Sequence record: NC_091964.1
Length of the DNA: 64,000 bases
Direction: 5' to 3' (one strand)
The translations under genes were made by a program, and so were the position numbers. The notes under the pieces were generated by a model, which did no database searches, was not told the origin of the DNA, and saw only the letters and a program-made list of their open reading frames with translations. Positions 1 to 64,000 of this stretch are shown here, piece by piece (position 1 is the first letter of the stretch; every line of letters begins with the position of its first letter).

Positions 1-7
1 TTAATCT

Positions 8-36
8 AGGGGACTTCGGTCCCCTTCTTTTTTTTT
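8..36 (+). terminator. Intrinsic terminator
   Basis: AGGGGAC-TTCG-GTCCCCT plus T9. Confidence 0.85.
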
Positions 37-67
37 GTTTCTTATGTTGACGACATAGGAGGCAACA

Positions 68-817
68 ATGGCTATTGAACGCAATGAATCGATCCGCAGT
101 ATTCAGTCTCGTCTGATTGCTGCTGGTCTGTTAACCGACAAGTCTGGAGCTGATGGTATTTGGGGACCCGCCTCCGAAGCCGGTTTCCAAAAGCTTCTGG
201 GTAACGCAGGTACACCGGTGGATAAAGGCTACGACATTGCCTGGTCTGCTAAAGTAAGTCCGGAGTTCGTAACGAAGGTTAAGAAGATCGCTCAGATGCT
301 TCAGATGCCTTCTACTGGTCCGGATGACCTTATGTCCTGTATGGCCTGGGAATCAGGCGAGTCTTTCGCTCCGGATAAACGTAATGGTGCAGGTAGTGGT
401 GCAACAGGTCTGATTCAGTTCATGCCTGCTACAGCTCTGCCGTACTTTAACAGTGCTGCTGATATCGCGAAGATGGACGCTGCTACTAAGAAAGCGAAAG
501 GTATCGAAGCTTGCAACCGTCTGGCAGCACTGACTGCTGAACAACAGCTTGACTTTGTTTATAAATACTTTGAGCCGTATGCAGGTAAACTCAAAAACCT
601 GGGTGACTTGTACATGGCTATCCTCTGGCCGAAAGGCGTGGGCAAGACGGATGACTACGTACTTTGGAACTCTGCAACCGCACCGACAACCTATCGCCAG
701 AACATCGGCTTGGATGTCAACAAAGATGGAAACATCACCCGCGGCGAATGCGTATTCAAGGTACGTGAGAAGTATAACAAAGGTATGCAGTTAACCAATC
801 GTCGTCCGTTGGTTTGA
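68..817 (+). CDS. Endolysin: N-terminal peptidoglycan-binding domain plus lysozyme-like/lytic transglycosylase domain
   Basis: IQSRL...ADGIWGPAS is a PG-binding motif; MAWESG...ATGLIQFM carries the catalytic Glu and GLxQ motif; SD AGGAGG before ATG; TATG late-type element at 44-47. Confidence 0.85.
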   Translation: MAIERNESIRSIQSRLIAAGLLTDKSGADGIWGPASEAGFQKLLGNAGTPVDKGYDIAWSAKVSPEFVTKVKKIAQMLQMPSTGPDDLMSCMAWESGESFAPDKRNGAGSGATGLIQFMPATALPYFNSAADIAKMDAATKKAKGIEACNRLAALTAEQQLDFVYKYFEPYAGKLKNLGDLYMAILWPKGVGKTDDYVLWNSATAPTTYRQNIGLDVNKDGNITRGECVFKVREKYNKGMQLTNRRPLV

Positions 818-824
818 CTCCGCT

Positions 825-854
825 GAGGGGACTTCGGTCCCCTCTTTTTTTTTT
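825..854 (+). terminator. Intrinsic terminator of endolysin
   Basis: GAGGGGAC-TTCG-GTCCCCTC plus T10. Confidence 0.85.
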
Positions 855-897
855 GCCTGAATTATATGAACTTCTAAGAACTAAAGGAAAAAGAGAA

Positions 898-1578
898 ATG
901 TTGTATAAATTAAATTTGCGTCCCGGTAACCTCAGTACTAAGGTTTGGCAGGGATTTGCTTCTGATCTATACGCAGCTGTAGTAGAGAAGAAAATAGAAA
1001 ACATCGGCGAGGCTATTGATACGATGTTGGCTCTTGATCAAGGTGCTCGTTTTGATCTGATGACTCCTGATCGCAATGACCCGGTGCTTTCTTCTGGCGG
1101 GAAGATCATGGGTACTGAGATTCCTATCACGTTAGTAATTGATCTCACGCCTGCCGAACTCATCTTCCAGCTTAACCGTTATGCAACCGGTGTTAATGGC
1201 GACATCATTGCTCACCTGGTGAGTATCGATGGTAAGTTGAAGCTCTACCGTCCGTTTGATCCTCGTATTCTTAAAGCCTGTAATAAGGACATCACTAAAG
1301 TTCACGGTGTCGATATCATTTCTTTCAGTAGTAAAGAAGCGGGTATCGGTATTAAGAACTTCCTGGATAACAAGCTCTGTCATGCTATTGCCAGCATTGA
1401 TGAGCCTCTGTTCGGGGTCAATCCTGAGGCGATCGATGGGTTGGGTTATTGGCTTGCCCTGAAACTGATTATCGATAAGACGCAGCGTAAGTACCCGGAA
1501 TACACGCTGGCTGACTTAGTCCGTGTTACTGTCGGTGATAACCCGCGTGATCTTGATGTAGACAATACTGCACCCTGA
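898..1578 (+). CDS. Hypothetical protein (226 aa)
   Basis: Track start 814 runs through a terminator; ATG 898 follows AAGGA and an A-rich spacer. Confidence 0.6.
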   Translation: MLYKLNLRPGNLSTKVWQGFASDLYAAVVEKKIENIGEAIDTMLALDQGARFDLMTPDRNDPVLSSGGKIMGTEIPITLVIDLTPAELIFQLNRYATGVNGDIIAHLVSIDGKLKLYRPFDPRILKACNKDITKVHGVDIISFSSKEAGIGIKNFLDNKLCHAIASIDEPLFGVNPEAIDGLGYWLALKLIIDKTQRKYPEYTLADLVRVTVGDNPRDLDVDNTAP

Positions 1579-1581
1579 GAC

Positions 1582-1620
1582 AAAAAAAAAAGAAGGAGAG
1601 GCCGCAAGGCCTCTCCTTCT
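1582..1620 (-). terminator. Intrinsic terminator of sheath/tube operon
   Basis: AGAAGGAGAGGCC-GCAA-GGCCTCTCCTTCT preceded by A10. Confidence 0.85.
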
Positions 1621-1630
1621 GGGGCGGTTA

Positions 1631-2497
1631 TCAAACAGAGACTGCTTTCGCCGACTCCATGTTCGGGACGTAACCGGTATAGTCGATAGCCTGAACGTCT
1701 GCTTCTGCTTTCTGAATCCAAGCAGCGCGGAAGTTCGGGTCGATACCCGTCTGGTTTGCAGCGTCCAGGAAGCGCTGTGCCAACTGACGCACGCCGACAC
1801 CAACCTGCTGAATACAGGTGAAGGTGATAGAGTGGGTTACACTCTCAGGCGTTGCGGTGATGTCACGGCCGCCCTCTACGCGAGGACCTTGCATTGGCAT
1901 CATGTTGGTGCAGAGCCAGGCTTCCACTACCCAACGCTCAGTCGGATCCGGTTCTACAAACAGCACCGTAAAGGCGGTGTAGTCCGGATACAGACCGTAC
2001 GGGGTGCTACGACCACGGGACACAACGGCAGGGACGTTGGTTTCCGGGTTGCCCAGGAGGTTGAGGATATAGCCGTTCCAGAAGTACTTAACTGGAGTAC
2101 CAATCTTCTCAACCCATTCGAACTGTGGTTGCGAGCGATTCCGGCGGACTTTCGCCAGAGTTTGCATCATCTCACCACCGCCACCAAACGGGTTCTCGGA
2201 GTATTCTAACTCCAAGGACTGATCCAACCCGCTGATGGAACGTGGGTGGAGTTCGATGAGCGCTTTGAGGCACGCAAGCCATTTTTCAGGATTCGGCAGA
2301 TCTTTGAAACCAGCCGGTCCTTCCATCAGGAATGCGATTACCGGACGACGGGTGTAGTCAGCGGCACCGTGGTAATAACGGATGTCAGTGACGTAGCCCA
2401 TCTGGCCGGAATTGGTAAGGTCCGTTACCGGACCCTGGATACCCTCAGCATATGCCTCGTTAGCTTTGAGGATAGTGTTGGCGTCTTTATTAGCCAT
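1631..2497 (-). CDS. Tail tube protein (phiKZ gp30-like)
   Basis: 288 aa directly downstream of the sheath gene with 8-nt overlap; size and position match phiKZ-like tube genes. Confidence 0.75.
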   Translation of the reverse strand: MANKDANTILKANEAYAEGIQGPVTDLTNSGQMGYVTDIRYYHGAADYTRRPVIAFLMEGPAGFKDLPNPEKWLACLKALIELHPRSISGLDQSLELEYSENPFGGGGEMMQTLAKVRRNRSQPQFEWVEKIGTPVKYFWNGYILNLLGNPETNVPAVVSRGRSTPYGLYPDYTAFTVLFVEPDPTERWVVEAWLCTNMMPMQGPRVEGGRDITATPESVTHSITFTCIQQVGVGVRQLAQRFLDAANQTGIDPNFRAAWIQKAEADVQAIDYTGYVPNMESAKAVSV

Positions 2498-4568
2498 TTA
2501 AGTCCTCCCGGCGATACGCGACGGTGTAGGCAGACATTACGGTACGCATCCCGTTTGCACCGATGTCGATCGGGCAGGTCCAGCTGTAACCACGATTTTG
2601 GTCGAGGCGAGTCAACTGGGAGTGCGGGATAACGTCCATGCGGTCATCCATGGCACCGGCCGACTTGTTCTTGATCGATTCGTCGGAACGTTCGATCAGC
2701 TGAGCATCTTTCAGCTTCTGGTTGCCGGTCAGGTCACGCCAGGTTTCCCAAGCATAACGCGCCAGCTGCGCAACACACAGACCAACGATAGCTGAATTCA
2801 GGACCGAAGTCTGATCAGTATAGAAGGACTGCATACCAGGATAGAACAGGCGGTTGTTGTGGTCGTAATCTTCCACGTACACAACAGACTGGGACCACAG
2901 ACGGCGTTTGTTACGCCAGGTCTTATCGATCACGTTCAGACCTTTAACTTCAGTAACGATGTAGTTACCGTTGTCAGAGGTATCCGGTGCACGATCCGGC
3001 GACAGGATGCCAGAATCCAACGCGCCGTAACGCATCAGTTTATAGGCAAGGTCAATCGCCAGTACAGCTGAGACGCGGCGTGAAGTACCCGCGAGCTGAC
3101 CGACGTGTCCTACCAGCGCACCACGGAACGGAGGAGTTGCGTACTCCACACTATCCGGGAACATCTGAAGACGAGTGAGAATAGAAGACGCGATAGACTC
3201 CTCAGACTCTTCGTCATTCGGAGAGCGGCTGATATCCTGTGTAGAAAGGATCAGATAGCTGTCCTGACGTTTGTTCAACAGGTTCATCAGCGAGTACTTG
3301 GTGCTCAGAGAGAAACCAGAATCGCAGAAGAAGTTGAACGGGAAACGTGCGACGTTATCCAGACGAACACCCGGAGCGGAAAGGTCATCGAAGATTTCCT
3401 TAACCAGCGAATCCAGAGTCGCGTTGGACATGGTGCCGTCATTACCGCCTTCGAACCAGTAGTTCGCGTTTTCGGTAAACATGATAGAACCGCTGTTCAT
3501 ACCTTCCAACTGGACGGTGTGATACGGAACATCTTCAACGGTGCAACCACCGAAGAAGTTTACCTGGAGGTAATCTTTGTCGCCAGTGCCGACAGTACCG
3601 AACGGAGATTCAGTTGCCTGAATGTCTTTCAGTACCGGGTTCAGATAGTTGCGGTAAAGGTGGAAATCACCAACCTGCGAACGCTGGTAGTACTCAGCGC
3701 TATCATCTTCCCAGCCACCCGGCAGACGAGCGTCCATATCCAGAACAACGTCACCATCCTGAGTGGAGATAACGCCTTCGCCGAAGCTGAAGGTAGTCGA
3801 CACTTGGTCGAATTTGTTAGGGATAACTTTCGGTGCTTCGAATACCGAAGGACGACGGACCAGCTTCATGCGGTTGATGAAGCTACCCACTTCTTCGTTC
3901 AGATCCGGATTACCCGGCACAGCAGAAGAAACGGTAGGTGCCCACATGCAGATACCGAGGTTGTTACCTTCGGAACCGAAGTCGGCTACAACACCATCGG
4001 CCAGCGGGAAGCGGCGCGATTTTTCGCCAGCAATGGTGGAGGTCATTACACCGTCGGAAGGCTCACGCTTACCGAACAGGCTGACACCATTTTTATCCAG
4101 CGGAACAACAGTTTTGAAGAACGCGTAGCGATAGCCTACGACGGTTTCACCAGTGTCGATCAACGCACCCTGGTTATCACGGACATAGTTACCGGAATCG
4201 TCGCGCTCGTAGACCGGGAGATTGTCTTTAACGATCTCAAAGTCGAATGCGATTGTTGCTTCAGGTGCCGCATCTTTCGGACGCAGGCGCCAGAAGATAC
4301 CGCGAGTTGCTGCCTTGATCGCACGACTGATATAAGTCATTGCGTGGGTAGCGTATTTGGAGTCAAAATCGATAACCTCTTCGCCGTAAGACGAAATGAT
4401 TTCCGAAGTCGCCATCCACGCCGGGCCTTCTTTACCCATAGGGGAGAAGCCGAACATGATCGGACGAACAAACGGAAGGGGCGTGTTAGCCAGGCTGACC
4501 GGGCCTGCTGACTTATCCAACGTCCCTAACCAATAAAGACCCGGAGTCGAGCTGGTAATCTGCTCCAT
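2490..4568 (-). CDS. Tail sheath protein (phiKZ gp29-like)
   Basis: About 690 aa; sheath-like C-terminal segments (FPFNFFCDSGF, GYSWTCPIDIG); divergent from the structural/terminase operon as in phiKZ; ATG 4568 has SD GGAG. Confidence 0.85.
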   Translation of the reverse strand: MEQITSSTPGLYWLGTLDKSAGPVSLANTPLPFVRPIMFGFSPMGKEGPAWMATSEIISSYGEEVIDFDSKYATHAMTYISRAIKAATRGIFWRLRPKDAAPEATIAFDFEIVKDNLPVYERDDSGNYVRDNQGALIDTGETVVGYRYAFFKTVVPLDKNGVSLFGKREPSDGVMTSTIAGEKSRRFPLADGVVADFGSEGNNLGICMWAPTVSSAVPGNPDLNEEVGSFINRMKLVRRPSVFEAPKVIPNKFDQVSTTFSFGEGVISTQDGDVVLDMDARLPGGWEDDSAEYYQRSQVGDFHLYRNYLNPVLKDIQATESPFGTVGTGDKDYLQVNFFGGCTVEDVPYHTVQLEGMNSGSIMFTENANYWFEGGNDGTMSNATLDSLVKEIFDDLSAPGVRLDNVARFPFNFFCDSGFSLSTKYSLMNLLNKRQDSYLILSTQDISRSPNDEESEESIASSILTRLQMFPDSVEYATPPFRGALVGHVGQLAGTSRRVSAVLAIDLAYKLMRYGALDSGILSPDRAPDTSDNGNYIVTEVKGLNVIDKTWRNKRRLWSQSVVYVEDYDHNNRLFYPGMQSFYTDQTSVLNSAIVGLCVAQLARYAWETWRDLTGNQKLKDAQLIERSDESIKNKSAGAMDDRMDVIPHSQLTRLDQNRGYSWTCPIDIGANGMRTVMSAYTVAYRREDLNG

Positions 4569-4602
4569 CTTTATCTCCAACTAATTAGTTTAGGTCAAGA
4601 CC

Positions 4603-4624
4603 ACGTAGTATGTACATAATACGT
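4603..4624. promoter_or_regulatory. Near-palindromic divergent late promoter
   Basis: ACGTAGTATGTACATAATACGT has TATG on both strands between sheath (-) and structural operon (+); TATG is the phiKZ late promoter core. Confidence 0.6.
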
Positions 4625-4672
4625 CATACTATTCGAACAGTTAACAGTCAAAATTAACGGAGTGAACAAATA

Positions 4673-5602
4673 ATGTTTCGAACCGCGTATAGCACTAACG
4701 CTGCTTCTTCCTTCATGAGCCCTGAGATTTTGGGTCAGTTGGCTATTGCTTCGGCAGAGGGAACGTTAGTTAAAATTGATCCTAAAGTACCTTCCCTTCT
4801 CGCTCTGATTGACCGCGGCCCGCGTGGTAAAGAAATACCTCCGTTCGAGCACCCTGTTCACATTACAGGGAAAACTAGTAGTCACAGTGATCGCGGTTAC
4901 TGGGTTATCGATATGCGTCCTTATGCTGGTCGCATTACGACACAAGATGGTGGATTCCTTGTCCCCGCTGATAGCCCCGCAGCGTTACTGATTCTGCGAG
5001 CTAAGGTTGAGATGTTCTGGAACCAACAGAGCCCTGGTGAAATGATGTTCTGGGGAGATCTTCCTTTTGTCGTATTTGCTCGCTGGTTGACTGGTACGCT
5101 AAAAAACCGTTTAGCTCTGGGACCGGATGATATTGCGCATGTCCAGGTTATCTCTGCGTACTACTTCTTCAACCTTTTCTACGAAGAAGGTGATTTCGGT
5201 GCTAAGCAAAAACAAGCAGCTGCACTGAAGATCAACCGCATGCTCGGTATTCCGTTGGAGCGTGTACAAGGTTGGCTCCAGCCACTGGACTACATGGGCA
5301 ACCTGAACGACCTTGCCCTGCGTCTCACTGAACAAGTTGATAACCCGGCTGTTCGTCTGATCGATGCTAAGTATCTGATCAATGCTACAATGAACTCCTG
5401 GTTTGGTTCTGCTGACAGTCGCGCACTGATCGCAGTATCGCTCGAATTTCCTCCTGCCTTTATTGCAATGATTCTTGCCTGTGGTAATACGTCGCAGTAC
5501 AAGAAGTCTGCAATCGGGGAAGCAGTAGAGCGTGAGAAAGCCAAATGGCGTTTCAATGAATACCAGCGTCTGGCGTTGGATGCCCTCAAATCCCTCAATT
5601 AA
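4673..5602 (+). CDS. Conserved virion structural protein (phiKZ gp28 position)
   Basis: 309 aa with SD GGAG; first gene of the operon ending in terminase; call is by synteny. Confidence 0.55.
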   Translation: MFRTAYSTNAASSFMSPEILGQLAIASAEGTLVKIDPKVPSLLALIDRGPRGKEIPPFEHPVHITGKTSSHSDRGYWVIDMRPYAGRITTQDGGFLVPADSPAALLILRAKVEMFWNQQSPGEMMFWGDLPFVVFARWLTGTLKNRLALGPDDIAHVQVISAYYFFNLFYEEGDFGAKQKQAAALKINRMLGIPLERVQGWLQPLDYMGNLNDLALRLTEQVDNPAVRLIDAKYLINATMNSWFGSADSRALIAVSLEFPPAFIAMILACGNTSQYKKSAIGEAVEREKAKWRFNEYQRLALDALKSLN

Positions 5603-5612
5603 AAGGTGAGTT

Positions 5613-8147
5613 ATGATCACTGATTTCCTCCAGGCGTACGTCGCCAAAAATATTTGGTGCGCGCCTTTCCAGGACAATCAGGTAATTCTGAAACTCAGCA
5701 GGATGTCATTCCCATCAGGTACGGATAAACATACCGATATCTGGTGGGACGACATTACGTTACCTGATAAGACCAGTAAATGGACGATCTACAACATCGG
5801 CCAAAACACTGCCTGGCGTACTAACTTACCAATGAAGAAAATGAAGTGGATGCCTCTGGCCTATTGGGGACAGCAGAACAAAACCATCTTCGATCTTTAT
5901 TTCAATAACGGTAAAAAGGTTCCGGCCTACCAGGCTTATGTATTGTTGACGGAAGACCAGGATTATGTTCTGGCTGTTCGCATGGCGGAAAACTATTACA
6001 GCCTGATCAACAATACCCTTTATCTTCGTGCCTATCGTAACGGCTTCTGGAGTTCCGATCGCAGTGACTACTACCCTTACACGGTAGAGTACGGCGGCGG
6101 ACGGGCAATGACTAAACAGCTTATTACCGAATACGCGCAGGACATTGCTATACTGCGACGTTATCCGGGTGTCGTGAACGTATTCCTTAACGGTGAGTGG
6201 GTTGATAATATCGACAACGCTCGTGTTAAGATTGGCGATTACGTTGAATACGTACATGACGGTTCAGTTGCGCGCATTGTTGACTTTAAAGTCACCTCTC
6301 TGCGTGATTACCTTTCGGTACTGGACGGGGTACAGAAGTACCTCCTGCATCCGCCGAAAGAAAAGAACGGCGTTATCCGCTATCGCGATGATATTGACCT
6401 GTTCCTTTATAAGCGTAATACCGATGGTACGCTGAAAGGTCGTTATTATCATCGTAACACGGAGAACTCTCTTCGCATGATTACCCATGCGGATTACGGA
6501 ATTCCGGTCGCTACGATTATGTCGTACGTTCAGGATCCGAAAGACCCGTGGGCTAAACGTGAAGATCTTTATCTGCGTTTGCACATCCGTGATTCAGGGT
6601 ACGCTCGTCCTTTAGTGGATGAACACACTCACCTGAAAGAGCTGTACCGGATGACCGACCTTGAAATAGCCCGTGCTCTTCTCGGTATCGATGCCACGTT
6701 GGATGAATGGTATGCGCCGAAGTTAGAGCAATCGTATTACACTGAAGTAATGCGTAAATGGTGGCCTCCATTCGACTACATGAAAATGCTGTCGATGTTG
6801 GGTTACGATGCACTGGCTAAGCTATTGTCGGACAGCCCTATTGATGTCCAGGTAGACGGTGGCGTTAAGATTATCCCGATGGGCGCAGGTCAGCAATCAG
6901 ATGCAACTGTATTTGAGTACGATGCTGACGGTCTGTTCCTTGGCTGGTACTATCACAGCACTGGTGATGCGTATATTGTTCGTAATGACAGTTGTGCATT
7001 CGGGGAAATCTATTTGGGCCAAGGCAACAAGATCCTTGATTGGGTTCCTGGTAACAACGATTATTCGTTACTGGGCGGTCGTATGTATCGCTTCTATTAC
7101 TGCGACAAGATTAAGGATGTCCCGACGCTTGAATATAAGGTCGCGGTCGAGGGTGTCAACTATGCTATTGATAATGGTGTAGTGAAGTGGATTCATTCCA
7201 AGACCAGTAAAGAAGGTTTGATCTGGTCGGATAAACGCTTCCTTATTAACGACGTGAAATGGCAGGCTCAGTCTGGGGTATATCGATTACAGATTAACCA
7301 CAGCAAGACAAATGCAACACCGTTGCCTATTCCTACCGAGAAGCTCATGCTTCTGATTAACGGTAAGTCGGCGGTCGAAGGTGTTGACTATTATGTTCGC
7401 TGGCCAGAGATCATGGTCGTTTCTAAGACCTTGCTACATTTCGATAAGATCAACACCTTTACGATTGTTGGTCAGGGAATGTCGAAGGACTTGATGCGGT
7501 CCACGCCGAAAGACGTCGGGTTTGCCTTCAAAGGGATTCTGTCAGTCAACGATCGTTTCGATCTGCGCGATGACCGGGTGATGCGCTTTGTGGTTGACGG
7601 TAAAGTAAAACGTCGTAAGGATGTTTACTTCGCTGAAGACTATCCTAGCGAGAACCTTCCGCTGGCGCGTAACGGCGCGATCTATGAATCTTCTCCGGTA
7701 TATGTTCCTATCCGTGATTTGACCTTCGAGCAGATGGACAAGTTGCGTAGCGAGCAAGAAGACTTCAACAGTCGTCTGGAGGACTTCCTGACTGTCCGCC
7801 ACCCGCAGCCTAAGATCGATGGACCTAACCCGATCAAGGCACGCTACCAGCTCTATAGCCCGATGCTGACTCAGATGTTGTATGACATCCAGGAAGGTAC
7901 TCTGGTTGTTCCAGTGGTTCCGGAGAATATGGATGACTTGCAACGTGCGATGCGTCCTTATCTAGATTTCCTGGACTTCGAGCCAACGCTTGTGGGTATC
8001 AACCCCAACTACGTGATTGTCGTACCCCATCCGTTCGATAATATGGCGGAAGTTAACGAGCGTACTTACCGTTTCTTTGAGATGGTAGTCAAGACGTACT
8101 TGAAGGGTGCTATCGACATTAATACTCACTTCATGATTAAGGGCTGA
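5613..8147 (+). CDS. Large virion structural protein (phiKZ gp27 position, probable baseplate/tail)
   Basis: 844 aa, N-terminal NIWCAP, beta-rich; synteny. Confidence 0.6.
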   Translation: MITDFLQAYVAKNIWCAPFQDNQVILKLSRMSFPSGTDKHTDIWWDDITLPDKTSKWTIYNIGQNTAWRTNLPMKKMKWMPLAYWGQQNKTIFDLYFNNGKKVPAYQAYVLLTEDQDYVLAVRMAENYYSLINNTLYLRAYRNGFWSSDRSDYYPYTVEYGGGRAMTKQLITEYAQDIAILRRYPGVVNVFLNGEWVDNIDNARVKIGDYVEYVHDGSVARIVDFKVTSLRDYLSVLDGVQKYLLHPPKEKNGVIRYRDDIDLFLYKRNTDGTLKGRYYHRNTENSLRMITHADYGIPVATIMSYVQDPKDPWAKREDLYLRLHIRDSGYARPLVDEHTHLKELYRMTDLEIARALLGIDATLDEWYAPKLEQSYYTEVMRKWWPPFDYMKMLSMLGYDALAKLLSDSPIDVQVDGGVKIIPMGAGQQSDATVFEYDADGLFLGWYYHSTGDAYIVRNDSCAFGEIYLGQGNKILDWVPGNNDYSLLGGRMYRFYYCDKIKDVPTLEYKVAVEGVNYAIDNGVVKWIHSKTSKEGLIWSDKRFLINDVKWQAQSGVYRLQINHSKTNATPLPIPTEKLMLLINGKSAVEGVDYYVRWPEIMVVSKTLLHFDKINTFTIVGQGMSKDLMRSTPKDVGFAFKGILSVNDRFDLRDDRVMRFVVDGKVKRRKDVYFAEDYPSENLPLARNGAIYESSPVYVPIRDLTFEQMDKLRSEQEDFNSRLEDFLTVRHPQPKIDGPNPIKARYQLYSPMLTQMLYDIQEGTLVVPVVPENMDDLQRAMRPYLDFLDFEPTLVGINPNYVIVVPHPFDNMAEVNERTYRFFEMVVKTYLKGAIDINTHFMIKG

Positions 8148-8149
8148 CA

Positions 8150-9880
8150 ATGGCAGCGGTAATTAATACTAACGACTTTGGCGTTCGTTACGCTACTGCG
8201 TTGACGGTAGAGACGCCTGATGACGTCCCCGTATGGGATCCGGAAGGGCTCCATAAAGAGTGGGGCGACTGGGAAGTCTACATGGGTAAGGACAAGATCG
8301 GTGAAGGTAAGAAGGGACGTTTCGTCCCTAACCTCTACGATAAGGTCTGGGGCCCGGTAACAGGAACTCGCTACGTTAAGGAGCTGAACCCTACTACACT
8401 TATTCCTGTACTGGAACGTGCGGTAGAACCAGTTATCGGTGGTGCTGATTCTAAGGACTGGTTACTGGGTGTAGGTGACCGTTGGCCTCAACAGGGCTTC
8501 TTCATCTACGCTGATAACTCGCAGACGATTCCTCGTATCTCTGTCGATGCGCAGGCGATCTTCCGTCATCCGAGCATCAGTTACTTCCGTCTGTACGGTA
8601 CGGACCCGAATAACCAGAACGAAGTGCTATCGGCATGGTATAACCAGTCTGGTGAATACATCGATAACCAAATCCCTCGTCTGTTGGTCGAATCGACCCA
8701 TAGCCCTGACGGTTATCAGTACTACGTACCTGAAGTGTTCTGGGGAACTCGTCAGCTGAAAGAAGGTGAGGAAGTTAAGCTCATCGGATACAGTGCTGAG
8801 AACTCAGAGATCTCAGAAGCAGTGTTCGTGGTACGTCTGGGTAACAATGTCCGTCGTGGTAATCAGCCGGTGCGGCGTATTGCTTCTATCGAACTGCGCT
8901 GTCCGTATCTGTCGACCACTGAGGAAAACCGTATTCGTATTCCTACCGGGACTAACATTGCCTCTGTTGCGATGATGTGCCGGTTGAACTACGAGAACGG
9001 CCAGTGGATCGATATTCCAATCGATGGCGTTAAAGTTCGTCTCCAGGGCCTGGAAGAAACTGTTTCCAGTTCCCCTGGTAAACTGCGTGACATTATCCTC
9101 TACTATTACATGGGCGAGGGCGAGGTCTACGTAGGCTCTGATACGAACGACGGTAAAGCGATGGTTAAGGTCTACACCGTGGAAGTGGATCCTACTCAAG
9201 AAACTTACGGCTTCAAGCTGTTTGGTTATCCGAGCTGGGTCAACGCTAACAACGGTTATGCGATCTTCTGGTTCCTACACGACTACGATCATAGCCAGGT
9301 CTACGATGTTACTAACATGGTGGAACTTACTGCTAACTCTGCTGAATGGGATCCGTTCCTGTACGGTAGTAAGCAGTACCTGCGCGTGGCACTTGACGTC
9401 GAGAAGGTTGATCCTCGCTACAGCACTTACCGTCATGCACAGACGATTCAGTTCACTCTGATGCAGGCCGGTCTGGTTGATACGCTCAATCACTGGCGCG
9501 TATACTTTGAGGATGGTCAGGCTCCTGGTTACGGCGATGGTTGCCGTGCAGACCTTACCTACGTATCTTCACAAGTCTGGACGGGTGATCTCACCTGTGG
9601 TTGTAAGACTCTGGATGAATGGCTGGATAAGCTGTACTACCGCACACTCCCGCTGTTTGATCCAACCACTGAGCAGGCGCCATCTGTACCGACTCACTTC
9701 GTTTACACCATCCGTGGTCAACGTTATCGTCATCCTCTGTCTGACTGGAACCAGGTTATTCGTACTGCGACCGGCGGATCTGAAGGTGAAACTTCCGTTA
9801 TCCACTTTATCTCTAGCGAGAATGGTGTAGACCTGTACCTGAGTACGGCTGGTCTGTTCACTCACCAAATCATTACTTAA
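8150..9880 (+). CDS. Virion structural protein (phiKZ gp26 position)
   Basis: 576 aa, beta-rich, immediately upstream of terminase; synteny. Confidence 0.6.
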   Translation: MAAVINTNDFGVRYATALTVETPDDVPVWDPEGLHKEWGDWEVYMGKDKIGEGKKGRFVPNLYDKVWGPVTGTRYVKELNPTTLIPVLERAVEPVIGGADSKDWLLGVGDRWPQQGFFIYADNSQTIPRISVDAQAIFRHPSISYFRLYGTDPNNQNEVLSAWYNQSGEYIDNQIPRLLVESTHSPDGYQYYVPEVFWGTRQLKEGEEVKLIGYSAENSEISEAVFVVRLGNNVRRGNQPVRRIASIELRCPYLSTTEENRIRIPTGTNIASVAMMCRLNYENGQWIDIPIDGVKVRLQGLEETVSSSPGKLRDIILYYYMGEGEVYVGSDTNDGKAMVKVYTVEVDPTQETYGFKLFGYPSWVNANNGYAIFWFLHDYDHSQVYDVTNMVELTANSAEWDPFLYGSKQYLRVALDVEKVDPRYSTYRHAQTIQFTLMQAGLVDTLNHWRVYFEDGQAPGYGDGCRADLTYVSSQVWTGDLTCGCKTLDEWLDKLYYRTLPLFDPTTEQAPSVPTHFVYTIRGQRYRHPLSDWNQVIRTATGGSEGETSVIHFISSENGVDLYLSTAGLFTHQIIT

Positions 9881-9885
9881 GTTAC

Positions 9886-9915
9886 CAGAGGAGGGCTTCG
9901 GCTCTCCTCTGTTTT
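9886..9915 (+). terminator. Hairpin/weak terminator before terL
   Basis: CAGAGGAGGGC-TTCG-GCTCTCCTCTG plus TTTT. Confidence 0.6.
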
Positions 9916-9929
9916 AAGGAGTTCTCGTC

Positions 9930-12038
9930 GTGATACTGTTTGAAAAAGATTGGGATAAATACCCGAATGCTACAGTAAACCACTTGACGAAAAATACTAG
10001 CTTCATCAACTATGCTGCAATTCTGAAGGCACTTGGCGTTAAGAACTATCTTTGGCCACTGTCTACATTGAACCCTGCTTTGGTTGGTGTCGACCCTCAT
10101 AGCCCGGAAATTAACTTGGCTCAGATGGGATGGATTAAGTTCGAGTGTGAACAAAACCCATGGTATTATTTACGCGAGTGTTTAATTGTCCCTGCGCCTT
10201 CCGGTATCGGCGGCGATCCATTCCGCGCTAACCGCGCTAACATGTCAATGATCTGGTCTTTCCTTAACCACGTTGACTACATGTTAATCCAACCCCGTCA
10301 GACGGGTAAAACAATTACAATCTCTGGACTGATTAGCTGGCTGCTCTACATCAAACTGTGGAACACGCGTATTGGTCTGGTAACTAAGTCCGATGACTTG
10401 CGTCGTGATACAGCCGAGAAGGTTCGTCAGATGCAAGGCGGCTTGCCAGGGTATCTAACAATTAATGATAGGCGAGATTCTATCACTGATGCCCTGGTGA
10501 CGTACAAGACGCGTAAGAACCGATTCGTATTGTCAGTAAGTCGCGGAGATCCGGCTGGGGCGATCAAGGTTGGTCGTGGTAACACCGTACCTGTAAACTT
10601 ATGGGATGAGTTCCCGTTCATACCTCACGTCAAGATAGCCTATGGGGCAGCAATGCCAGGTACTGACGCCGCGTATGCTAACGCCCGTCAAAAAGGTTTA
10701 CCGTACGGTTCACTGATTACAACTACTGCTGGTTCACAGGACAGTCGTGATGGTCAATTTGCTTATTCGATTCTGAGTAAAGCAGCTAAGTGGTCAGATA
10801 CCATGTTTGACTGCGATGATGAAAACGATTATCGCGAAACTGTTAAGGCTCACTGCCGTGGTCGTAAAATCATCGTTAACGGTACGTGGTCGCATAGCCA
10901 GATGGGTGTACCTGATGCGGTTCACTACTCTAACATTGCCAACTCCACGCAGGAAGGCGATGACGCAGCTCGAGATTACTTCAACATCTGGACTGTAGGT
11001 GGCGAATCACACCCGCTCGATAAAGCAACTCTGCGTAAAATCAAAGAGTCGCAAATCGATCCGCAGTATGATGAGAAGTTTGGTAAGTTTATCATCAACT
11101 GGTTCTATCCTGAGCACATCGTTGAAACGTTTGTAAACAAGGTAATGTTGGTTGGGAACGATACATCTGAAGGTGGGGGTAATGACGGATTGACGTTATA
11201 CTTCATCGATCCTGAGGATGGTGGCGTATTAGGTTCTTGCTCATTGAACGAAACCTTACTGCCGCACTACGGGGAGTTTGTTGCCAACGTACTAATCAAG
11301 TACGAACGGTCACTCTATATACCAGAGCGTAAGTCTACCGGTCAGACATTTATTGATACTGTCTGTATCGCACTACACGCCGAAGGTATTGATCCGTTCC
11401 GTCGTATCTTCAACAACATTGTCCAGGAATCTGATTCCGATGTGGATGCATTCACTAAGATCCGTGGAGACGTCCGTAGTCGTGATGATGCTTTCTATAT
11501 CAAGCGTAAAACGAAGTTCGGTTTCTCGACTGGCGTGAAAACACGTAAAGAACTCTACGATTCAGTATTCCAGTTCATGGCTAAGAAGGCGGGTACACGT
11601 TGTCGTTGTGTAACGCTCATTAACCAGATAATGGGACTCGAGTCTAAGAACGGTCGTGTTGACCACAGCTCTAAGGGTAATGATGACTCCGTAATCGCAT
11701 GGCTGTTGTGTGGCTGGGTGCTGCTCTATGGTGTACACCTGGAGTATTATGGTATCAAGGTCAGTACTATCTTCTCCAAAGCTGCCGAAGACCGTGAGGT
11801 CAGTAGTGAAGAGATCATGCGGCGTATTGCTATTGAAGAGCTTAACGATCGTATGGAGGATTTACTGGAGCGCTTGAAGACTACTGACATCCCTATTCTT
11901 GTAACACGTTACGAGAAGGAACTCAGCTTGATCGAACAAGAACTGGCTGAGCTGGGAATGGAGTCGGTTAACATTCGCAGTAAGATCGATGATATCAACA
12001 AAGAGCGTTATAAGCGTGTAGAAAAGTATTACCGTTAA
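9930..12038 (+). CDS. terL: Terminase large subunit
   Basis: Walker A PRQTGKT, Walker B LWDE, ITTTAG coupling motif, nuclease Asp motifs GNDTS and DDSV. Confidence 0.92.
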   Translation: MILFEKDWDKYPNATVNHLTKNTSFINYAAILKALGVKNYLWPLSTLNPALVGVDPHSPEINLAQMGWIKFECEQNPWYYLRECLIVPAPSGIGGDPFRANRANMSMIWSFLNHVDYMLIQPRQTGKTITISGLISWLLYIKLWNTRIGLVTKSDDLRRDTAEKVRQMQGGLPGYLTINDRRDSITDALVTYKTRKNRFVLSVSRGDPAGAIKVGRGNTVPVNLWDEFPFIPHVKIAYGAAMPGTDAAYANARQKGLPYGSLITTTAGSQDSRDGQFAYSILSKAAKWSDTMFDCDDENDYRETVKAHCRGRKIIVNGTWSHSQMGVPDAVHYSNIANSTQEGDDAARDYFNIWTVGGESHPLDKATLRKIKESQIDPQYDEKFGKFIINWFYPEHIVETFVNKVMLVGNDTSEGGGNDGLTLYFIDPEDGGVLGSCSLNETLLPHYGEFVANVLIKYERSLYIPERKSTGQTFIDTVCIALHAEGIDPFRRIFNNIVQESDSDVDAFTKIRGDVRSRDDAFYIKRKTKFGFSTGVKTRKELYDSVFQFMAKKAGTRCRCVTLINQIMGLESKNGRVDHSSKGNDDSVIAWLLCGWVLLYGVHLEYYGIKVSTIFSKAAEDREVSSEEIMRRIAIEELNDRMEDLLERLKTTDIPILVTRYEKELSLIEQELAELGMESVNIRSKIDDINKERYKRVEKYYR

Positions 12039-12051
12039 ACTTTTTGTCAAG

Positions 12052-12069
12052 TATATATCATCATAGTGA
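12052..12069 (+). promoter_or_regulatory. Early-type phage promoter
   Basis: TATATATCATCATAGTGA; motif repeated 10 times upstream of genes; resembles phiKZ early TATATTAC. Confidence 0.7.
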
Positions 12070-12121
12070 CGAGGGAGTTCAATCTCCCTCATTACTTTTT
12101 ATTTTTGGGATAAGAAAAGAA

Positions 12122-12868
12122 ATGTCTAAAGCAATTAATAACTTCGATGAAGGTGTTTTGGAAATTTTAAAGGGTTTAGAAATCAGCGATAACCTGATTC
12201 ACTTTGCACGGACTAATATCGAACGTAATGACGTTGCCCATTACTTCGATCACGTCGATGCAGTTATTCGTCAATCTCAGTTCTTAGCGGCCATTGCTTT
12301 CGCTGAGAGCGATAAGTATAAGGACCCGTCCGTTAAACGGATCGTGGCCATCGCAGCATTAATGCATGATACCGCCTGCTGGGTAAACCGGGACGATCAC
12401 CATAAGATCGCCACAGAGTGGATGATGAACAATTTAGATTCTGAGGAATCTCTGAAGTTCTATGGATTAATACCAGCAGAAGTTCCAATAATTGCCACTT
12501 GTATTTTAGAGCATCGCGCGAGCTGGGATAAAGACCGCTCAAGCATTTACTCTGAAATCGTAGCGGCAGCAGACCGTGGTAAGTTGGAAATCACGGAATG
12601 CCTTCGTCGTAGTTATCTCTACGGTCGTTTTGCAAAAGGCCTTGATGTTAAGGCTGCTACTACACACGCTTGTGATCATATCGCGGACAAGTATGGTGAG
12701 AACGGATATGTTTATAACAAGCTCCCTAAACTTTGCCTTATGGCAACCGAAGATATCAATTTATTGAGGACTCAGGCTATGGATAAGAAATTAGGAAACT
12801 CAATCATCACTGATCACCGTGAGGGCTGGGAAAAATACTATCAGGAGGTAAAGTATGCTCGCGAGTAA
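12122..12868 (+). CDS. HD-domain phosphohydrolase
   Basis: H...ALMHD...DHH...EHRA...AAD metal-binding pattern; behind the early promoter at 12052. Confidence 0.8.
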   Translation: MSKAINNFDEGVLEILKGLEISDNLIHFARTNIERNDVAHYFDHVDAVIRQSQFLAAIAFAESDKYKDPSVKRIVAIAALMHDTACWVNRDDHHKIATEWMMNNLDSEESLKFYGLIPAEVPIIATCILEHRASWDKDRSSIYSEIVAAADRGKLEITECLRRSYLYGRFAKGLDVKAATTHACDHIADKYGENGYVYNKLPKLCLMATEDINLLRTQAMDKKLGNSIITDHREGWEKYYQEVKYARE

Positions 12869-13367
12869 CCTGCGTACCCGTGACAAGGTGCGACCGCCCG
12901 TCTATCGCTCTCAAACCCGTCAAGCGTCGTTGGAATTCCTGGCGAACTTTCGTCAGCAACAACGCCCTGTCATCAATTTGAAGTCGGAGAAAATCGGACC
13001 AAAGGAACCTGCGTATTTATTGACCGAGCTTCCGGATGGAAGTTTTAAGGTCTATGGCATCGAATGTCCTCGCGTGAAGGATAACAAAACAGCTTTTACG
13101 GACGAAGAACGAAAAGCTATTATCGATGCTATGCCGTTTGAAGAGCAATTCGTCGCCATCGAGCGAGGCTTCAAATTCGAAGCTGACGAAGAAGCTAAAG
13201 AAATTACTGTTCTACTTGGTGACGATTGGCTGTTCGCTATCTGGGTAGATGAAGAAGCACAGTCGTACATGATCGAACGTAACAGTTATCTCAGCCCGGA
13301 ATCAGATATTACTCTGATGCTTCGGGAAGTGGGTGCGGCTTTCCGCCAGACTGTAGAAGAAGAATAA
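12855..13367 (+). CDS. Hypothetical protein (170 aa)
   Basis: Overlaps the HD gene stop, SD GGAGG, followed by a terminator. Confidence 0.6.
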   Translation: MLASNLRTRDKVRPPVYRSQTRQASLEFLANFRQQQRPVINLKSEKIGPKEPAYLLTELPDGSFKVYGIECPRVKDNKTAFTDEERKAIIDAMPFEEQFVAIERGFKFEADEEAKEITVLLGDDWLFAIWVDEEAQSYMIERNSYLSPESDITLMLREVGAAFRQTVEEE

Positions 13368-13369
13368 AG

Positions 13370-13403
13370 AACAGGGGGCTTTCCGCCCCCTTGTTTTTTT
13401 TTT
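13370..13403 (+). terminator. Intrinsic terminator
   Basis: GGGGGC-TTTCC-GCCCCC plus T-tract. Confidence 0.8.
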
Positions 13404-13421
13404 GCTTTCTTCACCTGAGAC

Positions 13422-13446
13422 AAAAAAAAGCGGGGTTGCCCCCGCT
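13422..13446 (-). terminator. Intrinsic terminator of the 407-aa gene
   Basis: AGCGGGG-TTGC-CCCCGCT preceded by A8. Confidence 0.8.
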
Positions 13447-13569
13447 CCAAATTCTGGAAAAAGAAAAGATGTTTTGGTTCCAGTCGAAAGATCCTTTCCA
13501 GCTTGTGTCTTTGCCCGTAAAGTCACTTACTATCAGGGATGCGCTCTCTCAACATACTAAGGGTTGATA

Positions 13570-14793
13570 TTATGTTGCTGATGTAGGGAGGTTCGTATAA
13601 TAGTTCATCGTCATGGCTCGAAGTACCATGTAAAGAATCACTGCTGTACGTTCCCCACTTACTGGGTAAGGGCTCTTCTTACCAATAGCCCGGCGGACGA
13701 GCTTATCGCCTTCAGTTCGCAGATAGATAACTTCACGCGAAGTATTACGCGAGGAGTTTACTGCCCCCTTAATAACCAACATGACTTCTGACAGGTTGTT
13801 TTGGTTAATCCCTTTATCCGTAATCAACTGGAAGGAGAAGTCGAGAGTACGCTTAACGAACTCCTGGATCTTCTTCTCTTTAGGACTGTTGTAGATACTG
13901 GAGAGATAGTTAAGGGTTGCCTGGAAATAACCCAGATTACCGGACGGGTTTGCGTCGGCTACAATGTCTACCAGGTTCTGACGAACGAAGCTAGCAGAAT
14001 CGCCTATAATACCCTCCAAATAACGCCTGTACTGCGAGCTGTTGCGTTTTAAGTCCCTTACCCCTAACTCACCCTCCATTTCCATTAACGAGCTCGTGAC
14101 GGAGATCCCAGCGCCTTCTGAGCGTACCTGGTAATAAAGCTCCGTTATATTCTTGATAGTCGAACGAGCACGGGTCTGTGTATCCGACAGAATATATTGA
14201 ACATCGTCATCATCCCCAAAGCGAATGAAGGTCTGGTAGTGAAGTCCTTGGCGAGAAACCATCATGATCGATTTAGCTTCGCAAAGGTTATACCAGTTAC
14301 GGTGCACTCGCAGATCGTACTTAAAGTTCATGGACTCGTAAGTACGTTGGGCAATCTGCGGGTTGACGCCCCAGCGGAAGAAGTGATTTAAAATTGAGGA
14401 AAGGAACTTATATTGTAGTATCGACAGTAGCTTGACCGCCACGTCCTCTTTTTGCTTTTGAGGCATGGATGAGGTCAGAGATCGATGTACTAAATAAGTG
14501 ATCGAGAGGTTAAAGGCATTTGATGCTACCTTATGTTCCGGGTTGACAGAATTCTCGGCATAGAGAGCCTTCTGTAACTCTTCCTCGTCGGCATTAAGGA
14601 TCTCTGAGAAATAACGGGCGGTATCGCTTGGCAGCCACTTTACTTCCGTCGACAATAAACCATTACCGAAGAAACGGATATGGTCTTCGTTTTTGTTAAC
14701 GAAGTTCTTTTCGAAGGCAAGTACGCTGTTGGCAAATCGACTATCAATTTTCAGAGAACCGCAGAATTTATCAAATACGGATTTGATGGACAT
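13570..14793 (-). CDS. Conserved phiKZ-like protein, probable virion component (407 aa)
   Basis: SD AGGAGG; isolated minus-strand gene with its own terminator at 13422-13446; position after terminase as in phiKZ-like phages. Confidence 0.55.
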   Translation of the reverse strand: MSIKSVFDKFCGSLKIDSRFANSVLAFEKNFVNKNEDHIRFFGNGLLSTEVKWLPSDTARYFSEILNADEEELQKALYAENSVNPEHKVASNAFNLSITYLVHRSLTSSMPQKQKEDVAVKLLSILQYKFLSSILNHFFRWGVNPQIAQRTYESMNFKYDLRVHRNWYNLCEAKSIMMVSRQGLHYQTFIRFGDDDDVQYILSDTQTRARSTIKNITELYYQVRSEGAGISVTSSLMEMEGELGVRDLKRNSSQYRRYLEGIIGDSASFVRQNLVDIVADANPSGNLGYFQATLNYLSSIYNSPKEKKIQEFVKRTLDFSFQLITDKGINQNNLSEVMLVIKGAVNSSRNTSREVIYLRTEGDKLVRRAIGKKSPYPVSGERTAVILYMVLRAMTMNYYTNLPTSAT

Positions 14794-14870
14794 GGGTTCC
14801 TCCTAAAGGGGTTACACAAGAATCCATCGTTTACCCTATCATTCTTGTAAGGATTTATCAGGAGAGTAAA

Positions 14871-15521
14871 ATGTCTAAACTCACTCAACGAAACATAGAG
14901 TCCAGTGGTGCTAACCTCCGTCTTCGTGCCAAATTGCAATCAGTTCAGTGGAAAGAAATCCCGGATGAACTTAAGGCTCTGATGCAGAACCTTAAAGAGA
15001 TTGTAACCGGGGAGATGGGGCATGGTGGCTACAGCAACCATATGACTACTCTTAAATGCGACGGTAAAGAGTATACGCGGCTCGTACAGACGTTAAAGTC
15101 TGATCCTAAGTTCATTCCATCAGTTGAGGTCTTCATCTCACCAGAGGGCTTCTGTCACTTCCATATCGTACTCACGTTTGTAGGTACGCATGACGAAGAA
15201 GTAGATACGGCTGTTGCGAAGGACATCGTAAACTTCATTTGTTCTCATTACGAGGATCCTGGTCAGGAAATCACTATAGTTATTCACCGTCGCTGGAAGA
15301 AGACCGCAAGTGATAAGAAAGCGATGTACACTACCGCTCTCTGGGGGAACGAATCGTTAACCGGTCTTAATGAACGCCTGTGCTACACACAGCAGCAGAT
15401 CGCACTCAAACTGAAGCAAGAGCATAAAGATATCTGTGCTCACCTTGAGCAGGTCATACAGGCCGGAGAAATGGACCCTAAGAAAATGGAAGAGTACAAG
15501 GATCAGAAACTCACTCGTTAA
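14871..15521 (+). CDS. Hypothetical protein (216 aa)
   Basis: SD AGGAG, downstream terminator. Confidence 0.6.
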   Translation: MSKLTQRNIESSGANLRLRAKLQSVQWKEIPDELKALMQNLKEIVTGEMGHGGYSNHMTTLKCDGKEYTRLVQTLKSDPKFIPSVEVFISPEGFCHFHIVLTFVGTHDEEVDTAVAKDIVNFICSHYEDPGQEITIVIHRRWKKTASDKKAMYTTALWGNESLTGLNERLCYTQQQIALKLKQEHKDICAHLEQVIQAGEMDPKKMEEYKDQKLTR

Positions 15522-15527
15522 TATCTG

Positions 15528-15561
15528 AAGATAGGGGCTTAGTGCTCCTATCTTTTTTTTT
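15528..15561 (+). terminator. Intrinsic terminator
   Basis: AGATAGGGGC-TTAGT-GCTCCTATCT plus T-tract. Confidence 0.8.
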
Positions 15562-15574
15562 GCTTCTAAATTAA

Positions 15575-15602
15575 TTTCAGATATACATTACTTAAGTGAA
15601 TA
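15575..15602 (+). promoter_or_regulatory. Early-type phage promoter, extended class
   Basis: TTTCAGATATACATTACTTAAGTGAATA. Confidence 0.7.
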
Positions 15603-15664
15603 AACCTATTCAATTTTCTATCATGTTGAATAGATCGTTAACTCCGGCTAAGGAAAATAAGAAA

Positions 15665-15880
15665 ATGCCAAAAGAAACAACTGCTCGTAAAAATAAGATC
15701 GACTCCTCTTTCGCAATGCAGGTTGATACTAAACTGGCTGACAAAGGTCATGAAGGTATCAGCGTGCGTCAAGTAGGTTTGTTGAACAAGATGCACAATG
15801 CGGCAACCTGCAAGGAAAAGGTTGAGTGGATGGCGGCTTTCATCGAGGACTTCCGTAAGTCGGTATTATCCGAGGACTAA
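15665..15880 (+). CDS. Small early protein (71 aa)
   Basis: ATG 15665 after AAGGA and A-rich spacer; track start 15596 falls inside the promoter. Confidence 0.6.
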   Translation: MPKETTARKNKIDSSFAMQVDTKLADKGHEGISVRQVGLLNKMHNAATCKEKVEWMAAFIEDFRKSVLSED

Positions 15881-15883
15881 GTC

Positions 15884-15979
15884 ATGGGTGATCCTAGCAA
15901 ATCTCCAGCTCCACCAATTGTACCAGATAAGAAGTTTCCAGTACCAACTCCACAGAGCAAACCAAACCCGCTCGATTAA
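15884..15979 (+). CDS. Proline-rich micropeptide MGDPSKSPAPPIVPDKKFPVPTPQSKPNPLD (31 aa)
   Basis: Translated by hand; SD GAGGA 7 nt upstream; fills the gap between two co-oriented genes. Confidence 0.5.
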   Translation: MGDPSKSPAPPIVPDKKFPVPTPQSKPNPLD

Positions 15980-16007
15980 CTACTAGTATTACTAGAGGAA
16001 TAAGAAC

Positions 16008-16412
16008 ATGTTACACGGATCTAAAGAAGAATTAACTGGCGCTGCGCGTATTTTCCTGAACAACTTATACGAACTTTACCAAGCTGGTTTAGCAGGTAAA
16101 GGTCATGACGAATCGGCTCAGAAAGTTCTTGAGTCAAACGACTGGGTACACGTTTACAATCTGGGGCAGCGCCTGCTGTTCATCAACACTCGTGATCCTC
16201 ACTTCGGTGTTCTGGGCGAAATGGAAAAAGAAGCTCAGGAACAGAGTTGGGAAAACGGATTTGATCTGCGTTACCAAATCACGAACGATGGAATCATCTT
16301 CCATTACGTGGACGGTAGCACTGGTGACTATCTGTATAGCATTGAGATCTGGTGTATCGATCGTGCTATTCAAGGTTTAAAGTTGAATATGCCTTCCGGC
16401 ATTGAATTCTAA
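16008..16412 (+). CDS. Hypothetical protein (134 aa)
   Basis: SD GAGGA; followed by two hairpins and a U-tract. Confidence 0.6.
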   Translation: MLHGSKEELTGAARIFLNNLYELYQAGLAGKGHDESAQKVLESNDWVHVYNLGQRLLFINTRDPHFGVLGEMEKEAQEQSWENGFDLRYQITNDGIIFHYVDGSTGDYLYSIEIWCIDRAIQGLKLNMPSGIEF

Positions 16413-16624
16413 GTATTATCAGCAAGCTACTATCGGGCAGGTAGTAGCTTTTACCAACACCCCTGTACATGGACTAGTATAGGGGATTTTTTTCTTTGTT
16501 TATTATCTTGGAAATGTATGCTTTCATTTTTGAGGTAATTGTCTCTTTTTAAGAACCAACCCCCGGAAATACCCGGCACCGGCGTAGCCGCTGTGCTCTA
16601 TTATGAAACGGGAAGGAATATACC

Positions 16625-16822
16625 ATGTATAACTTAATCATGAGTATACTAACGATTACTATCAGTACAGTATCAGGTACACTGTTAGCTATCGTACTGT
16701 ACAGAGATGAAGATATTAACCTAGGACATATCACTGTATTCGTAATATGTCTACTGTTGATTATCTATACCATCTACATGTTACTAAGAGGTGAGAAGAC
16801 TAAAGATGATGCAGACGTATAA
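16625..16822 (+). CDS. Small membrane protein with two hydrophobic segments (65 aa)
   Basis: LIMSILTITISTVSGTLLAIVLY and ITVFVICLLLIIYTIYMLL; SD GGAAGG; visibly AT-rich. Confidence 0.55.
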   Translation: MYNLIMSILTITISTVSGTLLAIVLYRDEDINLGHITVFVICLLLIIYTIYMLLRGEKTKDDADV

Positions 16823-17033
16823 CGTTATCTTGAGAGGGTTGTATCCAGAACTTACTCCTCGAGAGATTAATCATATCTCCTTAGTTATTGTTACTAAGTT
16901 ACGTAAGGTACAAGATACCTTATCAAACGTTGAGTTATACAATCAACAGTTTGTTAGCTGTGGTTCTAATCAAGAACTCACCTCGGTAGAAGTATTTAAC
17001 CGTAAAGTACATATTCGTTTAACCTTCAAGTAA
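16806..17033 (+). CDS. Hypothetical protein (75 aa)
   Basis: Overlaps previous stop; SD GAGG; AT-rich. Confidence 0.5.
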   Translation: MMQTYNVILRGLYPELTPREINHISLVIVTKLRKVQDTLSNVELYNQQFVSCGSNQELTSVEVFNRKVHIRLTFK

Positions 17034-17097
17034 ACTATTGCCTTAGGGTGGTGGTTTACTTGAGAATACCTTTATTTTTGTCTTTGGAGAAGAGAAC

Positions 17098-18240
17098 ATG
17101 TCAGACGTAATGAATATTATTGGTAGTATGGACGTAGTAGAGCATATTGCATTCACGGATAAGGAAGTGCTTGATCTGTTTTATCAAGGATTGACAGAAC
17201 GTACACACGGTCATTACCTTAGCTATATCAAAGGTCCGGTGAAGATTACTCTTACTGGGGAACTTACCGCCGAGATCAAGGGTAAGATCATCGACGTAGC
17301 ACCCGCATATGTCATGTCGGTGATGATGCAGCACCCGAGCAGCTTAGCTATTGAATCAGCAGCTAAGTATGTTAAGGATAAGTACGGGTTTGAAACCAAG
17401 AACGTGGAAGGGGAGATTTGTCCTACCATCACCTTAACAGACGATGTCATTGCTGGACTGATGCGTCATTACCCGGAGATCGCAGAAAAGGTACGGTCTT
17501 TAGCAGAATCAAAAGTGAACTTCATGGGCGGTCGGAAGTTCCTTAACCGTGGGAGACTGGCCCCTTTAGGATCAAAGTTAGTTAACCTTGACCAATCAGG
17601 GATTACTGTTGAACTCACTCCTCCCTCTGACCTTGATTCTTTTGCGTTAACGCTCGCCGGTAATCGTCCAGTATGGCAACCTAACAAACTCATCAGTGAA
17701 GGTTTTGCTTTTGCTGACGGTATATCGGATGAAACGTGGGAGCATCTTACAAAGTCCCCTGCCTGCGTTACCATGGTAGGCACGGACACTGTTATGGTTA
17801 CAGGTAAAGCAATTGACGTTTGTAACACGATGATGAGCTGTATGTTATCCTCAGGAGCATTACGCGCTAATATCGATAACGTGGGTAATCACCTGGCAGA
17901 GAAATACGGATTCCGTTATCCCGTTGACGGAGTTGCTCCTTGGATGGTGCGAACTACAGTCCGTCAGGGAAAAGCGTACAGTGCCCAGCCTCAGAAAGTG
18001 ACGCCTTTCACATCCCCTCTCCAGCCTGTACAGGCAAAGTGGGAAGAGGGCTTCGTAGGGGAATCTGCTCCTAAGGAAGTGGAAGAGAAATATGATCGCG
18101 CCGTTGAGATCTATAACGAGCTGAATTCCGCTAGACTACCCGGACCCGAACGCGCAGCGTTGTTAGCTGAAATGCAATCCATTACTAACTCAGGCGTATT
18201 GCTCTATGCATTGAAACGCCACCATTACGATGTTGAATAA
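17098..18240 (+). CDS. Hypothetical protein with internal duplication (380 aa)
   Basis: GKIIDV...MSVMM...KYGF and GKAIDV...MSCML...KYGF. Confidence 0.6.
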   Translation: MSDVMNIIGSMDVVEHIAFTDKEVLDLFYQGLTERTHGHYLSYIKGPVKITLTGELTAEIKGKIIDVAPAYVMSVMMQHPSSLAIESAAKYVKDKYGFETKNVEGEICPTITLTDDVIAGLMRHYPEIAEKVRSLAESKVNFMGGRKFLNRGRLAPLGSKLVNLDQSGITVELTPPSDLDSFALTLAGNRPVWQPNKLISEGFAFADGISDETWEHLTKSPACVTMVGTDTVMVTGKAIDVCNTMMSCMLSSGALRANIDNVGNHLAEKYGFRYPVDGVAPWMVRTTVRQGKAYSAQPQKVTPFTSPLQPVQAKWEEGFVGESAPKEVEEKYDRAVEIYNELNSARLPGPERAALLAEMQSITNSGVLLYALKRHHYDVE

Positions 18241-18251
18241 GGATATGTTAA

Positions 18252-18464
18252 ATGCAACAGAAAAGTTTCAGGGAGGTGCTCGCACAGACTAACCGTAAAT
18301 ATCTGCCCGTACAAGAACCAAAACAAAAAGAACAATACGCCGAACACATTACCTTGGAGGAGTTAATCACTCCCCAGGGTAGGCTTATGTCTGATATAAA
18401 TGCAATAAGAAGGAATCGTGGATGTTTCCTAACTTCAGAGGTCGAGATATGTCAACACTTTTGA
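18252..18464 (+). CDS. Hypothetical protein (70 aa)
   Basis: SD AAGGA; chained with neighbours. Confidence 0.45.
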   Translation: MQQKSFREVLAQTNRKYLPVQEPKQKEQYAEHITLEELITPQGRLMSDINAIRRNRGCFLTSEVEICQHF

Positions 18465-18727
18465 GAGGGCCGAAGGTAAGTAGTCGTCATCAAACTTACA
18501 CTGAGGCAGCCAAAGCTATTATCGACTTCGGTCAAAAATCTGATGACGTCCGTAAAGTAGTACTGGGTCCTATTAGTAACTTTAAGGGGAAGACAAAAAA
18601 ATTAAAGCTTCGCCCTAACCAATCCGGCGTCCAGGTAGACGTACTTGCAAACAATCAAATGCAAATCATCTACCTGATAGGCGATACGGATAAGATAGTA
18701 ACGGCGTTGGATAACTTCCAACTCTAA
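18449..18727 (+). CDS. DUF2103-like small protein (92 aa)
   Basis: KVSSRHQT...VVLGPI...KGK...LKL...GVQV...QIIYL resembles my recollection of the DUF2103 pattern; ATG 18449 with SD GAGG. Confidence 0.45.
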   Translation: MSTLLRGPKVSSRHQTYTEAAKAIIDFGQKSDDVRKVVLGPISNFKGKTKKLKLRPNQSGVQVDVLANNQMQIIYLIGDTDKIVTALDNFQL

Positions 18728-18732
18728 ATCGA

Positions 18733-18762
18733 TTTCAGATATATATCACTTAGGTGAATAGA
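18733..18762 (+). promoter_or_regulatory. Early-type phage promoter, extended class
   Basis: TTTCAGATATATATCACTTAGGTGAATAGA. Confidence 0.75.
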
Positions 18763-18825
18763 TCCATTCAATTTCGCTTGGACTATTCACCTAATTAATC
18801 TAACAATACACATTGAGGTGACATT

Positions 18826-19125
18826 ATGAAAACTGCAAACACTACTGAAGTAAAAATCGTTATTCCTTTCAACTACGATAAAGAACCAGGTCGTCTTCTG
18901 ATCGACTTCAAAGACAAACTCTCTATCGACTTCGAAGGTGCTAACGTAGTAGAAGCTTATTACGCTTCTATGGCTGAAGAGATCGTTGTTCGTGCACATG
19001 TCGATAGCGAGCTGATTACAACGTTGATGAGCAAGTACCGTAAAGGCGAACCTGTAATCATCTTCGAAGAGAAGAATGTCGACAATGGTCGACTGGAGGT
19101 CATCAACCGCGCAAAGTGGTTGTGA
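18826..19125 (+). CDS. Early protein, probably highly expressed (99 aa)
   Basis: Extended early promoter at 18733, SD GAGGTG, strongly biased codons. Confidence 0.65.
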   Translation: MKTANTTEVKIVIPFNYDKEPGRLLIDFKDKLSIDFEGANVVEAYYASMAEEIVVRAHVDSELITTLMSKYRKGEPVIIFEEKNVDNGRLEVINRAKWL

Positions 19126-19286
19126 TCTTCTAACCATGAACGACTACGGTTCTGGAGATCAACTTATTTTTGGTCTAAGGGAGCCTCCTCCCAAAAGTGC
19201 TGTTTGGTATACACGACTCGATTAGTCAGTATACTAAACCGTACTTTGGCTAAAGGAGGTTTCTTGTAATTAAAAGATAGGTTAAG

Positions 19287-19304
19287 TATATATTACCATA
19301 GTGA
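19287..19304 (+). promoter_or_regulatory. Early-type phage promoter
   Basis: TATATATTACCATAGTGA. Confidence 0.7.
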
Positions 19305-19342
19305 GCACTATCTGCTCAATTCATTAACTAATGGAGTTTGAA

Positions 19343-20128
19343 ATGGAACGTAAGATCAAGCTGTTTAATATCAATGAGACTGGTAAAGGTCTGTCTAAAG
19401 AAAATCGCGAGTTCTGGGCTAGCGAACTTCGGACCGTAGTCGAAGAAAAGAAATTCGCCAACGATAACATGACGCTGGAAATTAAGTTGGTGCGACTCGA
19501 AAATATGGACGAAAAGAAAGGTCCGATCTTCGGGCTATCCATGGACTTAGTTACTAACGGTTATAGTGCTCGCTACGTCAGTAACTCTTACGTTGACAAA
19601 CGTTTTACTAAGGAGCTGAGTCAAGCTATCGGTAATGTCGATAAAAGCAATCTGATTAACCTTACCGAGCAATTCATCTTCTGCGACCATAATGGTAATG
19701 AGATCGAATTCGAACGTCAGATCTTCTCTCTTTTCGACGTACCCGAAGAGAAGAAAGAAGACCGTTCTGGGTTTGATCGTGCAGTGCCTCGGGCAGAACG
19801 TCAGCGTCGTGAAGCTACGGGTGATCGCAACAATCGCCCCGGTCGCTATCGCCATCGCGAAGATGACAAAGTATCACGCGAAGAAGATCATGACTATCGC
19901 GGCCGGTTCGGTCATCGTAATTCAGAAGATCATCGTCGCAATGTTGTATCCAGCCAGGAGATCGCTAAACATCTGCTGAAGCCTGTCCTGGGTTACGACT
20001 GCACTCGTTCTTTCTTCCGGGAGAACGAAGTAGTTGGCGAGATCGATACTCTCGGCGCGAAATTCGACCGCGCAGATGGCGGCCAGGTTATTACCCTGGT
20101 TGTTCAGATCAAGATCGAAGACATTTAA
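19343..20128 (+). CDS. Early protein with central Arg/Asp/Glu-rich low-complexity tract
   Basis: Promoter at 19287; tract EEKKEDR...RREATGDRNNRPGRYRHREDD...EDHRR. Confidence 0.6.
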   Translation: MERKIKLFNINETGKGLSKENREFWASELRTVVEEKKFANDNMTLEIKLVRLENMDEKKGPIFGLSMDLVTNGYSARYVSNSYVDKRFTKELSQAIGNVDKSNLINLTEQFIFCDHNGNEIEFERQIFSLFDVPEEKKEDRSGFDRAVPRAERQRREATGDRNNRPGRYRHREDDKVSREEDHDYRGRFGHRNSEDHRRNVVSSQEIAKHLLKPVLGYDCTRSFFRENEVVGEIDTLGAKFDRADGGQVITLVVQIKIEDI

Positions 20129-20152
20129 TTTAATTTACTAGAGGATACTAGA

Positions 20153-20605
20153 ATGGAAAACCAAGAAATGAACTTTGAGCATGTACTGACCCGTAAATTC
20201 ACTTTCGGCGACGCTTCTATCATTTACACTGACAATGGTAATAAGCGTAAAGCTGAACTGCGTTACAAAGGTCAACGCATGGCTCAATGGGAAGGAGATG
20301 ATAACAACAAGTGGATTGCTTCCGCACTGTGCGACTTCGCTCGCCAGCTGCGTACCAAATCTTTTACTGGCCATACCAACTACGCCATCTTCTGTTGCAT
20401 TGGTTATGCAATGGCTGAGAAAAACGTTGGTCGCTATTGGCATGAATATAATAACCCGAACGAGATCCAGGCAGCTATTGCAACCTGTCAGGCACGTACT
20501 AGCCGTCTGTTCAAAGTACCGGGTAATAAATTACAAGATTATAATAAACCGGTCGCGGCTGCAATGCAGACCGTCGGCCAGCAGACACCTGCACAACTTC
20601 ACTAA
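20153..20605 (+). CDS. Hypothetical protein (150 aa)
   Basis: SD GAGGA; downstream terminator-like hairpin. Confidence 0.6.
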   Translation: MENQEMNFEHVLTRKFTFGDASIIYTDNGNKRKAELRYKGQRMAQWEGDDNNKWIASALCDFARQLRTKSFTGHTNYAIFCCIGYAMAEKNVGRYWHEYNNPNEIQAAIATCQARTSRLFKVPGNKLQDYNKPVAAAMQTVGQQTPAQLH

Positions 20606-20685
20606 TCCAGTTTCGCCCTGTCGTGAGGCAGGGCTTTTAACAGTTATACGCAAAGTTGCTATCACATTCGTTTTAGGGGTTATAA

Positions 20686-21393
20686 ATGAACAAACAAGAA
20701 GTCGGGTCTATTTTGCCAAATCAAGCATGGATGTTTGATGGACTTGTCACTGACTCCGAAGGAGCAGAAGTCGGTATTCACCTCATTATGGAAGTCGAAG
20801 GAAAAGCCCCAGCCTATAAGGTGGTATTCCCCGACTATGAATTACTGGCTCCGGTTGGACTACGCACTTATAAGCCAATCGCCGCTATACCACCAAATGA
20901 ACTTAGCCTGAAGGGGAATTTCACCACAATACCAGGAACCATCGTAGCACAATTTGCTGACGGCACGGACCTGACCGCATTGGTATTACTCAATGAGGAT
21001 TCCGGCCTCAGCCCAACTGAACCCCCAATCGGGACCATCGCTATCAGAAATAACTCTAGTGTAACCGGTTCGGTCCGCTGGATTTATTCTGAACCTAAAC
21101 CCTGGCATGAGGTATTCGCTGAATACTTAAACCTCATTGCCTTTAAGACAAAAGGTAGGGAAAGTAGTATGTTTAACGAATCACGCGCAAAACCACGGGA
21201 AGTATGTGTTGACCGGCCGCGTGCTGATGACCCTATGCAGCAGAAAGCTATGGCGGCTAAAGAAATGATCGAGTCTTTCTTCGGGAACGGGGACTTTGTA
21301 CTCAACCTCAATCTGGAAGGACGTACTCTCGCAAATGGTGATCGGGAGCTCACCGGCGGTTTTACTTTCACGATTAAAGGTGAAAGCGAATAA
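20686..21393 (+). CDS. Hypothetical protein (235 aa)
   Basis: SD AGGGG; co-oriented with neighbours. Confidence 0.55.
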   Translation: MNKQEVGSILPNQAWMFDGLVTDSEGAEVGIHLIMEVEGKAPAYKVVFPDYELLAPVGLRTYKPIAAIPPNELSLKGNFTTIPGTIVAQFADGTDLTALVLLNEDSGLSPTEPPIGTIAIRNNSSVTGSVRWIYSEPKPWHEVFAEYLNLIAFKTKGRESSMFNESRAKPREVCVDRPRADDPMQQKAMAAKEMIESFFGNGDFVLNLNLEGRTLANGDRELTGGFTFTIKGESE

Positions 21394-21398
21394 GTTAC

Positions 21399-21599
21399 AT
21401 GTTCAGTAAAGAAGAACTTCATCCAGATGCACTTTTGGATATGCTGACCCGCCCTCGGGAGGCTGGAATACCACTTGTAATCTGCCTCCCGGACAACACT
21501 CACATTGAGGAATACTCAGAAAATGGAAGAAGAACTCATGTTCAACATCGACGCGATCAATCCGCATCAACCGAAAGCAGTAGTGTACAGCAGCGATAA
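21399..21599 (+). CDS. Hypothetical protein (66 aa)
   Basis: Starts 6 nt after previous stop; 3-prime end overlaps next gene. Confidence 0.4.
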   Translation: MFSKEELHPDALLDMLTRPREAGIPLVICLPDNTHIEEYSENGRRTHVQHRRDQSASTESSSVQQR

Positions 21600-22020
21600 C
21601 AAGGAGCGTTGCGTAATACAGCTCGGTCGATCTATCCACTTGTGGCATATCGATCTGGTGCTGGCAGCCTATCGTCTCTATTGGACTGGCGAAGGTAAAC
21701 GCGATGCTTCCCTGAACGAAGAGGATGGTATTACTTACATAGCACCACCTGGTGTTAAAGATACTTCGAAAGATATGGCCACGCTTGCAAAGCGGATTAT
21801 AAATGCAGTTTGTCGGAATGGTCGCTACGACCAACCAAACCTTCTGCGTAAAATAAACGATGGTCGTTATATCCTTTTGAAACGAGACTTTAAGAAAGAC
21901 GTTGAGATTTATGTAAGCGGCGGATATGAGAAGCCCTACTTCTTTGTCCGCCGTATAGACTCTGCTGACGTTATTCAAAACTTCAACAGATTCGAAGATG
22001 CTATGGCATACAGCCACTAA
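21523..22020 (+). CDS. Hypothetical protein (about 165 aa)
   Basis: ATG 21523 (or 21538) after GAGGA. Confidence 0.55.
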   Translation: MEEELMFNIDAINPHQPKAVVYSSDNKERCVIQLGRSIHLWHIDLVLAAYRLYWTGEGKRDASLNEEDGITYIAPPGVKDTSKDMATLAKRIINAVCRNGRYDQPNLLRKINDGRYILLKRDFKKDVEIYVSGGYEKPYFFVRRIDSADVIQNFNRFEDAMAYSH

Positions 22021-22054
22021 ATAAACTTTACTAGAATTTCTAGGAGAATACGAA

Positions 22055-22393
22055 ATGAAAGACGCTACCCCTATGGTCCGCCCTCTGGCTGATTCAGAGA
22101 TTCAGATTAAAATGAATCGCCGTGAAGTGAAACGCGCATTTGACTACCTGACTGAAAAGTTAGCAGGTAAGATCAAACCGACCGTTGTGCTCGACACCAA
22201 TAACTATAGAACTTTCTTCAGCCACTTCACTGGCAAGGAGTATCGTTACGAACTCACTTGGAATGAAGCATTACGTCTTCACTCCTATTTGCGTTTCTAT
22301 ATCGAGCGAGATAAGAAGAATAAGATCTCTATCTCAATGTCACAGATCCGCAACTTCCCAATTTATGGTTTAAACGTCGTCAAGGAGTTTTAA
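22055..22393 (+). CDS. Hypothetical protein (112 aa)
   Basis: SD AGGAG. Confidence 0.6.
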   Translation: MKDATPMVRPLADSEIQIKMNRREVKRAFDYLTEKLAGKIKPTVVLDTNNYRTFFSHFTGKEYRYELTWNEALRLHSYLRFYIERDKKNKISISMSQIRNFPIYGLNVVKEF

Positions 22394-22394
22394 A

Positions 22395-22760
22395 ATGACC
22401 ACCGCTAAAAAAGCACCACCATTCGCTGCCCAATTAAAGCTTGCTAAGTTAGCCGCAATTGCAGCTGGCGGTAGCGCAGAGAATGTCGAAGAAGATTTTG
22501 ATAACTGGATCAGTATCCGTACTAATCCAGACGAAGGGGAATTAGCAATGTACTTAGCCCAGTACATCGCAACTGCTCAGCCAATTCCTCGTCCTGAGTT
22601 CCGTATGTCGTATTCGGAGTACGCTAACCTTACGTCTTTCCTTCCATCGAAAGGAGGTCGTGGTACAGTAGTCGCTCTGAAAAGAAACGAGAATAACGAT
22701 CTTCTGTTCGCCCTTGAAGGCGACACAAACATCACTCGCTTCGGTCAGCCGGAAGAATAG
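22395..22760 (+). CDS. Hypothetical protein (121 aa)
   Basis: SD AGGAG; followed by terminator. Confidence 0.6.
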   Translation: MTTAKKAPPFAAQLKLAKLAAIAAGGSAENVEEDFDNWISIRTNPDEGELAMYLAQYIATAQPIPRPEFRMSYSEYANLTSFLPSKGGRGTVVALKRNENNDLLFALEGDTNITRFGQPEE

Positions 22761-22863
22761 TTAAACCATGCTGTAAAAATTAAAGGAAAGAGGATGTTCG
22801 CGCATCCTCTTTTTTTACTCTCGCGACGAATATAATGACCACTTATAAGAGGAAATAATAAGA

Positions 22864-23583
22864 ATGTTCTCCGGTAATGATTTTCCAAAGTATCTGCGCA
22901 GTACTCCAATCTTAATGGAGAAGGATCATCCTTTTGCGCTGATGGAACCGAACTCAGGTAATCAGATTTTGCCTGAGCAATACAACACAGTTCTTTCACC
23001 TCGCCAACGTAAAGTAATCTCCGACCTGCAAATCTCCATTCGCGGTTGCGATACTTACGGTCAGCTTATTGACGTGCTGGAAAAACTGCGCGCTGATAAA
23101 CCGGATGCTGTCGGTGAGGTTCTTCATCGTCTTCTTGAAGATGAAGATGGTAATTTTAACCTGGGCATGCAACTCGTACTGATTGGTGCGAAAGAAGACT
23201 TCGAAATCTTCTTAGCCACTGCTTTCAAGGTTAAGTTCGATCCGGAACTGTTCCAGGATATTTACCTGGACGAAGAGAGCCAGGAGGTCGATGATCTCAC
23301 CATGCTCTCGGTAACTGCTACTAATGCCATGACGATGTTAGTGCAGAACTGCGATATCGAAAACCCGTTGGTTATCATGGGTATCGAAGCTCAGTTGTCA
23401 GTACACGACGTAATCAACGAACAACGTTGGGCAGGCGTCAAGTGCGAACTCCTGGGCGGTATCCCGGCCGTTATTGTAATGCGTCGCTGGGGATTGTTAA
23501 ACAGCACCACTATTGTTGAACACGGCGTAGATGAAAACGCCATCTTCAGCGATCTGGTAGAAAGTCTTCTGGAAGGTAAGTAA
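22864..23583 (+). CDS. Hypothetical acidic protein (239 aa)
   Basis: SD GAGGA; abuts next gene (TAA ATG). Confidence 0.6.
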   Translation: MFSGNDFPKYLRSTPILMEKDHPFALMEPNSGNQILPEQYNTVLSPRQRKVISDLQISIRGCDTYGQLIDVLEKLRADKPDAVGEVLHRLLEDEDGNFNLGMQLVLIGAKEDFEIFLATAFKVKFDPELFQDIYLDEESQEVDDLTMLSVTATNAMTMLVQNCDIENPLVIMGIEAQLSVHDVINEQRWAGVKCELLGGIPAVIVMRRWGLLNSTTIVEHGVDENAIFSDLVESLLEGK

Positions 23584-24069
23584 ATGAGCGAAATAAAGAA
23601 AGAGATCCTCGATGATATCGAGATCATTCTTGGTGACAACGTAGCTATTGTCGACGACTCTAGTTACATTTGGGACGGGGAACACCATCGTGCGCCGATG
23701 GAGCAGGAAGCAACTGCTAAAGACCAAACTCCCATCTTTGTCATGCTGCCGTTTATGATCAAACAGCTCGAGCGTCCCGAAGTTGAATTGATCATTATTG
23801 ACGGCACCGAAGACCGCTTCCAGATCGCAGCTAAGACTGCGGATGGGATCGAGATCTTCACCGCTCACGACATTGCCTTCACGCAACGTCTAGCTGGGGA
23901 AAAAATAAAGACCAATTTGGCTCTTTATTTCAAGACTTATTATTTGCTAAGGTATTATCTCCTTGGCGGTAGTAAAAAATACGCAGTAACAAAACTAAAT
24001 GAGGGCTTTGTGGTTTACGCCAGCGATCCGGAAAAACCGGTTGTCTGGGCGGGACACAAAGTTTACTAA
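23584..24069 (+). CDS. Hypothetical protein (161 aa)
   Basis: Translationally coupled to previous gene. Confidence 0.6.
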   Translation: MSEIKKEILDDIEIILGDNVAIVDDSSYIWDGEHHRAPMEQEATAKDQTPIFVMLPFMIKQLERPEVELIIIDGTEDRFQIAAKTADGIEIFTAHDIAFTQRLAGEKIKTNLALYFKTYYLLRYYLLGGSKKYAVTKLNEGFVVYASDPEKPVVWAGHKVY

Positions 24070-24135
24070 GCTCTCTAAATCCCCAGCCAATGGAGCAGGT
24101 AGCGTAGCCTGCTCCAGTAACAGAGGACGAAAAGA

Positions 24136-24795
24136 ATGAACCTTAAATGGTTTTTATTACCCGTATTGCTTGTAATGAGCTTCGGGATTTTGGCTTCAAC
24201 CAGCACCTCGACTGTTAAGTTTAACGAGAAGGGATGGAACAAGCACCGTAACGCTATCACAAGCGCTGCATACCGTACCAATCAACCTGTCGATGCCTTG
24301 GCTGCATTTGCCAGTATCGAAACAACCATGGGGTTATCCAAAGACAGAAAAGGTTTGTTCCAATTCGTCGATCGTACCTGGCGTGATCAGGTTAAGCGAA
24401 ATGGAAAGAAGTATGGGATTCGTATAGGAACACCGCAGACCAATGCACGTGCTAATGCACTCATGGCTGCCGAGTATATGCGAGAGAATCGAGAATACCT
24501 CGAACGCAAGCTCGGGCGAACAGTATCCCTATCCGAAATCTATATGGCGCATATGCTAGGAACATATGGCGCAGAAAAAATGCTGAAAGCTTCCAACGGA
24601 AAGCTAGCTAAAAATATCGTCCGCCCAGGCGGTAACAAAGCCTTCTTCTTTACGAAAGGAAAGGCTAGAACCGTCGGCCAATTTAAACAGTATATGGAGG
24701 CGTATGTAGAAAGACATGCGTCTACGTATCGACTAACCGCAGTGGCCTACATGGACACGCGTTTCGAATCTACCACACAGTTGGCAATGCGCTAA
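24136..24795 (+). CDS. SLT-family lytic transglycosylase with N-terminal signal/anchor sequence
   Basis: ASIET (catalytic Glu), GLFQF...TW, ANALMAAEY, YMAHMLGTYGA; hydrophobic N-terminus MNLKWFLLPVLLVMSFGILA. Confidence 0.8.
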   Translation: MNLKWFLLPVLLVMSFGILASTSTSTVKFNEKGWNKHRNAITSAAYRTNQPVDALAAFASIETTMGLSKDRKGLFQFVDRTWRDQVKRNGKKYGIRIGTPQTNARANALMAAEYMRENREYLERKLGRTVSLSEIYMAHMLGTYGAEKMLKASNGKLAKNIVRPGGNKAFFFTKGKARTVGQFKQYMEAYVERHASTYRLTAVAYMDTRFESTTQLAMR

Positions 24796-24850
24796 CTATT
24801 TTTGAAAAGGGGCCTTGGAGCCCCTTAACTTTAGTTGTCAAGGACTAGCG

Positions 24851-25348
24851 ATGAAAAAGAACTTTTTAGGTGTAGTAGTAGCATCTGTTTTATCTTTAAC
24901 CGCTTTCAACGCATCAGCGCAACAAGTTCAGATGAACGAATGGACACGTGCTGAAAAAGGCGACTCGTTAATCGTATTAAACGTTAACCGCCAGCACGAC
25001 ATCCTCTCAGTAAACTGCCAGGCCGGGGACACATGGATCTCCATCGAAACAAGCCTTGGTCAGTTAGTCTACCCGGACCCTGATGCACGTCCGGGAGATG
25101 ATTCCTTGTCATTAGAGTTATTAGTCGTAACGAAAGACGGAACCCTCGTCCGTTGGACTAAAGACGACCTCGACTTTACCAAACCGAACGGGGCTGGACA
25201 ACAGCGCGCCCAGATCCTGTTCGACTCTTTACACGAGGCCAAGAAAGTAGAAGCATTACTCGGTGGCGAAATCGTCATCCCATTTGAGGGCGCACCTTCT
25301 AAAGCGTTTCCTAAATTCAAAGAAGTTGTAGGCTTTTGTAAAGCATAA
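24851..25348 (+). CDS. Exported protein with Sec signal peptide
   Basis: MKKNFLGVVVASVLSLTAFNASA-Q has n/h/c regions and an AxA site; SD AGGA. Confidence 0.7.
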   Translation: MKKNFLGVVVASVLSLTAFNASAQQVQMNEWTRAEKGDSLIVLNVNRQHDILSVNCQAGDTWISIETSLGQLVYPDPDARPGDDSLSLELLVVTKDGTLVRWTKDDLDFTKPNGAGQQRAQILFDSLHEAKKVEALLGGEIVIPFEGAPSKAFPKFKEVVGFCKA

Positions 25349-25362
25349 ACTGGAGCTGTATA

Positions 25363-26046
25363 ATGACAGAACCGAATTCAAACCCTACCGATACATTCGA
25401 GGTCCCTGGAAGATATCTTAATATCAACTCCATTGAAATCCGTCCCGCTGACATCTGTGCCTTGGTCGAGAAACCGATCAACTTTGTTCAACCGGCTAGC
25501 GACCGTTTCCGCGTAACTGATCTTACGCACCACGACCGTTGGCGTCCCTACCGGCTGAGCATTAATAAGGTGCAGCATCTGGTATTGTTCAATAAAACGT
25601 TTGCGGCAGATAAGAAGGCAGTTGATTATTACATCACTCTTCTGCAACGCTGCGTTTCACTTGCCATCTCAGATGATGCAAAGTCCCCTGGACGTTTGCG
25701 TATCGAAACAGATCCCGGACTCATTACCGGTGCTAAGGTTCAGAGTCCTCGTCTGATGGAGTTCTCAACGTTCTGTGATCTGTTGAGCAACGAACTTAAC
25801 TTCGACCGTAATCGCCACCGCGTGATCGTTTCGTTGTTACATTCTTTCGGTGTGAAACTGCAAACTCATGTAGAGAACGCAGTTATCGCTAAATTCCCTA
25901 AACTGGAGACAACGACTAAATCCCAGTCAAAAAATAATCCAACCGGTAATCATTTGAAGAACACTCCGCCAAAATCTGAAGCTCCCCCGCACCAGACAGT
26001 TATGGCGGCCGCGTTGCAAGAAGCGCAGGACAAACAAAAATCGTAA
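25363..26046 (+). CDS. Hypothetical protein (227 aa)
   Basis: SD GGAG; low-complexity tail; terminator downstream. Confidence 0.6.
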   Translation: MTEPNSNPTDTFEVPGRYLNINSIEIRPADICALVEKPINFVQPASDRFRVTDLTHHDRWRPYRLSINKVQHLVLFNKTFAADKKAVDYYITLLQRCVSLAISDDAKSPGRLRIETDPGLITGAKVQSPRLMEFSTFCDLLSNELNFDRNRHRVIVSLLHSFGVKLQTHVENAVIAKFPKLETTTKSQSKNNPTGNHLKNTPPKSEAPPHQTVMAAALQEAQDKQKS

Positions 26047-26105
26047 TGGCGTTGGGGGCTTCGTGCCCCCAATTTTTTTGCTTGGTCTGAAAAGGAAAAG
26101 AAAAG

Positions 26106-26678
26106 ATGAACGTAGAAGACGAAATCTGTCTGTTTGTTCGCCTTCCGGTGTTCACCATCGGGAAACTGGCGGATATGCCATACCAGCTTATGGTACAAGG
26201 AGATCTGAACACGACGTCCGCTAATGGCCTGCGTGTAACTAACCGCGTGCGAATGACTCAGTCATCTGATGATAACAAAGTCTTCACCACCGCAACGAAG
26301 TTCCGTTTACCGCGTAAGTCAGGTAGCGTAAGTACTCAGGCTCCTCAGGTCGAGTTTGAGATCAACGAAGAGGACTTTAACACGGTAATGGGTGCGTGTG
26401 AATCCCGTTACGTTAAACGTCGGTATAGCGTAAAGATCCCTTCCGGCGTTACGGTTGAGATTGACCGCTATATGGAAAAGAATAACGACTTCTCTAAGTT
26501 TGCTAAAATCGATATTGAGAAAGCAGACGAGGCGATGCTCGATATTTACCTGGCAGAACTCAAAGAGATCGGGCTGCACGTCGGCGCGATTATCAACCCA
26601 CCTGGCGTAGAGAGCCAGGAAATAAAAGAACAGATTGACGAGCTCATGGGCCGTCAGTGGAATTTAGTATCTAATTAA
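26106..26678 (+). CDS. CYTH-like (triphosphate tunnel metalloenzyme) protein
   Basis: N-terminal ExE strand (EDEICLF), RVR, TKF, EFE, KRRY, VEID, DIE pattern. Confidence 0.6.
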   Translation: MNVEDEICLFVRLPVFTIGKLADMPYQLMVQGDLNTTSANGLRVTNRVRMTQSSDDNKVFTTATKFRLPRKSGSVSTQAPQVEFEINEEDFNTVMGACESRYVKRRYSVKIPSGVTVEIDRYMEKNNDFSKFAKIDIEKADEAMLDIYLAELKEIGLHVGAIINPPGVESQEIKEQIDELMGRQWNLVSN

Positions 26679-26710
26679 TCTCCTGTTTATAACAGTCTAA
26701 GGAGCCTTAA

Positions 26711-27247
26711 ATGGCATCTGTCATTTGTGAAGAAGTAGTTTGTCCGTGCTGTAAAGTTGAACGTCCTGTTAAAGAAGTTGTTTGCGTGGACGAAAAGGCT
26801 AACTACTGGCAGTGCAAGATTTGTATCATGCTTGCAAAAGATCCTACCGTACCTGGTAAACCAAAAACAAAAGCTGAGATCGAAGAGTTCAAAGAAGCCG
26901 TCACGGCTCGTAAACTTGGTATGAATCGACCTAAGCCAAAAGTAGAGGTAACCTCTGCGACTTGTCCTGGTTGTCTTAAGACTTTGGATATCGTGGAATT
27001 TAAGGGTGTGGGAGGCAGGGTATTCTCTCACTGCAATTGTTGCAGAGATAATAATATTAAAATAGGTGATGAGCGCGCCAAGCAGCTTCTTGGTGGCGGA
27101 CTGTTCTCTGGGGTATCTCTTACACTGGGTCGTTGTATTCAGTGCGGTCATACTGGGCAGATTACTACAGACTTCCCGGTTGACACAAAAGAACCTACAG
27201 GTTATAAGCGCTACTGTCTCAAGAAGTGCGCCGGTCGCCGGAGATAA
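26711..27247 (+). CDS. Multi-zinc-ribbon protein (178 aa)
   Basis: CPCC/CKIC, CPGC/CNCC, CIQC/CLKKC pairs; SD GGAG. Confidence 0.65.
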   Translation: MASVICEEVVCPCCKVERPVKEVVCVDEKANYWQCKICIMLAKDPTVPGKPKTKAEIEEFKEAVTARKLGMNRPKPKVEVTSATCPGCLKTLDIVEFKGVGGRVFSHCNCCRDNNIKIGDERAKQLLGGGLFSGVSLTLGRCIQCGHTGQITTDFPVDTKEPTGYKRYCLKKCAGRRR

Positions 27248-27251
27248 GCCA

Positions 27252-27692
27252 ATGAAAGTTAACGTTGAATTAGTCGATGGTAAAATCGATAAGATAGAGT
27301 TGATCAAGGACGGTGTAGCTCTCTTCACGGTAACTCGCTGGCAGCAGGAAGGTCTGGGATTAGTAGCTTACAACGGAACAAGCTTAGACCTTTACTACAT
27401 CTATCGTCATGAAGTTGCGAGAGCGCAAGAAAAGCGTTTCCGCTATGGCTTGGACGTGATAGCCAGCCGTTTATTAAAATACCACGGCCTGACATTCAAA
27501 GGGCTATTTTGGGGTATACCAGTTTCAACAGAATATCTAAACGACCTATGGTACGGATTAGGTAATACGTTAATAATGTCTAACACAGGTGTTCTATCGG
27601 ATTCTCTAAAGGATGCGATGATAAGAACCAAGTGCGCTGACGCATTGACTGACGATCTATTGACCAAGGTTAGGTTGTACGTTAATTATTGA
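27252..27692 (+). CDS. Hypothetical protein (146 aa)
   Basis: ATG 27252 with SD GGAG; the track extension to 27066 overlaps the zinc-ribbon gene. Confidence 0.55.
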   Translation: MKVNVELVDGKIDKIELIKDGVALFTVTRWQQEGLGLVAYNGTSLDLYYIYRHEVARAQEKRFRYGLDVIASRLLKYHGLTFKGLFWGIPVSTEYLNDLWYGLGNTLIMSNTGVLSDSLKDAMIRTKCADALTDDLLTKVRLYVNY

Positions 27693-27696
27693 GGAA

Positions 27697-27737
27697 ACAG
27701 CAAAAAGAAGGGCCCGAAGGCCCTTCTTTTTTTTTTG
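27697..27737. terminator. Bidirectional terminator, copy 1 of an identical 41-bp repeat
   Basis: ACAGCAAAAAGAAGGGCCCGAAGGCCCTTCTTTTTTTTTTG between convergent genes. Confidence 0.85.
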
Positions 27738-27739
27738 TC

Positions 27740-28576
27740 TTAACGTGACTGTCCGGCTATCAAGCCGCGCAAAAAGGTCTGGTGACGCGCACCATCGTTC
27801 ATAGCGTTTACTGCCTGGATAACTTCATCGCGGTAATCGACGTAGTTATCGTTAGCGTCAGCATACCCATCGATGATCTGTTGAATACGACTTAGCTCTG
27901 CCCCACCATAGAGGTAGCCGCTATCGAGATCAATGATAGTGTTAGACCACACCCATGCCTTAGCAGCCATTACAGCGTAGCGACTGAGATGGAAGATTGC
28001 TGCTCCATTCCAGTTACTGAGCTCTTCGTCCTGCCCAACGCGAACGGTAAGCGACCCCTGTTGCACCTTACCCATGTAGTCGTTAATTACAACGACGTTC
28101 TCACCAATCAACTCCACGTTAGCGGAGCTATTGATAGGAGCAGGAGAAGCAGCACGTAAGATCTGTTGAGCCGCACCCATCATCGGAGAGTTACCACAGC
28201 TCTGGATGTTATAGGACGATGTCTGCCATCCGTTGTTTAAATCCGCAGCCACTGTATTGAACCAGTAGTTAAATGCAATGACCTGAGAAATAGGACGACC
28301 TTTGGTCAATGACTTAGGGACACGGAGCACCGTTCGATAATCCTGGTTCTCGAGGAACTGAACTTCAGCGTGCCGTAAAGGAACGTTAATAGTCTCAGCG
28401 CCCAAGATAGAAAGATCCACACGGATACGTGCATCAATAACCTTGTTACGGATTTCCCAATCCAGATCACCCGCGTACTTATGGTTACGACCTTTACGCT
28501 TCATGAAAGCGACTTCGAGAACTGGCGGTGGGATAGCCTGCTTAATCTCGAAGATTAATTTATCTATTACCGACAT
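27740..28576 (-). CDS. Conserved phiKZ-like protein, probable virion component (278 aa)
   Basis: SD GGAGG; divergent from phuZ as in phiKZ-like phages. Confidence 0.55.
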   Translation of the reverse strand: MSVIDKLIFEIKQAIPPPVLEVAFMKRKGRNHKYAGDLDWEIRNKVIDARIRVDLSILGAETINVPLRHAEVQFLENQDYRTVLRVPKSLTKGRPISQVIAFNYWFNTVAADLNNGWQTSSYNIQSCGNSPMMGAAQQILRAASPAPINSSANVELIGENVVVINDYMGKVQQGSLTVRVGQDEELSNWNGAAIFHLSRYAVMAAKAWVWSNTIIDLDSGYLYGGAELSRIQQIIDGYADANDNYVDYRDEVIQAVNAMNDGARHQTFLRGLIAGQSR

Positions 28577-28676
28577 ACTACCTCCAGTTGCAGTATCTGT
28601 GTAACAGTTTATTTTTTAGGTAAATTAACCTTGTTGTGTAACAAACTCACACAAGAAATCAATTAAAGAGGATATC

Positions 28677-29651
28677 ATGGAACAGACTAACAAAAAGATC
28701 GGCATCTATGGTTGCGGCGGTGGCGGCACTAATCTTCTGGCAATGGTCGAGAAGAAAATCAAAACCGAAAACCTGGCTGGCGTTTATGCCCCGTACAACG
28801 CTGTTTATATCGACAGCTCCGAATCTAACTTCGATGACCTGATCCCAGCCGGTGCCCAGAAGTATCGTATCGCTAACATGGATGGCGCGGGCAAGATCCG
28901 TGACGACATGCTCGAACCGGCTCGCCGCGAAGCGCCGAACATTCTTTTCCAGTACCCGCCTCAGGATGTTAACATTCTGGTCTGTACAGCAGGCGGCGGT
29001 ACAGGTGCTATCCTGGCAACCGTGCTGGCTGAGAAAATGTGGGAAGCGGGTAAACGTGTTATCTTCGTTTCTCCGGCATCTATCGAATCCGGTAAAACAG
29101 CGAAAAACTCCCTGGGCCACATCCGTACCCTGAACAACCGTGCAAAAGCCAACGGCCAAACGTCGGTACTGTTCTACGACAACAACGAAGCCGGTAACAA
29201 AAACCGTAACGAAGTTGACCGTGGTATGGTGCTGGGTATCTGCGCCCTGCTCGATCTGTACAGCGGTAAACATCGTGAGATGGATACCAAAGACGTTGAG
29301 CAATGGCTGAACCTGGGCAAATCCGCGAACCTGGAACCGCAGCTGGTACTTCTCGATATCGACACTAATATCGAAGATGCGAAAGCTCGCCAGTACCCGA
29401 TCTCCATCAACGCGATCTACTCCGAAGCTGATGCGACCAAAGGTTCTCCTTCTGCCGACTATCTGTCCGAAGGTTATCGTCGCGATGGCGGCGGTTCTCT
29501 GTTCTTCAGTATCCACACTGACGGCCTGGGCAACATCGCCAACGACCTGCAAGCAGTTGTAACCAGCTACGAGCAGCGCGCTGCTGCCCGCCAGTCTACT
29601 GCTAACAATGCGCTGGGCTCCAGCAACAGCAACGACGGCTGGGAGCTGTAA
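28677..29651 (+). CDS. phuZ: Phage tubulin PhuZ
   Basis: GCGGGGTN, GAGKIR and tubulin signature AGGGTG; 324 aa; strong codon bias. Confidence 0.93.
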   Translation: MEQTNKKIGIYGCGGGGTNLLAMVEKKIKTENLAGVYAPYNAVYIDSSESNFDDLIPAGAQKYRIANMDGAGKIRDDMLEPARREAPNILFQYPPQDVNILVCTAGGGTGAILATVLAEKMWEAGKRVIFVSPASIESGKTAKNSLGHIRTLNNRAKANGQTSVLFYDNNEAGNKNRNEVDRGMVLGICALLDLYSGKHREMDTKDVEQWLNLGKSANLEPQLVLLDIDTNIEDAKARQYPISINAIYSEADATKGSPSADYLSEGYRRDGGGSLFFSIHTDGLGNIANDLQAVVTSYEQRAAARQSTANNALGSSNSNDGWEL

Positions 29652-29666
29652 TCCCGAGGAGGAGTC

Positions 29667-30017
29667 ATGTTCTTTACATACGGCTCCTCTACAAAGGGCC
29701 TAAGCCAGGAGCACTTAGCGGTTCTTCGTAGAGCCGCTATTTACGAGATTAACCTCGAGAAATATGCTGGTAAGCGTATAGTAGAAGTTAAGATCGATGT
29801 TGAAGGCAGGACGATCAAATTGGTCGTCGTTGTTGCTAAGGAGGAGTTATGTTCGTCAAGTGGGAGCGAGGACTCTACGGCATCCGTCCCGTTATCGAGT
29901 TCAACATTATGCAACCGGATGATCAACTTACTCCGGCGCAACGTGTTATCAAGAAGCTTCATTTTGATTATAATCGTCGAGCTTTTAGCTTTCCATTGGC
30001 GGGAAAGATCACGATAA
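29667..30017 (+). CDS. Hypothetical protein (116 aa; last 55 codons overlap next gene)
   Basis: SD GGAGGAG. Confidence 0.5.
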   Translation: MFFTYGSSTKGLSQEHLAVLRRAAIYEINLEKYAGKRIVEVKIDVEGRTIKLVVVVAKEELCSSSGSEDSTASVPLSSSTLCNRMINLLRRNVLSRSFILIIIVELLAFHWRERSR

Positions 30018-30124
30018 AAGATCTAAGTGAAACTATGGCTGAATACTATAGTCAGCCTCAATGGTCTAACGAATGGAGAGGAGGTCAGGCAAATGCCGGT
30101 ACGTTACCGCTTGCCCAAGGTTAG
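29849..30124 (+). CDS. Hypothetical protein (91 aa)
   Basis: SD GAGGAG just upstream of ATG. Confidence 0.5.
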   Translation: MFVKWERGLYGIRPVIEFNIMQPDDQLTPAQRVIKKLHFDYNRRAFSFPLAGKITIKDLSETMAEYYSQPQWSNEWRGGQANAGTLPLAQG

Positions 30125-30450
30125 CTTTAAGCCTTCCTTAATGGATCGGCTTTTAAAGCGCCGCTTGACGATGTGCAAGTAAAATAATACATCCTATGTA
30201 GAAGACCGCTTGCGCTTCACTTATCATCCACGCTCGCGGTCGTAATTCTACATTAAAAATCTGGCAACTCACAAGCCGCTTTGGTGCGGAATGAGAAAGG
30301 CGATCTTCTGCGAAATTCGCCTGGTAGGGAATCGACACAATGCTGCTATGGCTAAGCGCTGCACGAGCGCCTGAGGACTAGCGGCTGAAAGTTCGTAGTA
30401 CTTACTGTAAACTGAGATCTCTCCCTGCCTGATGGCAGGGTAGAGGTCAC
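30124..30450 (+). ncRNA. Candidate structured non-coding RNA or long structured 3-prime UTR (strand inferred)
   Basis: No credible CDS; seven consecutive stems found by eye (30124-30159, 30163-30180, 30196-30253, 30268-30295, 30298-30322, 30342-30385, 30416-30448) followed by a U-tract. Confidence 0.45.
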
Positions 30451-30485
30451 ACCTTTATTTTTTTTTTGTTTAAGCAATTTACGGG

Positions 30486-30504
30486 TATATATTATCATTG
30501 TGTA
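30486..30504 (+). promoter_or_regulatory. Early-type phage promoter driving the tandem array
   Basis: TATATATTATCATTGTGTA. Confidence 0.65.
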
Positions 30505-30595
30505 ATATAAGCTCTGTAATCAATTTCTAAGAACTTTTCTTATTAAATGATGAAACGGTATCAGTTGATGTAAAAAACTCGGGAGGAATCGATCT

Positions 30596-31063
30596 ATGGA
30601 TTCTGAGAAGGTAGAGCTGCAAGCTTTTGTATTCGGGATGAGTTCGGTGCTTAAACTCCACCATCGCAAAGGGAAGTTACCAGCATCTCTTCCTAATATA
30701 GTTGCAGCTGCTATTAGTGCCTACTGGGAGAATGGTTCTTACGAAGGATTCTGTAAGATAATGTCGGAAAGGATTATCACCGTAGCAATAAAGGAAACAA
30801 GGATGTTGGCCGAGATCCCAGATCGGCTTTATAGTGAGAAGGATCACGCAGCATTCCTGGAAGCATTATACCAGGAAGTGTATAGCTTCTTTGAACTTTG
30901 CTTCATGGAAGACTATCGGTATCTCGCTCGCTCGTTTTATACAGGTGATTCGATCATGGTAGTGTTCGCACGTAAACCATGCACGGTGACTTATATTGAG
31001 ACGGGTCCATTCACCGGCGTCTATAAGGTCAGCATGGCCAAAATAAAAGAAGATGAGAAATGA
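30596..31063 (+). CDS. Tandem array member 1 (155 aa)
   Basis: SD GGAGG; first gene after promoter 30486; AFVFGM...RSFYTGDSIMVVF. Confidence 0.6.
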   Translation: MDSEKVELQAFVFGMSSVLKLHHRKGKLPASLPNIVAAAISAYWENGSYEGFCKIMSERIITVAIKETRMLAEIPDRLYSEKDHAAFLEALYQEVYSFFELCFMEDYRYLARSFYTGDSIMVVFARKPCTVTYIETGPFTGVYKVSMAKIKEDEK

Positions 31064-31517
31064 CAAGTTAACGGTAATAATAGATATCAAAAGACTCTTT
31101 CGCATCTGCGATGAGTTCTTCCCTTTTCTTAGTCAGGATGATTACAATGAAGTCATTCGATATAAGTTAAGCAAGGAGAACTGTTACGATGTCGAGGGAT
31201 TCAGTCATCAGCATGTAGGTTCCTTCACTCACATGCTACTCAATCAAATACAAAATGCAGGTGGTTTCTTTATACGACTACCTCCAGGAGTAATTAGCAT
31301 TGGGGAGATCACGACGAATAAGACGACTGCTCGAATCGTCTGCTCCGGAAAGGGAGGAGTGTTTAATTCTGACGGAACCGTCCGCTCTGCGGATTCTCCG
31401 TTACGACTTGGTGTTCACCGACAAGCTGAAAGACAGCGAGATAGAAGACTTGATTTTATCTTGGGTGACCGCTTACCAGGCACTTCGAACGCCGTTCGAG
31501 TCATTCTGGGAATTTAA
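31053..31517 (+). CDS. Tandem array member 2 (154 aa)
   Basis: VIIDIKRL...GEITTNKTTARIV; tail overlaps next gene. Confidence 0.55.
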   Translation: MRNDKLTVIIDIKRLFRICDEFFPFLSQDDYNEVIRYKLSKENCYDVEGFSHQHVGSFTHMLLNQIQNAGGFFIRLPPGVISIGEITTNKTTARIVCSGKGGVFNSDGTVRSADSPLRLGVHRQAERQRDRRLDFILGDRLPGTSNAVRVILGI

Positions 31518-31809
31518 ACTCTCCGAACGTAAGAGCTATATTGACGATCTAGGCGAACATCTACAAGCTTGGTTCTACGATAAGTTCTTGATGGACTTCA
31601 CCGAGGATCTGAACGAAGAAGAAAAAGACAAGATCGAAGAGCGATGGTTCAATTGGCTCGACGTGATTGAGTTAGTCCAAACTTCTGATTACTTCGAACT
31701 GCTATACCGTTTCATCGAACAGATAGCGGATGTTGATTACGAAATCGACAAAGTCAAAGTAACCAGACGAAAGGTGATAATTGAGTATGGACAACGTAGT
31801 AGTAATTGA
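31300..31809 (+). CDS. Tandem array member 3 (start uncertain: TTG 31300 or ATT 31366)
   Basis: LILTEP...IDKVKVTRRKVIIEY; acidic helical core. Confidence 0.55.
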   Translation: MGRSRRIRRLLESSAPEREECLILTEPSALRILRYDLVFTDKLKDSEIEDLILSWVTAYQALRTPFESFWEFKLSERKSYIDDLGEHLQAWFYDKFLMDFTEDLNEEEKDKIEERWFNWLDVIELVQTSDYFELLYRFIEQIADVDYEIDKVKVTRRKVIIEYGQRSSN

Positions 31810-32278
31810 CCTCAGAAGACTTATCCTTAACGCAGACATCTATATCGATCGTCTGTTACGCGAACATCCTAAACTCGCTACACGGATTACTTACAGCCGT
31901 AGCAAGCGCGGGCCGTTACGCGAATACATCTACAACCGGTTCTGGAACATTCTCAACGAAACGACGAAATATAAGTTCGATGAGTTGGAAGAAGACCTTT
32001 ACCTCGGACAGATGTTTAAAGACTGGAACCCGCAAAGTTGGTATCGTGACGAGAACAAAGATCTCATTATCGATGACCAGGGTTCTTTCGATTTTCTTAG
32101 TGGGTGGGTAGAAGAGCTTGATGGTGATCTTAATACGATCATCAGCAAAGAGCGTTTGAATGTCGGTTGGAAGATACTTCAGATCGATATCTCATCTACC
32201 ACACTTACCGTAGAGTTATACGGAGATTGGCGTGCGCAGAAATGGTGCGAGGAGAATAACATCGAATACAAGCTCTAG
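31787..32278 (+). CDS. Tandem array member 4 (163 aa)
   Basis: VVVIDLRRL...ILQIDISSTTLTVEL. Confidence 0.6.
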   Translation: MDNVVVIDLRRLILNADIYIDRLLREHPKLATRITYSRSKRGPLREYIYNRFWNILNETTKYKFDELEEDLYLGQMFKDWNPQSWYRDENKDLIIDDQGSFDFLSGWVEELDGDLNTIISKERLNVGWKILQIDISSTTLTVELYGDWRAQKWCEENNIEYKL

Positions 32279-32624
32279 ACCAGCTTTTATAATTCCAATA
32301 TCTGGTCAATTACGGTACTTCATACACGCAGTTGAAAAACTCGACGAAGATGCGGCGTTGGGTGTTAATGAGAAAGACGTTTTCCGTTGCCTCATTACCG
32401 ACGCCCTTGACATGGATGACCCCAGGCTTGCTCGTAAGTATGAACGCTTTGTCGATGAGTATGGGGCATTCGGTATCGATCGAATGGATATAATGACCTT
32501 GTTCGAAGAGGTCGTTTTTAGATTAGAAGAATTATTCAGAGAGCACGGGGTTCATCCAGGACCCCGTTACTCTTTCAGCTGGCTTCCTAACAGCAGGAAT
32601 GTATTCATTTACGAAGAGGACTAA
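32232..32624 (+). CDS. Tandem array member 5 (130 aa, GTG start)
   Basis: SD GGAG 6 nt upstream; FIIPIS...YSFSWLPNSRNVFIY. Confidence 0.55.
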   Translation: MRRNGARRITSNTSSRPAFIIPISGQLRYFIHAVEKLDEDAALGVNEKDVFRCLITDALDMDDPRLARKYERFVDEYGAFGIDRMDIMTLFEEVVFRLEELFREHGVHPGPRYSFSWLPNSRNVFIYEED

Positions 32625-32626
32625 CT

Positions 32627-33010
32627 ATGTATTTGATAGACGCTCGGCGTAAAAACAAGGAATTAATTCGCCTGGCGAAAGAAGCTAAAGATCGCTACCG
32701 TATTCAGCTGGTTGATTTCTATCGTCTGGCTACGATCACGGCATATGCGATCGAAATAACACCAATAACAAGAAAGTCGCAGCATTACGCAACTGATATG
32801 TCTACCCTTACTTATGTCACGGATGAAATTATTCGTATATTAGGTGAGGATTACTTGGACAGAGAGTATCGTGGGCTACATGCGTTAATCGGTGTTGCAG
32901 GGACTGCCATGAGAAGTAACCTACCTCCCATCGACGAGGATACTGACTTACGTCGTCTTCGCGTTGCTCCTGACTTACTGAAAGGGTTGATTTATGCGAG
33001 GGAGAGATGA
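32627..33010 (+). CDS. Tandem array member 6 (127 aa)
   Basis: SD GAGG; YLIDARR...LRRLRVAPDLLKGLIY. Confidence 0.6.
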   Translation: MYLIDARRKNKELIRLAKEAKDRYRIQLVDFYRLATITAYAIEITPITRKSQHYATDMSTLTYVTDEIIRILGEDYLDREYRGLHALIGVAGTAMRSNLPPIDEDTDLRRLRVAPDLLKGLIYARER

Positions 33011-33360
33011 TTATAATTCTACCAATGTCGAGGCCGCTCTATAAGTACTTAGACGACTTAGAAACTGGCAGCTTCGGCCAAAGTCTTCTTTCGATTGTGC
33101 TCACGGGGTTCCTTAACAATATGATGGTAAGGAACTTCGACCTGAAATCTCATCTCTTCGATGTTGATTATATTGATGGGCTGTACGGGTCAGAGTGCAC
33201 TGATATAAAACAAGCGATGTCTATGGTTATTGCCAAAATGACTATAGCATACAGAACGTACTTCCCCCACCGGAAGTATACCGATATTTCAATACGACGG
33301 GCTACCTACACACGGAGCTCGTTGAGGTTCTCGATCGAGGTGCCTGATGAGCGTCGATAA
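33007..33360 (+). CDS. Tandem array member 7 (117 aa)
   Basis: ATGA overlap; IIILPMS...IRRATYTRSSLRFSIEV. Confidence 0.6.
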   Translation: MIIILPMSRPLYKYLDDLETGSFGQSLLSIVLTGFLNNMMVRNFDLKSHLFDVDYIDGLYGSECTDIKQAMSMVIAKMTIAYRTYFPHRKYTDISIRRATYTRSSLRFSIEVPDERR

Positions 33361-33820
33361 ACACATCTTTATCGTGCCGTTACAGACAATGACTCGTAAG
33401 TCTTTTGAGACGTACTTAAAAGACCGCTACGACTTTCTGGATTACGACTTCGTTTTAAGGAACGCTTTACAGTTATGGATTGATTACCTCCAGGACCCTG
33501 ATGGAGAATGGTATACCAACGTAGAGGAAGAAATTCACCTCGACTATGGTAGCCAGATCTCTAAGATGGCAGGACGGATGGTCTTCCGTGACGGTAAGAA
33601 CGACGCAACGCGTGATAGACGCATCGATTACAAGCAAAAACTAGTCGACACGATGGTGGCTGAAATCGGTAAGCATATTACGCATGTTAGCAATTATATA
33701 TCCGACCGGTTAGAGGAAGAAGAGATCGAAGATCTTGTTCTTGGCTCTGAGTACGAAGTTCTCGTTAAGTCGGCGTGGATGTCCGGTCGAAGTATAAAGT
33801 TTGTAGTCGAGGAAATTTAA
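33347..33820 (+). CDS. Tandem array member 8 (157 aa)
   Basis: SD GAGGTG; IFIVPLQ...VKSAWMSGRSIKFVV. Confidence 0.6.
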   Translation: MSVDKHIFIVPLQTMTRKSFETYLKDRYDFLDYDFVLRNALQLWIDYLQDPDGEWYTNVEEEIHLDYGSQISKMAGRMVFRDGKNDATRDRRIDYKQKLVDTMVAEIGKHITHVSNYISDRLEEEEIEDLVLGSEYEVLVKSAWMSGRSIKFVVEEI

Positions 33821-33821
33821 T

Positions 33822-34202
33822 ATGGGTAGAAGACGCAGCAGTCCCGTCGTCGTCATGCCCGCAAGAGAGTTCATCAACAAAGTTAGCTTCTTGAATGCTT
33901 TTATTCCAGAAGGCGTCTATTTAGATGAGGCTAACTTCATCGGTAATGTCTTTGACAACGTATTCAACGAACTAGACATTCCAATCTCAGAGATTGCGAG
34001 AACATGCTTCCACATGGTCCCGCACGCTGACCTGGATGATATTGCTTTTGCCAGAAATATCATCGATGAAAACTTTAGTCATTTTGCGGACTTATTACGA
34101 CTAGCGAAGGATAATGCTCGAGCTTATATGCCGAGCTATAATTACGTCGATTTAGTGCGGATAAGTTGGGATACAAAATCTTTATATCTGAAGGTGCTAT
34201 GA
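33822..34202 (+). CDS. Tandem array member 9 (126 aa)
   Basis: SD GAGGA; VVVMPAR...LVRISWDTKSLYLKV. Confidence 0.6.
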   Translation: MGRRRSSPVVVMPAREFINKVSFLNAFIPEGVYLDEANFIGNVFDNVFNELDIPISEIARTCFHMVPHADLDDIAFARNIIDENFSHFADLLRLAKDNARAYMPSYNYVDLVRISWDTKSLYLKVL

Positions 34203-34513
34203 ATACGATAATTTGTATGCAAAGCCCAATGATTACCCGACTTGTTAGAATGTTGGATGAGCATCTGAGTGCGCAGGACATTCCGCCTTGCATGGACTCG
34301 AGAAGTCAGTTCCTGACCAGAGCCTGTAAGATAGATTTTACTACCATTCATCCGGTCCGTAGTCTTTTCGACGATAACCGTGAACTGTTCAACGCTTATC
34401 TTGATTTCTCTCAGGCGGTGATCGATAGTTGGGATCAACCACCCAGTGTACGTTCCATCGAAGTCATTTCCGTAAATGAAGTTAACGCGAAGCTCGCGAT
34501 GGAATTTTATTAA
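34199..34513 (+). CDS. Tandem array member 10 (104 aa)
   Basis: ATGA overlap, SD AAGGTG; TIICMQS...IEVISVNEVNAKLAM. Confidence 0.55.
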   Translation: MNTIICMQSPMITRLVRMLDEHLSAQDIPPCMDSRSQFLTRACKIDFTTIHPVRSLFDDNRELFNAYLDFSQAVIDSWDQPPSVRSIEVISVNEVNAKLAMEFY

Positions 34514-34523
34514 AGAGGGCAAG

Positions 34524-34940
34524 ATGGACATTTTAGACAGATTCAACCTTAAAGAAACCGTGACGTTCCAATTATATACAGGGGCGTCAGCGGTGATACC
34601 AGATTCCTTTACGCGCTGCGCCGTCACCAGTAAAGTGGATTACGACGATGTACGTAACTTCGGTTTCGACCCGGACGTATTGCACCAGCTCGTTTTTCCA
34701 ACGTTGCCTGCTAATACCTGTCCATCCGACCCCTCCAAATATAACTGGCTCATTGTCAAGACGTTGACCGGTAGCCGCGCATGTATCGGCGAAGACTGGA
34801 TTAACCCTGAAACAATCGAAGCAACAACTAACACCGGCTTGACTATCTACTGTTCGGCTTCCCCGCGTAACAGTATTAACCTTGCTCGGCAAATACTAAC
34901 CGCTAACGGCTTTACTGTAGCCAGCATTGAGCCAGACTGA
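34524..34940 (+). CDS. Conserved protein upstream of the polymerase (phiKZ gp49 position, 138 aa)
   Basis: SD GAGGG; VTFQLY...DPSKYNWLIVK...IGEDWINPETI; synteny. Confidence 0.55.
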   Translation: MDILDRFNLKETVTFQLYTGASAVIPDSFTRCAVTSKVDYDDVRNFGFDPDVLHQLVFPTLPANTCPSDPSKYNWLIVKTLTGSRACIGEDWINPETIEATTNTGLTIYCSASPRNSINLARQILTANGFTVASIEPD

Positions 34941-34975
34941 ATTACCGTAACTTGAACCGTTTCGTACTGGTTTTG

Positions 34976-35005
34976 AGAGAGGGATTTTCCCTCTCTTTTT
35001 TTTTT
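34976..35005 (+). terminator. Intrinsic terminator closing the array operon
   Basis: AGAGAGGGA-TTT-TCCCTCTCT plus T-tract. Confidence 0.8.
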
Positions 35006-35070
35006 GTTTTTTTTTTGATTCCTTCTTGTATTGGTATAGAGAGAAATATTTTTTCCATTAGGTGGACTAC

Positions 35071-37272
35071 ATGGCAGCCTTTGTTAATAATCCATTTAAT
35101 CGCAAAGCTTCGGACTATGTCCGTGACATTAACGTCATCGAAGGTGCGATTAACCAGTTCGCGATTATCTTATCACGTACCTATAAACAATCTTATCAAG
35201 AAGCGCGTGATTATGTAGTCGATGAACTGAAGAACGGGAACAAACGTTTCCACGACCCGATCATGCGTTACCTCCAGCAAGATGAGAACGAAGATAGACA
35301 TCCTGCTGAAATGAAGTTCTCGCAGTACATTAGTTCTGCTGTTCGTGATAAGTTGTTAATGGCACCGACCTTTACACAGATCCTGCCACCTGACCAGAAA
35401 GAATCATTACTTTCTAGCTACATCAAGGTCAACTTATCAAAACGTAATGCGGAGAAGAAGCTTCAGTTAAAAGCATCTAACCACGGCGACAAGTTCCGTG
35501 AAACTCTCCACAAGAACAACCAGAATAACAAAAAGATTCTGAACAACGCCATATCCGGAAACCACCGTTCCATTCACTCGATTCTTTACGATCGACCAGT
35601 GCATCCGATACTGACAAGCTGCTGTCGTATTGCGAACGGTTCTGCGAACTCGAATAACGATAGACTGTTAACAGGTTCGCGTCATTATTACAATCCGGAT
35701 GTCGTGCTAGCCAACATAGCCTCAATTATAGAGCTATCGGATTGGGACCTTGTTAAGAGAGCAGTGGATAAACATAATCTCCATCAACCAACAGTCGAAG
35801 AGACTATGGCGGTGATTAGACGATCAACTGACCTCTATTGGAATACGAGCAACGGATTACGCTACATTATCCAATTCGTAGAGCAGCTCGATGGGTATGA
35901 ACGTGCAGCAGTGTGCTATATGGGCGACCTATACCACCTGGCGCAGTTTAATGACAGCGTGGTACGTGATATACTGGATTCTCTTGTAAACATCCCTACG
36001 GAGCGTGTAGAGAACCATTTCGAATGGCTCAACCATGTCGACGAAGATACACAGGCGCAGATCAAAGTGCGATTCCCTGATATCGTCGGTAAGGAACACT
36101 TCTGGCATGATGATGTTAAAGCTCATCCGGATTACCCGCTTATCGGTTCAATGGCTAAGCAGATCTATTATACGCTGGACCATTACGCCGATGTAATAAA
36201 TGCGTTCTTGATGTCTAAGAACGTACCGTTCCTTATTTCCGATTTCCCTTCCGCTGTCCGTCGTGCAGGGGTAGGCTCCGATACCGACTCCGCAATCTTT
36301 ACTGTTCAGGATTGGGCAATATGGTACAACGGGAATGATGATGTCACGTACGACAACATTCTCCTATCGGAAGCAATGGCTTTCATTGTATCTGAAACCA
36401 CAACGCACAACCTGGCCACCCAGACAGTCAATATGGGTGTAACCGACGAGAAGGAAGTATTCCGTCTCTCGATGAAGAACGAATATCTGTTCCCTGTCTT
36501 TATGCTGACGTCACGTGCCAAACACTACGCAGCGTTGCAGAAGGTACAGGAAGGTATTATCTTCGATAAAGCCAAACTGGAGAAGAAGGGCGTGGAACTA
36601 CACGCATCGAACTCACCAGAAGGTATTCGTAAAGACCTTGACAAGATGATTGTCGATGTATTGACAAAACAAGAGAGAGGGGAGAAGATTTCTTTACACT
36701 CGATGTTGGTACATGTTGCCGAATGGGAACATCGAATCTTTAACTCGATTACCGCTGGCGAAACAACGTACCTTAAATCCGCACGTGTAAAAGAAGAGGA
36801 TGGGTATACGAAGGAAGCAGAGAAGTCGCGTTACATGAACTTCATGCTTTGGTCTGAAGTGTTTGCTGACACTTATGGCGCATCATTACCGCCGCCGTAT
36901 TCAGCACTTGCGTTCAGTATCATTCCTGATACGAAGAACAAGACAAAAAAATGGCTGGATGAATGGCCTAACCAAGAACGAGCAGAAAGACTCCGTTCGT
37001 TCATGGCCAGGGTTAAGAAAGACTACTTGGGTGAGATCCTCTTACCTGAGGAGAACGTCATGTCCTACGGTATCCCATCCGAGATTCTGGATGTGATCGA
37101 TGTCCGTAAGATCGTTGCGAAAGCGGTTTCTCCTTTCTACTTGTTCTTAGAGTCATTCGAGTTCTACCTGCAAGATAAAGACCAATGTAAATTGATCATG
37201 GACTTTATCTCACAAGAGGACGTCGACAACTTTAAAGCAAGTAAGGAAGAATCCCCTTCTCAAAAAGATTGA
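35071..37272 (+). CDS. B-family DNA polymerase, polymerase-domain subunit of the split phiKZ-type enzyme (gp50-like)
   Basis: Motif B KKILNNAISG, motif C GSDTDS, AKHYA; position between phuZ and chimallin. Confidence 0.85.
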   Translation: MAAFVNNPFNRKASDYVRDINVIEGAINQFAIILSRTYKQSYQEARDYVVDELKNGNKRFHDPIMRYLQQDENEDRHPAEMKFSQYISSAVRDKLLMAPTFTQILPPDQKESLLSSYIKVNLSKRNAEKKLQLKASNHGDKFRETLHKNNQNNKKILNNAISGNHRSIHSILYDRPVHPILTSCCRIANGSANSNNDRLLTGSRHYYNPDVVLANIASIIELSDWDLVKRAVDKHNLHQPTVEETMAVIRRSTDLYWNTSNGLRYIIQFVEQLDGYERAAVCYMGDLYHLAQFNDSVVRDILDSLVNIPTERVENHFEWLNHVDEDTQAQIKVRFPDIVGKEHFWHDDVKAHPDYPLIGSMAKQIYYTLDHYADVINAFLMSKNVPFLISDFPSAVRRAGVGSDTDSAIFTVQDWAIWYNGNDDVTYDNILLSEAMAFIVSETTTHNLATQTVNMGVTDEKEVFRLSMKNEYLFPVFMLTSRAKHYAALQKVQEGIIFDKAKLEKKGVELHASNSPEGIRKDLDKMIVDVLTKQERGEKISLHSMLVHVAEWEHRIFNSITAGETTYLKSARVKEEDGYTKEAEKSRYMNFMLWSEVFADTYGASLPPPYSALAFSIIPDTKNKTKKWLDEWPNQERAERLRSFMARVKKDYLGEILLPEENVMSYGIPSEILDVIDVRKIVAKAVSPFYLFLESFEFYLQDKDQCKLIMDFISQEDVDNFKASKEESPSQKD

Positions 37273-38317
37273 CAACGACGCTTTCGTCTACGCCATTAAT
37301 GCCACGGAAGGCACCACCGTTTTTGAGTTCGCGATAACGTTTCTGTAGAAAATTACGTGTCGCACCATTATCTTTTGAACCAGCTTGAAAACTAAGCTGA
37401 GCCAAAGTAGCCACCCAGGGAAACGACGCAAGTACGAGAGCGCCTGCGTTCATGCTACTGATTGAAATGTTAGGGAGTTGCATTACGTCCCAGACAGATC
37501 GGTTATCCATCAGTAACAGTGCTTGCGACAAATCTAAGAGATTACGATCCTTTTTCTGATTGTTCTCTAAGATGTATTCAATATCTTCCTTAACCGCCAT
37601 GTGAACATCTGGCATTGAGAAGTTGTAATTCTTCTTCTGCGGTATAATAGGAAGACCAGTCGCGTAAGAAGTCAGTTGATTGAAGTAAGACATGTTCAAG
37701 TCAGACTTCATCATGTTGACCAGCGGATACTGGAAAACAAACTGACCAATAGGTGGCATGATCTCTAAGTTACGTTCACACCACTTACGCCATTTGTAAT
37801 ATTGCAGCGCTAGCAGTGGAATATCCACGGCGATAACTGCATAACCTTTAACACCTGATGTTTTAGAACCATCTCGTATGTTAAGGGTTAAGTCATTGAA
37901 CGGATGGTACAGAATCTTGACGGGCGCAAAGTCCTTCCAGATACCATCTATAGAAACGAAGTCAGTGTACCCGTTACTGACCGAGACAACGAGTTCTGAT
38001 ATAGAGGAGTCGAAGAAAGAGTTTTTTGCAGATGCACCGACTTTAGCATTGATATCCGTGAACCCAACCGCTCGAGCGATGCGTGATGTTCTGTTATCTA
38101 CTTCAGCGTAAAAGATCTTGTCATTCTTCTCGTAGGATAGTCCAATCTGCTGAAGAATCTTAATCAGGATGTGGTCAGCTTCTACGAAGTATGGCGTGCG
38201 ACGATAGTTGTACGCTGCACGGGTGAGCGCTTCATCAAAACGCTCGGAGATATAACCATGACGAGGCGATGCTAACATTGCTTGGTTACGCCCCGTGGTT
38301 CTGAATAGCGAATACAT
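37232..38317 (-). CDS. Conserved phiKZ-like protein (361 aa)
   Basis: SD GGAGG; convergent with the polymerase (41-nt overlap); usual position between pol and chimallin. Confidence 0.6.
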   Translation of the reverse strand: MYSLFRTTGRNQAMLASPRHGYISERFDEALTRAAYNYRRTPYFVEADHILIKILQQIGLSYEKNDKIFYAEVDNRTSRIARAVGFTDINAKVGASAKNSFFDSSISELVVSVSNGYTDFVSIDGIWKDFAPVKILYHPFNDLTLNIRDGSKTSGVKGYAVIAVDIPLLALQYYKWRKWCERNLEIMPPIGQFVFQYPLVNMMKSDLNMSYFNQLTSYATGLPIIPQKKNYNFSMPDVHMAVKEDIEYILENNQKKDRNLLDLSQALLLMDNRSVWDVMQLPNISISSMNAGALVLASFPWVATLAQLSFQAGSKDNGATRNFLQKRYRELKNGGAFRGINGVDESVVVNLFEKGILPYLL

Positions 38318-38375
38318 AGTAGCCTCCGGGATGGTTTACATAGGATACCGACAAGGTGCTTAAAGTCAATATAGT

Positions 38376-38393
38376 TATATATCATCCTAAGGA
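38376..38393 (+). promoter_or_regulatory. Early-type phage promoter of the HNH gene
   Basis: TATATATCATCCTAAGGA. Confidence 0.6.
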
Positions 38394-38420
38394 TAGAAGT
38401 TTATTCCTCAGGAGTTTCAA

Positions 38421-39062
38421 ATGGGAAGAGTTAGCGCTTTAATATCGGGACAGGTTTGCGGAAGATTAACTATTGTTCGTAAACTAGATGAAAGGATGAA
38501 CAATCGTCCCCTTTGGGAGTGCCGTTGTCAATGCGGTAAAGTAATAAAGGTATTACAACAGAGCTTAGTATCTGGTAACACCAAATCATGCGGTTGTTTT
38601 AGAAAGGAAGCATTAGCAGAAAGAAGAGGGAGTCATCAATTATCTGAACATCCTCTTTACCATGTCTGGTATAACATGAAGAATCGTTGTAATAATCCAA
38701 ACCATGAACATTACCATCGTTATGGCGGGAGAGGTATTACATACGACCCTAGCTTTGAAACTATAGAAGGTTTCTTAGCTGGTATACCGGAAGGTTATCG
38801 TAAAGGACTTGAGTTAGACCGTATCGACAACGATGGTAATTATGAACCCGGTAACTTAAGATGGGCAACCCGTAGGGAGCAAGTACTCAATAGCTCAGCT
38901 ACCACTAAAGTTACCGATCCCTATACTAACGAAACAATGTCGATTACATCAATGGCTAAGAAGTATGGTATTCCTTACTATACTCTTCACCAACATGTTA
39001 CTAATGGACACGATATTTTGGAGGTCCTCGAAACCGTTAAGAAGAAACGCGTTCAAAAATAA
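38421..39062 (+). CDS. Free-standing HNH homing endonuclease
   Basis: GRLT...WECRCQCG...L.SG.TKSCGC, WYNMKNRC...YGGRGI, LDRIDNDGNYEPGNLRWAT..EQ..N; own early promoter; visibly AT-richer than flanks. Confidence 0.9.
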   Translation: MGRVSALISGQVCGRLTIVRKLDERMNNRPLWECRCQCGKVIKVLQQSLVSGNTKSCGCFRKEALAERRGSHQLSEHPLYHVWYNMKNRCNNPNHEHYHRYGGRGITYDPSFETIEGFLAGIPEGYRKGLELDRIDNDGNYEPGNLRWATRREQVLNSSATTKVTDPYTNETMSITSMAKKYGIPYYTLHQHVTNGHDILEVLETVKKKRVQK

Positions 39063-39152
39063 ATATTGTCTTATAGTATGTAGAACAGTGTTTGGGTAAT
39101 CCCCAAGCATAGTGGTTTGGTGTCTGAGGTCAGGTTTTAAAAAAATCTCACC

Positions 39153-39170
39153 TATATATCATTTTGGTGA
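39153..39170 (+). promoter_or_regulatory. Early-type phage promoter of chimallin
   Basis: TATATATCATTTTGGTGA. Confidence 0.7.
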
Positions 39171-39230
39171 AGTTACATAGTTAACTTTCCAAAGCGCTTT
39201 GTATAACTATTATTTCTGAGGAAAAGAAAG

Positions 39231-41210
39231 ATGTCATTTAATGATAAAGAAAAACAAACTCCTGCCCAGGACATGAAAGATTTCAAAAATCAGAAGCGCG
39301 AAGAACGACGCACTGAAAGCCGCAACGATGATCGTGAAGAAGATCGTGGTGGCCGCCGTAACCGTCGTGACGACGCTTCTGACAAAAAGCCGGGTAACGA
39401 TCCGTGGGGAATGATGACGAAGTTCGGCGCGCCGATCTCTTCAATCAACGGTTCCGCACTGGAGAAGTTCAGTACTCCGGCGAAAGACTTCCTGGAATTC
39501 TACGGTGCGACCTTCGCAGACAAGTTCGGTCTGAAGCTGGATATCCTTCTGGCTGGTACTGAGCAGACTCGCGTTCGTATCGAATCCGTCATCTTCTTAG
39601 CGACCCGTGAAAAAGCTGGCGCTAAACCGGAAACCCTGGTCTATACTCTGTTCCTGCCGACCAGCTCCAACATCGGTACTCAGTACACCGAAGGCGAGCG
39701 CGGCCGCAGCGGTCTGGGTTATTCCGCGGTAGCATCCGATGCGTACGATGGTCACTTCAAACGTAACGTTGAAGCGTTCATCAAGAAAGACAGCCGTAAC
39801 AACGCCGGTGATATCATCCATATCGGCGCAGGTACTGTACCTTCCACGTTCGATCTGAGCAAAGAAGAGAAAGTACGCGGCCTGATCCAGTACGCGGTTA
39901 ACGTTCTGTGGTATCAGTTCGCTGATATGTACGACAACATCAACGACTTTGCACTGGTGGATCTGTTCCCGAAACGCAATGGCGATGATGAAGATGACCG
40001 CCGCGGTCGTCGTCGTGATGACGAAGTAATCCTGAACTCCAACGTTGTATTCAAACCGGAAGAGTCTCTGGACGTATTCGAAATGCCGCACGAACACGAT
40101 ATCCAGATCGAAGTTTCTCTGGGCCGCCGTCGCCGCGATAAAGATCGTCCGCGTAACGCGCTGTCTCTGGAAGAAAACCAGACCCTGGCTAAAATCGGTG
40201 CAAACGTTGACCTGGTATACCTGGGTGAAGAAGATAACGGCGGTCGCCGTTCTGGTCGTAACAAGTTCCGCGGTCGTCGTCGCGACGAAGAGTCCGCAGT
40301 TCCGCTGTACGGCCTGGCGCTGAACGTAACTGAAATCACCACCGAAGGCCGCGATGTAATGGCAATGCAGCTGACTGCACTGGCAAACATCCCGCTGCTG
40401 ATCAAAGAGTCTATCCTGACTCAGGCACTGCTGCCGTCCGCTGACGAAGTTCGTCTGCGCGATCCTCGTGCTCTGGCGCTGGAACAACCGGAAAGCTTCC
40501 CGGCTGATCTGATTGCTGAGCATCCGAGCGAAGAAGAGTGGGCTAACCTGATGGAAGCCGTTCTGCACGAAGACAGCACTTACATCTTCCTGCACGCTCC
40601 GCGCACCGGCGTACACAGCCAGCTGCTGACCTACCTGGTCGACGCATGTGACGAAGAGTCTGATACTTCTGACGACTCTTACGAAATCGTTACTCGCGTA
40701 CTGAACGCGCTGACCAACAACGAATATCGCCAGCTGGGCGGCGAAGACATGGAATTCGGTACTCTCGAAATCCGTCAGTCCTTCGCAGGCTACTGGAACG
40801 ATGATCGTTCTGGCGAACGTCGTGACCTGGCTCCGATCGGTTACTTCAACATGCTGACCCGTTTCGGCCAGCAGCATCCTGAATATCTCGATATCTACAC
40901 TCGTTGCTTCGACAACGATTCCGATACCGACGATATCAATGCACGTAACGAAGAGCTGATCTCTGCTTACACCGGTAAAGGCTACACCATCGTTGACCGT
41001 AACGACGTTGTCCGTCTGAACCCGGCGTGGCTGGCAACGATTGCCGATGCACTGCGTGATTCCGGCGTATCTATCGATGCGGAAGGTATCCACACTGAGC
41101 GTGGCCGTCGTCGTCCGATGTCTAACCAGTACGCTACTGGCGACATGAAGTCTGGTCTGTTCCGTCGTGGCCGTGGTCGCGATCGTGGCGGTCGTGGTGG
41201 CCGTTGGTAA
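39231..41210 (+). CDS. chmA: Chimallin, major phage nuclear shell protein
   Basis: 659 aa, strongest codon bias in the window, immediately upstream of nvRNAP beta-prime N (phiKZ gp54/gp55 arrangement); C-terminal VRLNPAWL..I.DAL...G. Confidence 0.85.
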   Translation: MSFNDKEKQTPAQDMKDFKNQKREERRTESRNDDREEDRGGRRNRRDDASDKKPGNDPWGMMTKFGAPISSINGSALEKFSTPAKDFLEFYGATFADKFGLKLDILLAGTEQTRVRIESVIFLATREKAGAKPETLVYTLFLPTSSNIGTQYTEGERGRSGLGYSAVASDAYDGHFKRNVEAFIKKDSRNNAGDIIHIGAGTVPSTFDLSKEEKVRGLIQYAVNVLWYQFADMYDNINDFALVDLFPKRNGDDEDDRRGRRRDDEVILNSNVVFKPEESLDVFEMPHEHDIQIEVSLGRRRRDKDRPRNALSLEENQTLAKIGANVDLVYLGEEDNGGRRSGRNKFRGRRRDEESAVPLYGLALNVTEITTEGRDVMAMQLTALANIPLLIKESILTQALLPSADEVRLRDPRALALEQPESFPADLIAEHPSEEEWANLMEAVLHEDSTYIFLHAPRTGVHSQLLTYLVDACDEESDTSDDSYEIVTRVLNALTNNEYRQLGGEDMEFGTLEIRQSFAGYWNDDRSGERRDLAPIGYFNMLTRFGQQHPEYLDIYTRCFDNDSDTDDINARNEELISAYTGKGYTIVDRNDVVRLNPAWLATIADALRDSGVSIDAEGIHTERGRRRPMSNQYATGDMKSGLFRRGRGRDRGGRGGRW

Positions 41211-41245
41211 TTAGCCAGGGATTGTTAATCCTTGGTTAGATAAGG

Positions 41246-41280
41246 TGAAGGGGACTTAGGTCCCCTTTTCTTTTTTCTTT
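41246..41280 (+). terminator. Intrinsic terminator of chimallin
   Basis: AAGGGGAC-TTAG-GTCCCCTT plus T-tract. Confidence 0.8.
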
Positions 41281-41300
41281 AATTACCTACCGGAGAGAAA

Positions 41301-42725
41301 ATGGGCATTTCCTTAACGATTGATGACTATGATAAAGATTTCCATAGCATCGATACAGACCCAGTGTTATTGAACTCGCTCTACAACTCCGAGCTGAATT
41401 CGATCAACCCGGTGAAAGCCGTAATGGTCACCGAGTACGAAGGCGATTTCATCCAGACCTTACCATCTTGCGTTTGTGGTAAGACAACTGGTCGACCGAA
41501 CTATGGCGTTGTCTGTCCGCATTGCGATACAGAAGTAATGTCAGCGGTTGAGCGTGGATTCGTTACGGATGTATGGATAGAGGCACCTGAAGGCGTGAGC
41601 AGTTTTATCCTGCCTAACTTCTTTGCGATGTTGGATTCTTCTTTTAATAAGAACTCCTTCAACGCATTCCGCTATCTGTGCTATAACCGTTATAAGGTCG
41701 AAGAGAAAGGAGAAGGCGTTCGAGATCGTATCAAAGCCTCGGGGATTCCTCGCGGGTACAATTACTTCATCGATAATTTCGAAGAAGTTTTCACTGAATT
41801 AATGACCATGCCGATCTTTAAAGATAAGCGTGGATATAACGAAAAAGTATTAGCAGTATATCGGAAATACGGTAAAAAATTATTTCCACGATTCCTCCCT
41901 ATGCCATCTAAAAGATCAGTCATTACAGAACTGTCAGGCAAGGGCAGGAAGGTGGCCGGTGGTTATCAGCACTTACTGAACGGTGCATCAGCCATTTACG
42001 AAGCATGTAACCCACGTCTGAACGTATCAGATCGTGAACGTGCAACGTTTAACGCCTTATCGATGTTCAAGGATTACCACGCATTTGTGGACCGTGAGAT
42101 CTTAGGCTCGAAAGAAGGCTGGTATCGTAAGCATGTATTCGGTTCTCGTATGGGACCAACCTTCCGTGCGGTGATTTCCTCACTAGCTGGTATACATGAG
42201 TATGATGAATTGCATCTTCCGTTCGGCGTAGCTGTCGCAACGTATCGTCCGTACATCATGAATAAGCTGTTACGTCAAGGCTATCTGGTGAACGAGGCTG
42301 AGCGTTTCATTATTAATGCAATCACCGCCAAAGGCGATCAGACAGACAGTCCAATGATGGCTATCATCAACGAACTGATCGAGGAGTGCCCTCACAAAGG
42401 TCTTCCTGTACTGTTCGGTCGTCAACCTACGTTGAACCTTCGCTCAATCCAGCTGTTCTACGTAACGAAAGTGAAAAGCGACCCTGCTGATAATACAATC
42501 GGCATTAGCATCCTGGCTATCAAAGCACCTAACGCTGACTTTGATGGTGACCAGATGCAGGGCATGCCTATCCTGTCTTACGTTGACTGGGAACGTGCGA
42601 AGATGTTGGCGGGTCACAGCGGGATCAACTCCCTAGACGCGCCAAGGTCGCTGAACCGTAACCTGGTTATGCCAGATACGGATTTCTCAACACTCAACAA
42701 CTTCATGTATGGGAATAGCAGATGA
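41301..42725 (+). CDS. Non-virion RNA polymerase beta-prime N/middle subunit (phiKZ gp55-like)
   Basis: Zn-binding CVCG...CPHC, SKEGWYRKHVFGSR, GRQPTL, catalytic NADFDGD. Confidence 0.93.
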   Translation: MGISLTIDDYDKDFHSIDTDPVLLNSLYNSELNSINPVKAVMVTEYEGDFIQTLPSCVCGKTTGRPNYGVVCPHCDTEVMSAVERGFVTDVWIEAPEGVSSFILPNFFAMLDSSFNKNSFNAFRYLCYNRYKVEEKGEGVRDRIKASGIPRGYNYFIDNFEEVFTELMTMPIFKDKRGYNEKVLAVYRKYGKKLFPRFLPMPSKRSVITELSGKGRKVAGGYQHLLNGASAIYEACNPRLNVSDRERATFNALSMFKDYHAFVDREILGSKEGWYRKHVFGSRMGPTFRAVISSLAGIHEYDELHLPFGVAVATYRPYIMNKLLRQGYLVNEAERFIINAITAKGDQTDSPMMAIINELIEECPHKGLPVLFGRQPTLNLRSIQLFYVTKVKSDPADNTIGISILAIKAPNADFDGDQMQGMPILSYVDWERAKMLAGHSGINSLDAPRSLNRNLVMPDTDFSTLNNFMYGNSR

Positions 42726-43339
42726 AGGTAAGAATAATCGAAGGGGACGAAGCAATAATGTCTGCCGTTGCTTATGGAAGAAGAAGTCGTGATTCCGTAG
42801 AGCGCAGCGTTAGCCGTCTCCGTAGATTCAGCCGGAACCTGCGGGACGGTGTACTCGATAAGATTGATCGTATCGAGGGTAGTATCAAACGTTATCTCGA
42901 TGAAGATATTAGTCGTGTAGTACGTGATGTTAACAAACGTCGTAAGCGTGGTTATCGCGATGATGTAATCATGTTCCTGGAATCACGGGAAGAGATTGCA
43001 GACTGTCAACCACGTATGCGTCGCTGGGCTTTAGCTAACCGTCGCTTGGGCGCACTGTTCCGACAGCAGCGTCTGGATGGTTGGGGAGCGGCTCCAGAGT
43101 TCTTAGACTTTGAACCTGGTGAACGTGATCCTTACTATGTAGCAACCCGGAACGGCGTAGCAGAGAAGGATGAAGAATCCGGTATCTTCTACTCCGAATA
43201 CAGTTATGGCGATTGCGAAGTTGACGGTGATGTTCTCACTGCCGATGAGCAACTTGACGTAATTGCGACTCACGACATCATCGATGATTTGTTGGATCAA
43301 GGCATCGACCCGACAAGCCCTCTGGGCGAATTATTGTAA
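42722..43339 (+). CDS. Conserved core protein (205 aa)
   Basis: ATGA overlap; core-block position between beta-prime N and SbcD. Confidence 0.6.
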   Translation: MKVRIIEGDEAIMSAVAYGRRSRDSVERSVSRLRRFSRNLRDGVLDKIDRIEGSIKRYLDEDISRVVRDVNKRRKRGYRDDVIMFLESREEIADCQPRMRRWALANRRLGALFRQQRLDGWGAAPEFLDFEPGERDPYYVATRNGVAEKDEESGIFYSEYSYGDCEVDGDVLTADEQLDVIATHDIIDDLLDQGIDPTSPLGELL

Positions 43340-43406
43340 CTGTAATGAGAAAAGGGAGGCGGGGTTAACACCCTGCCTTTCTTTTTTTGTTCCTTTGGGG
43401 GATAAT

Positions 43407-43799
43407 ATGAATACAGTTTACCCAACACCCACGGAATACCAAAGCGATCCTGGTAAGATGGCAGATTGGATCTTCTCCAACTCTTTGCTCTCTAAAGAAT
43501 CCCAGACCGCCGTTTTCTACGGTAGCATTCATTCGCTGGATGCTATTATGAAGAAGAATATCAATAACCCAGACCAATTGGGCCGCGCAGCACAGGAGAT
43601 GTATACCGAGCTTTTCGAGAAGTATTTCGATGAAGCGGAAGTATCTCATCAGCTCGCTCCCGATCCTGAATTTGGTAACGCACTCATCTTAAAGATCAGC
43701 GTTAACTACAAACAGGAAAACGTCTGGCGATCATTATCAGAAACGGTCATCTACTTAAACGGTAAGACCAAGAAACTTTCGGAGGTTATTAATGGCTGA
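43407..43799 (+). CDS. Conserved core protein (130 aa)
   Basis: ATG 43407 with SD GGGGGA; track start 43263 crosses a terminator. Confidence 0.6.
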   Translation: MNTVYPTPTEYQSDPGKMADWIFSNSLLSKESQTAVFYGSIHSLDAIMKKNINNPDQLGRAAQEMYTELFEKYFDEAEVSHQLAPDPEFGNALILKISVNYKQENVWRSLSETVIYLNGKTKKLSEVING

Positions 43800-44466
43800 T
43801 GTACCAAAGGTTGGCGAATCGCCTAACGATGGACTGGGCGAATACGATGAGCGCGCCCTGGATATTATCCTGAACGATTATGCTCAGGAAGAAACGCCTC
43901 GTCTCGGCATCACTCCTTTCCGCAATACCTACCTTCCGGTCCTGGCACGCAAACATCCGCGAGCAGAAGACCAGGCAGCTGTCCGCCGCATGTGGATTGC
44001 TGAGGTAGCGAAATCCAACCGCTATCCGGTTTTCATCGTCGATGATTCTGATAGCACCAAAGTCCTTTATCGTGTACCGCCATTGATCGGTACGGTGCAC
44101 ACCGGGATTACTGGCCACGAAGAGTCCATGAACTCTATGGACCAGATGGAGCAAGAGTACAAAGATCGACTTTCTACTCTCGGCGCTAAGGTACGTGAAC
44201 AGAAATTCAACATGTTCAGTCCTGCCACAACCGTTAACCGCGAGTTCCAACTCGACTGGATTCGTATTCTGTCCGACTTTGGTTACTTGACCGAACTGAA
44301 AGAAGTTCTGGGCGAAGGCCCGTACCCTGAAGACGTTGAAGCTATTATTGGCGACAAGTTGAAAGGGCAGGTGTCTAATAAAGAAGACATGACTTCACCA
44401 GCAGCCGCAGGCGCAGGGACAATCGGTTTGGCAAGTGACGAAGTCTATGAAGAAGAAGACTTCTGA
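43792..44466 (+). CDS. Conserved core protein (224 aa)
   Basis: SD GGAGG; acidic tail; core-block position. Confidence 0.6.
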   Translation: MADVPKVGESPNDGLGEYDERALDIILNDYAQEETPRLGITPFRNTYLPVLARKHPRAEDQAAVRRMWIAEVAKSNRYPVFIVDDSDSTKVLYRVPPLIGTVHTGITGHEESMNSMDQMEQEYKDRLSTLGAKVREQKFNMFSPATTVNREFQLDWIRILSDFGYLTELKEVLGEGPYPEDVEAIIGDKLKGQVSNKEDMTSPAAAGAGTIGLASDEVYEEEDF

Positions 44467-45631
44467 TCTAGCTGATTCGATCAGAGATGCGTTAGGTGTA
44501 GCTCCAGAACAGGAAAAGGTCATCCGGATATTATTCGGAACCGATTTCCACTTCGGCAGTACTCGTACCCCGTCGCTATCGACATTGAGAAGTATCAAAC
44601 ATGCGTGGCCCGATTCACCTGAAATGGCTAAACATGACTTGTTCATTATCGGTGGCGACTGGATGGACCGGCTTATCAATCTGTCTCAACAGTCAGCTTA
44701 TGAAGCCCAGGAAGCAGCAATACACATCCTGACGGTCTGTAAGAAGTACGATATAAAGTTACGTATAGTAGAGGGGACGTGTAGTCATGACCGACGCCAG
44801 TCGATTATGTTTACTGAGCTCAACACGCGACTAGAGATCGGATGTGACCTTAAGTACTTCCAGGATCTCGCGATAGAGTTCATTGACGACCTTAACCTCA
44901 CTGTACTTTACCTGCCGGACGAATGGCACCACGACTCTGATGAGACGTTACGCCAAGCTCAGGAGCTTATTAAAGCTAATGGATTACAAAAGGTAGACAT
45001 CGCTGTTGTACACGGCGGTTTCAAATACCAATTCCCATTAGAGCTTCCGTCTCTCCATGACGAAGTAGCTTGGTCCGAGTTAGTTAATTACGCAATCTTG
45101 TCGGGTCATATCCACGCCCATAGTCGTTGCCTTAAAGTTATTTGCGGCGGTTCATTCAACCGTAACAACCACGACGAAGATGGGCCTAAGGGACATATCC
45201 GCTTAGAGATTGCCAAAGGACGCGTACGGAAAGTTGATTTCGTCGACAACCCGTATGCAAAAATTTACAAGACCATCAATATCTTTGACTTAGACATTCA
45301 AGACGTTCTCGAACAAATTGCTCAGTTAGGTTCATTGCCAGACGGTAGTGCTATCCGACTTGAGTATCGTGATCCTGATCCAATCAAAGCGATTCGTGAA
45401 ACTGTTGAGGCGGTTTATCCGCGTTATATCTTCAGTGACGTGAAACGCGTAGAGAAAAAAGAAAAGGAATTACGCAAGTTGTTCTCCGGGACTATTTTTC
45501 AGCCCGTAGAGATTACCCGTAACTCGGTAGTCAAACTTGTTGTTGAACGCCTGGCGAAGAAAGGCAACGGTGATGATGTTCTCGCCTTAGCCACCAAAGC
45601 TATTAATGAAACTATAGAAGAAGGTATATGA
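44447..45631 (+). CDS. sbcD: SbcD/Mre11-like metallophosphoesterase nuclease
   Basis: DFH, GGD, GTCSHD, VHG, SGHIH motifs. Confidence 0.85.
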   Translation: MKKKTSDLADSIRDALGVAPEQEKVIRILFGTDFHFGSTRTPSLSTLRSIKHAWPDSPEMAKHDLFIIGGDWMDRLINLSQQSAYEAQEAAIHILTVCKKYDIKLRIVEGTCSHDRRQSIMFTELNTRLEIGCDLKYFQDLAIEFIDDLNLTVLYLPDEWHHDSDETLRQAQELIKANGLQKVDIAVVHGGFKYQFPLELPSLHDEVAWSELVNYAILSGHIHAHSRCLKVICGGSFNRNNHDEDGPKGHIRLEIAKGRVRKVDFVDNPYAKIYKTINIFDLDIQDVLEQIAQLGSLPDGSAIRLEYRDPDPIKAIRETVEAVYPRYIFSDVKRVEKKEKELRKLFSGTIFQPVEITRNSVVKLVVERLAKKGNGDDVLALATKAINETIEEGI

Positions 45632-45798
45632 TGGAAACTGTTAACTTGGCATTTAAAGTTGCCGGAGCGTTTTGTTTAGCATCGTCTGTTGGCCTGTACT
45701 TGTTACTGTACTTCGCGATGTCCTCTACCGCTCGTAACGGCATCGGGAGCCTCAATGGTAAACTTCGATCAAATCCTCGCCGAAAGGAAAAAGGATAA
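45628..45798 (+). CDS. Small single-pass membrane protein (56 aa)
   Basis: Translated by hand: MMETVNLAFKVAGAFCLASSVGLYLLLYFAMSSTARNGIGSLNGKLRSNPRRKEKG; ATGA overlap with the nuclease stop, SD AAGG. Confidence 0.45.
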   Translation: MMETVNLAFKVAGAFCLASSVGLYLLLYFAMSSTARNGIGSLNGKLRSNPRRKEKG

Positions 45799-46585
45799 TC
45801 TCCCTATTTCAGTTGGCACATCCCTCGCCATTGAAGCGCTGAAAGAGAATCAGCGCTATGAATCTATCTGGATCAATGTCCGCACGCTTTACCGTAACAT
45901 TCTTCATTCTGTTGAAGATACGGATAAGCGTGCCTTGTTTACTGCCCGCGGAAACCGTGAGGAAGCTGCGGTAGCAATCGGCAAGGCTATCTCGCAAGAG
46001 AAAGAGATTATCCAGAACTATCTCAACGGAAGGGTTGATGGCGTTCGACTTTATCTCCTCGGTTATAAAGACCTGGAGAAGAAGTTCCCCAACGCCAAAC
46101 TCAAAATCCCTACAACCGATAACCAAAAAGGATATTGGGGATTGATGGACTCCGTAATCGATGAAGTTCTCGGTGTCGATTACGACCAGGAAATCCGTTG
46201 GGATAAGGGCTCGGAACTGGAAGGTGAACCAACTAAATCGGTGATCATTACCAATCATCCGGTTGACTTGTTGAGCCGTACTAAGTTCCGTGATTTGCGT
46301 CTGCTGGAATCCCATACTGGCGCAGTAAAACCAAAAAGTCAATGGTACACCAAACTCTCTGACGGTAAAGAGCTGAAGAACATTCCGTTCAACCGCTTCA
46401 CTATCCAGGTGTTTGGAGATGGACCATTCCAGTTCGAGCGTTGGAACCTTAAGTTCCGCAGTGCAATTCTCCTATTGGCCCACGATAACCGCTGGGGACC
46501 TGTAACTACACTGGATCGTATTCGCTTCTGTCTTGACAGAATGCGCGATCGTTTCTCCGGTGAAATGCTCAAGAAACTGTTGTAA
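45755..46585 (+). CDS. Conserved core protein (phiKZ gp66 position, 276 aa)
   Basis: ATG 45755 with SD GGGAG; synteny. Confidence 0.6.
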   Translation: MVNFDQILAERKKDNLPISVGTSLAIEALKENQRYESIWINVRTLYRNILHSVEDTDKRALFTARGNREEAAVAIGKAISQEKEIIQNYLNGRVDGVRLYLLGYKDLEKKFPNAKLKIPTTDNQKGYWGLMDSVIDEVLGVDYDQEIRWDKGSELEGEPTKSVIITNHPVDLLSRTKFRDLRLLESHTGAVKPKSQWYTKLSDGKELKNIPFNRFTIQVFGDGPFQFERWNLKFRSAILLLAHDNRWGPVTTLDRIRFCLDRMRDRFSGEMLKKLL

Positions 46586-46646
46586 TCCTTTTTTACACCA
46601 GTTTCACTTCATTTGTAAAGAACCCATTAATCAGAGGCTGAACAGA

Positions 46647-47450
46647 ATGGCAGAACAACAAGGTGGTTATCAGTTAGGTCGTCGTCATCGTCCGTTGGAT
46701 GACTGGTCCTTACGTCTTTGGGGCGATATTGCTCCCGGTGCGCAGAAACCAACTTTCTTTTATATCGACTTCCGTTACGGCCTGAACGAAGAGTACCGTG
46801 ACATCGAGCTCGGTGTAAACTTCCGTAAGCAGGGTAAAGAAGGTAAAATCAAAGCCTTCCCGTCGCAGTCTATCTTCTACGCTATCTGCGACCTGATCAA
46901 AAAGATGGCGGACAACCCGGACCGTTACCCTTCCGGTTTCGCTCGTGTATTTGACAACATGACGCAGATGGTCGCAGGTCGCCGCGTAGATACTCCGGTA
47001 TCTGACGTTAAAGTCGTTGTTGGTATGGACGACGATGGCATCTGGATCGCCCTGGCGAAGAAAGGTCACGACAACATCAAGTGCCGCTTCGCCGCACCAA
47101 TGAGCTGGGTACTGCGCAATGGTCAAGGTCAACCGCTGACTGCTAAAGAAGTATCCATCGAAATGGCATACTCCGTAGCAACCCAGTGGCGTAACTACGT
47201 TGAACATGTACTGAAAACTCAATACATGGGCGACGACAAGCTGGATGCAGCTAAGGCTAAGAAGAAAGCAGATGCTTTCTCCGGTAGTCGTGGCGGCGGA
47301 CAGGGTGGCGGCCAAGGCGGTAACAGTGGCTGGGGTGGTAACAACGGTGGTGGTCAACAGTCACAACCTGCTGCGGCAAGTGCTGATACCTGGACTGTTC
47401 CGGGTGGCGGTAATGCTGGCGGCGGTTACGACGAAGACATCCCGTTCTGA
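46647..47450 (+). CDS. ChmC-like nucleic-acid-binding protein with Gly/Asn/Gln-rich tail (phiKZ gp67 position)
   Basis: Immediately upstream of the gp68-like gene; G/N/Q-rich tail ending YDEDIPF, an SSB-like acidic tip; SD GAGG. Confidence 0.6.
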   Translation: MAEQQGGYQLGRRHRPLDDWSLRLWGDIAPGAQKPTFFYIDFRYGLNEEYRDIELGVNFRKQGKEGKIKAFPSQSIFYAICDLIKKMADNPDRYPSGFARVFDNMTQMVAGRRVDTPVSDVKVVVGMDDDGIWIALAKKGHDNIKCRFAAPMSWVLRNGQGQPLTAKEVSIEMAYSVATQWRNYVEHVLKTQYMGDDKLDAAKAKKKADAFSGSRGGGQGGGQGGNSGWGGNNGGGQQSQPAAASADTWTVPGGGNAGGGYDEDIPF

Positions 47451-47462
47451 TAGGTGTTGGCT

Positions 47463-47600
47463 ATGGAACAGACGACAGAACTCGGCGGCAATGCCCGTTC
47501 TTTTGCTGAACATGTCAAATGCGGGTTTAGAACAACCGGGTGTATGTTAGGCGTATTCACGGTTATCGTTCTGCTTGCGATAAGAAAACTGTTTAGCTAA
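47463..47600 (+). CDS. Small membrane protein (45 aa)
   Basis: Translated by hand: MEQTTELGGNARSFAEHVKCGFRTTGCMLGVFTVIVLLAIRKLFS; SD AGGTG. Confidence 0.4.
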   Translation: MEQTTELGGNARSFAEHVKCGFRTTGCMLGVFTVIVLLAIRKLFS

Positions 47601-47661
47601 AAGAAAGAGGTGGGGTTCGTCCCCACCTCTCCGCCTTGTGACTATCTAATAAATTTTGTCT

Positions 47662-47679
47662 TATATATTATCTCCATGA
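47662..47679 (+). promoter_or_regulatory. Early-type phage promoter of the gp68/PicA/gp70-like operon
   Basis: TATATATTATCTCCATGA. Confidence 0.65.
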
Positions 47680-47700
47680 GCTTAGAAAGAGGAATGCTTA

Positions 47701-49254
47701 ATGAAGATCGTTCCAGGGTCTGTCGTAAAAGATAACCATGAAGATGTTTGGGAAAGCGCTATAGTTTCACACAACAACAAGCACCTCGAATTCACATTTA
47801 CCTTTTATGGTAAGTTGAAAGAGGGGACTCGGATGTTCCGCGACTTTAATAACTACCTCGGTTGGTTTGAGGAAGTTAATCCTCGTGGTGCACAGCAGTT
47901 GTTTGAAATCTTTGAAAAGGTTCACGGCGTGATGGGTATCTTCTTCCCGACAGAAGAAACTCATTCTAAGATCCATGGCTTGGTGCGCGAGCTCATGCAG
48001 ATCGTTACGTTAGAATCAGTTCAGTTATGGTCACGGTTTGACAAGAATATTGTTAACCCTGACATTGCAGAGGAGAAAGGAGCTAACTACAATCCAGAGC
48101 AAACTTATAATCGTCGTGAATACGATGAGCTGGTTAACCAGACTATTGTCTTAAAGCCGATGGTCTTGATTTGGGGTTCTTACGGGGCACGTGAAAAGAA
48201 ACTGCCGACCGGAGCAGTAGAAGAGAAATTCCTCTCACTGTTACGTGCGACGCAAATAGAAGAAAGCGAACCGTATAAGCGCTTTAAAGTATTCGTTGAC
48301 ACTGTCACTTCTGGCAAGCTGACATTAGCAGGCGTACTCGATGGATTTTCCACCACGACACTGCCGCGTAAATGTTTCGCCTGTGCGATCGTCAATAAGC
48401 TAGCTATTATTGACCTGACCTGGGAAAGCGACCTGGAAGGTGTAGGTAATCAAGTTGTCAGTATCGTTGCTAACACGCACCGTTACTTGAACACGGTTAT
48501 CGACAGTATCAACAAAGGCGAAGTACAAACGTCTACGAAGATATTCAAAGACAAACAGTCTGGCGAAGAGGATAACACCTCAATCGCAGAGAACTATACC
48601 GTGAAGGAAGATATTGCAGAAGTGTCTAAGATTTTCTTCGACTACTTCTCGAAATCAGCCAAGTTCATGGCGAAGCGTGCTAAACCTGATATCGATCTGG
48701 ATTTCGTAGCCCGATTGGTACGTCACAACACAGGCCGTGCGCAGTTCACACCGACTGAAGTACAGTACAAGTTTACTTCTATTATCATGGCGAAAGTTAT
48801 TGGCGTGAGAAGTTTACCATACACTAACCGTCGCGGTGCATTGAACAGCTTCTCGATTGCGCAGTTGATCGCATTTGAACTTGGTTTCCCGAATATAGCA
48901 GCACTGTTAGGCGCTAGCTTATTCCTCGACCAGGATCGTATGGAGATCGAGCGTAACACCAAAGTACTTAAGTGCCAGATCCGTAATCAACAGATTGAAG
49001 CGCTTAACCAGTATTACCCGAACAAAAAGAAAGTAAAAGGCAGTCGTTCACCGTACAAGAATCCAGCTGAGATTGGTATCGAAGCATTGGCCGGTAGATT
49101 CGCCAAATATGTCTGGGACATTTCCGTTCCAGAAGAAATCCGTAAAGCAATGACGTTGGAACCTCACAGCAGCGGGGGCTGGTGCGTGAGAGATGACCTG
49201 CGTACAGAGCTTGCAGATTTTATTATTGCCATTAACGAACATATTTACAAATAA
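47701..49254 (+). CDS. Non-virion RNA polymerase specificity (sigma-like) subunit, phiKZ gp68-like
   Basis: 517 aa; EEDNTSIAENY..KE segment; position two genes before the gp70-like gene; call mainly by synteny. Confidence 0.7.
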   Translation: MKIVPGSVVKDNHEDVWESAIVSHNNKHLEFTFTFYGKLKEGTRMFRDFNNYLGWFEEVNPRGAQQLFEIFEKVHGVMGIFFPTEETHSKIHGLVRELMQIVTLESVQLWSRFDKNIVNPDIAEEKGANYNPEQTYNRREYDELVNQTIVLKPMVLIWGSYGAREKKLPTGAVEEKFLSLLRATQIEESEPYKRFKVFVDTVTSGKLTLAGVLDGFSTTTLPRKCFACAIVNKLAIIDLTWESDLEGVGNQVVSIVANTHRYLNTVIDSINKGEVQTSTKIFKDKQSGEEDNTSIAENYTVKEDIAEVSKIFFDYFSKSAKFMAKRAKPDIDLDFVARLVRHNTGRAQFTPTEVQYKFTSIIMAKVIGVRSLPYTNRRGALNSFSIAQLIAFELGFPNIAALLGASLFLDQDRMEIERNTKVLKCQIRNQQIEALNQYYPNKKKVKGSRSPYKNPAEIGIEALAGRFAKYVWDISVPEEIRKAMTLEPHSSGGWCVRDDLRTELADFIIAINEHIYK

Positions 49255-49266
49255 GGGGTTTTTTGT

Positions 49267-50736
49267 ATGTCCAAGCCAATTGTTACCAAATGGACCTTTT
49301 TCGAAACTGGTACGTTTGAAGATCAGGGCTCACGCTCTTATCGCGCGAAAAACTTCGACGATAGCGTAGTTGATAAAATTCTCCGCACTACCGATGGTGG
49401 CCGAACCATTTCTGCCAGTACTATCAGTGGTGTTGTAAGCGACATCCTGGAATTAGATTCCAATGCAAACACTGACATCTATATCCCTAACGGATGGAAT
49501 GAGCAGCGTTTAGCATTTATCCTCGAACTCTTATTGGACGAGGGTACTGAGAACGAACGCCGCCAGGTGCTGACCGGTTATACCGATAAGTCTGACCTGT
49601 CCCACAATAACCTGCTGGATCCGGAAACGCAGCTGTTCATCAACAACAGCTTCATCCTGAATACCTTTACCCTGGCAGATCATCGTGGTCGTCGTAAATC
49701 TCGTCGCGTAATGGCTAACGACTTTATTATTCGTTCAGCTCGTGAAGATGGTGGCGGTAGCCGTCGTAGTCGTCGCGGACGCGATGACGAAGTCGAAGTA
49801 TTGTTGCGTTCTGAAGATATCTTCTACAAGCGCGACTCTGCCGGTATGTCCAGCAACTCTGGTCGTAACGTACGCGATGGTCGTATTCAGTTGACCGGTG
49901 AAGTTAAGTTAGGCCGTCGTGCTGATACTAACGCATCCGATTATCTGTCCTCTATCCTTCGCCTGGGTGTTGGTTCAGAGATGCGCCGTCGTGCAGACGA
50001 TTACCACTTCGCTGAAATCGATACTGATGCAGCACCAAGTTTCCAGCGTCAATCTGTAGACGAACTCGCATCTGGTTATACCCGTGCAGGTTCCCTCGAT
50101 GACCATGGTATCTTCCGCGACTGGTTGATGGACACCGACTTCGCTAACTGCGGCATGATTGAACTGCGTGATCTCGAAGACGCGGTTAACATGGACTGCG
50201 AACCGGACGTAATCATCCCAGGTCGTACTACTCGTAAGTACGAACGTCATCATCGTGGTGACTTCGAAAACTGGGGCGGTTCTGGTCGTCAGGATATTAT
50301 CCCTGACATTGTTAAGAATACGCTGACTTCACTGCTGTTACGTTACACCATCAGCGAAGCTCAGATCCTCATTACCAACCAGACTGAACTGGGTGAAGTT
50401 ATATGTAACATCAGTGGCGAGCGCTCACTGGTTGATGGCTTCGACCTGGAACCGATGTTGGACTCGCTGGAAGACCAGATCGCATTCGACCTCGGTAAGA
50501 TCATTACCCGTAATGGTCACGAAGAAATTACCGTACAGGTAGACTTCAACATGCTTTCCAGCATGATTATCGAAGTTGACCATCATGACGGTGCTGGCCC
50601 GGTTAAGTATAACGCAGCAATCTTTGCAGATGGTCTTCAGACTAACCTGCGTGCTGATACAGAATCAATCCTTGACGATCTGGTTAACGATACCGATGAT
50701 CTGATCAATGAGATCGTTGACAACGTTAACAGATAG
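49267..50736 (+). CDS. picA: Nuclear-shell import factor PicA/Imp1 (phiKZ gp69-like)
   Basis: 489 aa directly after gp68-like gene; N-terminal ETGTF....RSY and PNGWNEQRLAF; synteny. Confidence 0.7.
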   Translation: MSKPIVTKWTFFETGTFEDQGSRSYRAKNFDDSVVDKILRTTDGGRTISASTISGVVSDILELDSNANTDIYIPNGWNEQRLAFILELLLDEGTENERRQVLTGYTDKSDLSHNNLLDPETQLFINNSFILNTFTLADHRGRRKSRRVMANDFIIRSAREDGGGSRRSRRGRDDEVEVLLRSEDIFYKRDSAGMSSNSGRNVRDGRIQLTGEVKLGRRADTNASDYLSSILRLGVGSEMRRRADDYHFAEIDTDAAPSFQRQSVDELASGYTRAGSLDDHGIFRDWLMDTDFANCGMIELRDLEDAVNMDCEPDVIIPGRTTRKYERHHRGDFENWGGSGRQDIIPDIVKNTLTSLLLRYTISEAQILITNQTELGEVICNISGERSLVDGFDLEPMLDSLEDQIAFDLGKIITRNGHEEITVQVDFNMLSSMIIEVDHHDGAGPVKYNAAIFADGLQTNLRADTESILDDLVNDTDDLINEIVDNVNR

Positions 50737-50757
50737 TTAATAAAGAGAGAAAAATAA

Positions 50758-52179
50758 ATGTCTACTAAAGCTTTGGATAAGATGTACGATGAGATCAGTG
50801 CATCTTTTGGTTTCGGAAAGGATGAAGAAGGCGGCTGGGTAATTAAGGGACCTGGGGGAGACATCCCCCTTACCATCAAAGGTAAACAGGTCATCACTCC
50901 GACCGCAGAAGTATTGAAGCAAGCAGACTGGGATCGCTATCAGCCGTTCCATCCGCTGTGCGAAAACATTCGCCGTAAGAAGTCTCCGGTTATGGAGAAG
51001 ATTCAGGCGTATGCAAGTAACCGACTGAAAACAGTACTGGTTGAGATCATTGCAACCATGACTGAAATCGCGGTTAACTCTGACGGTCATGATAAGCTGA
51101 CGGCTGACCAGCGTGAGTTCCTGACGATCTTTGAGAAGGCCAACGAGAAAACGTTGAAGAACTTCTCTACGCTGTTCCAAAAGGTTCTGACCTCGTCTCC
51201 CGGTGAAGCAGAACTGATTGCGATCGGTGTTCGTCGCGGCGGTAGCTGGAAAGGTGAAGAATACGCACGCCTGACCACAATCTCTTTCCCAATTATGGAT
51301 GAAGAGTTTGCTGAGTCTGGTAAAGTGTTCGGCACTAACATCACTGTACGCGATAAAGAAATCCTGTACAAAGTGCTGCGTTACGTTCTGCCTAAGATCG
51401 ATGATCCTGAAGCATATTGCTACGGTACTCGTTCTGAAATCGCGCCGATGTTCCACAGCCTGATGATGGCATATCATTCCGTAGCGGTTGATCTTAACCG
51501 TGTAACGAAGCTGATCGGCGGTATCGACAAAGACTTCCTGAAGCGCAATCTGATTGTAACCACCTGGTCAGCTCAGATGCCTACGCTGTTCGAATACAAA
51601 GATGTTATTCCTGTACTGGATGGCAACGATGGCGAACCGCAGCAGGACGATGTTGATAAAGAGCGTCGTAACCAGGAACGTCGTGACGAGCGTAAAGCAC
51701 GTGACGATCGCTCTAACAGCCGTCGCCCGGTAAGTTCATCCTCCCCTCGTGGCGGTAACCCGTTTACAATGGGCCGTCGTCGCGAAGAAGACGAAGATGA
51801 TGATCGTCGTAGCACTCGTTCACGTCGTGACCGCGATGACCGTGACAGTCGCCGTGGACGGGATCGTGATCGTGATGATCGCCGTGGTAGTGACAATCCG
51901 TTCCTTTCCGGCGGACGTGGTCGCGATCGCGATGAAGATGACGATTATTACGAAGACGATCGCCGCAGTCGCCGTTCTTCACGTGGCCGCGGTCGTGACC
52001 GTGACCGTGATGACGACTATGAAGATGATCGTCGTGGACGTCGCCGTGGTGAACCGGACCGTGATGAAAACGGTGTAACAATCGGCAATGGGCGTCGCAG
52101 CTCGTCTCGTTATGACGATGACTACGATGATGATGACTATTACGACGACCGTCGCTATTCGCGCCGCGGACGTCGTTAA
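50758..52179 (+). CDS. phiKZ gp70-like protein with about 180-aa Arg/Asp-rich disordered tail
   Basis: Follows PicA-like gene; FHPLCENI.RK.SPV; tail of RRD/RDRD/DDY repeats. Confidence 0.65.
   Translation: MSTKALDKMYDEISASFGFGKDEEGGWVIKGPGGDIPLTIKGKQVITPTAEVLKQADWDRYQPFHPLCENIRRKKSPVMEKIQAYASNRLKTVLVEIIATMTEIAVNSDGHDKLTADQREFLTIFEKANEKTLKNFSTLFQKVLTSSPGEAELIAIGVRRGGSWKGEEYARLTTISFPIMDEEFAESGKVFGTNITVRDKEILYKVLRYVLPKIDDPEAYCYGTRSEIAPMFHSLMMAYHSVAVDLNRVTKLIGGIDKDFLKRNLIVTTWSAQMPTLFEYKDVIPVLDGNDGEPQQDDVDKERRNQERRDERKARDDRSNSRRPVSSSSPRGGNPFTMGRRREEDEDDDRRSTRSRRDRDDRDSRRGRDRDRDDRRGSDNPFLSGGRGRDRDEDDDYYEDDRRSRRSSRGRGRDRDRDDDYEDDRRGRRRGEPDRDENGVTIGNGRRSSSRYDDDYDDDDYYDDRRYSRRGRR
51643..52176 (+). 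repeat. Low-complexity coding repeat (CGT/CGC-GAT/GAC rich)
   Basis: Degenerate GACCGT/GATCGT/GATGAC units encoding R/D/G/S repeats. Confidence 0.8.
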
Positions 52180-52214
52180 CGGAGAGAGGGGCATTTGCCC
52201 CTCTTTTATTTTTT

Positions 52215-52721
52215 ATGGCTAAGAGAGCTTTACCATTAATTGAATGTTTGGAAGATGCGCTGCTGTCCTACGGTTATACTCTAGACGAAGTAAAGGAAAG
52301 TCTCATTCGCCTTGCTAAACATGATGAGATCTACCTGGAGTTAGAGAATAACAATAAGCTCGTACGTATAATCGATACCTGGCTATGGAGCAAAGGTTAT
52401 TCTTTCAGAAATGAAGATTTCGACTTATCATTCGTAGCAGAGAAAGACATCGAGTTCCTGACAGACTTTACTCATCAAGTTGTCTTAGATATCGATCCAA
52501 CCACTGCGAGAAGATGGGTTGAGAAGACGATTGAATACGTATCATCTCCCCAGTATTGGAAGTATGCACGTATCTTACGTATATTAGATGGCGTTACCTG
52601 CTTACCTAACGAGATCATTCCACCTGAAGTAATAAGTCAGGCATTGAATGAAGCCCGTGATGAGCATTACGGTGATGACGTTGATGACCTTATTGAAAGT
52701 ATAATACGGAGAAAGGAATGA
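52215..52721 (+). CDS. Hypothetical acidic protein (168 aa)
   Basis: ATGA-coupled to next gene; shares a motif with it. Confidence 0.55.
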   Translation: MAKRALPLIECLEDALLSYGYTLDEVKESLIRLAKHDEIYLELENNNKLVRIIDTWLWSKGYSFRNEDFDLSFVAEKDIEFLTDFTHQVVLDIDPTTARRWVEKTIEYVSSPQYWKYARILRILDGVTCLPNEIIPPEVISQALNEARDEHYGDDVDDLIESIIRRKE

Positions 52722-53131
52722 AGAAAGGTCATTTCATTGGTGAACAATGGTTGCGCGGAGTATTAAGTAAACGTGCAAAAGAGTTAGGAATGGATAACGA
52801 CGCTGTAGATTACATTCTACAGGACCTTCGTAGCCGTGATGAGTTTGTAACAGACGTCATGGTAAACAGCATGTTCTTTAATTCTATTATTGATCGTGCA
52901 AACGCAGCAAACATCAATATCAGTGAAACAGAACGTTCAGACCTGAGTGATGAATTTGTTGCGGGATGCTGCTTCATGATTTTCAATCAACTTCAATCCT
53001 ACGATGTAAAAGCGGAAGAAGTGATTAAGTGGTTCGATCCTGCTTGGGACTTTACCAAAGCTCGAATGGGGGAACGCGAACGCATTCTGAACATCATTAA
53101 GCGCTCCATGAAAAAGAAACAATTAAACTAG
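52718..53131 (+). CDS. Hypothetical protein (137 aa)
   Basis: SD GGAG/AAGGA; ends at a palindromic terminator. Confidence 0.55.
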   Translation: MKKGHFIGEQWLRGVLSKRAKELGMDNDAVDYILQDLRSRDEFVTDVMVNSMFFNSIIDRANAANINISETERSDLSDEFVAGCCFMIFNQLQSYDVKAEEVIKWFDPAWDFTKARMGERERILNIIKRSMKKKQLN

Positions 53132-53164
53132 AGGGAGAGGCCATATGGCCTCTCCCTCTTTTTC
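53130..53164. terminator. Perfect 30-bp palindrome at a convergent junction
   Basis: AGAGGGAGAGGCCATATGGCCTCTCCCTCT followed by TTTT. Confidence 0.75.
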
Positions 53165-53178
53165 TACGCCTGGTTCAC

Positions 53179-53523
53179 TTAGTTTGTATTAGGTAATGAT
53201 GCTAAATAAATATCATGCAGCCTATCTATAACATCTAGTTTCGGCCAGATGATATAGTCGAATTTATCATCAAATTCCAGCGGCGAACGCATGTTGTTAC
53301 AACGCATGATAACGTACCAGTACTTGCGCTGTTCTGTTACGTTCTCTCGCAAGTAGCCATGGAAGTTGTGCTTGAAGTGTTCATGGGCTATTGGATCGAC
53401 ATTCAGTGCCTGTACATTATTGATTGTCATCAAATAGCTCAAGTTGTCCTCTACGGTGGTAAGCCAGAGCTGATCGAACCAGCTATTCTCGCCCGGATAG
53501 TTCATCAGATCTTTTATCGCCAT
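53179..53523 (-). CDS. LysM-like / T4 gp53-like baseplate wedge candidate (114 aa)
   Basis: YWYVIMRCNNMRSP resembles the WxIxxxNxxxxP LysM-type segment. Confidence 0.4.
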   Translation of the reverse strand: MAIKDLMNYPGENSWFDQLWLTTVEDNLSYLMTINNVQALNVDPIAHEHFKHNFHGYLRENVTEQRKYWYVIMRCNNMRSPLEFDDKFDYIIWPKLDVIDRLHDIYLASLPNTN

Positions 53524-53541
53524 AACAAAGAACCTCTCGAA

Positions 53542-53559
53542 TATATATCATTAAATGGA
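53542..53559 (+). promoter_or_regulatory. Early-type phage promoter of the nvRNAP beta/beta-prime C operon
   Basis: TATATATCATTAAATGGA. Confidence 0.65.
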
Positions 53560-53584
53560 GATCCATCCATTTAAAGGGGAAAAG

Positions 53585-55750
53585 ATGGAAAAGACGCGAG
53601 TGGCTTCTTCAGTACAAGAAGCTGTTGTATCAAATAAGAAAAGAGCACTCGAGAATGAGCGATTACTTACACCCGAATTAATGGGGTTATCCACCAACAT
53701 GGTTTCAATGGCAACGGGTGTTTCCGCATCACGTGGCCAGATGGAAGGTGGACAAGCCGCTCAGACACTTGTGCTGAATAATCCAGACTATCCTCGTACT
53801 TATACTTGCGTAGAGCAGGAGATGGCGAAATACACGTTCGCTGCACGGGCGCGTTTTCACGCCGAAGTAATAGGAGTAGTCAACAGATTTCATACGGGCA
53901 TGACGCGTGATTCGTTCATAAGTAACCCGTACTCAGTGGCAATCGTTCGTAACCTGGAAAAGCGTGGTAATCATTTCGACCTCATCGATATCCCTAGCTA
54001 TTATTCTTATCACAATAACTTCGGATACATGACGGTCAAGAAGCCTGCTTTAAGCAAGATCCGTCGCCCTGGTAGACCGCACCTTAATAAAGGCGATGTC
54101 TTGGTTGATAGTCCAGGGGTTGGACCTGAAGGTTTCTACCGCCGTGGGCTACTCACAAAGCTTTGTTATCTAACGTCACCTTACGTGACTGAAGATGGAT
54201 TCTGGGCATCATACGAATGGTGTGACCGTGCGGCTGCCACCGGTATCGGCGAGATCTTCGTAACCGTACCGAAAGGACATTACCTGTTACCTATTAATGG
54301 TACGCCGGATAATCCGAAGTTCCTTCCTTCATTAGGCGAACCTATTCGTCCCGATGGAATGGTGCTTTGTACTCGTGAAGCAGATCCTATTCTTGATCTG
54401 TGGAACCTCACTCCTGAAGGTATGCGCGAAGTTGATCTTACGTTCGATGAACCTAAATACATCGAAGGCAGTTGCCGTAATGCGACCGTCATCAACATCG
54501 AAGTGTATCTGAACGAACAGGAGATGTCCCAGGTACAACCAGTTATGCTGGATCAGTATGGTCAGGAAATTCCTAACCAGCTCATGCAGATCTGGCAGGA
54601 ACATAAACGTTACAGTGCAGATATCGTTAAGATCGCTGAAGAGATTGAGGCAGAGTGTCCGCCTAACCGCCGCCCTAATTACTCGGGTCGCTTATCTGAA
54701 GAGATCGAACGTGCTCTGCACATCATGGCTTATAAGAACCCTAAGCCAATCCGTTATCAGAATCATGGTACTAGTATTCCTACTGCTACCATCCGCATCA
54801 CTTATAAGTACGATATCATCCCAGAGATCGGTTCCAAGATCGCAGGGGACTTCGGTGATAAAGGTGTATTGTGTCGTAAGACCCCTGGTTCTCACATGCC
54901 GTTAGACATGTACGGTACTCAGGCTGAACTCGTCTCACACGCAAATGCAACTATCAACCGTATGATTTCCGTACGCCTTGACGATAACTATCTGGGCGCG
55001 CAATGTATCCTTCGTGAGAAAGAGATTCGCGAACTGTATAATGCTGGTCGCTGGGAAGATGCATTCAGTATCATTTCCAGATTCTACGAGGTAGCAACAC
55101 CACGAGCTTTCAAAGAGAAGTTCATTCCGTACATGACAACACCAGAGCGACGCAAACGTCACGTCGAGTCCGTCGTTAATGGTCACATCATGCTCGAGTT
55201 GAAACACAATGACTTCCCGAACCATATTTATCTAACGGAAGCATTGGAAGCAGAATGGCCCTATGAAAAAGGTCCTGTTCTGTTTACTGATACTCGAGGC
55301 GTCCGCCGTAAGACCAAAGTACCGGTCATGATCGGGACCAGTTATATCCGTGTTCTGGAGAAAACAGGTCACGACTGGGGTGCAGTTGACTCACCTAGTC
55401 GTCAGGCGCATGGCATTGCTGCTAAGATCAGTCACCGTGATCGTCATGCTCGTCCTTATCGTAAACAGCCGTATCGTTATGGTGAGGCAGAGATCCGTCC
55501 ATTAATTGCACTGGCTGGTGAAGACTTCGCAGCCGATTTACTGGATCGTAGTAATAACCCTAAAGCGAGCGAGGAAATATTCGAACGTATCATGGAAGCG
55601 GATCGCCCATCCGACATGAAGTTCGTGCTCGATCGTAAGAAGCTGCCAGTCGGTAGCTCGGTTACCCACCAGTATCTCAACAATGCGATCTACACCGCAG
55701 GTGCTCGATTCAACCGTATTATAGCCGATAAGAAGGGAGGTAAGCGCTAA
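53585..55750 (+). CDS. Non-virion RNA polymerase beta subunit, C-terminal part (phiKZ gp71-73-like)
   Basis: GSKIAGDFGDKGV (cf. GDKxxGRHGNKG), EDGFW, KQPYRYGEAE (cf. GQRFGEME); uninterrupted. Confidence 0.9.
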   Translation: MEKTRVASSVQEAVVSNKKRALENERLLTPELMGLSTNMVSMATGVSASRGQMEGGQAAQTLVLNNPDYPRTYTCVEQEMAKYTFAARARFHAEVIGVVNRFHTGMTRDSFISNPYSVAIVRNLEKRGNHFDLIDIPSYYSYHNNFGYMTVKKPALSKIRRPGRPHLNKGDVLVDSPGVGPEGFYRRGLLTKLCYLTSPYVTEDGFWASYEWCDRAAATGIGEIFVTVPKGHYLLPINGTPDNPKFLPSLGEPIRPDGMVLCTREADPILDLWNLTPEGMREVDLTFDEPKYIEGSCRNATVINIEVYLNEQEMSQVQPVMLDQYGQEIPNQLMQIWQEHKRYSADIVKIAEEIEAECPPNRRPNYSGRLSEEIERALHIMAYKNPKPIRYQNHGTSIPTATIRITYKYDIIPEIGSKIAGDFGDKGVLCRKTPGSHMPLDMYGTQAELVSHANATINRMISVRLDDNYLGAQCILREKEIRELYNAGRWEDAFSIISRFYEVATPRAFKEKFIPYMTTPERRKRHVESVVNGHIMLELKHNDFPNHIYLTEALEAEWPYEKGPVLFTDTRGVRRKTKVPVMIGTSYIRVLEKTGHDWGAVDSPSRQAHGIAAKISHRDRHARPYRKQPYRYGEAEIRPLIALAGEDFAADLLDRSNNPKASEEIFERIMEADRPSDMKFVLDRKKLPVGSSVTHQYLNNAIYTAGARFNRIIADKKGGKR

Positions 55751-57754
55751 ATGCAAAAAGTGTATGCGCGCGAACTACTCCACTGGTCATTCGATGAGCT
55801 CTGGGAGAAAGAGGAAGACTACGAACCTTTTATCCTGGAGTTCGATGATGAACAGATCGAAACCACATGGCAACAGACAATGGTGTCTTGGATGTATTGG
55901 CGATTCCATATCGAATATCCCGATACGCCGTTGCTCTGCCATATGCACGTGATGGGCGAGTTCCTCTCGCCTACACTGCAATGTAAGTTGTTGGAACGTG
56001 GGAAAGCAGATGTGCGCTCTGTGTACCCTAATGTCGACGACGAAGATCTCAACTTAATCGCGTATCAAATCACCAACCAAAATCATAACTTTGCGGTAGG
56101 CGACTTAGAACCTTATGTTGGGACACTCGATGCTCTGGCTTTCCTCCAGGTGCATAAAGACGAACGGATCACTGAGATCCGTAACGAGATTATCGATAAC
56201 CCGTCTAAGCGAACAGTGAACAAGATTTACGGTCGCATTAAAGACATCTTGATGTACGATAAAGATTATCGGAATAACCCGATAACAATCTCGTTGAACC
56301 AGGGCACAATCAAAGTAGGCCAGTTACTCCAAATCATTGGCATGCGTGGTTACTGTTCTGAGATTAACCAAAAGATCTTCCGGAACATCATTCCGGTCGG
56401 GTTCATGCACGGGCTTAACCGCCCGTCCTTCTTCGGTATGGAATCACGTAGTGGTTCTACAGCAATGTTAAGTACCGATGACCCGGTTAAGATGACAGAG
56501 TACTATAACCGTGAGCTGCAACTGTTAAACTACGGGATTACAGAAATCGACTTCGAAGACTGTGGTTCCGATGAGACGATGCCGTGGACGGTTACTGACT
56601 CTGACCTGGATTCGCTGTTGGCTGGTAAGTACTACATGTACGATGGCGTCCCAGTAGAAATCCGTAAGAAAGATCGTCATCTTATCGGGAAGACGATCGA
56701 GCTTCGCACACCGGCGTACTGTCATCACCCTGACGATGCTGTCGTTTGTAAGTATTGTTTAGGTGAAGTAGCCGAGTCGTTCCAGCGTGATGGTAACGTG
56801 CAGTACCAAGCAACGGTACAGCAGAACGAAACTGTATCGCAGAGTACGATCTCGGTTAAGCACTTGTTGATGTCGGCGGAATCTGATTCTTATACAATCG
56901 ATCCGTTCTACACCAACTTGTTCGATAACAGTTCGAACGATAAGGACATCTCGCTTGCGAGCGGTGTCTGGCTGAAGCACGGAGTAAAACTGATCTTCGA
57001 CCGCCGTGATATCATGCGACTGTCTGATGTGATTAGCACTGATGATTTTAGTCAGCACGACGTTTCGACGTTTGCGAAGATCCGTACGGTCACTCTTGTT
57101 TACCAGGATGACCACAAAAAGGATCCGGAAGTTCATTCCGTCCCCTTGAACCACGGTTCCTACATGCCGTTCCTGACGGCAGAATTCCTCGCCTACATCC
57201 GCGATTACGGTTACGATATCGTGGAAGGGAATATCGAGGTATCATTGGCTCACTGGCCTGAGGGCGAAGTTATCTTCCGTCTTCCTGAACGCCGCTCCAC
57301 TGTCCTGGAAGCAGCGATCATGTTGAAGAAGGAGATCTTTGCCATAGGCGATGAAGCTAAAGAAGCACGTGTGCGGTTGCGCATGAACCTACGTGACCCG
57401 ATGCTAATGGCGAAGGCAATCCGCGATATCGCAGAACTGACCAACGCCCGTTTCCATGTGTCGCTACCGATCATTGAATTGGTAATGTTGGCCATGATGG
57501 CTCGGGATCCAGAAAACGGTGACTTCCGTCTTCCGCGTAAAGGTACAGGCGCTCGCTTTGCTCCGCAACGTGCTATAATGAACGGCCGCTCTCTTGGCGG
57601 CAAGGCACCATATGAACGCCAGTATGAAATGGTAGTTAGTCCGGATTCGTACCTTAACGAAGACCGACCTGATCACCCGATGGATGAACTCCTGGTTCCC
57701 CTAGGAAGACGTTCGTCGAAATGGCGTCCTAGAGCTCCGATTGAAAAATCGTGA
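55751..57754 (+). CDS. Non-virion RNA polymerase beta-prime C-terminal subunit (phiKZ gp74-like)
   Basis: RTPAYC...VCKYCLG Zn site, QSTISVKH (trigger-loop region), GMRG. Confidence 0.88.
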   Translation: MQKVYARELLHWSFDELWEKEEDYEPFILEFDDEQIETTWQQTMVSWMYWRFHIEYPDTPLLCHMHVMGEFLSPTLQCKLLERGKADVRSVYPNVDDEDLNLIAYQITNQNHNFAVGDLEPYVGTLDALAFLQVHKDERITEIRNEIIDNPSKRTVNKIYGRIKDILMYDKDYRNNPITISLNQGTIKVGQLLQIIGMRGYCSEINQKIFRNIIPVGFMHGLNRPSFFGMESRSGSTAMLSTDDPVKMTEYYNRELQLLNYGITEIDFEDCGSDETMPWTVTDSDLDSLLAGKYYMYDGVPVEIRKKDRHLIGKTIELRTPAYCHHPDDAVVCKYCLGEVAESFQRDGNVQYQATVQQNETVSQSTISVKHLLMSAESDSYTIDPFYTNLFDNSSNDKDISLASGVWLKHGVKLIFDRRDIMRLSDVISTDDFSQHDVSTFAKIRTVTLVYQDDHKKDPEVHSVPLNHGSYMPFLTAEFLAYIRDYGYDIVEGNIEVSLAHWPEGEVIFRLPERRSTVLEAAIMLKKEIFAIGDEAKEARVRLRMNLRDPMLMAKAIRDIAELTNARFHVSLPIIELVMLAMMARDPENGDFRLPRKGTGARFAPQRAIMNGRSLGGKAPYERQYEMVVSPDSYLNEDRPDHPMDELLVPLGRRSSKWRPRAPIEKS

Positions 57755-57816
57755 ACTTATTGTGCCAAAGGCTCGCAGTAATGCGGGTCTAACAATAAGC
57801 TGAGAGAGGGCCTATC

Positions 57817-59343
57817 ATGTTACAGGGGACGATCCGAAAGTACTCTCACTACTTTTCGGTTAATGCTCATGAGGCCCGCTTACGAATCGCGATGCAAAGC
57901 TATCAGACTGAGTTTCTTATTGAAAAGCAGCTCACGAAGAAACGCGGACGCTTTCGAATGGAGAACAAGCGCTTCTGGTGGAGACGTAGTCTTCGCAATG
58001 GGGAGCGCGCGTTCAACATAAACGAGTTCGATGCTTTTATGGAGTTCATGCGCAAGTGGGGATTTACACCCGAAGACTTTAAGGTCGTTGAGGCGATAAT
58101 CCCCGAAGCTGATAAGGTAGATCTAAAGGTTGAAGGTTTCGAACCATGGGCTGAACAGGTCCCGCTGATAGATCATGCCAAGGGAGATCACCACCAGTAT
58201 GCGGTAACGCTACAACCTGGCGGTGGTAAGACCATTATCGCATTGTTCGTGGCTTCTATATTTGGTGTACGATTTGCCGTTGTCACCAAAGGCGGGTATG
58301 AAGGCCGATGGGTTCCAGCGTTGTACAATACACTGGGACTTAAGCCTGAGGAGGTCCGTTCCTGCTGTGGCGCGAAAGCTATCGTTAATTTGATAGGCGA
58401 GTGCAAGAAAAAAGGGATTGAGGCAGTGAAAGCTGTCTTCTTCTCGATTGGCGGGATACGAGACTACATCAAGAACTACGAGGCAGGGTTATACGAAGGT
58501 AAGATTTGCGAAGACGTTCCGCCAGAGAAGCTCTATGAGTTTCTGGGGATTGGGTTCAGGATAGTTGATGAGGCACACGAAGAAATTCATGCGCATTACA
58601 TTGCCGACCTGTACACCAACATCAAGCATAGCCTGTACCTTACAGGCACGCTGATTCCTCGAGATGAATTCATGGCGCGGCGTTACGAAACTTTCCTCCC
58701 CGAGAAGATACGTAAGTCAGAAGACAAGTTCAACGTCTACGTCAAAGCGGTTGAGGTGTTCTATTACCTCAATAACCCAGACGAAGCCCGGTACACCGGT
58801 TCCCAAGGTTCCTATAGTCACACTACTTACGAGCAGTGGATTATGAAGGACGAAGTGAGGCTCAAGAACTGGCTTAGTGGTGTGTATGACTACATCGTGT
58901 CAGTTTGGGCAGCTAACCGGGTCGAAGAAACGAAGATCATACTCTTTGCGGCAACGATCGAACTTGGGGGTAAGATGGCGGAGTATTTCGCCAGACGCAT
59001 GCCTGACCTCCGGGTTATCCAGTATAAAGCTGGTGACCCTTACGACTATTTGATTGATAACGACGTTATATTTGCTACTCTTGGCAAAGCTGGTACTGCG
59101 GTTGACATTCCCGATTTAGAGCAGGTTCATCTCACCACAGCTATTGACTCGGCGAATGCTTATGTTCAAGCCTTCGGGCGTCTGCGTGATTTAGTCAAGC
59201 GGTTCCCGAACATAACACCGGAGTTTCACTGGTATACGTGTTTATCGATCGATAAGCAAGTGGCCTACGGTAAGAGGAAAAGAGATGTCCTTAAACCGAG
59301 GGTACTTGGATTCCGTAGCGAGTATCTATCAAAGCGGGTCTAG
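57817..59343 (+). CDS. Superfamily 2 (DExH) helicase, phiKZ gp75-like
   Basis: LQPGGGKT, VDEAH, LTGT, GTAVDIP, QAFGRLR. Confidence 0.9.
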   Translation: MLQGTIRKYSHYFSVNAHEARLRIAMQSYQTEFLIEKQLTKKRGRFRMENKRFWWRRSLRNGERAFNINEFDAFMEFMRKWGFTPEDFKVVEAIIPEADKVDLKVEGFEPWAEQVPLIDHAKGDHHQYAVTLQPGGGKTIIALFVASIFGVRFAVVTKGGYEGRWVPALYNTLGLKPEEVRSCCGAKAIVNLIGECKKKGIEAVKAVFFSIGGIRDYIKNYEAGLYEGKICEDVPPEKLYEFLGIGFRIVDEAHEEIHAHYIADLYTNIKHSLYLTGTLIPRDEFMARRYETFLPEKIRKSEDKFNVYVKAVEVFYYLNNPDEARYTGSQGSYSHTTYEQWIMKDEVRLKNWLSGVYDYIVSVWAANRVEETKIILFAATIELGGKMAEYFARRMPDLRVIQYKAGDPYDYLIDNDVIFATLGKAGTAVDIPDLEQVHLTTAIDSANAYVQAFGRLRDLVKRFPNITPEFHWYTCLSIDKQVAYGKRKRDVLKPRVLGFRSEYLSKRV

Positions 59344-59420
59344 TATAGCTTGCGGTAATTGGGACCTTCGGGTCCCTTTTATTTTTTGTTACCTCATCTA
59401 CTAATAAGGAAAAGAAAGAA

Positions 59421-59759
59421 ATGAAACGGTTCGAAGTATCAGTGCGCTCAAATATTGACTTCATCACTCTCGAAGGTTCAACTGTACGATTGACCAATGT
59501 CGGGACTGAAATTATTGCGAAAGATCAGGAAGATCTCAATCGCCAGCTTAATGAGTTCCTGACAGAGCTTCGTCCTTTCCACGGGATGAGTTCTGGGCTT
59601 AGTCGTGAGGAGGCGGTCGAGATTGTCGCACGCCGGAATGACATTGTTAAAGAGCTCACTGGCTTTACTAATAAATGTTATAACCTCTGGACTGCATCAG
59701 CAGTGGCTTTTAAATTCCATCGTTGGGAACTAAGTTTTTCCTTTAGGGGAGATTTGTAA
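59421..59759 (+). CDS. Hypothetical protein (112 aa)
   Basis: SD AAGGA with A-rich spacer. Confidence 0.55.
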   Translation: MKRFEVSVRSNIDFITLEGSTVRLTNVGTEIIAKDQEDLNRQLNEFLTELRPFHGMSSGLSREEAVEIVARRNDIVKELTGFTNKCYNLWTASAVAFKFHRWELSFSFRGDL

Positions 59760-60238
59760 TGCAGAAAGATGAAAATGGTAACTACCATATTGTCGTATAT
59801 GATGGTAATCGTCCCGGTAATGAACATCAGTACTTGGACATTGCACAGGCTATCAATAAGTCATTCTCTCGCAAAGGTCAGTTGTTCTGCGAACTAGACA
59901 GGCCCGTGGTAGACACGAAAGATTTACTCGGTGCTATAGAACGTCTGCGCACTGTAGACGTTTCTCGTGTATGCGGGGTAATCACCGATGTTAAGTACGA
60001 CCATGAAGGTCAGTTGATTACGGCTGATTTTAAACCGAATGGCCCAATGGCAGAAGCGGCGAAGAGCTTGCTAGCACGGGGACAAGTAGAGCATCGGTCT
60101 TTTTCTATTCGCACTAATGATCCGACACCGCACCTTAATACGAGTCCGCGGTTTGGATATCGCGGTATAGGTACTCCGCGACCGGACGGTTCGGTTAAAC
60201 TTGACCACGTTGTTTGTTGGGACCTGATCTCGGAATGA
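59759..60238 (+). CDS. Prohead-protease-like paralogue, probably inactive (159 aa)
   Basis: CELDRP, RLRTVD.SRVCGVI, P.GP, SFSIRT, VVCWD align with T4 gp21/phiKZ gp175-type motifs but the GExxHP His is Arg. Confidence 0.5.
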   Translation: MQKDENGNYHIVVYDGNRPGNEHQYLDIAQAINKSFSRKGQLFCELDRPVVDTKDLLGAIERLRTVDVSRVCGVITDVKYDHEGQLITADFKPNGPMAEAAKSLLARGQVEHRSFSIRTNDPTPHLNTSPRFGYRGIGTPRPDGSVKLDHVVCWDLISE

Positions 60239-60447
60239 TCTACGAAGTGGAAGAAGGTAAAACATACCTCAGCCCCAGTAGTAAACCGTTTAAGGTTCTT
60301 CACATCGGTAAACATGGACAGAACTGCTCTTGCCCGATGATTGTTTATACTAACCTTGAGGAGACTGATCTCCCCCCTGGTCAGATATGGGTAATAGAAG
60401 AATCGCTTTTCCTTAAGTTATTCAGTGAACAGGAAGAAGGGCCGTAG
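60235..60447 (+). CDS. DUF1653-like small protein (70 aa)
   Basis: GKTY...FKVL.IGKH...MIVY.NL...IWV....F. Confidence 0.5.
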   Translation: MIYEVEEGKTYLSPSSKPFKVLHIGKHGQNCSCPMIVYTNLEETDLPPGQIWVIEESLFLKLFSEQEEGP

Positions 60448-60489
60448 CCCTTCTTTTTTTTTGTTTCGTGTATTTGACATCTAAATCAT

Positions 60490-60520
60490 TTTCAGATATA
60501 TATAACTATAGTGAATAGAA
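60490..60520 (+). promoter_or_regulatory. Early-type phage promoter, extended class
   Basis: TTTCAGATATATATAACTATAGTGAATAGAA. Confidence 0.75.
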
Positions 60521-60560
60521 TATCCTGTTCACTTAATCATTTTATCTAATGGAGTTTACC

Positions 60561-61187
60561 ATGTTCAAATTTATCAAAGAAGCTAAAGACCTGTCCGCTG
60601 CTAACGTAGATGCAGAAGTAATCAAACGCGCCCAGAAACGTTTTAACGGCGTAGATGCGATGGTATTCGGTTGGGTTGTACAATCAGTAGATAGCGGCAA
60701 GATCCTGTGGGCTGTAGCAGATGTAGGGTTCAGCAAAGATCTGGTTCGTCAGTTCGGTATGATCTGCATGAACGAAGGTAAGCCGCTGGTTTACGTTAAC
60801 ATGAAAGACCTGGCGTTCTACGTGCCGGAACTGGCTAACTCAATGATCAGCTGGGATACTACTTCAGTTTCCCTTGGCCTGAACAACGCGATTGTAGTAG
60901 GTACTGCCTACAGCACGATCGCAACAGTCTCCAAAGCAACCCGTCTCTTTAACGAAGGCCGGGCTCGCGAAGCAATGTCAATGAACCCACCGGTTACAAT
61001 CGTCTCTCCGAAAGAAGCTGGCAACGATGACTACATGACTCTGGTCAATAAAGCACGTCGTGAGAATGGCATGTTGGTAATCGGTAATGATGTACCGGAA
61101 GCACATGTCAAACAGATCAGCGATTATGCAGAATCTGTTCTGATGGTAGAAACAGTCCGTATGGTTGCTCTGCCTAAGGCGAGCTAA
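60561..61187 (+). CDS. Early protein, probably highly expressed (208 aa)
   Basis: Extended early promoter at 60490, SD GGAG, strong codon bias. Confidence 0.65.
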   Translation: MFKFIKEAKDLSAANVDAEVIKRAQKRFNGVDAMVFGWVVQSVDSGKILWAVADVGFSKDLVRQFGMICMNEGKPLVYVNMKDLAFYVPELANSMISWDTTSVSLGLNNAIVVGTAYSTIATVSKATRLFNEGRAREAMSMNPPVTIVSPKEAGNDDYMTLVNKARRENGMLVIGNDVPEAHVKQISDYAESVLMVETVRMVALPKAS

Positions 61188-61191
61188 TCAG

Positions 61192-61232
61192 ACAGCAAAA
61201 AGAAGGGCCCGAAGGCCCTTCTTTTTTTTTTG
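61192..61232. terminator. Bidirectional terminator, copy 2 of the identical 41-bp repeat
   Basis: Identical to 27697-27737. Confidence 0.85.
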
Positions 61233-61234
61233 GT

Positions 61235-61600
61235 TTAGCCTTTGATCTGACCTTGCCTAATAGCTGCCATGTCAGCGGCAACCGTATCCTTATCCGTAAT
61301 GATCTTTCCTTTAGCATTCTTCGTCGCGTCTTCCGCCGTCTTTCTTTCCTCGGCTTGACGCAATTCACAATACTTGATCATCCACTCGCAGTCCTCAGGT
61401 TCATACTTCATGAAAGTGTCGAAATCCATATGGAACCTGTCCCATACTCCAAAGCGTTCATAACGCTCAGCGTATAAGTATAGGATGCTGTGATACGCAT
61501 TTGTCTCTGCCTTGTGGGCTTCTATTAATGCGTACGGATGTTCCTTCTCGTATCTCTCATCGTATATCCCGTTATCTAAATCATAGGCGCGGCGTAACAT
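61235..61600 (-). CDS. Tail assembly chaperone T-like / T4 gp51-like domain; may be made as a -1 frameshift fusion
   Basis: FHMDFDTFMKYEPEDCEWMI resembles the EFxxMTPxE motif of GT-type domains; frame is open back to 61768. Confidence 0.5.
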   Translation of the reverse strand: MLRRAYDLDNGIYDERYEKEHPYALIEAHKAETNAYHSILYLYAERYERFGVWDRFHMDFDTFMKYEPEDCEWMIKYCELRQAEERKTAEDATKNAKGKIITDKDTVAADMAAIRQGQIKG

Positions 61601-61620
61601 CACCTGCGCCTGTAAGTTAG

Positions 61621-63435
61621 TTAGGACATGTCGAGACTGGAGTAGTCCATTTGCTCTTGGGCCTGGGCCATTGCTCCCAAATTCCCGACTCCGAACGTCG
61701 ACAGGTCGGTGAGAGGCATGCCCCCCGCTTGTGAGATCTTGCGTTGGGCTAGGATAAAAAAACCCGTATCAGGATCAAACGGCAGGATGAGCTTGTTCTT
61801 CAGGCGATCAGGAACGTTCTTGTGCTCGCAGGCTTTACACGGCGTGTTCGGATAACCGATGATGGTTGTACCGATTTCCACGAGGAACTCTTCAATCCCA
61901 CCGATAAGAGCATCGAGGATCTCAGGAGCCGTAGAAAGCGTTTTGAGGATAGTACGAATCTCATCCTCACCATCTACCGAGTAATAGTTCTCGGCGTCGT
62001 CTTCGTCGTTGTAGATACGAATTTCGCCAACGTAATGGCCCCAGCGACAGATCTGTTCGATAGAAGTGATAGACTGAATCACCTCATTACGCTTTTGATC
62101 ATCATCCGGGTTAGTTGCCATCGCAACGTCAACGGCCTGGTTAACTGTAGACAACCAAGCGCGGCCGATTTGCAGCTTCTGAGCAACAGTCGGAGAGCGG
62201 AAGATAAACTCACGGTTTTCAATACGAACAGAGTACTTACTGCTCTTCTTGAATTGCGCTTTGTAATCTGCAACGTCTTCCGCCGTCATCGGCGTGGAGA
62301 TACCACGGCTCAGATACTGCATTTGCTTATCGTTCAACTTACTGCGATCGATAAGGTGCATGCGGGCAGGGTTAGCACGGAACGTACTGACTTCGCCACA
62401 CGCCGGGTCGATACACGGAATAGAAACCATCACGCCTTTCGGGTAGATGACTTTGGCCAGTGCCCAGGACAGGGTCTTATGGTCTTCGTCATCGATGATT
62501 TCGCGCAGGTCCATCGGGTTACGGACAGGGAAGTTAGTTGCAGTAACCAACTTCAACGCAGCTTCGTTAATGATCTCACGGAAGATGAGGTCGTCAACAG
62601 AACCGGTCATGCCGTTAGTATCCAGGCCGACCTGCATACGAGCATATGCCAGACTACGATCCAGTTCGGCCAGGAAGCTTGCACCTGCCGGGCTTAACTT
62701 AACCCAGATGCCCGTGTTGGTCAACGGGACAGTTACCGGACTACCCATGGTCGTACCGTACATGAAGCGGTCGAGTGCATCGCCACCTTCAAGACGTTGG
62801 CCCGGACCAACTGCCAACTTTTTGCCGGACGGCAGCATAGCCAGCTTCTGCGGTTTACCGTTAGCATCGTTATACGGGAAAGCTTGTCCCCAGTCAGAAC
62901 CTTCGCGCTGAATACGACGCATCATGATATCGTCTTTCGGCGATACGCGAGCGGCCTGCTGACTGTTAACCATCCAGATGAAGTCACGCTCAGACTGAAT
63001 GTCTTTACTACCGGCCAGTACCGTCATGTTAGGATCAGTAGTAGGAGGCAAAGCGATATCAGCACCGTAAGGGGCATCTTCGTGCATGAACACCGGTTGC
63101 AGGTTACGGATGTTTTCCGGATTGACTTCGTAATCTTCGCAATCATCCCAGATAGACTTTTCCTGCGCGGGATCTTCCTCTGAGCCTTCCTCAGCCGCTG
63201 GAGGAGTTTGTTCCTCTACTACTGGCTGCGCTGATACAGGCTCGGGTTCCGGTTGCTTAACCTGAGTAGGCAATTCCAGCTCATCTACCGGAGCTTCATC
63301 CGCTAAGATATCTGCCGGAGGAGGAGTAGGGTTACTTTCAGGCAGTGTAGCTTCCGCCTGAGTAGCGATCGGTCCCGGCGGTTGAATTGGTTCAGGGATT
63401 GCCCCCAAACCGACTTCTTTATCTTGTTCAGACAT
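61621..63435 (-). CDS. Tail assembly chaperone G-like / T4 gp26-like protein with Pro/Glu-rich N-terminus (604 aa)
   Basis: IPC...C and CKAC, FIFRSPTV; slippery site 45 codons before the stop; SD AAGG. Confidence 0.5.
   Translation of the reverse strand: MSEQDKEVGLGAIPEPIQPPGPIATQAEATLPESNPTPPPADILADEAPVDELELPTQVKQPEPEPVSAQPVVEEQTPPAAEEGSEEDPAQEKSIWDDCEDYEVNPENIRNLQPVFMHEDAPYGADIALPPTTDPNMTVLAGSKDIQSERDFIWMVNSQQAARVSPKDDIMMRRIQREGSDWGQAFPYNDANGKPQKLAMLPSGKKLAVGPGQRLEGGDALDRFMYGTTMGSPVTVPLTNTGIWVKLSPAGASFLAELDRSLAYARMQVGLDTNGMTGSVDDLIFREIINEAALKLVTATNFPVRNPMDLREIIDDEDHKTLSWALAKVIYPKGVMVSIPCIDPACGEVSTFRANPARMHLIDRSKLNDKQMQYLSRGISTPMTAEDVADYKAQFKKSSKYSVRIENREFIFRSPTVAQKLQIGRAWLSTVNQAVDVAMATNPDDDQKRNEVIQSITSIEQICRWGHYVGEIRIYNDEDDAENYYSVDGEDEIRTILKTLSTAPEILDALIGGIEEFLVEIGTTIIGYPNTPCKACEHKNVPDRLKNKLILPFDPDTGFFILAQRKISQAGGMPLTDLSTFGVGNLGAMAQAQEQMDYSSLDMS
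61720..61765 (-). promoter_or_regulatory. Candidate -1 ribosomal frameshift signal: slippery G GGU UUU UUU plus downstream hairpin
   Basis: Minus strand 61765-61756 GGGTTTTTTT; 6-nt spacer; stem GCCC-AA-CGC / GCG-GG-GGGC (61749-61720). Confidence 0.55.
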
Positions 63436-63444
63436 CGTTTTACC

Positions 63445-63969
63445 TTAGTCTACTTTGGTTTCGAACTGAGGCTTAGCTTCCGCCAGCGCCTCGCGGGTTT
63501 CTTTAATCAGGCCGACATCGTTGCCTTTAACTTCGCCCAGTTTTTCCAGCACTTCAATAACCGGCATGAAGTTGTTCATGAAGTCCTGAGTGAAGGTGAT
63601 GTTCATGTGCTCGAAAGCAGACATCTCCGGCAGGTACTCCATTTCGCTACGCGGCGGGTTCTTCGCCAGCTCAGCGACGCGTGCAGAGAGTGCGTCGTAC
63701 TGAGCATTAACATCTTTCAGCGCAGCGATGGCCAGTTGCAGACCCGGCATTACATCAGGGTTTGTTTCCTGGTAACCCGGAATAGACTGCGTGACATCAA
63801 CGTACATACGGGCGAGTTTACGAACGTTGTTGCGGATCTCGTTAAATTGAACGAGCGCTTTAGCCAGGACGTTCAGGCCTGAGTTTTCTTTCTTCAAACG
63901 CTGGGCACGTTTCTGAGCACGTTGGTCAACGTTTTTCTGGTTCTTGCGCTTATTTTTAGAAACCGGCAT
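63445..63969 (-). CDS. Hypothetical protein with basic N-terminus and coiled-coil (174 aa)
   Basis: MPVSKNKRKNQKN...; SD GAGGA; co-oriented with the 604-aa gene. Confidence 0.6.
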   Translation of the reverse strand: MPVSKNKRKNQKNVDQRAQKRAQRLKKENSGLNVLAKALVQFNEIRNNVRKLARMYVDVTQSIPGYQETNPDVMPGLQLAIAALKDVNAQYDALSARVAELAKNPPRSEMEYLPEMSAFEHMNITFTQDFMNNFMPVIEVLEKLGEVKGNDVGLIKETREALAEAKPQFETKVD

Positions 63970-64000
63970 CTTAAGGATCCTCTTTAATGAAAATAGTAGG

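Follow-up and report, generated by a model that had tools for sequence, protein, structure and literature searches.

A tandem array of small genes in the PhuZ-polymerase interval of Serratia phage PCH45: a syntenic family with a predicted common fold and a possible role in nuclear import

The interval between PhuZ and the SH3DP-polymerase pair of Serratia phage PCH45 contains ten small plus-strand ORFs (o1-o9, including o2a and o2b). Structural modeling and synteny indicate that this array represents a family of same-fold paralogues that is both ancient and syntenic, with direct evidence for three of the ten members. The block is the local version of a module found in every nucleus-forming (chimalli-) phage examined. 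An import-adaptor function for the array is plausible, although our analysis suggests it only tentatively; if this is correct, the block encodes a repertoire of import adaptors.

Transcription unit and gene content

The window, i.e., the whole stretch of 64,000 nucleotides analyzed, was 100% identical to positions 148808-212807 of the PCH45 record (MN334766). The array unit consisted, in order, of a hairpin, a 10-nt AT-rich early-type motif, eleven genes, and a terminator. The hairpin with its T-run (30416-30467, + strand; stem, 30416-30448) had an RNA folding dG of -26 kcal/mol (z -5.0), and none of 200 shuffles folded equally well; it was omitted by a simple terminator scan because the T-run begins 9 nt past the stem. 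Judging from the sequence, it probably ends the PhuZ/gp188 unit, which lies upstream, and delimits the array unit on its 5' side. All eight copies of the putative early-type promoter motif (30486-30495, + strand) in the window were on the + strand, with none on the - strand. In FBKp24 and six close relatives, a lone copy shortly precedes the first array gene; the FBKp24 record itself annotates a promoter there. The motif agreed with the general published account of early promoters of the jumbo-phage vRNAP (PMC7598289). The unit is closed by an intrinsic terminator (34975-35006, + strand; 10-bp GC-rich stem, with hairpin and T-run confirmed at 34975-34997) with a dG of -15.5 (z -3.7). The last gene encodes SH3DP (gp198; 34524-34940, + strand; Pfam PF20287, E 3e-34), which is outside the array fold family. 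A previous sequence-only reading placed ten tightly coupled or overlapping ORFs behind one early-type promoter and one terminator: these observations were confirmed, the ORFs being supported as genes by the constraint and orthologues described below; however, since the terminator lies 3' of the SH3DP gene, the unit contains eleven genes, not ten.

Against L027, a metagenomic relative with 84% DNA identity to PCH45, dN/dS was 0.08-0.22 in all ten array genes, indicating purifying selection, and no sign of positive selection was found at the gene level. The array ORFs are true genes, not chance frames. All are on the + strand, and neighbors were separated by no more than 2 nt or overlapped by up to 47 nt, with the exception of o2a/o2b (218-nt overlap). 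The variable 5' member, o1 (gp189; 30596-31063; 155 aa; dN/dS 0.12), had orthologues only in L027, L030, and L032 among the six close relatives; SPLA10, L029, and L031 carried different genes at this end. The next gene, o2a (31053-31517; 154 aa), is absent from the GenBank annotation, and encodes a core of ~105 aa followed by a basic tail overlapping o2b; protein-level orthologues were present in SPLA10, L027, L029-L032, and PhiEaH1, and dN/dS in the N-terminal part was 0.06. In the +1 frame relative to o2a, o2b (gp190; 31300-31809; 169 aa) begins with TTG; a TTG or GTG start and a Shine-Dalgarno-like GGAG or GGGG were found shortly past the frame opening in seven of seven genomes, the N-terminal part was conserved at the protein level in six relatives, and dS was lowered in both frames of the overlap.

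The best-conserved member was o3 (gp191; 31787-32278; 163 aa), with 17 orthologues. For o4 (gp192; 32232-32624), the long form has 130 aa, and the family alignment begins at its start; the CDS given in GenBank (32358-32624) apparently lacks the N-terminal part. Orthologues of o5 (gp193; 32627-33010; 127 aa; dN/dS 0.12) included PhiEaH1 gp029, plus a Moabite-group protein detected by hhalign. Eight orthologues each were found for o6 (gp194; 33007-33360; 117 aa; dN/dS 0.10), in which a strand-Pro motif at the N-terminus and a hairpin motif at the C-terminus are conserved, and for o9 (gp197; 34199-34513; 104 aa; dN/dS 0.08), the positional equivalent of phiKZ gp48 (Imp4). The product of o7 (gp195; 33347-33820; 157 aa) matched the family of PhiEaH1 gp028, FBKp24 gp326, and Moabite gp034 over its full length (hhalign, 72%); its GenBank label, '3-ketoacyl-CoA thiolase', was not backed by any Pfam or NCBIfam match. 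Only 10 cluster representatives were matched when 1.84 billion proteins were searched by HMMER with o8 (gp196; 33822-34202; 126 aa), the positional equivalent of phiKZ gp47 (Imp2).

Conservation, evolutionary rate, and genomic linkage

A survey of relatives, as the sequence-only reading had proposed, revealed that PhuZ and SH3DP are separated by 8-11 small + strand genes in SPLA10, FBKp24, KpLz-2_45, Moabite, Totoro, PhiEaH1, and Eowyn, and likewise in seven metagenomic contigs. One-to-one orthologues of o2a-o9 were found in all six close relatives, and those of o1 in three; the content and order of o2a-o9 were fixed, positions were retained out to PhiEaH1 and Eowyn, and variation in gene content between relatives was confined to the 5' end. 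On the other hand, array proteins were 28-54% identical to their SPLA10 counterparts versus 84% for the polymerase, and these genes evolve several-fold faster than core genes. With regard to the earlier idea of a repertoire, the array resembles a set of old orthologues fixed in position rather than a repertoire with fast turnover, and the stability of its gene content points to fixed roles of the members.

The high rate and the variable 5' end would also suit host-takeover or anti-defense effectors, each neutralizing a host or immune factor in the cytoplasm before or during nucleus formation, as would the early-type promoter, the small size of the proteins without known domains, the acidity of several members (pI 4.7-4.8), and the neighboring SH3DP gene, reported to be a core but non-essential gene. 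We regard this explanation as unlikely because the fixed o2a-o9 set differs from the presence/absence churn usual in counter-defense islands, dN/dS was far below 1, and the members of the phiKZ block with established roles are import factors, without transposon insertions.

SH3DP was conserved, and linkage of the array to SH3DP and the polymerase was invariant, from PCH45 through phiKZ-type phages. In phiKZ, the interval extends from PhuZ (gp39) to the polymerase (gp50), and orf47 and orf48 immediately precede the SH3DP gene (gp49). The sequence-only reading was correct about this interval and about imp2 (orf47), whereas orf48, which it called imp5, is imp4, imp5 being orf287. Imp2 and Imp4 are cargo-specific import adaptors, identified by import phenotypes for Nlp1 and TopA, respectively. 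The adjacency fits replication equally well, and the array may instead encode accessory proteins (assembly, processivity, or loading), partnering SH3DP and the divergent family-B polymerase in the nucleus: the array shares its unit with SH3DP, a domain named after its association with phage polymerases, its one-to-one orthology is stable, and Imp2 is itself a nuclear protein. However, the polymerase has its own start and is set apart from the array unit by the terminator, no nucleic-acid-binding or replication domain was detected in domain and PDB structure searches, the phenotypes that led to Imp2 and Imp4 were not replication defects, and ten same-fold paralogues exceed the needs of known replisomes. 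A replication role is, therefore, quite unlikely.

Predicted fold and relationships between members

The N-terminal hydrophobic run and C-terminal alternating pattern, claimed by the sequence-only reading for each protein as a strand and a two-strand hairpin, occurred together in nine of the ten array proteins versus two of 22 other small ORFs in the window (p about 2e-5 in a post hoc test, defined once the data had been seen). AlphaFold2 models of o3 (pLDDT 94, pTM 0.85) and o8 (pLDDT 88, pTM 0.82) confirmed that the run is a strand and the pattern a hairpin in these two proteins, while the secondary structure of the other eight members was assigned from motifs only. The order of elements was the same in both models: a strand at the N-terminus is followed by helices and then by a C-terminal hairpin. 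In a Foldseek search against BFVD, which covers viral proteins of all kinds, o3 and o8 had 16 of their best 50 neighbors in common; their likeness was judged by this overlap and the element order rather than by direct superposition. These best-50 neighbors were almost all chimallivirus or other jumbo-phage proteins, many with a probability of at least 0.95. Confirmed interval proteins among the neighbors were PhiEaH1 gp027, gp030, and gp031 and five of the 11 from Eowyn (gp075, 076, 081, 083, and 084). The o3 model matched PhiPA3 gp039, Psa21 gp039, and proteins of Noxifer and Goslar (TMq 0.52-0.60), and the o8 model matched PhiEaH1 gp027 (TM 0.79), Eowyn gp083 (TM 0.59/0.63), and PhiEaH1 gp030 (W8CZD1; probability 0.99, TM 0.57/0.58), the last being the sequence orthologue of o4. 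The predicted models thus support one phage-specific fold common to o3 and o8 and, judged by its orthologue, to o4, as far as the earlier proposal of a single scaffold is concerned; the fold of the other seven members may be the same. Its further suggestion of hypervariable surfaces was weakly supported: in the o8 family, conservation was higher in strands than in helices, a difference not seen in the o3 family.

No sequence method (BLASTP or hhalign) gave a convincing link for any pair of array members: no BLASTP pair fell below E 0.01, and the strongest hhalign probability between positions was 17-33% (o4-o7). Searches of Pfam and NCBIfam detected no known domain. The members may, then, be unrelated orphans with generic small alpha/beta features, the Foldseek overlap reflecting a few true orthologue pairs and low-specificity matches; many matches of o3 and o8 were at TM 0.35-0.5 and E 0.01-0.3, and models covered two members only. 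We consider this improbable. The PDB search yielded no match, with nothing above TM 0.26, indicating that the fold is not generic; the jumbo-phage bias emerged from a database of all viruses, and the matches included non-orthologous interval proteins, such as PhiEaH1 gp030 with o8 and the five from Eowyn. Moreover, the C-terminal hairpin motif recurred at an equivalent structural position in most array families. The TM of 0.79 between o8 and PhiEaH1 gp027 was obtained despite an hhalign probability of 0.2%; therefore, the silence of sequence methods is uninformative here.

Possible adaptor function and comparison with known systems

The explanation that we tentatively prefer, as a whole somewhat short of probable, is one early unit of same-fold paralogues acting as nuclear-cargo adaptors or escorts. 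The block between PhuZ and the SH3DP-polymerase pair would be transcribed early as one unit and yield approximately ten small proteins, derived from one chimallivirus-specific alpha/beta fold through tandem duplications in the distant past. In this fold, three main helices follow the N-terminal strand, and a small sheet is closed by the C-terminal hairpin. Positions would have been kept one-to-one while fast evolution erased sequence likeness between them. Each PCH45 member may be a small binding module produced shortly after infection, holding one partner protein by its own variable helical face, while features common to the members would interact with PicA/Imp1-Imp3, the conserved machinery at the nuclear shell; taken together, the members would then be a fixed adaptor/escort set for different nuclear cargos. 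The equivalent module in phiKZ would be gp43-gp48, including Imp2 and Imp4, with which the array members may be homologous.

Among other chimalliviruses, the interval proteins of PhiEaH1 (gp026-gp034), Eowyn (gp074-gp084), FBKp24 (gp320-gp327), and Moabite (gp027-gp036) resembled those of PCH45 in operon position, number, and sizes, with sequence orthology to o2a, o3, o4, o5, and o7 and structural orthology to o8; being uncharacterized, they add distribution, but not function. In the phiKZ block, neither Imp2 nor Imp4 resembled any PCH45 member by sequence or profile methods, and the Imp preprint, using sequence searches, confined Imp2, Imp4, and Imp5 to Pseudomonas phages. When its own orthologues are set aside, o3 was structurally closest to the gp43 family (PhiPA3 gp039, Psa21 gp039, and 201phi2-1 gp75; probability 1.0, TMq 0.57-0.60). 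These proteins were also matched by o8 (probability 0.69-0.96) and gave a weak colinear hhalign match. Like o3, they head the conserved part of the block, but at 305-365 aa are approximately twice as long, with o3 corresponding to the N-terminal half only.

Imp4 adjoins SH3DP on the upstream side, as does o9, and is similar in size (127 versus 104 aa); its sequence shows a hydrophobic, strand-like run at the N-terminus and an alternating pattern at the C-terminus, while it was not among the best 50 Foldseek matches listed for o3 or o8. Imp2 (homologues: PhiPA3 gp044, Psa21 gp042, and 201phi2-1 gp79) is encoded two genes before the SH3DP-polymerase pair, in the place held by o8, and, similar to the array proteins, is small and without a known domain, but is longer (170-289 versus 126 aa). 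The fold likeness of its family to the o3 and o8 models was weak (probability 0.54-0.72, TM 0.38-0.46), as in SL2 gp312 of the PHIKZ047 cluster (0.66), Psa21 gp042 (0.54), and PhiPA3 gp044 with o8 (0.72, TMq 0.46), and no better than that to other family members, so that orthology between o8 and Imp2 is argued from position. Import of Nlp1 by Imp2, itself imported via Imp1, is known solely in phiKZ and PhiPA3. Both phiKZ and PCH45 possess Imp1/PicA and Imp3; in PCH45, these are essential and are gp211 and gp204, respectively.

Layout, promoter-like boxes and conservation of the unit

The window, the final 64 kb of Serratia phage PCH45 (MN334766), contained the genes for PhuZ (gp187; 28677-29651, with Pfam TubZ_C_2) and a divergent family-B DNA polymerase (35071-37272). 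The ten small ORFs of the array between them (30596-34513; o1, o2a, o2b, and o3 to o9 in 5' to 3' order), listed in a preceding sequence-only reading, were all found on the plus strand: gp189-gp197 of GenBank, together with o2a, which was absent from the PCH45 record. The eleventh gene of the unit encoded an SH3DP domain (34524-34940; PF20287, E 3e-34). The unit was bracketed by a hairpin with a T-run on the 5' side (30416-30467; dG -26, z -5.0) and by a terminator on the 3' side (34975-34997).

A 10-nt AT-rich box, scored as an occurrence of an early-type promoter motif, started at 30486 on the plus strand. Eight plus-strand copies (12052, 18740, 19287, 30486, 38376, 39153, 47662, and 53542) and no minus-strand copy were detected in the window. 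In six close relatives and in phage FBKp24, a single copy was located directly 5' of the first array gene, and the FBKp24 record carries an annotated promoter ~15 nt downstream of its box. The box at 30486 agrees with the early promoters of jumbo phages as described in the literature, namely conserved AT-rich motifs of roughly 10 nt (PMC7598289); as judged from sequence, the eight copies are probably PCH45 promoters of the early class, read by the virion RNA polymerase. Two of the copies were found just upstream of the region expected to contain the chimallin gene. A stretch of ~290 nt (30125-30415) that separates gp188 from the hairpin at 30416 contained no called gene; tRNA and Rfam searches of it gave no match, and a minus-strand ORF of 61 aa (30153-30338) overlapped it.

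The ten ORFs are genes. In comparisons with a Logan metagenomic contig (L027; 84% DNA identity to PCH45, with the same gene order), their dN/dS values were 0.08-0.22, and dN in the array was 3-5-fold that of the polymerase. In comparisons with Salmonella phage SPLA10, which is more distant, identities were 28-54% for the array proteins versus 84% for the polymerase. Seven further arrays were recovered via contigs encoding relatives of o3 and o7, and iterated HMM searches yielded 7-17 orthologues per member, with the exception of o1 (four family members including itself). Few additional relatives came from IMG/VR when it was scanned with alignments of SH3DP and of the polymerase; contig look-ups with exact proteins were far richer. 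In the six close relatives, o2a to o9 were conserved one-to-one, and variation was confined to the 5' end (o1 or a replacement). This fixed gene content bears on one alternative, in which the array supplies early binders for host takeover or anti-defence: a counter-defence arsenal is disfavoured by it, and we consider this role unlikely.

When 1.84 billion cluster representatives were searched by HMMER with the o8 profile, 10 proteins were returned, all of which were close; each position of the array is therefore a narrow, fast-evolving sequence family. Among other observations, five separate stretches of a protein of 2540 aa (P0131) matched the o8 profile (E 3.6e-8; the best covered profile positions 12-46); the match could be an artefact of repeats or low complexity, or could reflect a large protein with a repeated N-terminal strand-helix unit. 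Proteins identical or nearly identical to the array member encoded at 7780-8148 of SPLA10 (L002) were filed as Salmonella enterica on contigs of ~205 kb, which points to whole jumbo-phage genomes within bacterial isolate assemblies, by a carrier state or by contamination.

The o2a/o2b overlap and corrections to the annotation

o2a and o2b (31053-31809) overlapped by 218 nt in PCH45, in different frames, and by 161-218 nt across genomes. Throughout the overlap, both frames were conserved at the protein level in six relatives, including SPLA10 and the metagenomic contigs L029-L032, and synonymous change was lowered in both; near 31300, the frame under purifying selection appeared to change from that of o2a to that of o2b, a change that had pointed to a frameshift. 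In all seven genomes, o2b started with TTG or GTG after a GGAG-like Shine-Dalgarno sequence, just past the opening of its frame. Because of the two-frame conservation, the conserved o2b start with its Shine-Dalgarno sequence, and the depressed synonymous change, a reading of o2a/o2b as one frameshifted gene was ruled out. By these sequence criteria, they are an intact gene pair with a conserved dual-coding overlap, the length of which (161-218 nt) is unusual for a phage gene pair.

Two further entries of the record were affected. The GenBank CDS of o4 (32358-32624, 88 aa) probably lacks an N-terminal part that is present in its family, the members of which point to a longer form (32232-32624). 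o7 (33347-33820) is labelled as a "3-ketoacyl-CoA thiolase", a name that found no support in domain models: neither Pfam nor NCBIfam gave a hit at E values up to 0.1, and thiolases are far longer than the 157 aa of o7. Whatever the function of the array, the annotation of PCH45 is corrected for one missing gene, one truncated gene, and one wrong product name.

Predicted folds and relationships among the array proteins

AlphaFold2 models were obtained for o3 (13-sequence input; mean pLDDT 94, pTM 0.85) and o8 (16-sequence input; pLDDT 88, pTM 0.82). The o3 model consisted of a strand (3-8), helices 9-26 and 28-32, helix 42-57, and helix 70-76, followed by two short strands, a long helix (98-121), a hairpin (130-135/139-145), and helix 148-156. 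The o8 model contained a strand (9-13), helix 15-27, a short strand, helix 36-48, and helix 55-62, followed by a short strand, a long helix (71-98), and a hairpin (109-115/120-125). When compared by the order of elements, the two shared a strand, a helix, (a short strand), a helix, a short helix or strand, a long helix, and a hairpin, to which o3 added one insertion and a C-terminal helix. The N-terminal strand, helical core, and C-terminal hairpin proposed in the sequence-only reading were thus confirmed for o3 and o8.

No match to the o3 model was found in the PDB by Foldseek (best E 0.22, with TM below 0.26). In BFVD, the best 50 listed matches were nearly all proteins of chimalliviruses (nucleus-forming phages) or other jumbo phages for both models, and 16 of these 50 were common to the o3 and o8 lists. 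The o8 model matched three proteins of phage PhiEaH1: gp027, which occupies the o8 position (TM 0.79), gp030, the o4 orthologue by sequence (probability 0.99, TM 0.57/0.58), and, weakly, gp031, the o3 orthologue (probability 0.33). It also matched five Eowyn proteins (gp075, 076, 081, 083, and 084), all of which are encoded among the eleven small genes between PhuZ and the SH3DP gene of that phage. Look-ups by exact sequence identified the accessions of the main o8 matches as proteins of the PhuZ-to-polymerase interval.

Links by sequence were sparse. BLASTP of the ten members against each other gave no hit below E 0.01, iterated HMMs run against local collections of 135-244 interval proteins did not cross between positions, and family profiles compared by hhalign at three depths (7-17 sequences) showed no link between positions beyond a weak one for o4-o7 (17-33% probability over 74-76 colinear columns, beginning at the N-terminal strand). 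Orthologues were recovered from sequence and profile searches for o2a (PhiEaH1 gp033 and Moabite gp028) and o4 (PhiEaH1 gp030), and from profile comparison for o5 (PhiEaH1 gp029 and a protein of the Moabite group); by hhalign, o7 matched the family of PhiEaH1 gp028, FBKp24 gp326, and Moabite gp034 over its full length (72%), and o8 matched FBKp24 gp327 (66%). The all-against-all profile comparison suggested in the sequence-only reading therefore recovered orthologues, and joined members to each other only through the weak o4-o7 link. Since orthology was confined to the same position, the array appears to be old and positionally fixed, and not the product of a recent burst of duplication. The pair of o8 and PhiEaH1 gp027 had an hhalign probability of 0.2% in spite of its TM of 0.79, and a missing sequence signal is therefore uninformative on homology in this family.

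A recurring motif was observed in the family alignments. The last strand followed a pattern of a small or polar turn leading into an alternating hydrophobic strand, often with an acidic end, in o2b, o3, o4, o6, o7, o8, and their relatives; together with the N-terminal hydrophobic run, the C-terminal pattern was present in 9 of the 10 array proteins and in 2 of the 22 other small ORFs of the window, by a post-hoc count. The earlier proposal of one scaffold is favoured by the element order of o3 and o8 and by mutual matches in fold searches, including the o4 orthologue, and runs against the lack of sequence similarity between members; that of a conserved core with a variable surface held in the o8 family only. 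A single fold family for o3, o4, and o8 is well supported; from the motifs and the o4-o7 match, the same fold is likely for o7 and plausible for the other members (o1, o2a, o2b, o5, o6, and o9). The null view that the ORFs do not form one family, which the failure of sequence searches to join the members would favour and the shared folds oppose, appears to be improbable.

Known families contributed little. The sole library hit of any array member was a weak one in PHROGs, between o8 (33822-34202) and phrog_11282 (E 0.002); neither Pfam nor NCBIfam yielded a meaningful match for array members, and no Pfam family was found for the array proteins or for phiKZ-type gp42.x-gp48. The absence of nucleic-acid-related domains weakly disfavours a further alternative, in which the array proteins are replication accessories tied to SH3DP and the polymerase, as does the terminator between the unit and the polymerase; we regard such a replisome role as quite unlikely. 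Whatever the function, a fold family has been defined that has no Pfam entry and, with o3 as the query, no match in the PDB, and sequence searches were shown to miss orthologues with a TM of 0.79.

Proposed function and comparison with the phiKZ import genes

In the account that we consider best supported, the array would be the PCH45 form of the phiKZ gp43-gp48 module: an early operon of small same-fold proteins, which would derive from ancient duplications and are kept one-to-one across relatives, and at least some of which would escort specific cargo, or act as its adaptors, at the Imp1/PicA gate. An adaptor function, suggested by position, weak fold likeness, the early-type promoter, and stable gene content, is possible and is put forward tentatively. 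Essential PicA/Imp1 (gp211) and Imp3 (gp204) are both found in PCH45, and the core import machinery for such adaptors is therefore present. A wider claim, that the interval in all Chimalliviridae is a conserved repertoire of same-fold adaptors, with phiKZ Imp2 and Imp4 as two members and each member licensing one cargo class at the PicA/Imp1 gate, is somewhat doubtful; if true, all nucleus-forming phages, and not just those of Pseudomonas, would have cargo-specific import adaptors, and the array would reveal which proteins are imported.

These possibilities bear on how the protein-walled phage nucleus selects what enters. Imp1/PicA is the single gate protein known to be conserved, and the known cargo-specific adaptors were previously thought to be restricted to phiKZ-like Pseudomonas phages. 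In the literature searched, we found no paper describing the interval as an array of same-fold paralogues. Such an array would putatively extend the Imp2-type block, as defined by structure, to chimalliviruses that are distant from phiKZ-like phages. If the small genes are one old family including the Imp adaptors, each nucleus-forming phage would have a readable set of candidate adaptors, and structure comparison, localisation, and interaction maps could serve as common descriptive approaches across hosts.

In phiKZ, imp2, imp4, and imp5 are orf47, orf48, and orf287, respectively (Imp preprint); the sequence-only reading, which had placed "imp2/imp5 (orf47/48)" in this interval, was correct for imp2 and mistaken for orf48, which is imp4. 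By sequence, Imp2, Imp4, and Imp5 are reported to be conserved only among Pseudomonas phages, and for Imp2 the requirement in the import of specific cargo and its own import through Imp1 are known only from the genetics of phiKZ and PhiPA3 (Imp preprint). phiKZ imp2 and imp4 are without transposon insertions, and were presented as cargo-specific adaptors in a later preprint. The Avs5 trigger, JADA, was set aside as unrelated because it is phiKZ gp124.

Gene order linked the two intervals. The record of phage 201phi2-1 cross-references, in the interval, phiKZ gp39 (PhuZ), gp42, gp43, gp47, gp49, and gp50 (polymerase). The order in phage SL2 is gp312, gp311, gp310 (SH3DP), and gp309 (polymerase), with gp312 clustering at 90% with PHIKZ047 and gp311 with PHIKZ048, and that in PCH45 is o8, o9, SH3DP, and polymerase; in position, Imp2 and Imp4 therefore correspond to o8 and o9. 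Accordingly, the Imp2 family and o8 are both encoded two genes upstream of SH3DP and the polymerase, and Imp4 (gp48) and o9 are both encoded directly upstream of SH3DP.

By sequence, a 22-member Imp2 profile had an hhalign probability of ≤1% with o8 and every other array profile, and the gp48 (Imp4) family one of ≤1.3% with o9 and the other array profiles. The o8 profile search of 1.84 billion representatives returned no Imp2-family protein, and a bridge from o8 to PhiEaH1 gp027 or Imp2, sought by full HMMER search, was not found: only the 10 close cluster representatives were obtained. By fold, the o8 model matched PhiPA3 gp044, the named Imp2 homologue (Imp preprint), with a probability of 0.72 and TMq of 0.46, and Psa21 gp042 with values of 0.54 and 0.40, and the o3 model matched SL2 gp312, of the PHIKZ047 cluster, with a probability of 0.66 and TM of 0.41/0.38, all below the usual same-fold TM of 0.5. 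A modest link to the Imp2 family was thus seen from both models (TM 0.38-0.46), and was no stronger than those to other members; Imp4 was not among the best 50 Foldseek matches listed for o3 or o8.

A closer likeness was found for gp43, which is the positional equivalent of o3; in the literature searched, we found no paper mentioning PHIKZ043-048 by locus name. The o3 model matched PhiPA3 gp039, Psa21 gp039, and a 358-aa protein with a probability of 1.0 (E 3e-4 to 8e-3, TMq 0.57-0.60), and proteins of Noxifer and Goslar at lower values (TMq 0.48-0.52); in BFVD, these gp43-family matches ranked after the orthologues of o3 itself. The o8 model also matched the gp43 family, with probabilities of up to 0.96 and a TMq of 0.58. 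The gp43-family proteins at L008 9764-10837, L025 7802-8719, and L024 7532-8575 were about twice as long as o3. In general, gp43-type proteins have ~300-365 aa, whereas o3 and all 17 of its orthologues have 158-175 aa, and the target-normalised TM was ~0.3. The fold common to o3 and the gp43 family therefore extends over the N-terminal domain or half of the gp43-type proteins, in agreement with the weak colinear hhalign match between the two.

Follow-up and report, generated by a model that had tools for sequence, protein, structure and literature searches.

Does Serratia phage PCH45 carry two adjoining genes at this locus, or one gene whose expression can change frame before its end? A frameshifted pair of tail chaperones is almost universal in long-tailed phages, with T4 as a known exception, and we know of no such pair described for phiKZ-like phages. 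Conservation of the tail-gene frameshift across long-tailed phages is stated in PMC5009743, which cites Levin 1993 and Xu, Hendrix & Duda 2004. The window, i.e. the whole stretch analysed here, comprises 64,000 nucleotides of the PCH45 genome (record NC_091964.1), and a sequence-only reading of it had proposed that a 604-aa protein is fused by a programmed -1 frameshift to the product of the ORF behind it, in the style of the lambda G/GT tail chaperones. The features on which the question turns are these:

61621 to 63435, minus strand: ORF1, 604 aa (the short isoform if the 0 frame is read), Chimalliviridae core gene cg18, PHROG 4585.
61235 to 61603, minus strand: ORF2 as annotated, 122 aa from a GTG, or 121 aa from the ATG at 61600 (GenBank).
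61756 to 61762, minus strand: U_UUU_UUU heptamer, the proposed -1 shift site, made up of the last base of Gly558 plus Phe559 and Phe560.
61759 to 61765, minus strand: G_GGU_UUU, a second heptamer overlapping the first, in frame with codons GGT TTT TTT (G558 F559 F560).
61238 to 61762, minus strand: coding unit in the -1 frame, 175 codons counted from the heptamer through the last sense codon; its stop follows at 61235-61237.
61769 to 61777, minus strand: two TGA codons (61777-61775 and 61771-61769) that shut the -1 frame upstream of the heptamer.

The anatomy proposed for PCH45 holds in these respects. The coordinates of both ORFs are correct, with ORF2 in the -1 frame relative to ORF1; both heptamers are present in frame at the Gly-Phe-Phe codons (61765-61756), and U_UUU_UUU supplies the X_XXY_YYZ form in the 0 frame that is canonical for bacterial -1 frameshifting. 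Beyond the two TGA codons the -1 frame stays open as far as ORF2, which forms the 3' two thirds of the -1-frame unit, and its first ATG, GTG or TTG comes no earlier than codon 53. The predicted long product also agrees by arithmetic with the earlier estimate (560 + 173 = 733 aa). Taken singly, the open -1 stretch of about 55 codons in PCH45 is just mildly unusual. A weak AGG precedes the ATG/GTG of PCH45 ORF2, and a free ORF2 product is also possible.

We therefore consider the locus across 33 lineages, comprising 24 named phages and nine metagenomic relatives of PCH45. The downstream ORF lies in the -1 frame in 24/24 named phages, which span PCH45, phiKZ, 201phi2-1, RAY, a Bacillus phage and Halocynthia phage JM-2012, and likewise in 9/9 metagenomic relatives. 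At the homologous Phe-Phe site 29/33 lineages have T_TTT_TTN, and the remaining four have U_UUU or U_UUC with the register kept; this anatomy is strictly conserved. The seventh base is free (T, C, G or A were all seen), which matches what is expected of X_XXY_YYZ. Of the two slippery heptamers in the sequence-only reading, it is thus U_UUU_UUN that is conserved; G_GGU_UUU is restricted to some close relatives and a Klebsiella phage clade, and was rejected as a conserved site. TTC was not found at the first Phe codon, which is TTT in all 19 lineage representatives, against a TTT share of 39% in these genes (P = 1.6e-8), and the base before it is T in 16/20, compared with 31% (P = 9e-6). Both the choice of Phe codon and the preceding T are under selection by these comparisons. 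An additional sample of 35 loci, drawn from IMG/VR by a degenerate DNA pattern based on an eight-residue conserved block, has T_TTT_TTN in 32/35 and a -1 frame of 152-183 codons; the core conclusions are independent of this sample. A separate search for related loci yielded a single IMG/VR locus.

Since some sequencing chemistries are error-prone at homopolymer runs, one may also ask whether a single gene has been split by a sequencing error, or whether the locus is a decaying pseudogene. We rejected this explanation, which is barely credible in light of the comparative data that contradict it. The -1 relation is constant in 68 loci, whose sequences come from independent isolates and from metagenomes and were produced over a span of two decades, and the run varies from 5 to 9 in length with the frame relation unchanged. 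Among the relatives of ORF1, which form 1199 protein clusters at E <= 0.001, the best 150 of the 1199 representative clusters include no version in which ORF1 and the downstream sequence are fused in one frame. Both frames, moreover, are under purifying selection.

Another alternative is that nothing is recoded, and that ORF2 is an independent small gene, translated from its own ATG or GTG or by reinitiation past the ORF1 stop, with the open -1 stretch as a by-product of overlap. GenBank records do annotate separate genes, and in PCH45 and most of its close clade there is an ATG at codon 53-54 of the -1 frame. The annotation of the small downstream gene is inconsistent, its length ranging from 74 to 182 aa, and in phiKZ the stretch is annotated as intergenic DNA. 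The Met column is not conserved in the alignment, and the first NTG start wanders among lineages from codon 10 to codon 92, being delayed to codon 87-92 in phiKZ, AgentSmith and L033. Counted from the site, the -1 frame measures 151-178 codons in 33/33 lineages; the 0-frame tail after the site varies freely (10-53 aa). The -1 frame also opens at the heptamer, a stop shutting it 6-18 nt upstream in 22/33 lineages, and stops between the site and ORF2 were looked for in the orthologues and found in no relative. An independent ORF2 likewise sits poorly with the selection on the Phe codon and the preceding T.

A conserved coding signal is present 5' of such starts and 3' of the ORF1 stop. When the -1-frame translation is used as a tblastn query, the alignment begins at residues 1-3 in distant phages. 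At 30-45 residues past the site there are conserved columns, aromatic in 23/23 lineages with an adjoining Gly in 15/23, and in phiKZ, AgentSmith and L033 these columns precede every start codon. In the phiKZ group, the 210 nt 3' of the gp77 stop carry an intergenic annotation, and here the -1 frame has no stops and 39% identity, compared with 1-10 stops and a score near 0 in the other frames. Within the PCH45 clade, residues that are identical also share their codon in a fraction of 0.42-0.52 upstream of the site, and this fraction increases to 0.73 at the site and beyond; synonymous sites freeze from there on. We rejected ORF2 as an independent gene because its start is not conserved and the coding signal lies upstream of the starts, which leaves this explanation highly improbable. 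The features that the sequence-only reading had proposed to look for in an orthologue alignment (a conserved U-run, an open -1 frame and synonymous-site conservation) were all found, and the 33-lineage comparison supports its central claim, a programmed shift into the -1 frame at the Phe-Phe codons, by which the ORF1 body continues into the downstream frame. As judged from the alignments, chance is very unlikely to be the source of the pattern seen across lineages.

What could bring about the change of frame? A stimulatory RNA structure had been suggested for PCH45:

61720 to 61749, minus strand: hairpin proposed as stimulator, 6 nt 3' of the heptamer, with 4 + 3 pairs and an internal loop; weak.

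The hairpin is indeed at this position and is present in the minimum-energy fold of PCH45, but the role proposed for it is not supported. Its stability shows no excess over shuffled sequence (z = -0.87, and z = -0.21 over 60 nt), and no comparable downstream structure was found in other clades; on these two grounds we rejected it as a conserved stimulator. In the PCH45 clade the hairpin is weak and its bases are invariant. An Rfam scan gave no match for a frameshift stimulator, and in the alignment, as judged by eye, no upstream Shine-Dalgarno-like element was obvious as conserved. E. coli dnaX, where a -1 shift on a homopolymeric heptamer yields the two isoforms tau and gamma (PMC5009743), is similar in that both isoforms have a common N-terminal body. 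The dnaX signal, however, is A_AAA_AAG, aided by a Shine-Dalgarno-like element on its upstream side and a strong hairpin on its downstream side, whereas stimulators are not conserved in cg18, and the dnaX shift shortens the product whereas that of cg18 would lengthen it.

Another route to the same long isoform is transcriptional slippage, in which the phage multisubunit RNA polymerase (or that of the host) adds one U in the U7 run and normal translation of such transcripts runs on into the -1 frame. An RNA stimulator of a ribosomal shift is not conserved, as noted, and a run of seven or more U's is present in 28/33 lineages and 29/35 IMG/VR loci. In most lineages whose seventh base is C, G or A, the codon ahead of the heptamer contributes a further T and so restores a run of seven (6/7 vs 4/11), which fits a constraint on run length. 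In E. coli genes UUUUUUU is under-represented in all frames, with polymerase slippage as one suggested reason (PMC4066793), and in that species U_UUU_UUU shifts modestly next to A_AAA_AAG (PMC5009743), which counts against a ribosomal reading. Against slippage by a polymerase, the conserved part of the site is T_TTT_TT, six bases whose codon register is exact, while the seventh is free. Furthermore, although the run is 7-9 in 57/68 loci, it is 5-6 in the rest, and the lineages with 5-6 T's only (VP4B, PA1C, pVa-21, Phabio and FLC9, together with six IMG/VR loci) offer a poor substrate for slippage by a polymerase. On balance we regard transcriptional slippage as unlikely. Polymerase realignment usually calls for a homopolymer of 7-9 or more, and a run of 7-8 U's also serves as a substrate for such slippage.

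The likely role of the products was approached through ORF1, a member of Chimalliviridae core gene cg18 (phiKZ gp77, Goslar gp081, RAY gp267), which is listed as a 'hypothetical' core gene. The name 'gp77' in the Goslar, PhiPA3 and PCH45 papers refers to other proteins, not to cg18. The AF2 model of ORF1 (pLDDT 86, pTM 0.81) predicts a globular alpha/beta body. Searches of Pfam (nine family members), NCBIfam and the PHROG chaperone families gave no match, and nothing was found among solved structures by sequence, by profile or by Foldseek against PDB. In BFVD, Foldseek matched ORF1 to 'Baseplate hub assembly protein, bacteriophage T4-like' (E = 4e-5, TM 0.46 on target, 293 columns), and PHROG 150, 'baseplate hub', was matched by 3/84 family members (best E = 1.6e-5). 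Several depositors label relatives of ORF1 as T4-like hub assembly proteins. Around ORF1 lie genes for a virion RNA polymerase subunit, for a head protein and for helicases, together with a gp78-like gene; in PCH45 the tube and the sheath are encoded elsewhere, by gp154 and gp155. There are hints that the ORF1 and downstream products are not in virions: in 201phi2-1, gp136 and gp135 are without a mass-spectrometry note, with gp138 and gp139 carrying one, and Goslar gp081 is absent from the virion model.

The resemblance to the T4 hub-assembly chaperones is a remote one, consisting of the fold and sequence likeness just described. The T4 proteins are about 200-250 aa long, whereas ORF1 is two to three times larger and is without a Pfam match, and no solved structure of the gp26/gp51 family was found for a fold comparison with ORF1. 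To our knowledge no frameshift occurs in T4 gene 26 or 51; a second, shorter product of gene 26 arises by internal initiation, and shares the C-terminus of the longer one rather than its N-terminus. Leiman et al. 2010 (PMC3004832) count both gp26 and gp51 among the hub-assembly chaperones, and gp51 is required for assembly yet missing from particles (PMC3004832).

The downstream unit is less informative. Its first 50 or so residues are predicted to form a disordered linker, followed by a helical domain, in a model of modest quality (pLDDT 64). It has no match in Pfam (27 members) or in NCBIfam; the solved-structure search was empty, and Foldseek against BFVD gave its own orthologues only. The suggestion that it resembles GT-type domains was rejected for want of any Pfam, solved-structure or non-orthologue Foldseek match. 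Of the lambda G/GT-style pair, what survives is an analogy in the arrangement of the genes and, perhaps, in their role. In both cases there is a minor isoform of an assembly protein with a C-terminal extension (here proposed), and in both the layout is kept well past sequence similarity, here in 33/33 lineages and 35 IMG/VR loci. Family membership, in contrast, fell away. ORF1 is a protein of 604 aa with an alpha/beta globular body, compared with about 140 aa for G; neither it nor the downstream domain has likeness in sequence or fold to G, T or any tail-assembly-chaperone family; the heptamer of cg18 is U_UUU_UUN; and the gene does not lie between the tube and tape-measure genes. The lack of a family match and of a position in the tail module is the reason why we limit the comparison in this way. 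Phage G, a jumbo myovirus, has a chaperone pair with a lambda-type frameshift, gp181/gp182, that was not detected in virions (PMC8570332). That pair is of the classical small type and lies at the classical position, between the sheath and tape measure genes, whereas cg18 belongs to a different family and a different genomic place.

Taking these results together, we consider it probable that ORF1 and ORF2 are one gene with ribosomal -1 recoding, which provides two isoforms with a role in tail-hub assembly. Here we infer the ribosomal nature of the shift, its efficiency and its function. The majority of expression would stop at the ORF1 stop and give the 604-aa protein, and a fraction would enter the -1 frame at U_UUU_UUU and continue for 173 further codons, giving a 733-aa isoform in which the ORF1 body is followed by a flexible linker and then by a small helical domain. 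The likeliest mechanism would be slippage of tRNA-Phe on host ribosomes, either in tandem or in the A-site, at a rate that is probably low and fixed, with no conserved RNA stimulator. Since ORF1 is remotely like the T4 gp26/gp51 chaperones, the isoforms probably work in tail-hub assembly, and may do so at a set ratio, as with lambda G and GT. A bolder version, rather unlikely and offered tentatively, is that cg18 is the missing G/GT counterpart of phiKZ/T4-style tails, i.e. a gp26/gp51-type chaperone in a two-isoform, fixed-ratio role, with the shift perhaps made by the phage's non-canonical RNA polymerase on the U run instead of the ribosome.

The literature search revealed no earlier description of this shift in cg18, which agrees with the impression in the sequence-only reading that such recoding was undescribed for nucleus-forming jumbo phages. 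Should the shift prove real, two annotated genes would have to give way to a single recoded one in hundreds of jumbo-phage genomes. A shift conserved in a family distantly related to the T4 hub chaperones would link the gap in the phiKZ-like phages with the T4 exception, and would offer a concrete way into the nucleation of the very long tails of the phiKZ type. If it is the phage RNA polymerase that makes the shift, programmed transcriptional realignment would have its first described case in a nucleus-forming phage. In these phages transcription takes place in the phage nucleus and translation in the cytoplasm, and this separation makes the cg18 site a natural test case for ribosomal versus transcriptional slippage.

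One further feature was noted at the locus:

61197 to 61226, no strand assigned: 13-bp GC-rich hairpin with A/T runs on its flanks, a putative two-way terminator.

Rfam matches at this hairpin are sub-threshold only, and it looks like a two-way terminator shared by the ORF1/ORF2 transcription unit and a convergent 212-aa ORF.

At 100% identity the region matches that of Serratia phage PCH45, one of the nucleus-forming jumbo phages; its record labels both genes considered here, the 604-aa ORF1 and the 122-aa ORF2 downstream of it, 'hypothetical protein'. The sequence-only reading had proposed that a -1 frameshift, in the style of the lambda G/GT tail proteins, fuses ORF1 to ORF2. Its ORFs, its slippery heptamers, the frame of ORF2 and the upstream TGA codons were all accurate on re-checking, and the observation is confirmed. 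The features are as follows.

Features of the PCH45 locus
63445-63969, minus strand: 174-aa ORF, directly upstream of ORF1 and co-oriented
63435-61621, minus strand: ORF1, 604 aa, codons 558-560 reading GGT TTT TTT
61765-61759, minus strand: heptamer G_GGU_UUU, overlapping the next, from the same codons
61762-61756, minus strand: heptamer U_UUU_UUU, from ORF1 codons 558-560
61603-61235, minus strand: ORF2, in the -1 frame relative to ORF1
61197-61226, two-way: candidate intrinsic terminator, a 13-bp GC-rich hairpin between an A run and a T run

PCH45 has two TGA codons in the -1 frame a few bases 5' of the heptamer, followed by 175 open codons, the earliest possible start being codon 53. A tblastn search with ORF1 retrieved 198 phage records, mostly at 20-35% identity, from phages of Pseudomonas, Erwinia, Serratia, Vibrio, Ralstonia, Klebsiella, Salmonella, Burkholderia, Xanthomonas and Bacillus. 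For comparison we used 33 lineages, namely 24 named ones and nine metagenomic relatives of PCH45 (44-95% identity). All 33 have the homologous Phe-Phe site, and the U-run that the sequence-only reading proposed to look for in orthologues is kept, with T_TTT_TTN in 29 of them; in the four exceptions (G_TTT_TTT in Phabio and FLC9, A_TTT_TTC in PA1C and A_CTT_TTT in pVa-21) a U_UUU or U_UUC remains in register. At the seventh base all four of T, C, G and A occur, as would be expected of the unconstrained Z position in a slippery heptamer. In a set of 20 lineage representatives TTT serves as first Phe codon in 19 of 19 cases, compared with 39% TTT among the Phe codons of these genes (P = 1.6e-8), and the base preceding it is T in 16/20 as against 31% (P = 9e-6); the lineages are related, so that both P values exaggerate how independent the cases are. 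The same codon choice nevertheless recurs in phages whose hosts range from Pseudomonas to Bacillus and whose G+C contents run from 35 to 61%. A supplement of 35 IMG/VR loci, selected with a pattern taken from the family consensus and therefore kept apart from the main case, contains 32 T_TTT_TTN and three G_TTT_TTY sites; in this same consensus-selected sample each of the 33 loci that reach the stop has a -1 frame of 152-183 codons, as against a median of 12 for the +1 frame.

The -1 frame behaves as coding sequence from the site onward. In each of the 33 lineages the downstream ORF occupies the -1 frame, which runs without a stop across the overlap, as had been anticipated, and counts 151-178 codons from heptamer to stop; the 0-frame tail past the site measures 10-53 aa. 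The position of the first ATG, GTG or TTG varies between codons 10 and 92 (87 in phiKZ, 89 in AgentSmith, 92 in the metagenomic locus L033). When the PCH45 -1-frame translation is used in tblastn, alignments to distant phages begin at its residues 1-3 and include the 3' end of ORF1 in those genomes. In the translation alignment, conserved columns about 30-45 residues past the site (an aromatic residue in 23/23 lineages shown, then Gly in 15/23) precede any start codon in several lineages. Over the 210 nt past the ORF1 stop in phiKZ, 201phi2-1, Phabio and PA1C, a stretch annotated as intergenic in phiKZ, the -1 frame has no stops, 39% pairwise identity and a mean BLOSUM62 score of 114, against 1-10 stops and scores near 0 in the other two frames. 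The share of identical codons at identical residues, whose rise typically signals a second reading frame, goes in the PCH45 clade from 0.42-0.52 along ORF1 to 0.73 between the Phe-Phe codons and the stop, in line with the synonymous-site conservation proposed as a check. In 22 of the 33 lineages a -1-frame stop lies 6-18 nt 5' of the heptamer, so the stretch upstream of the site is not kept open; such a stop would end any earlier accidental shift at once, or may be a mere by-product of conserved residues there.

Among the best 150 of 1199 representative clusters (E <= 0.001) there was no fused in-frame version, all matches stopping at the protein end shortly past the site. In that set the split into two frames thus seems to be obligatory, which argues for selection on the isoform ratio. 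The 46 called ORF2 homologues are all 107-156 aa, and hence all are cut at arbitrary internal starts. The locus is not a broken gene, and recoding of some kind at the site is very likely.

The downstream frame is annotated inconsistently in public records, all variants being parts of one 151-178-codon unit:

Annotation of the downstream frame in relatives (coordinates within each locus)
phiKZ, L012 3179-3398: 218-nt 'intergenic' gap ahead of PHIKZ076.4
RAY, L014 3368-3503: gp266 drawn with a 136-nt overlap
Metagenomic relative, L033 3474-3693: called as 44 aa only

The linear record of Erwinia phage PhiEaH1 (L003 1-1343) begins inside its ORF1 homologue, which is hence unannotated there.

The anatomy of the site is that of -1 programmed ribosomal frameshifting, and this is probably how the recoding occurs; on comparative grounds the frameshift reading is strongly supported. 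The tRNA-Phe in the P and A sites would re-pair perfectly one base back. In E. coli U_UUU_UUU shifts less than A_AAA_AAG (PMC5009743), as would fit a long isoform made in a small and constant proportion to the short one. The chief competing mechanism is slippage by the polymerase, since one U added to the mRNA would result in the same protein. Most lineages do have a run of seven or more U's, heptamers ending in C, G or A usually gain an extra T from the preceding codon, and UUUUUUU is avoided in all frames of E. coli genes, possibly owing to polymerase slippage (PMC4066793). What is conserved is six bases in exact codon register rather than the run as such, and lineages with only 5-6 U's retain an in-register tetramer or heptamer. 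We consider transcriptional slippage the less likely of two mechanisms between which the sequence does not discriminate. The hairpin noted 3' of the heptamer is at the position described and is present in the predicted fold; a role as stimulator found no support, its energy being no better than that of shuffled sequences (z = -0.87 over 106 nt, -0.21 over 60 nt). Across clades, z-scores for the 60 nt 3' of the site scatter around 0 with no conserved fold, and Rfam gave no match at the site. In the PCH45 clade the 20 nt 3' of the heptamer are almost invariant, as expected from double coding, which leaves no covariation by which to judge the hairpin.

ORF1 matches PHROG 4585 (function unknown) and is the nucleus-forming phage core gene cg18 (Goslar gp081, phiKZ gp077, RAY gp267), listed as hypothetical and found also in phages that do not encode chimallin (Prichard et al. 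2023, Table S3). Its AlphaFold model, from a 141-sequence alignment, is confident (pLDDT 86, pTM 0.81), with a disordered, variable, Pro/Glu-rich N-terminus of about 90 residues followed by a mixed alpha/beta body in which the Phe-Phe site falls within a helix. Cysteines 341, 346, 533 and 536, two distant pairs at least 90% conserved over the 141 family members, suggest a structural zinc site. Nothing in the PDB resembles the model. Among predicted viral structures it matches orthologues, several uncharacterised myovirus proteins and one named entry, 'Baseplate hub assembly protein, bacteriophage T4-like' (E = 4e-5); matches to PHROG 150 'baseplate hub' came from three of the 84 members scanned (best E = 1.6e-5), and several depositors annotate relatives likewise as T4-like hub assembly, one citing T4 gp26. 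T4 gp26 and gp51 are listed as hub-assembly chaperones, gp51 being absent from the particle (PMC3004832). In 201phi2-1, mass-spectrometric identification is noted for the neighbours of gp136 and gp135 but not for these two, and Goslar gp081 is absent from the 28 proteins of the virion model. Remote and indirect as they are, these indications fit a non-virion assembly factor. That it serves as a tail chaperone is moderately supported and may reasonably be inferred.

As in lambda G/GT, the layout would yield a less abundant isoform of an assembly protein, lengthened at its C-terminus through a -1 shift that is kept far beyond sequence similarity. Thus the G/GT-style proposal holds as an analogy of layout, whereas membership of that family does not: ORF1 is of the wrong size, neither part is homologous, and ORF1 lies in the wrong place, next to genes for a virion RNA polymerase subunit, a head protein and helicases. 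Among proteins of known role, its nearest putative homologues are the T4 hub chaperones, for which no frameshift is known to us. The -1-frame part is predicted to form a disordered linker of some 50 residues and then helices, with a well-defined helical domain at residues 90-150 of the unit (pLDDT > 90); the GT-like domain proposed there was not supported, since Pfam, solved-structure and fold searches returned only its own orthologues. A 2016 recoding review does not mention phiKZ or jumbo phages (PMC5009743), and a full-text literature search, with most subscription journals outside its coverage, gave no earlier description of a cg18 shift. What appears new is that the recoding site, conserved as it is, belongs to another protein family and to a core gene of phages that have been studied intensively.

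The block vRNAP subunit - gp79 - gp78 - gp77 is conserved in phiKZ, 201phi2-1, Phabio, PA1C, RSF1 and JM-2012, and the 174-aa ORF occupies, by position alone, the place of phiKZ gp78. At the other end, the terminator-like hairpin, for which Rfam sRNA matches were sub-threshold only, sits between the convergent ORF2 and a 212-aa ORF (60549-61187, plus strand).
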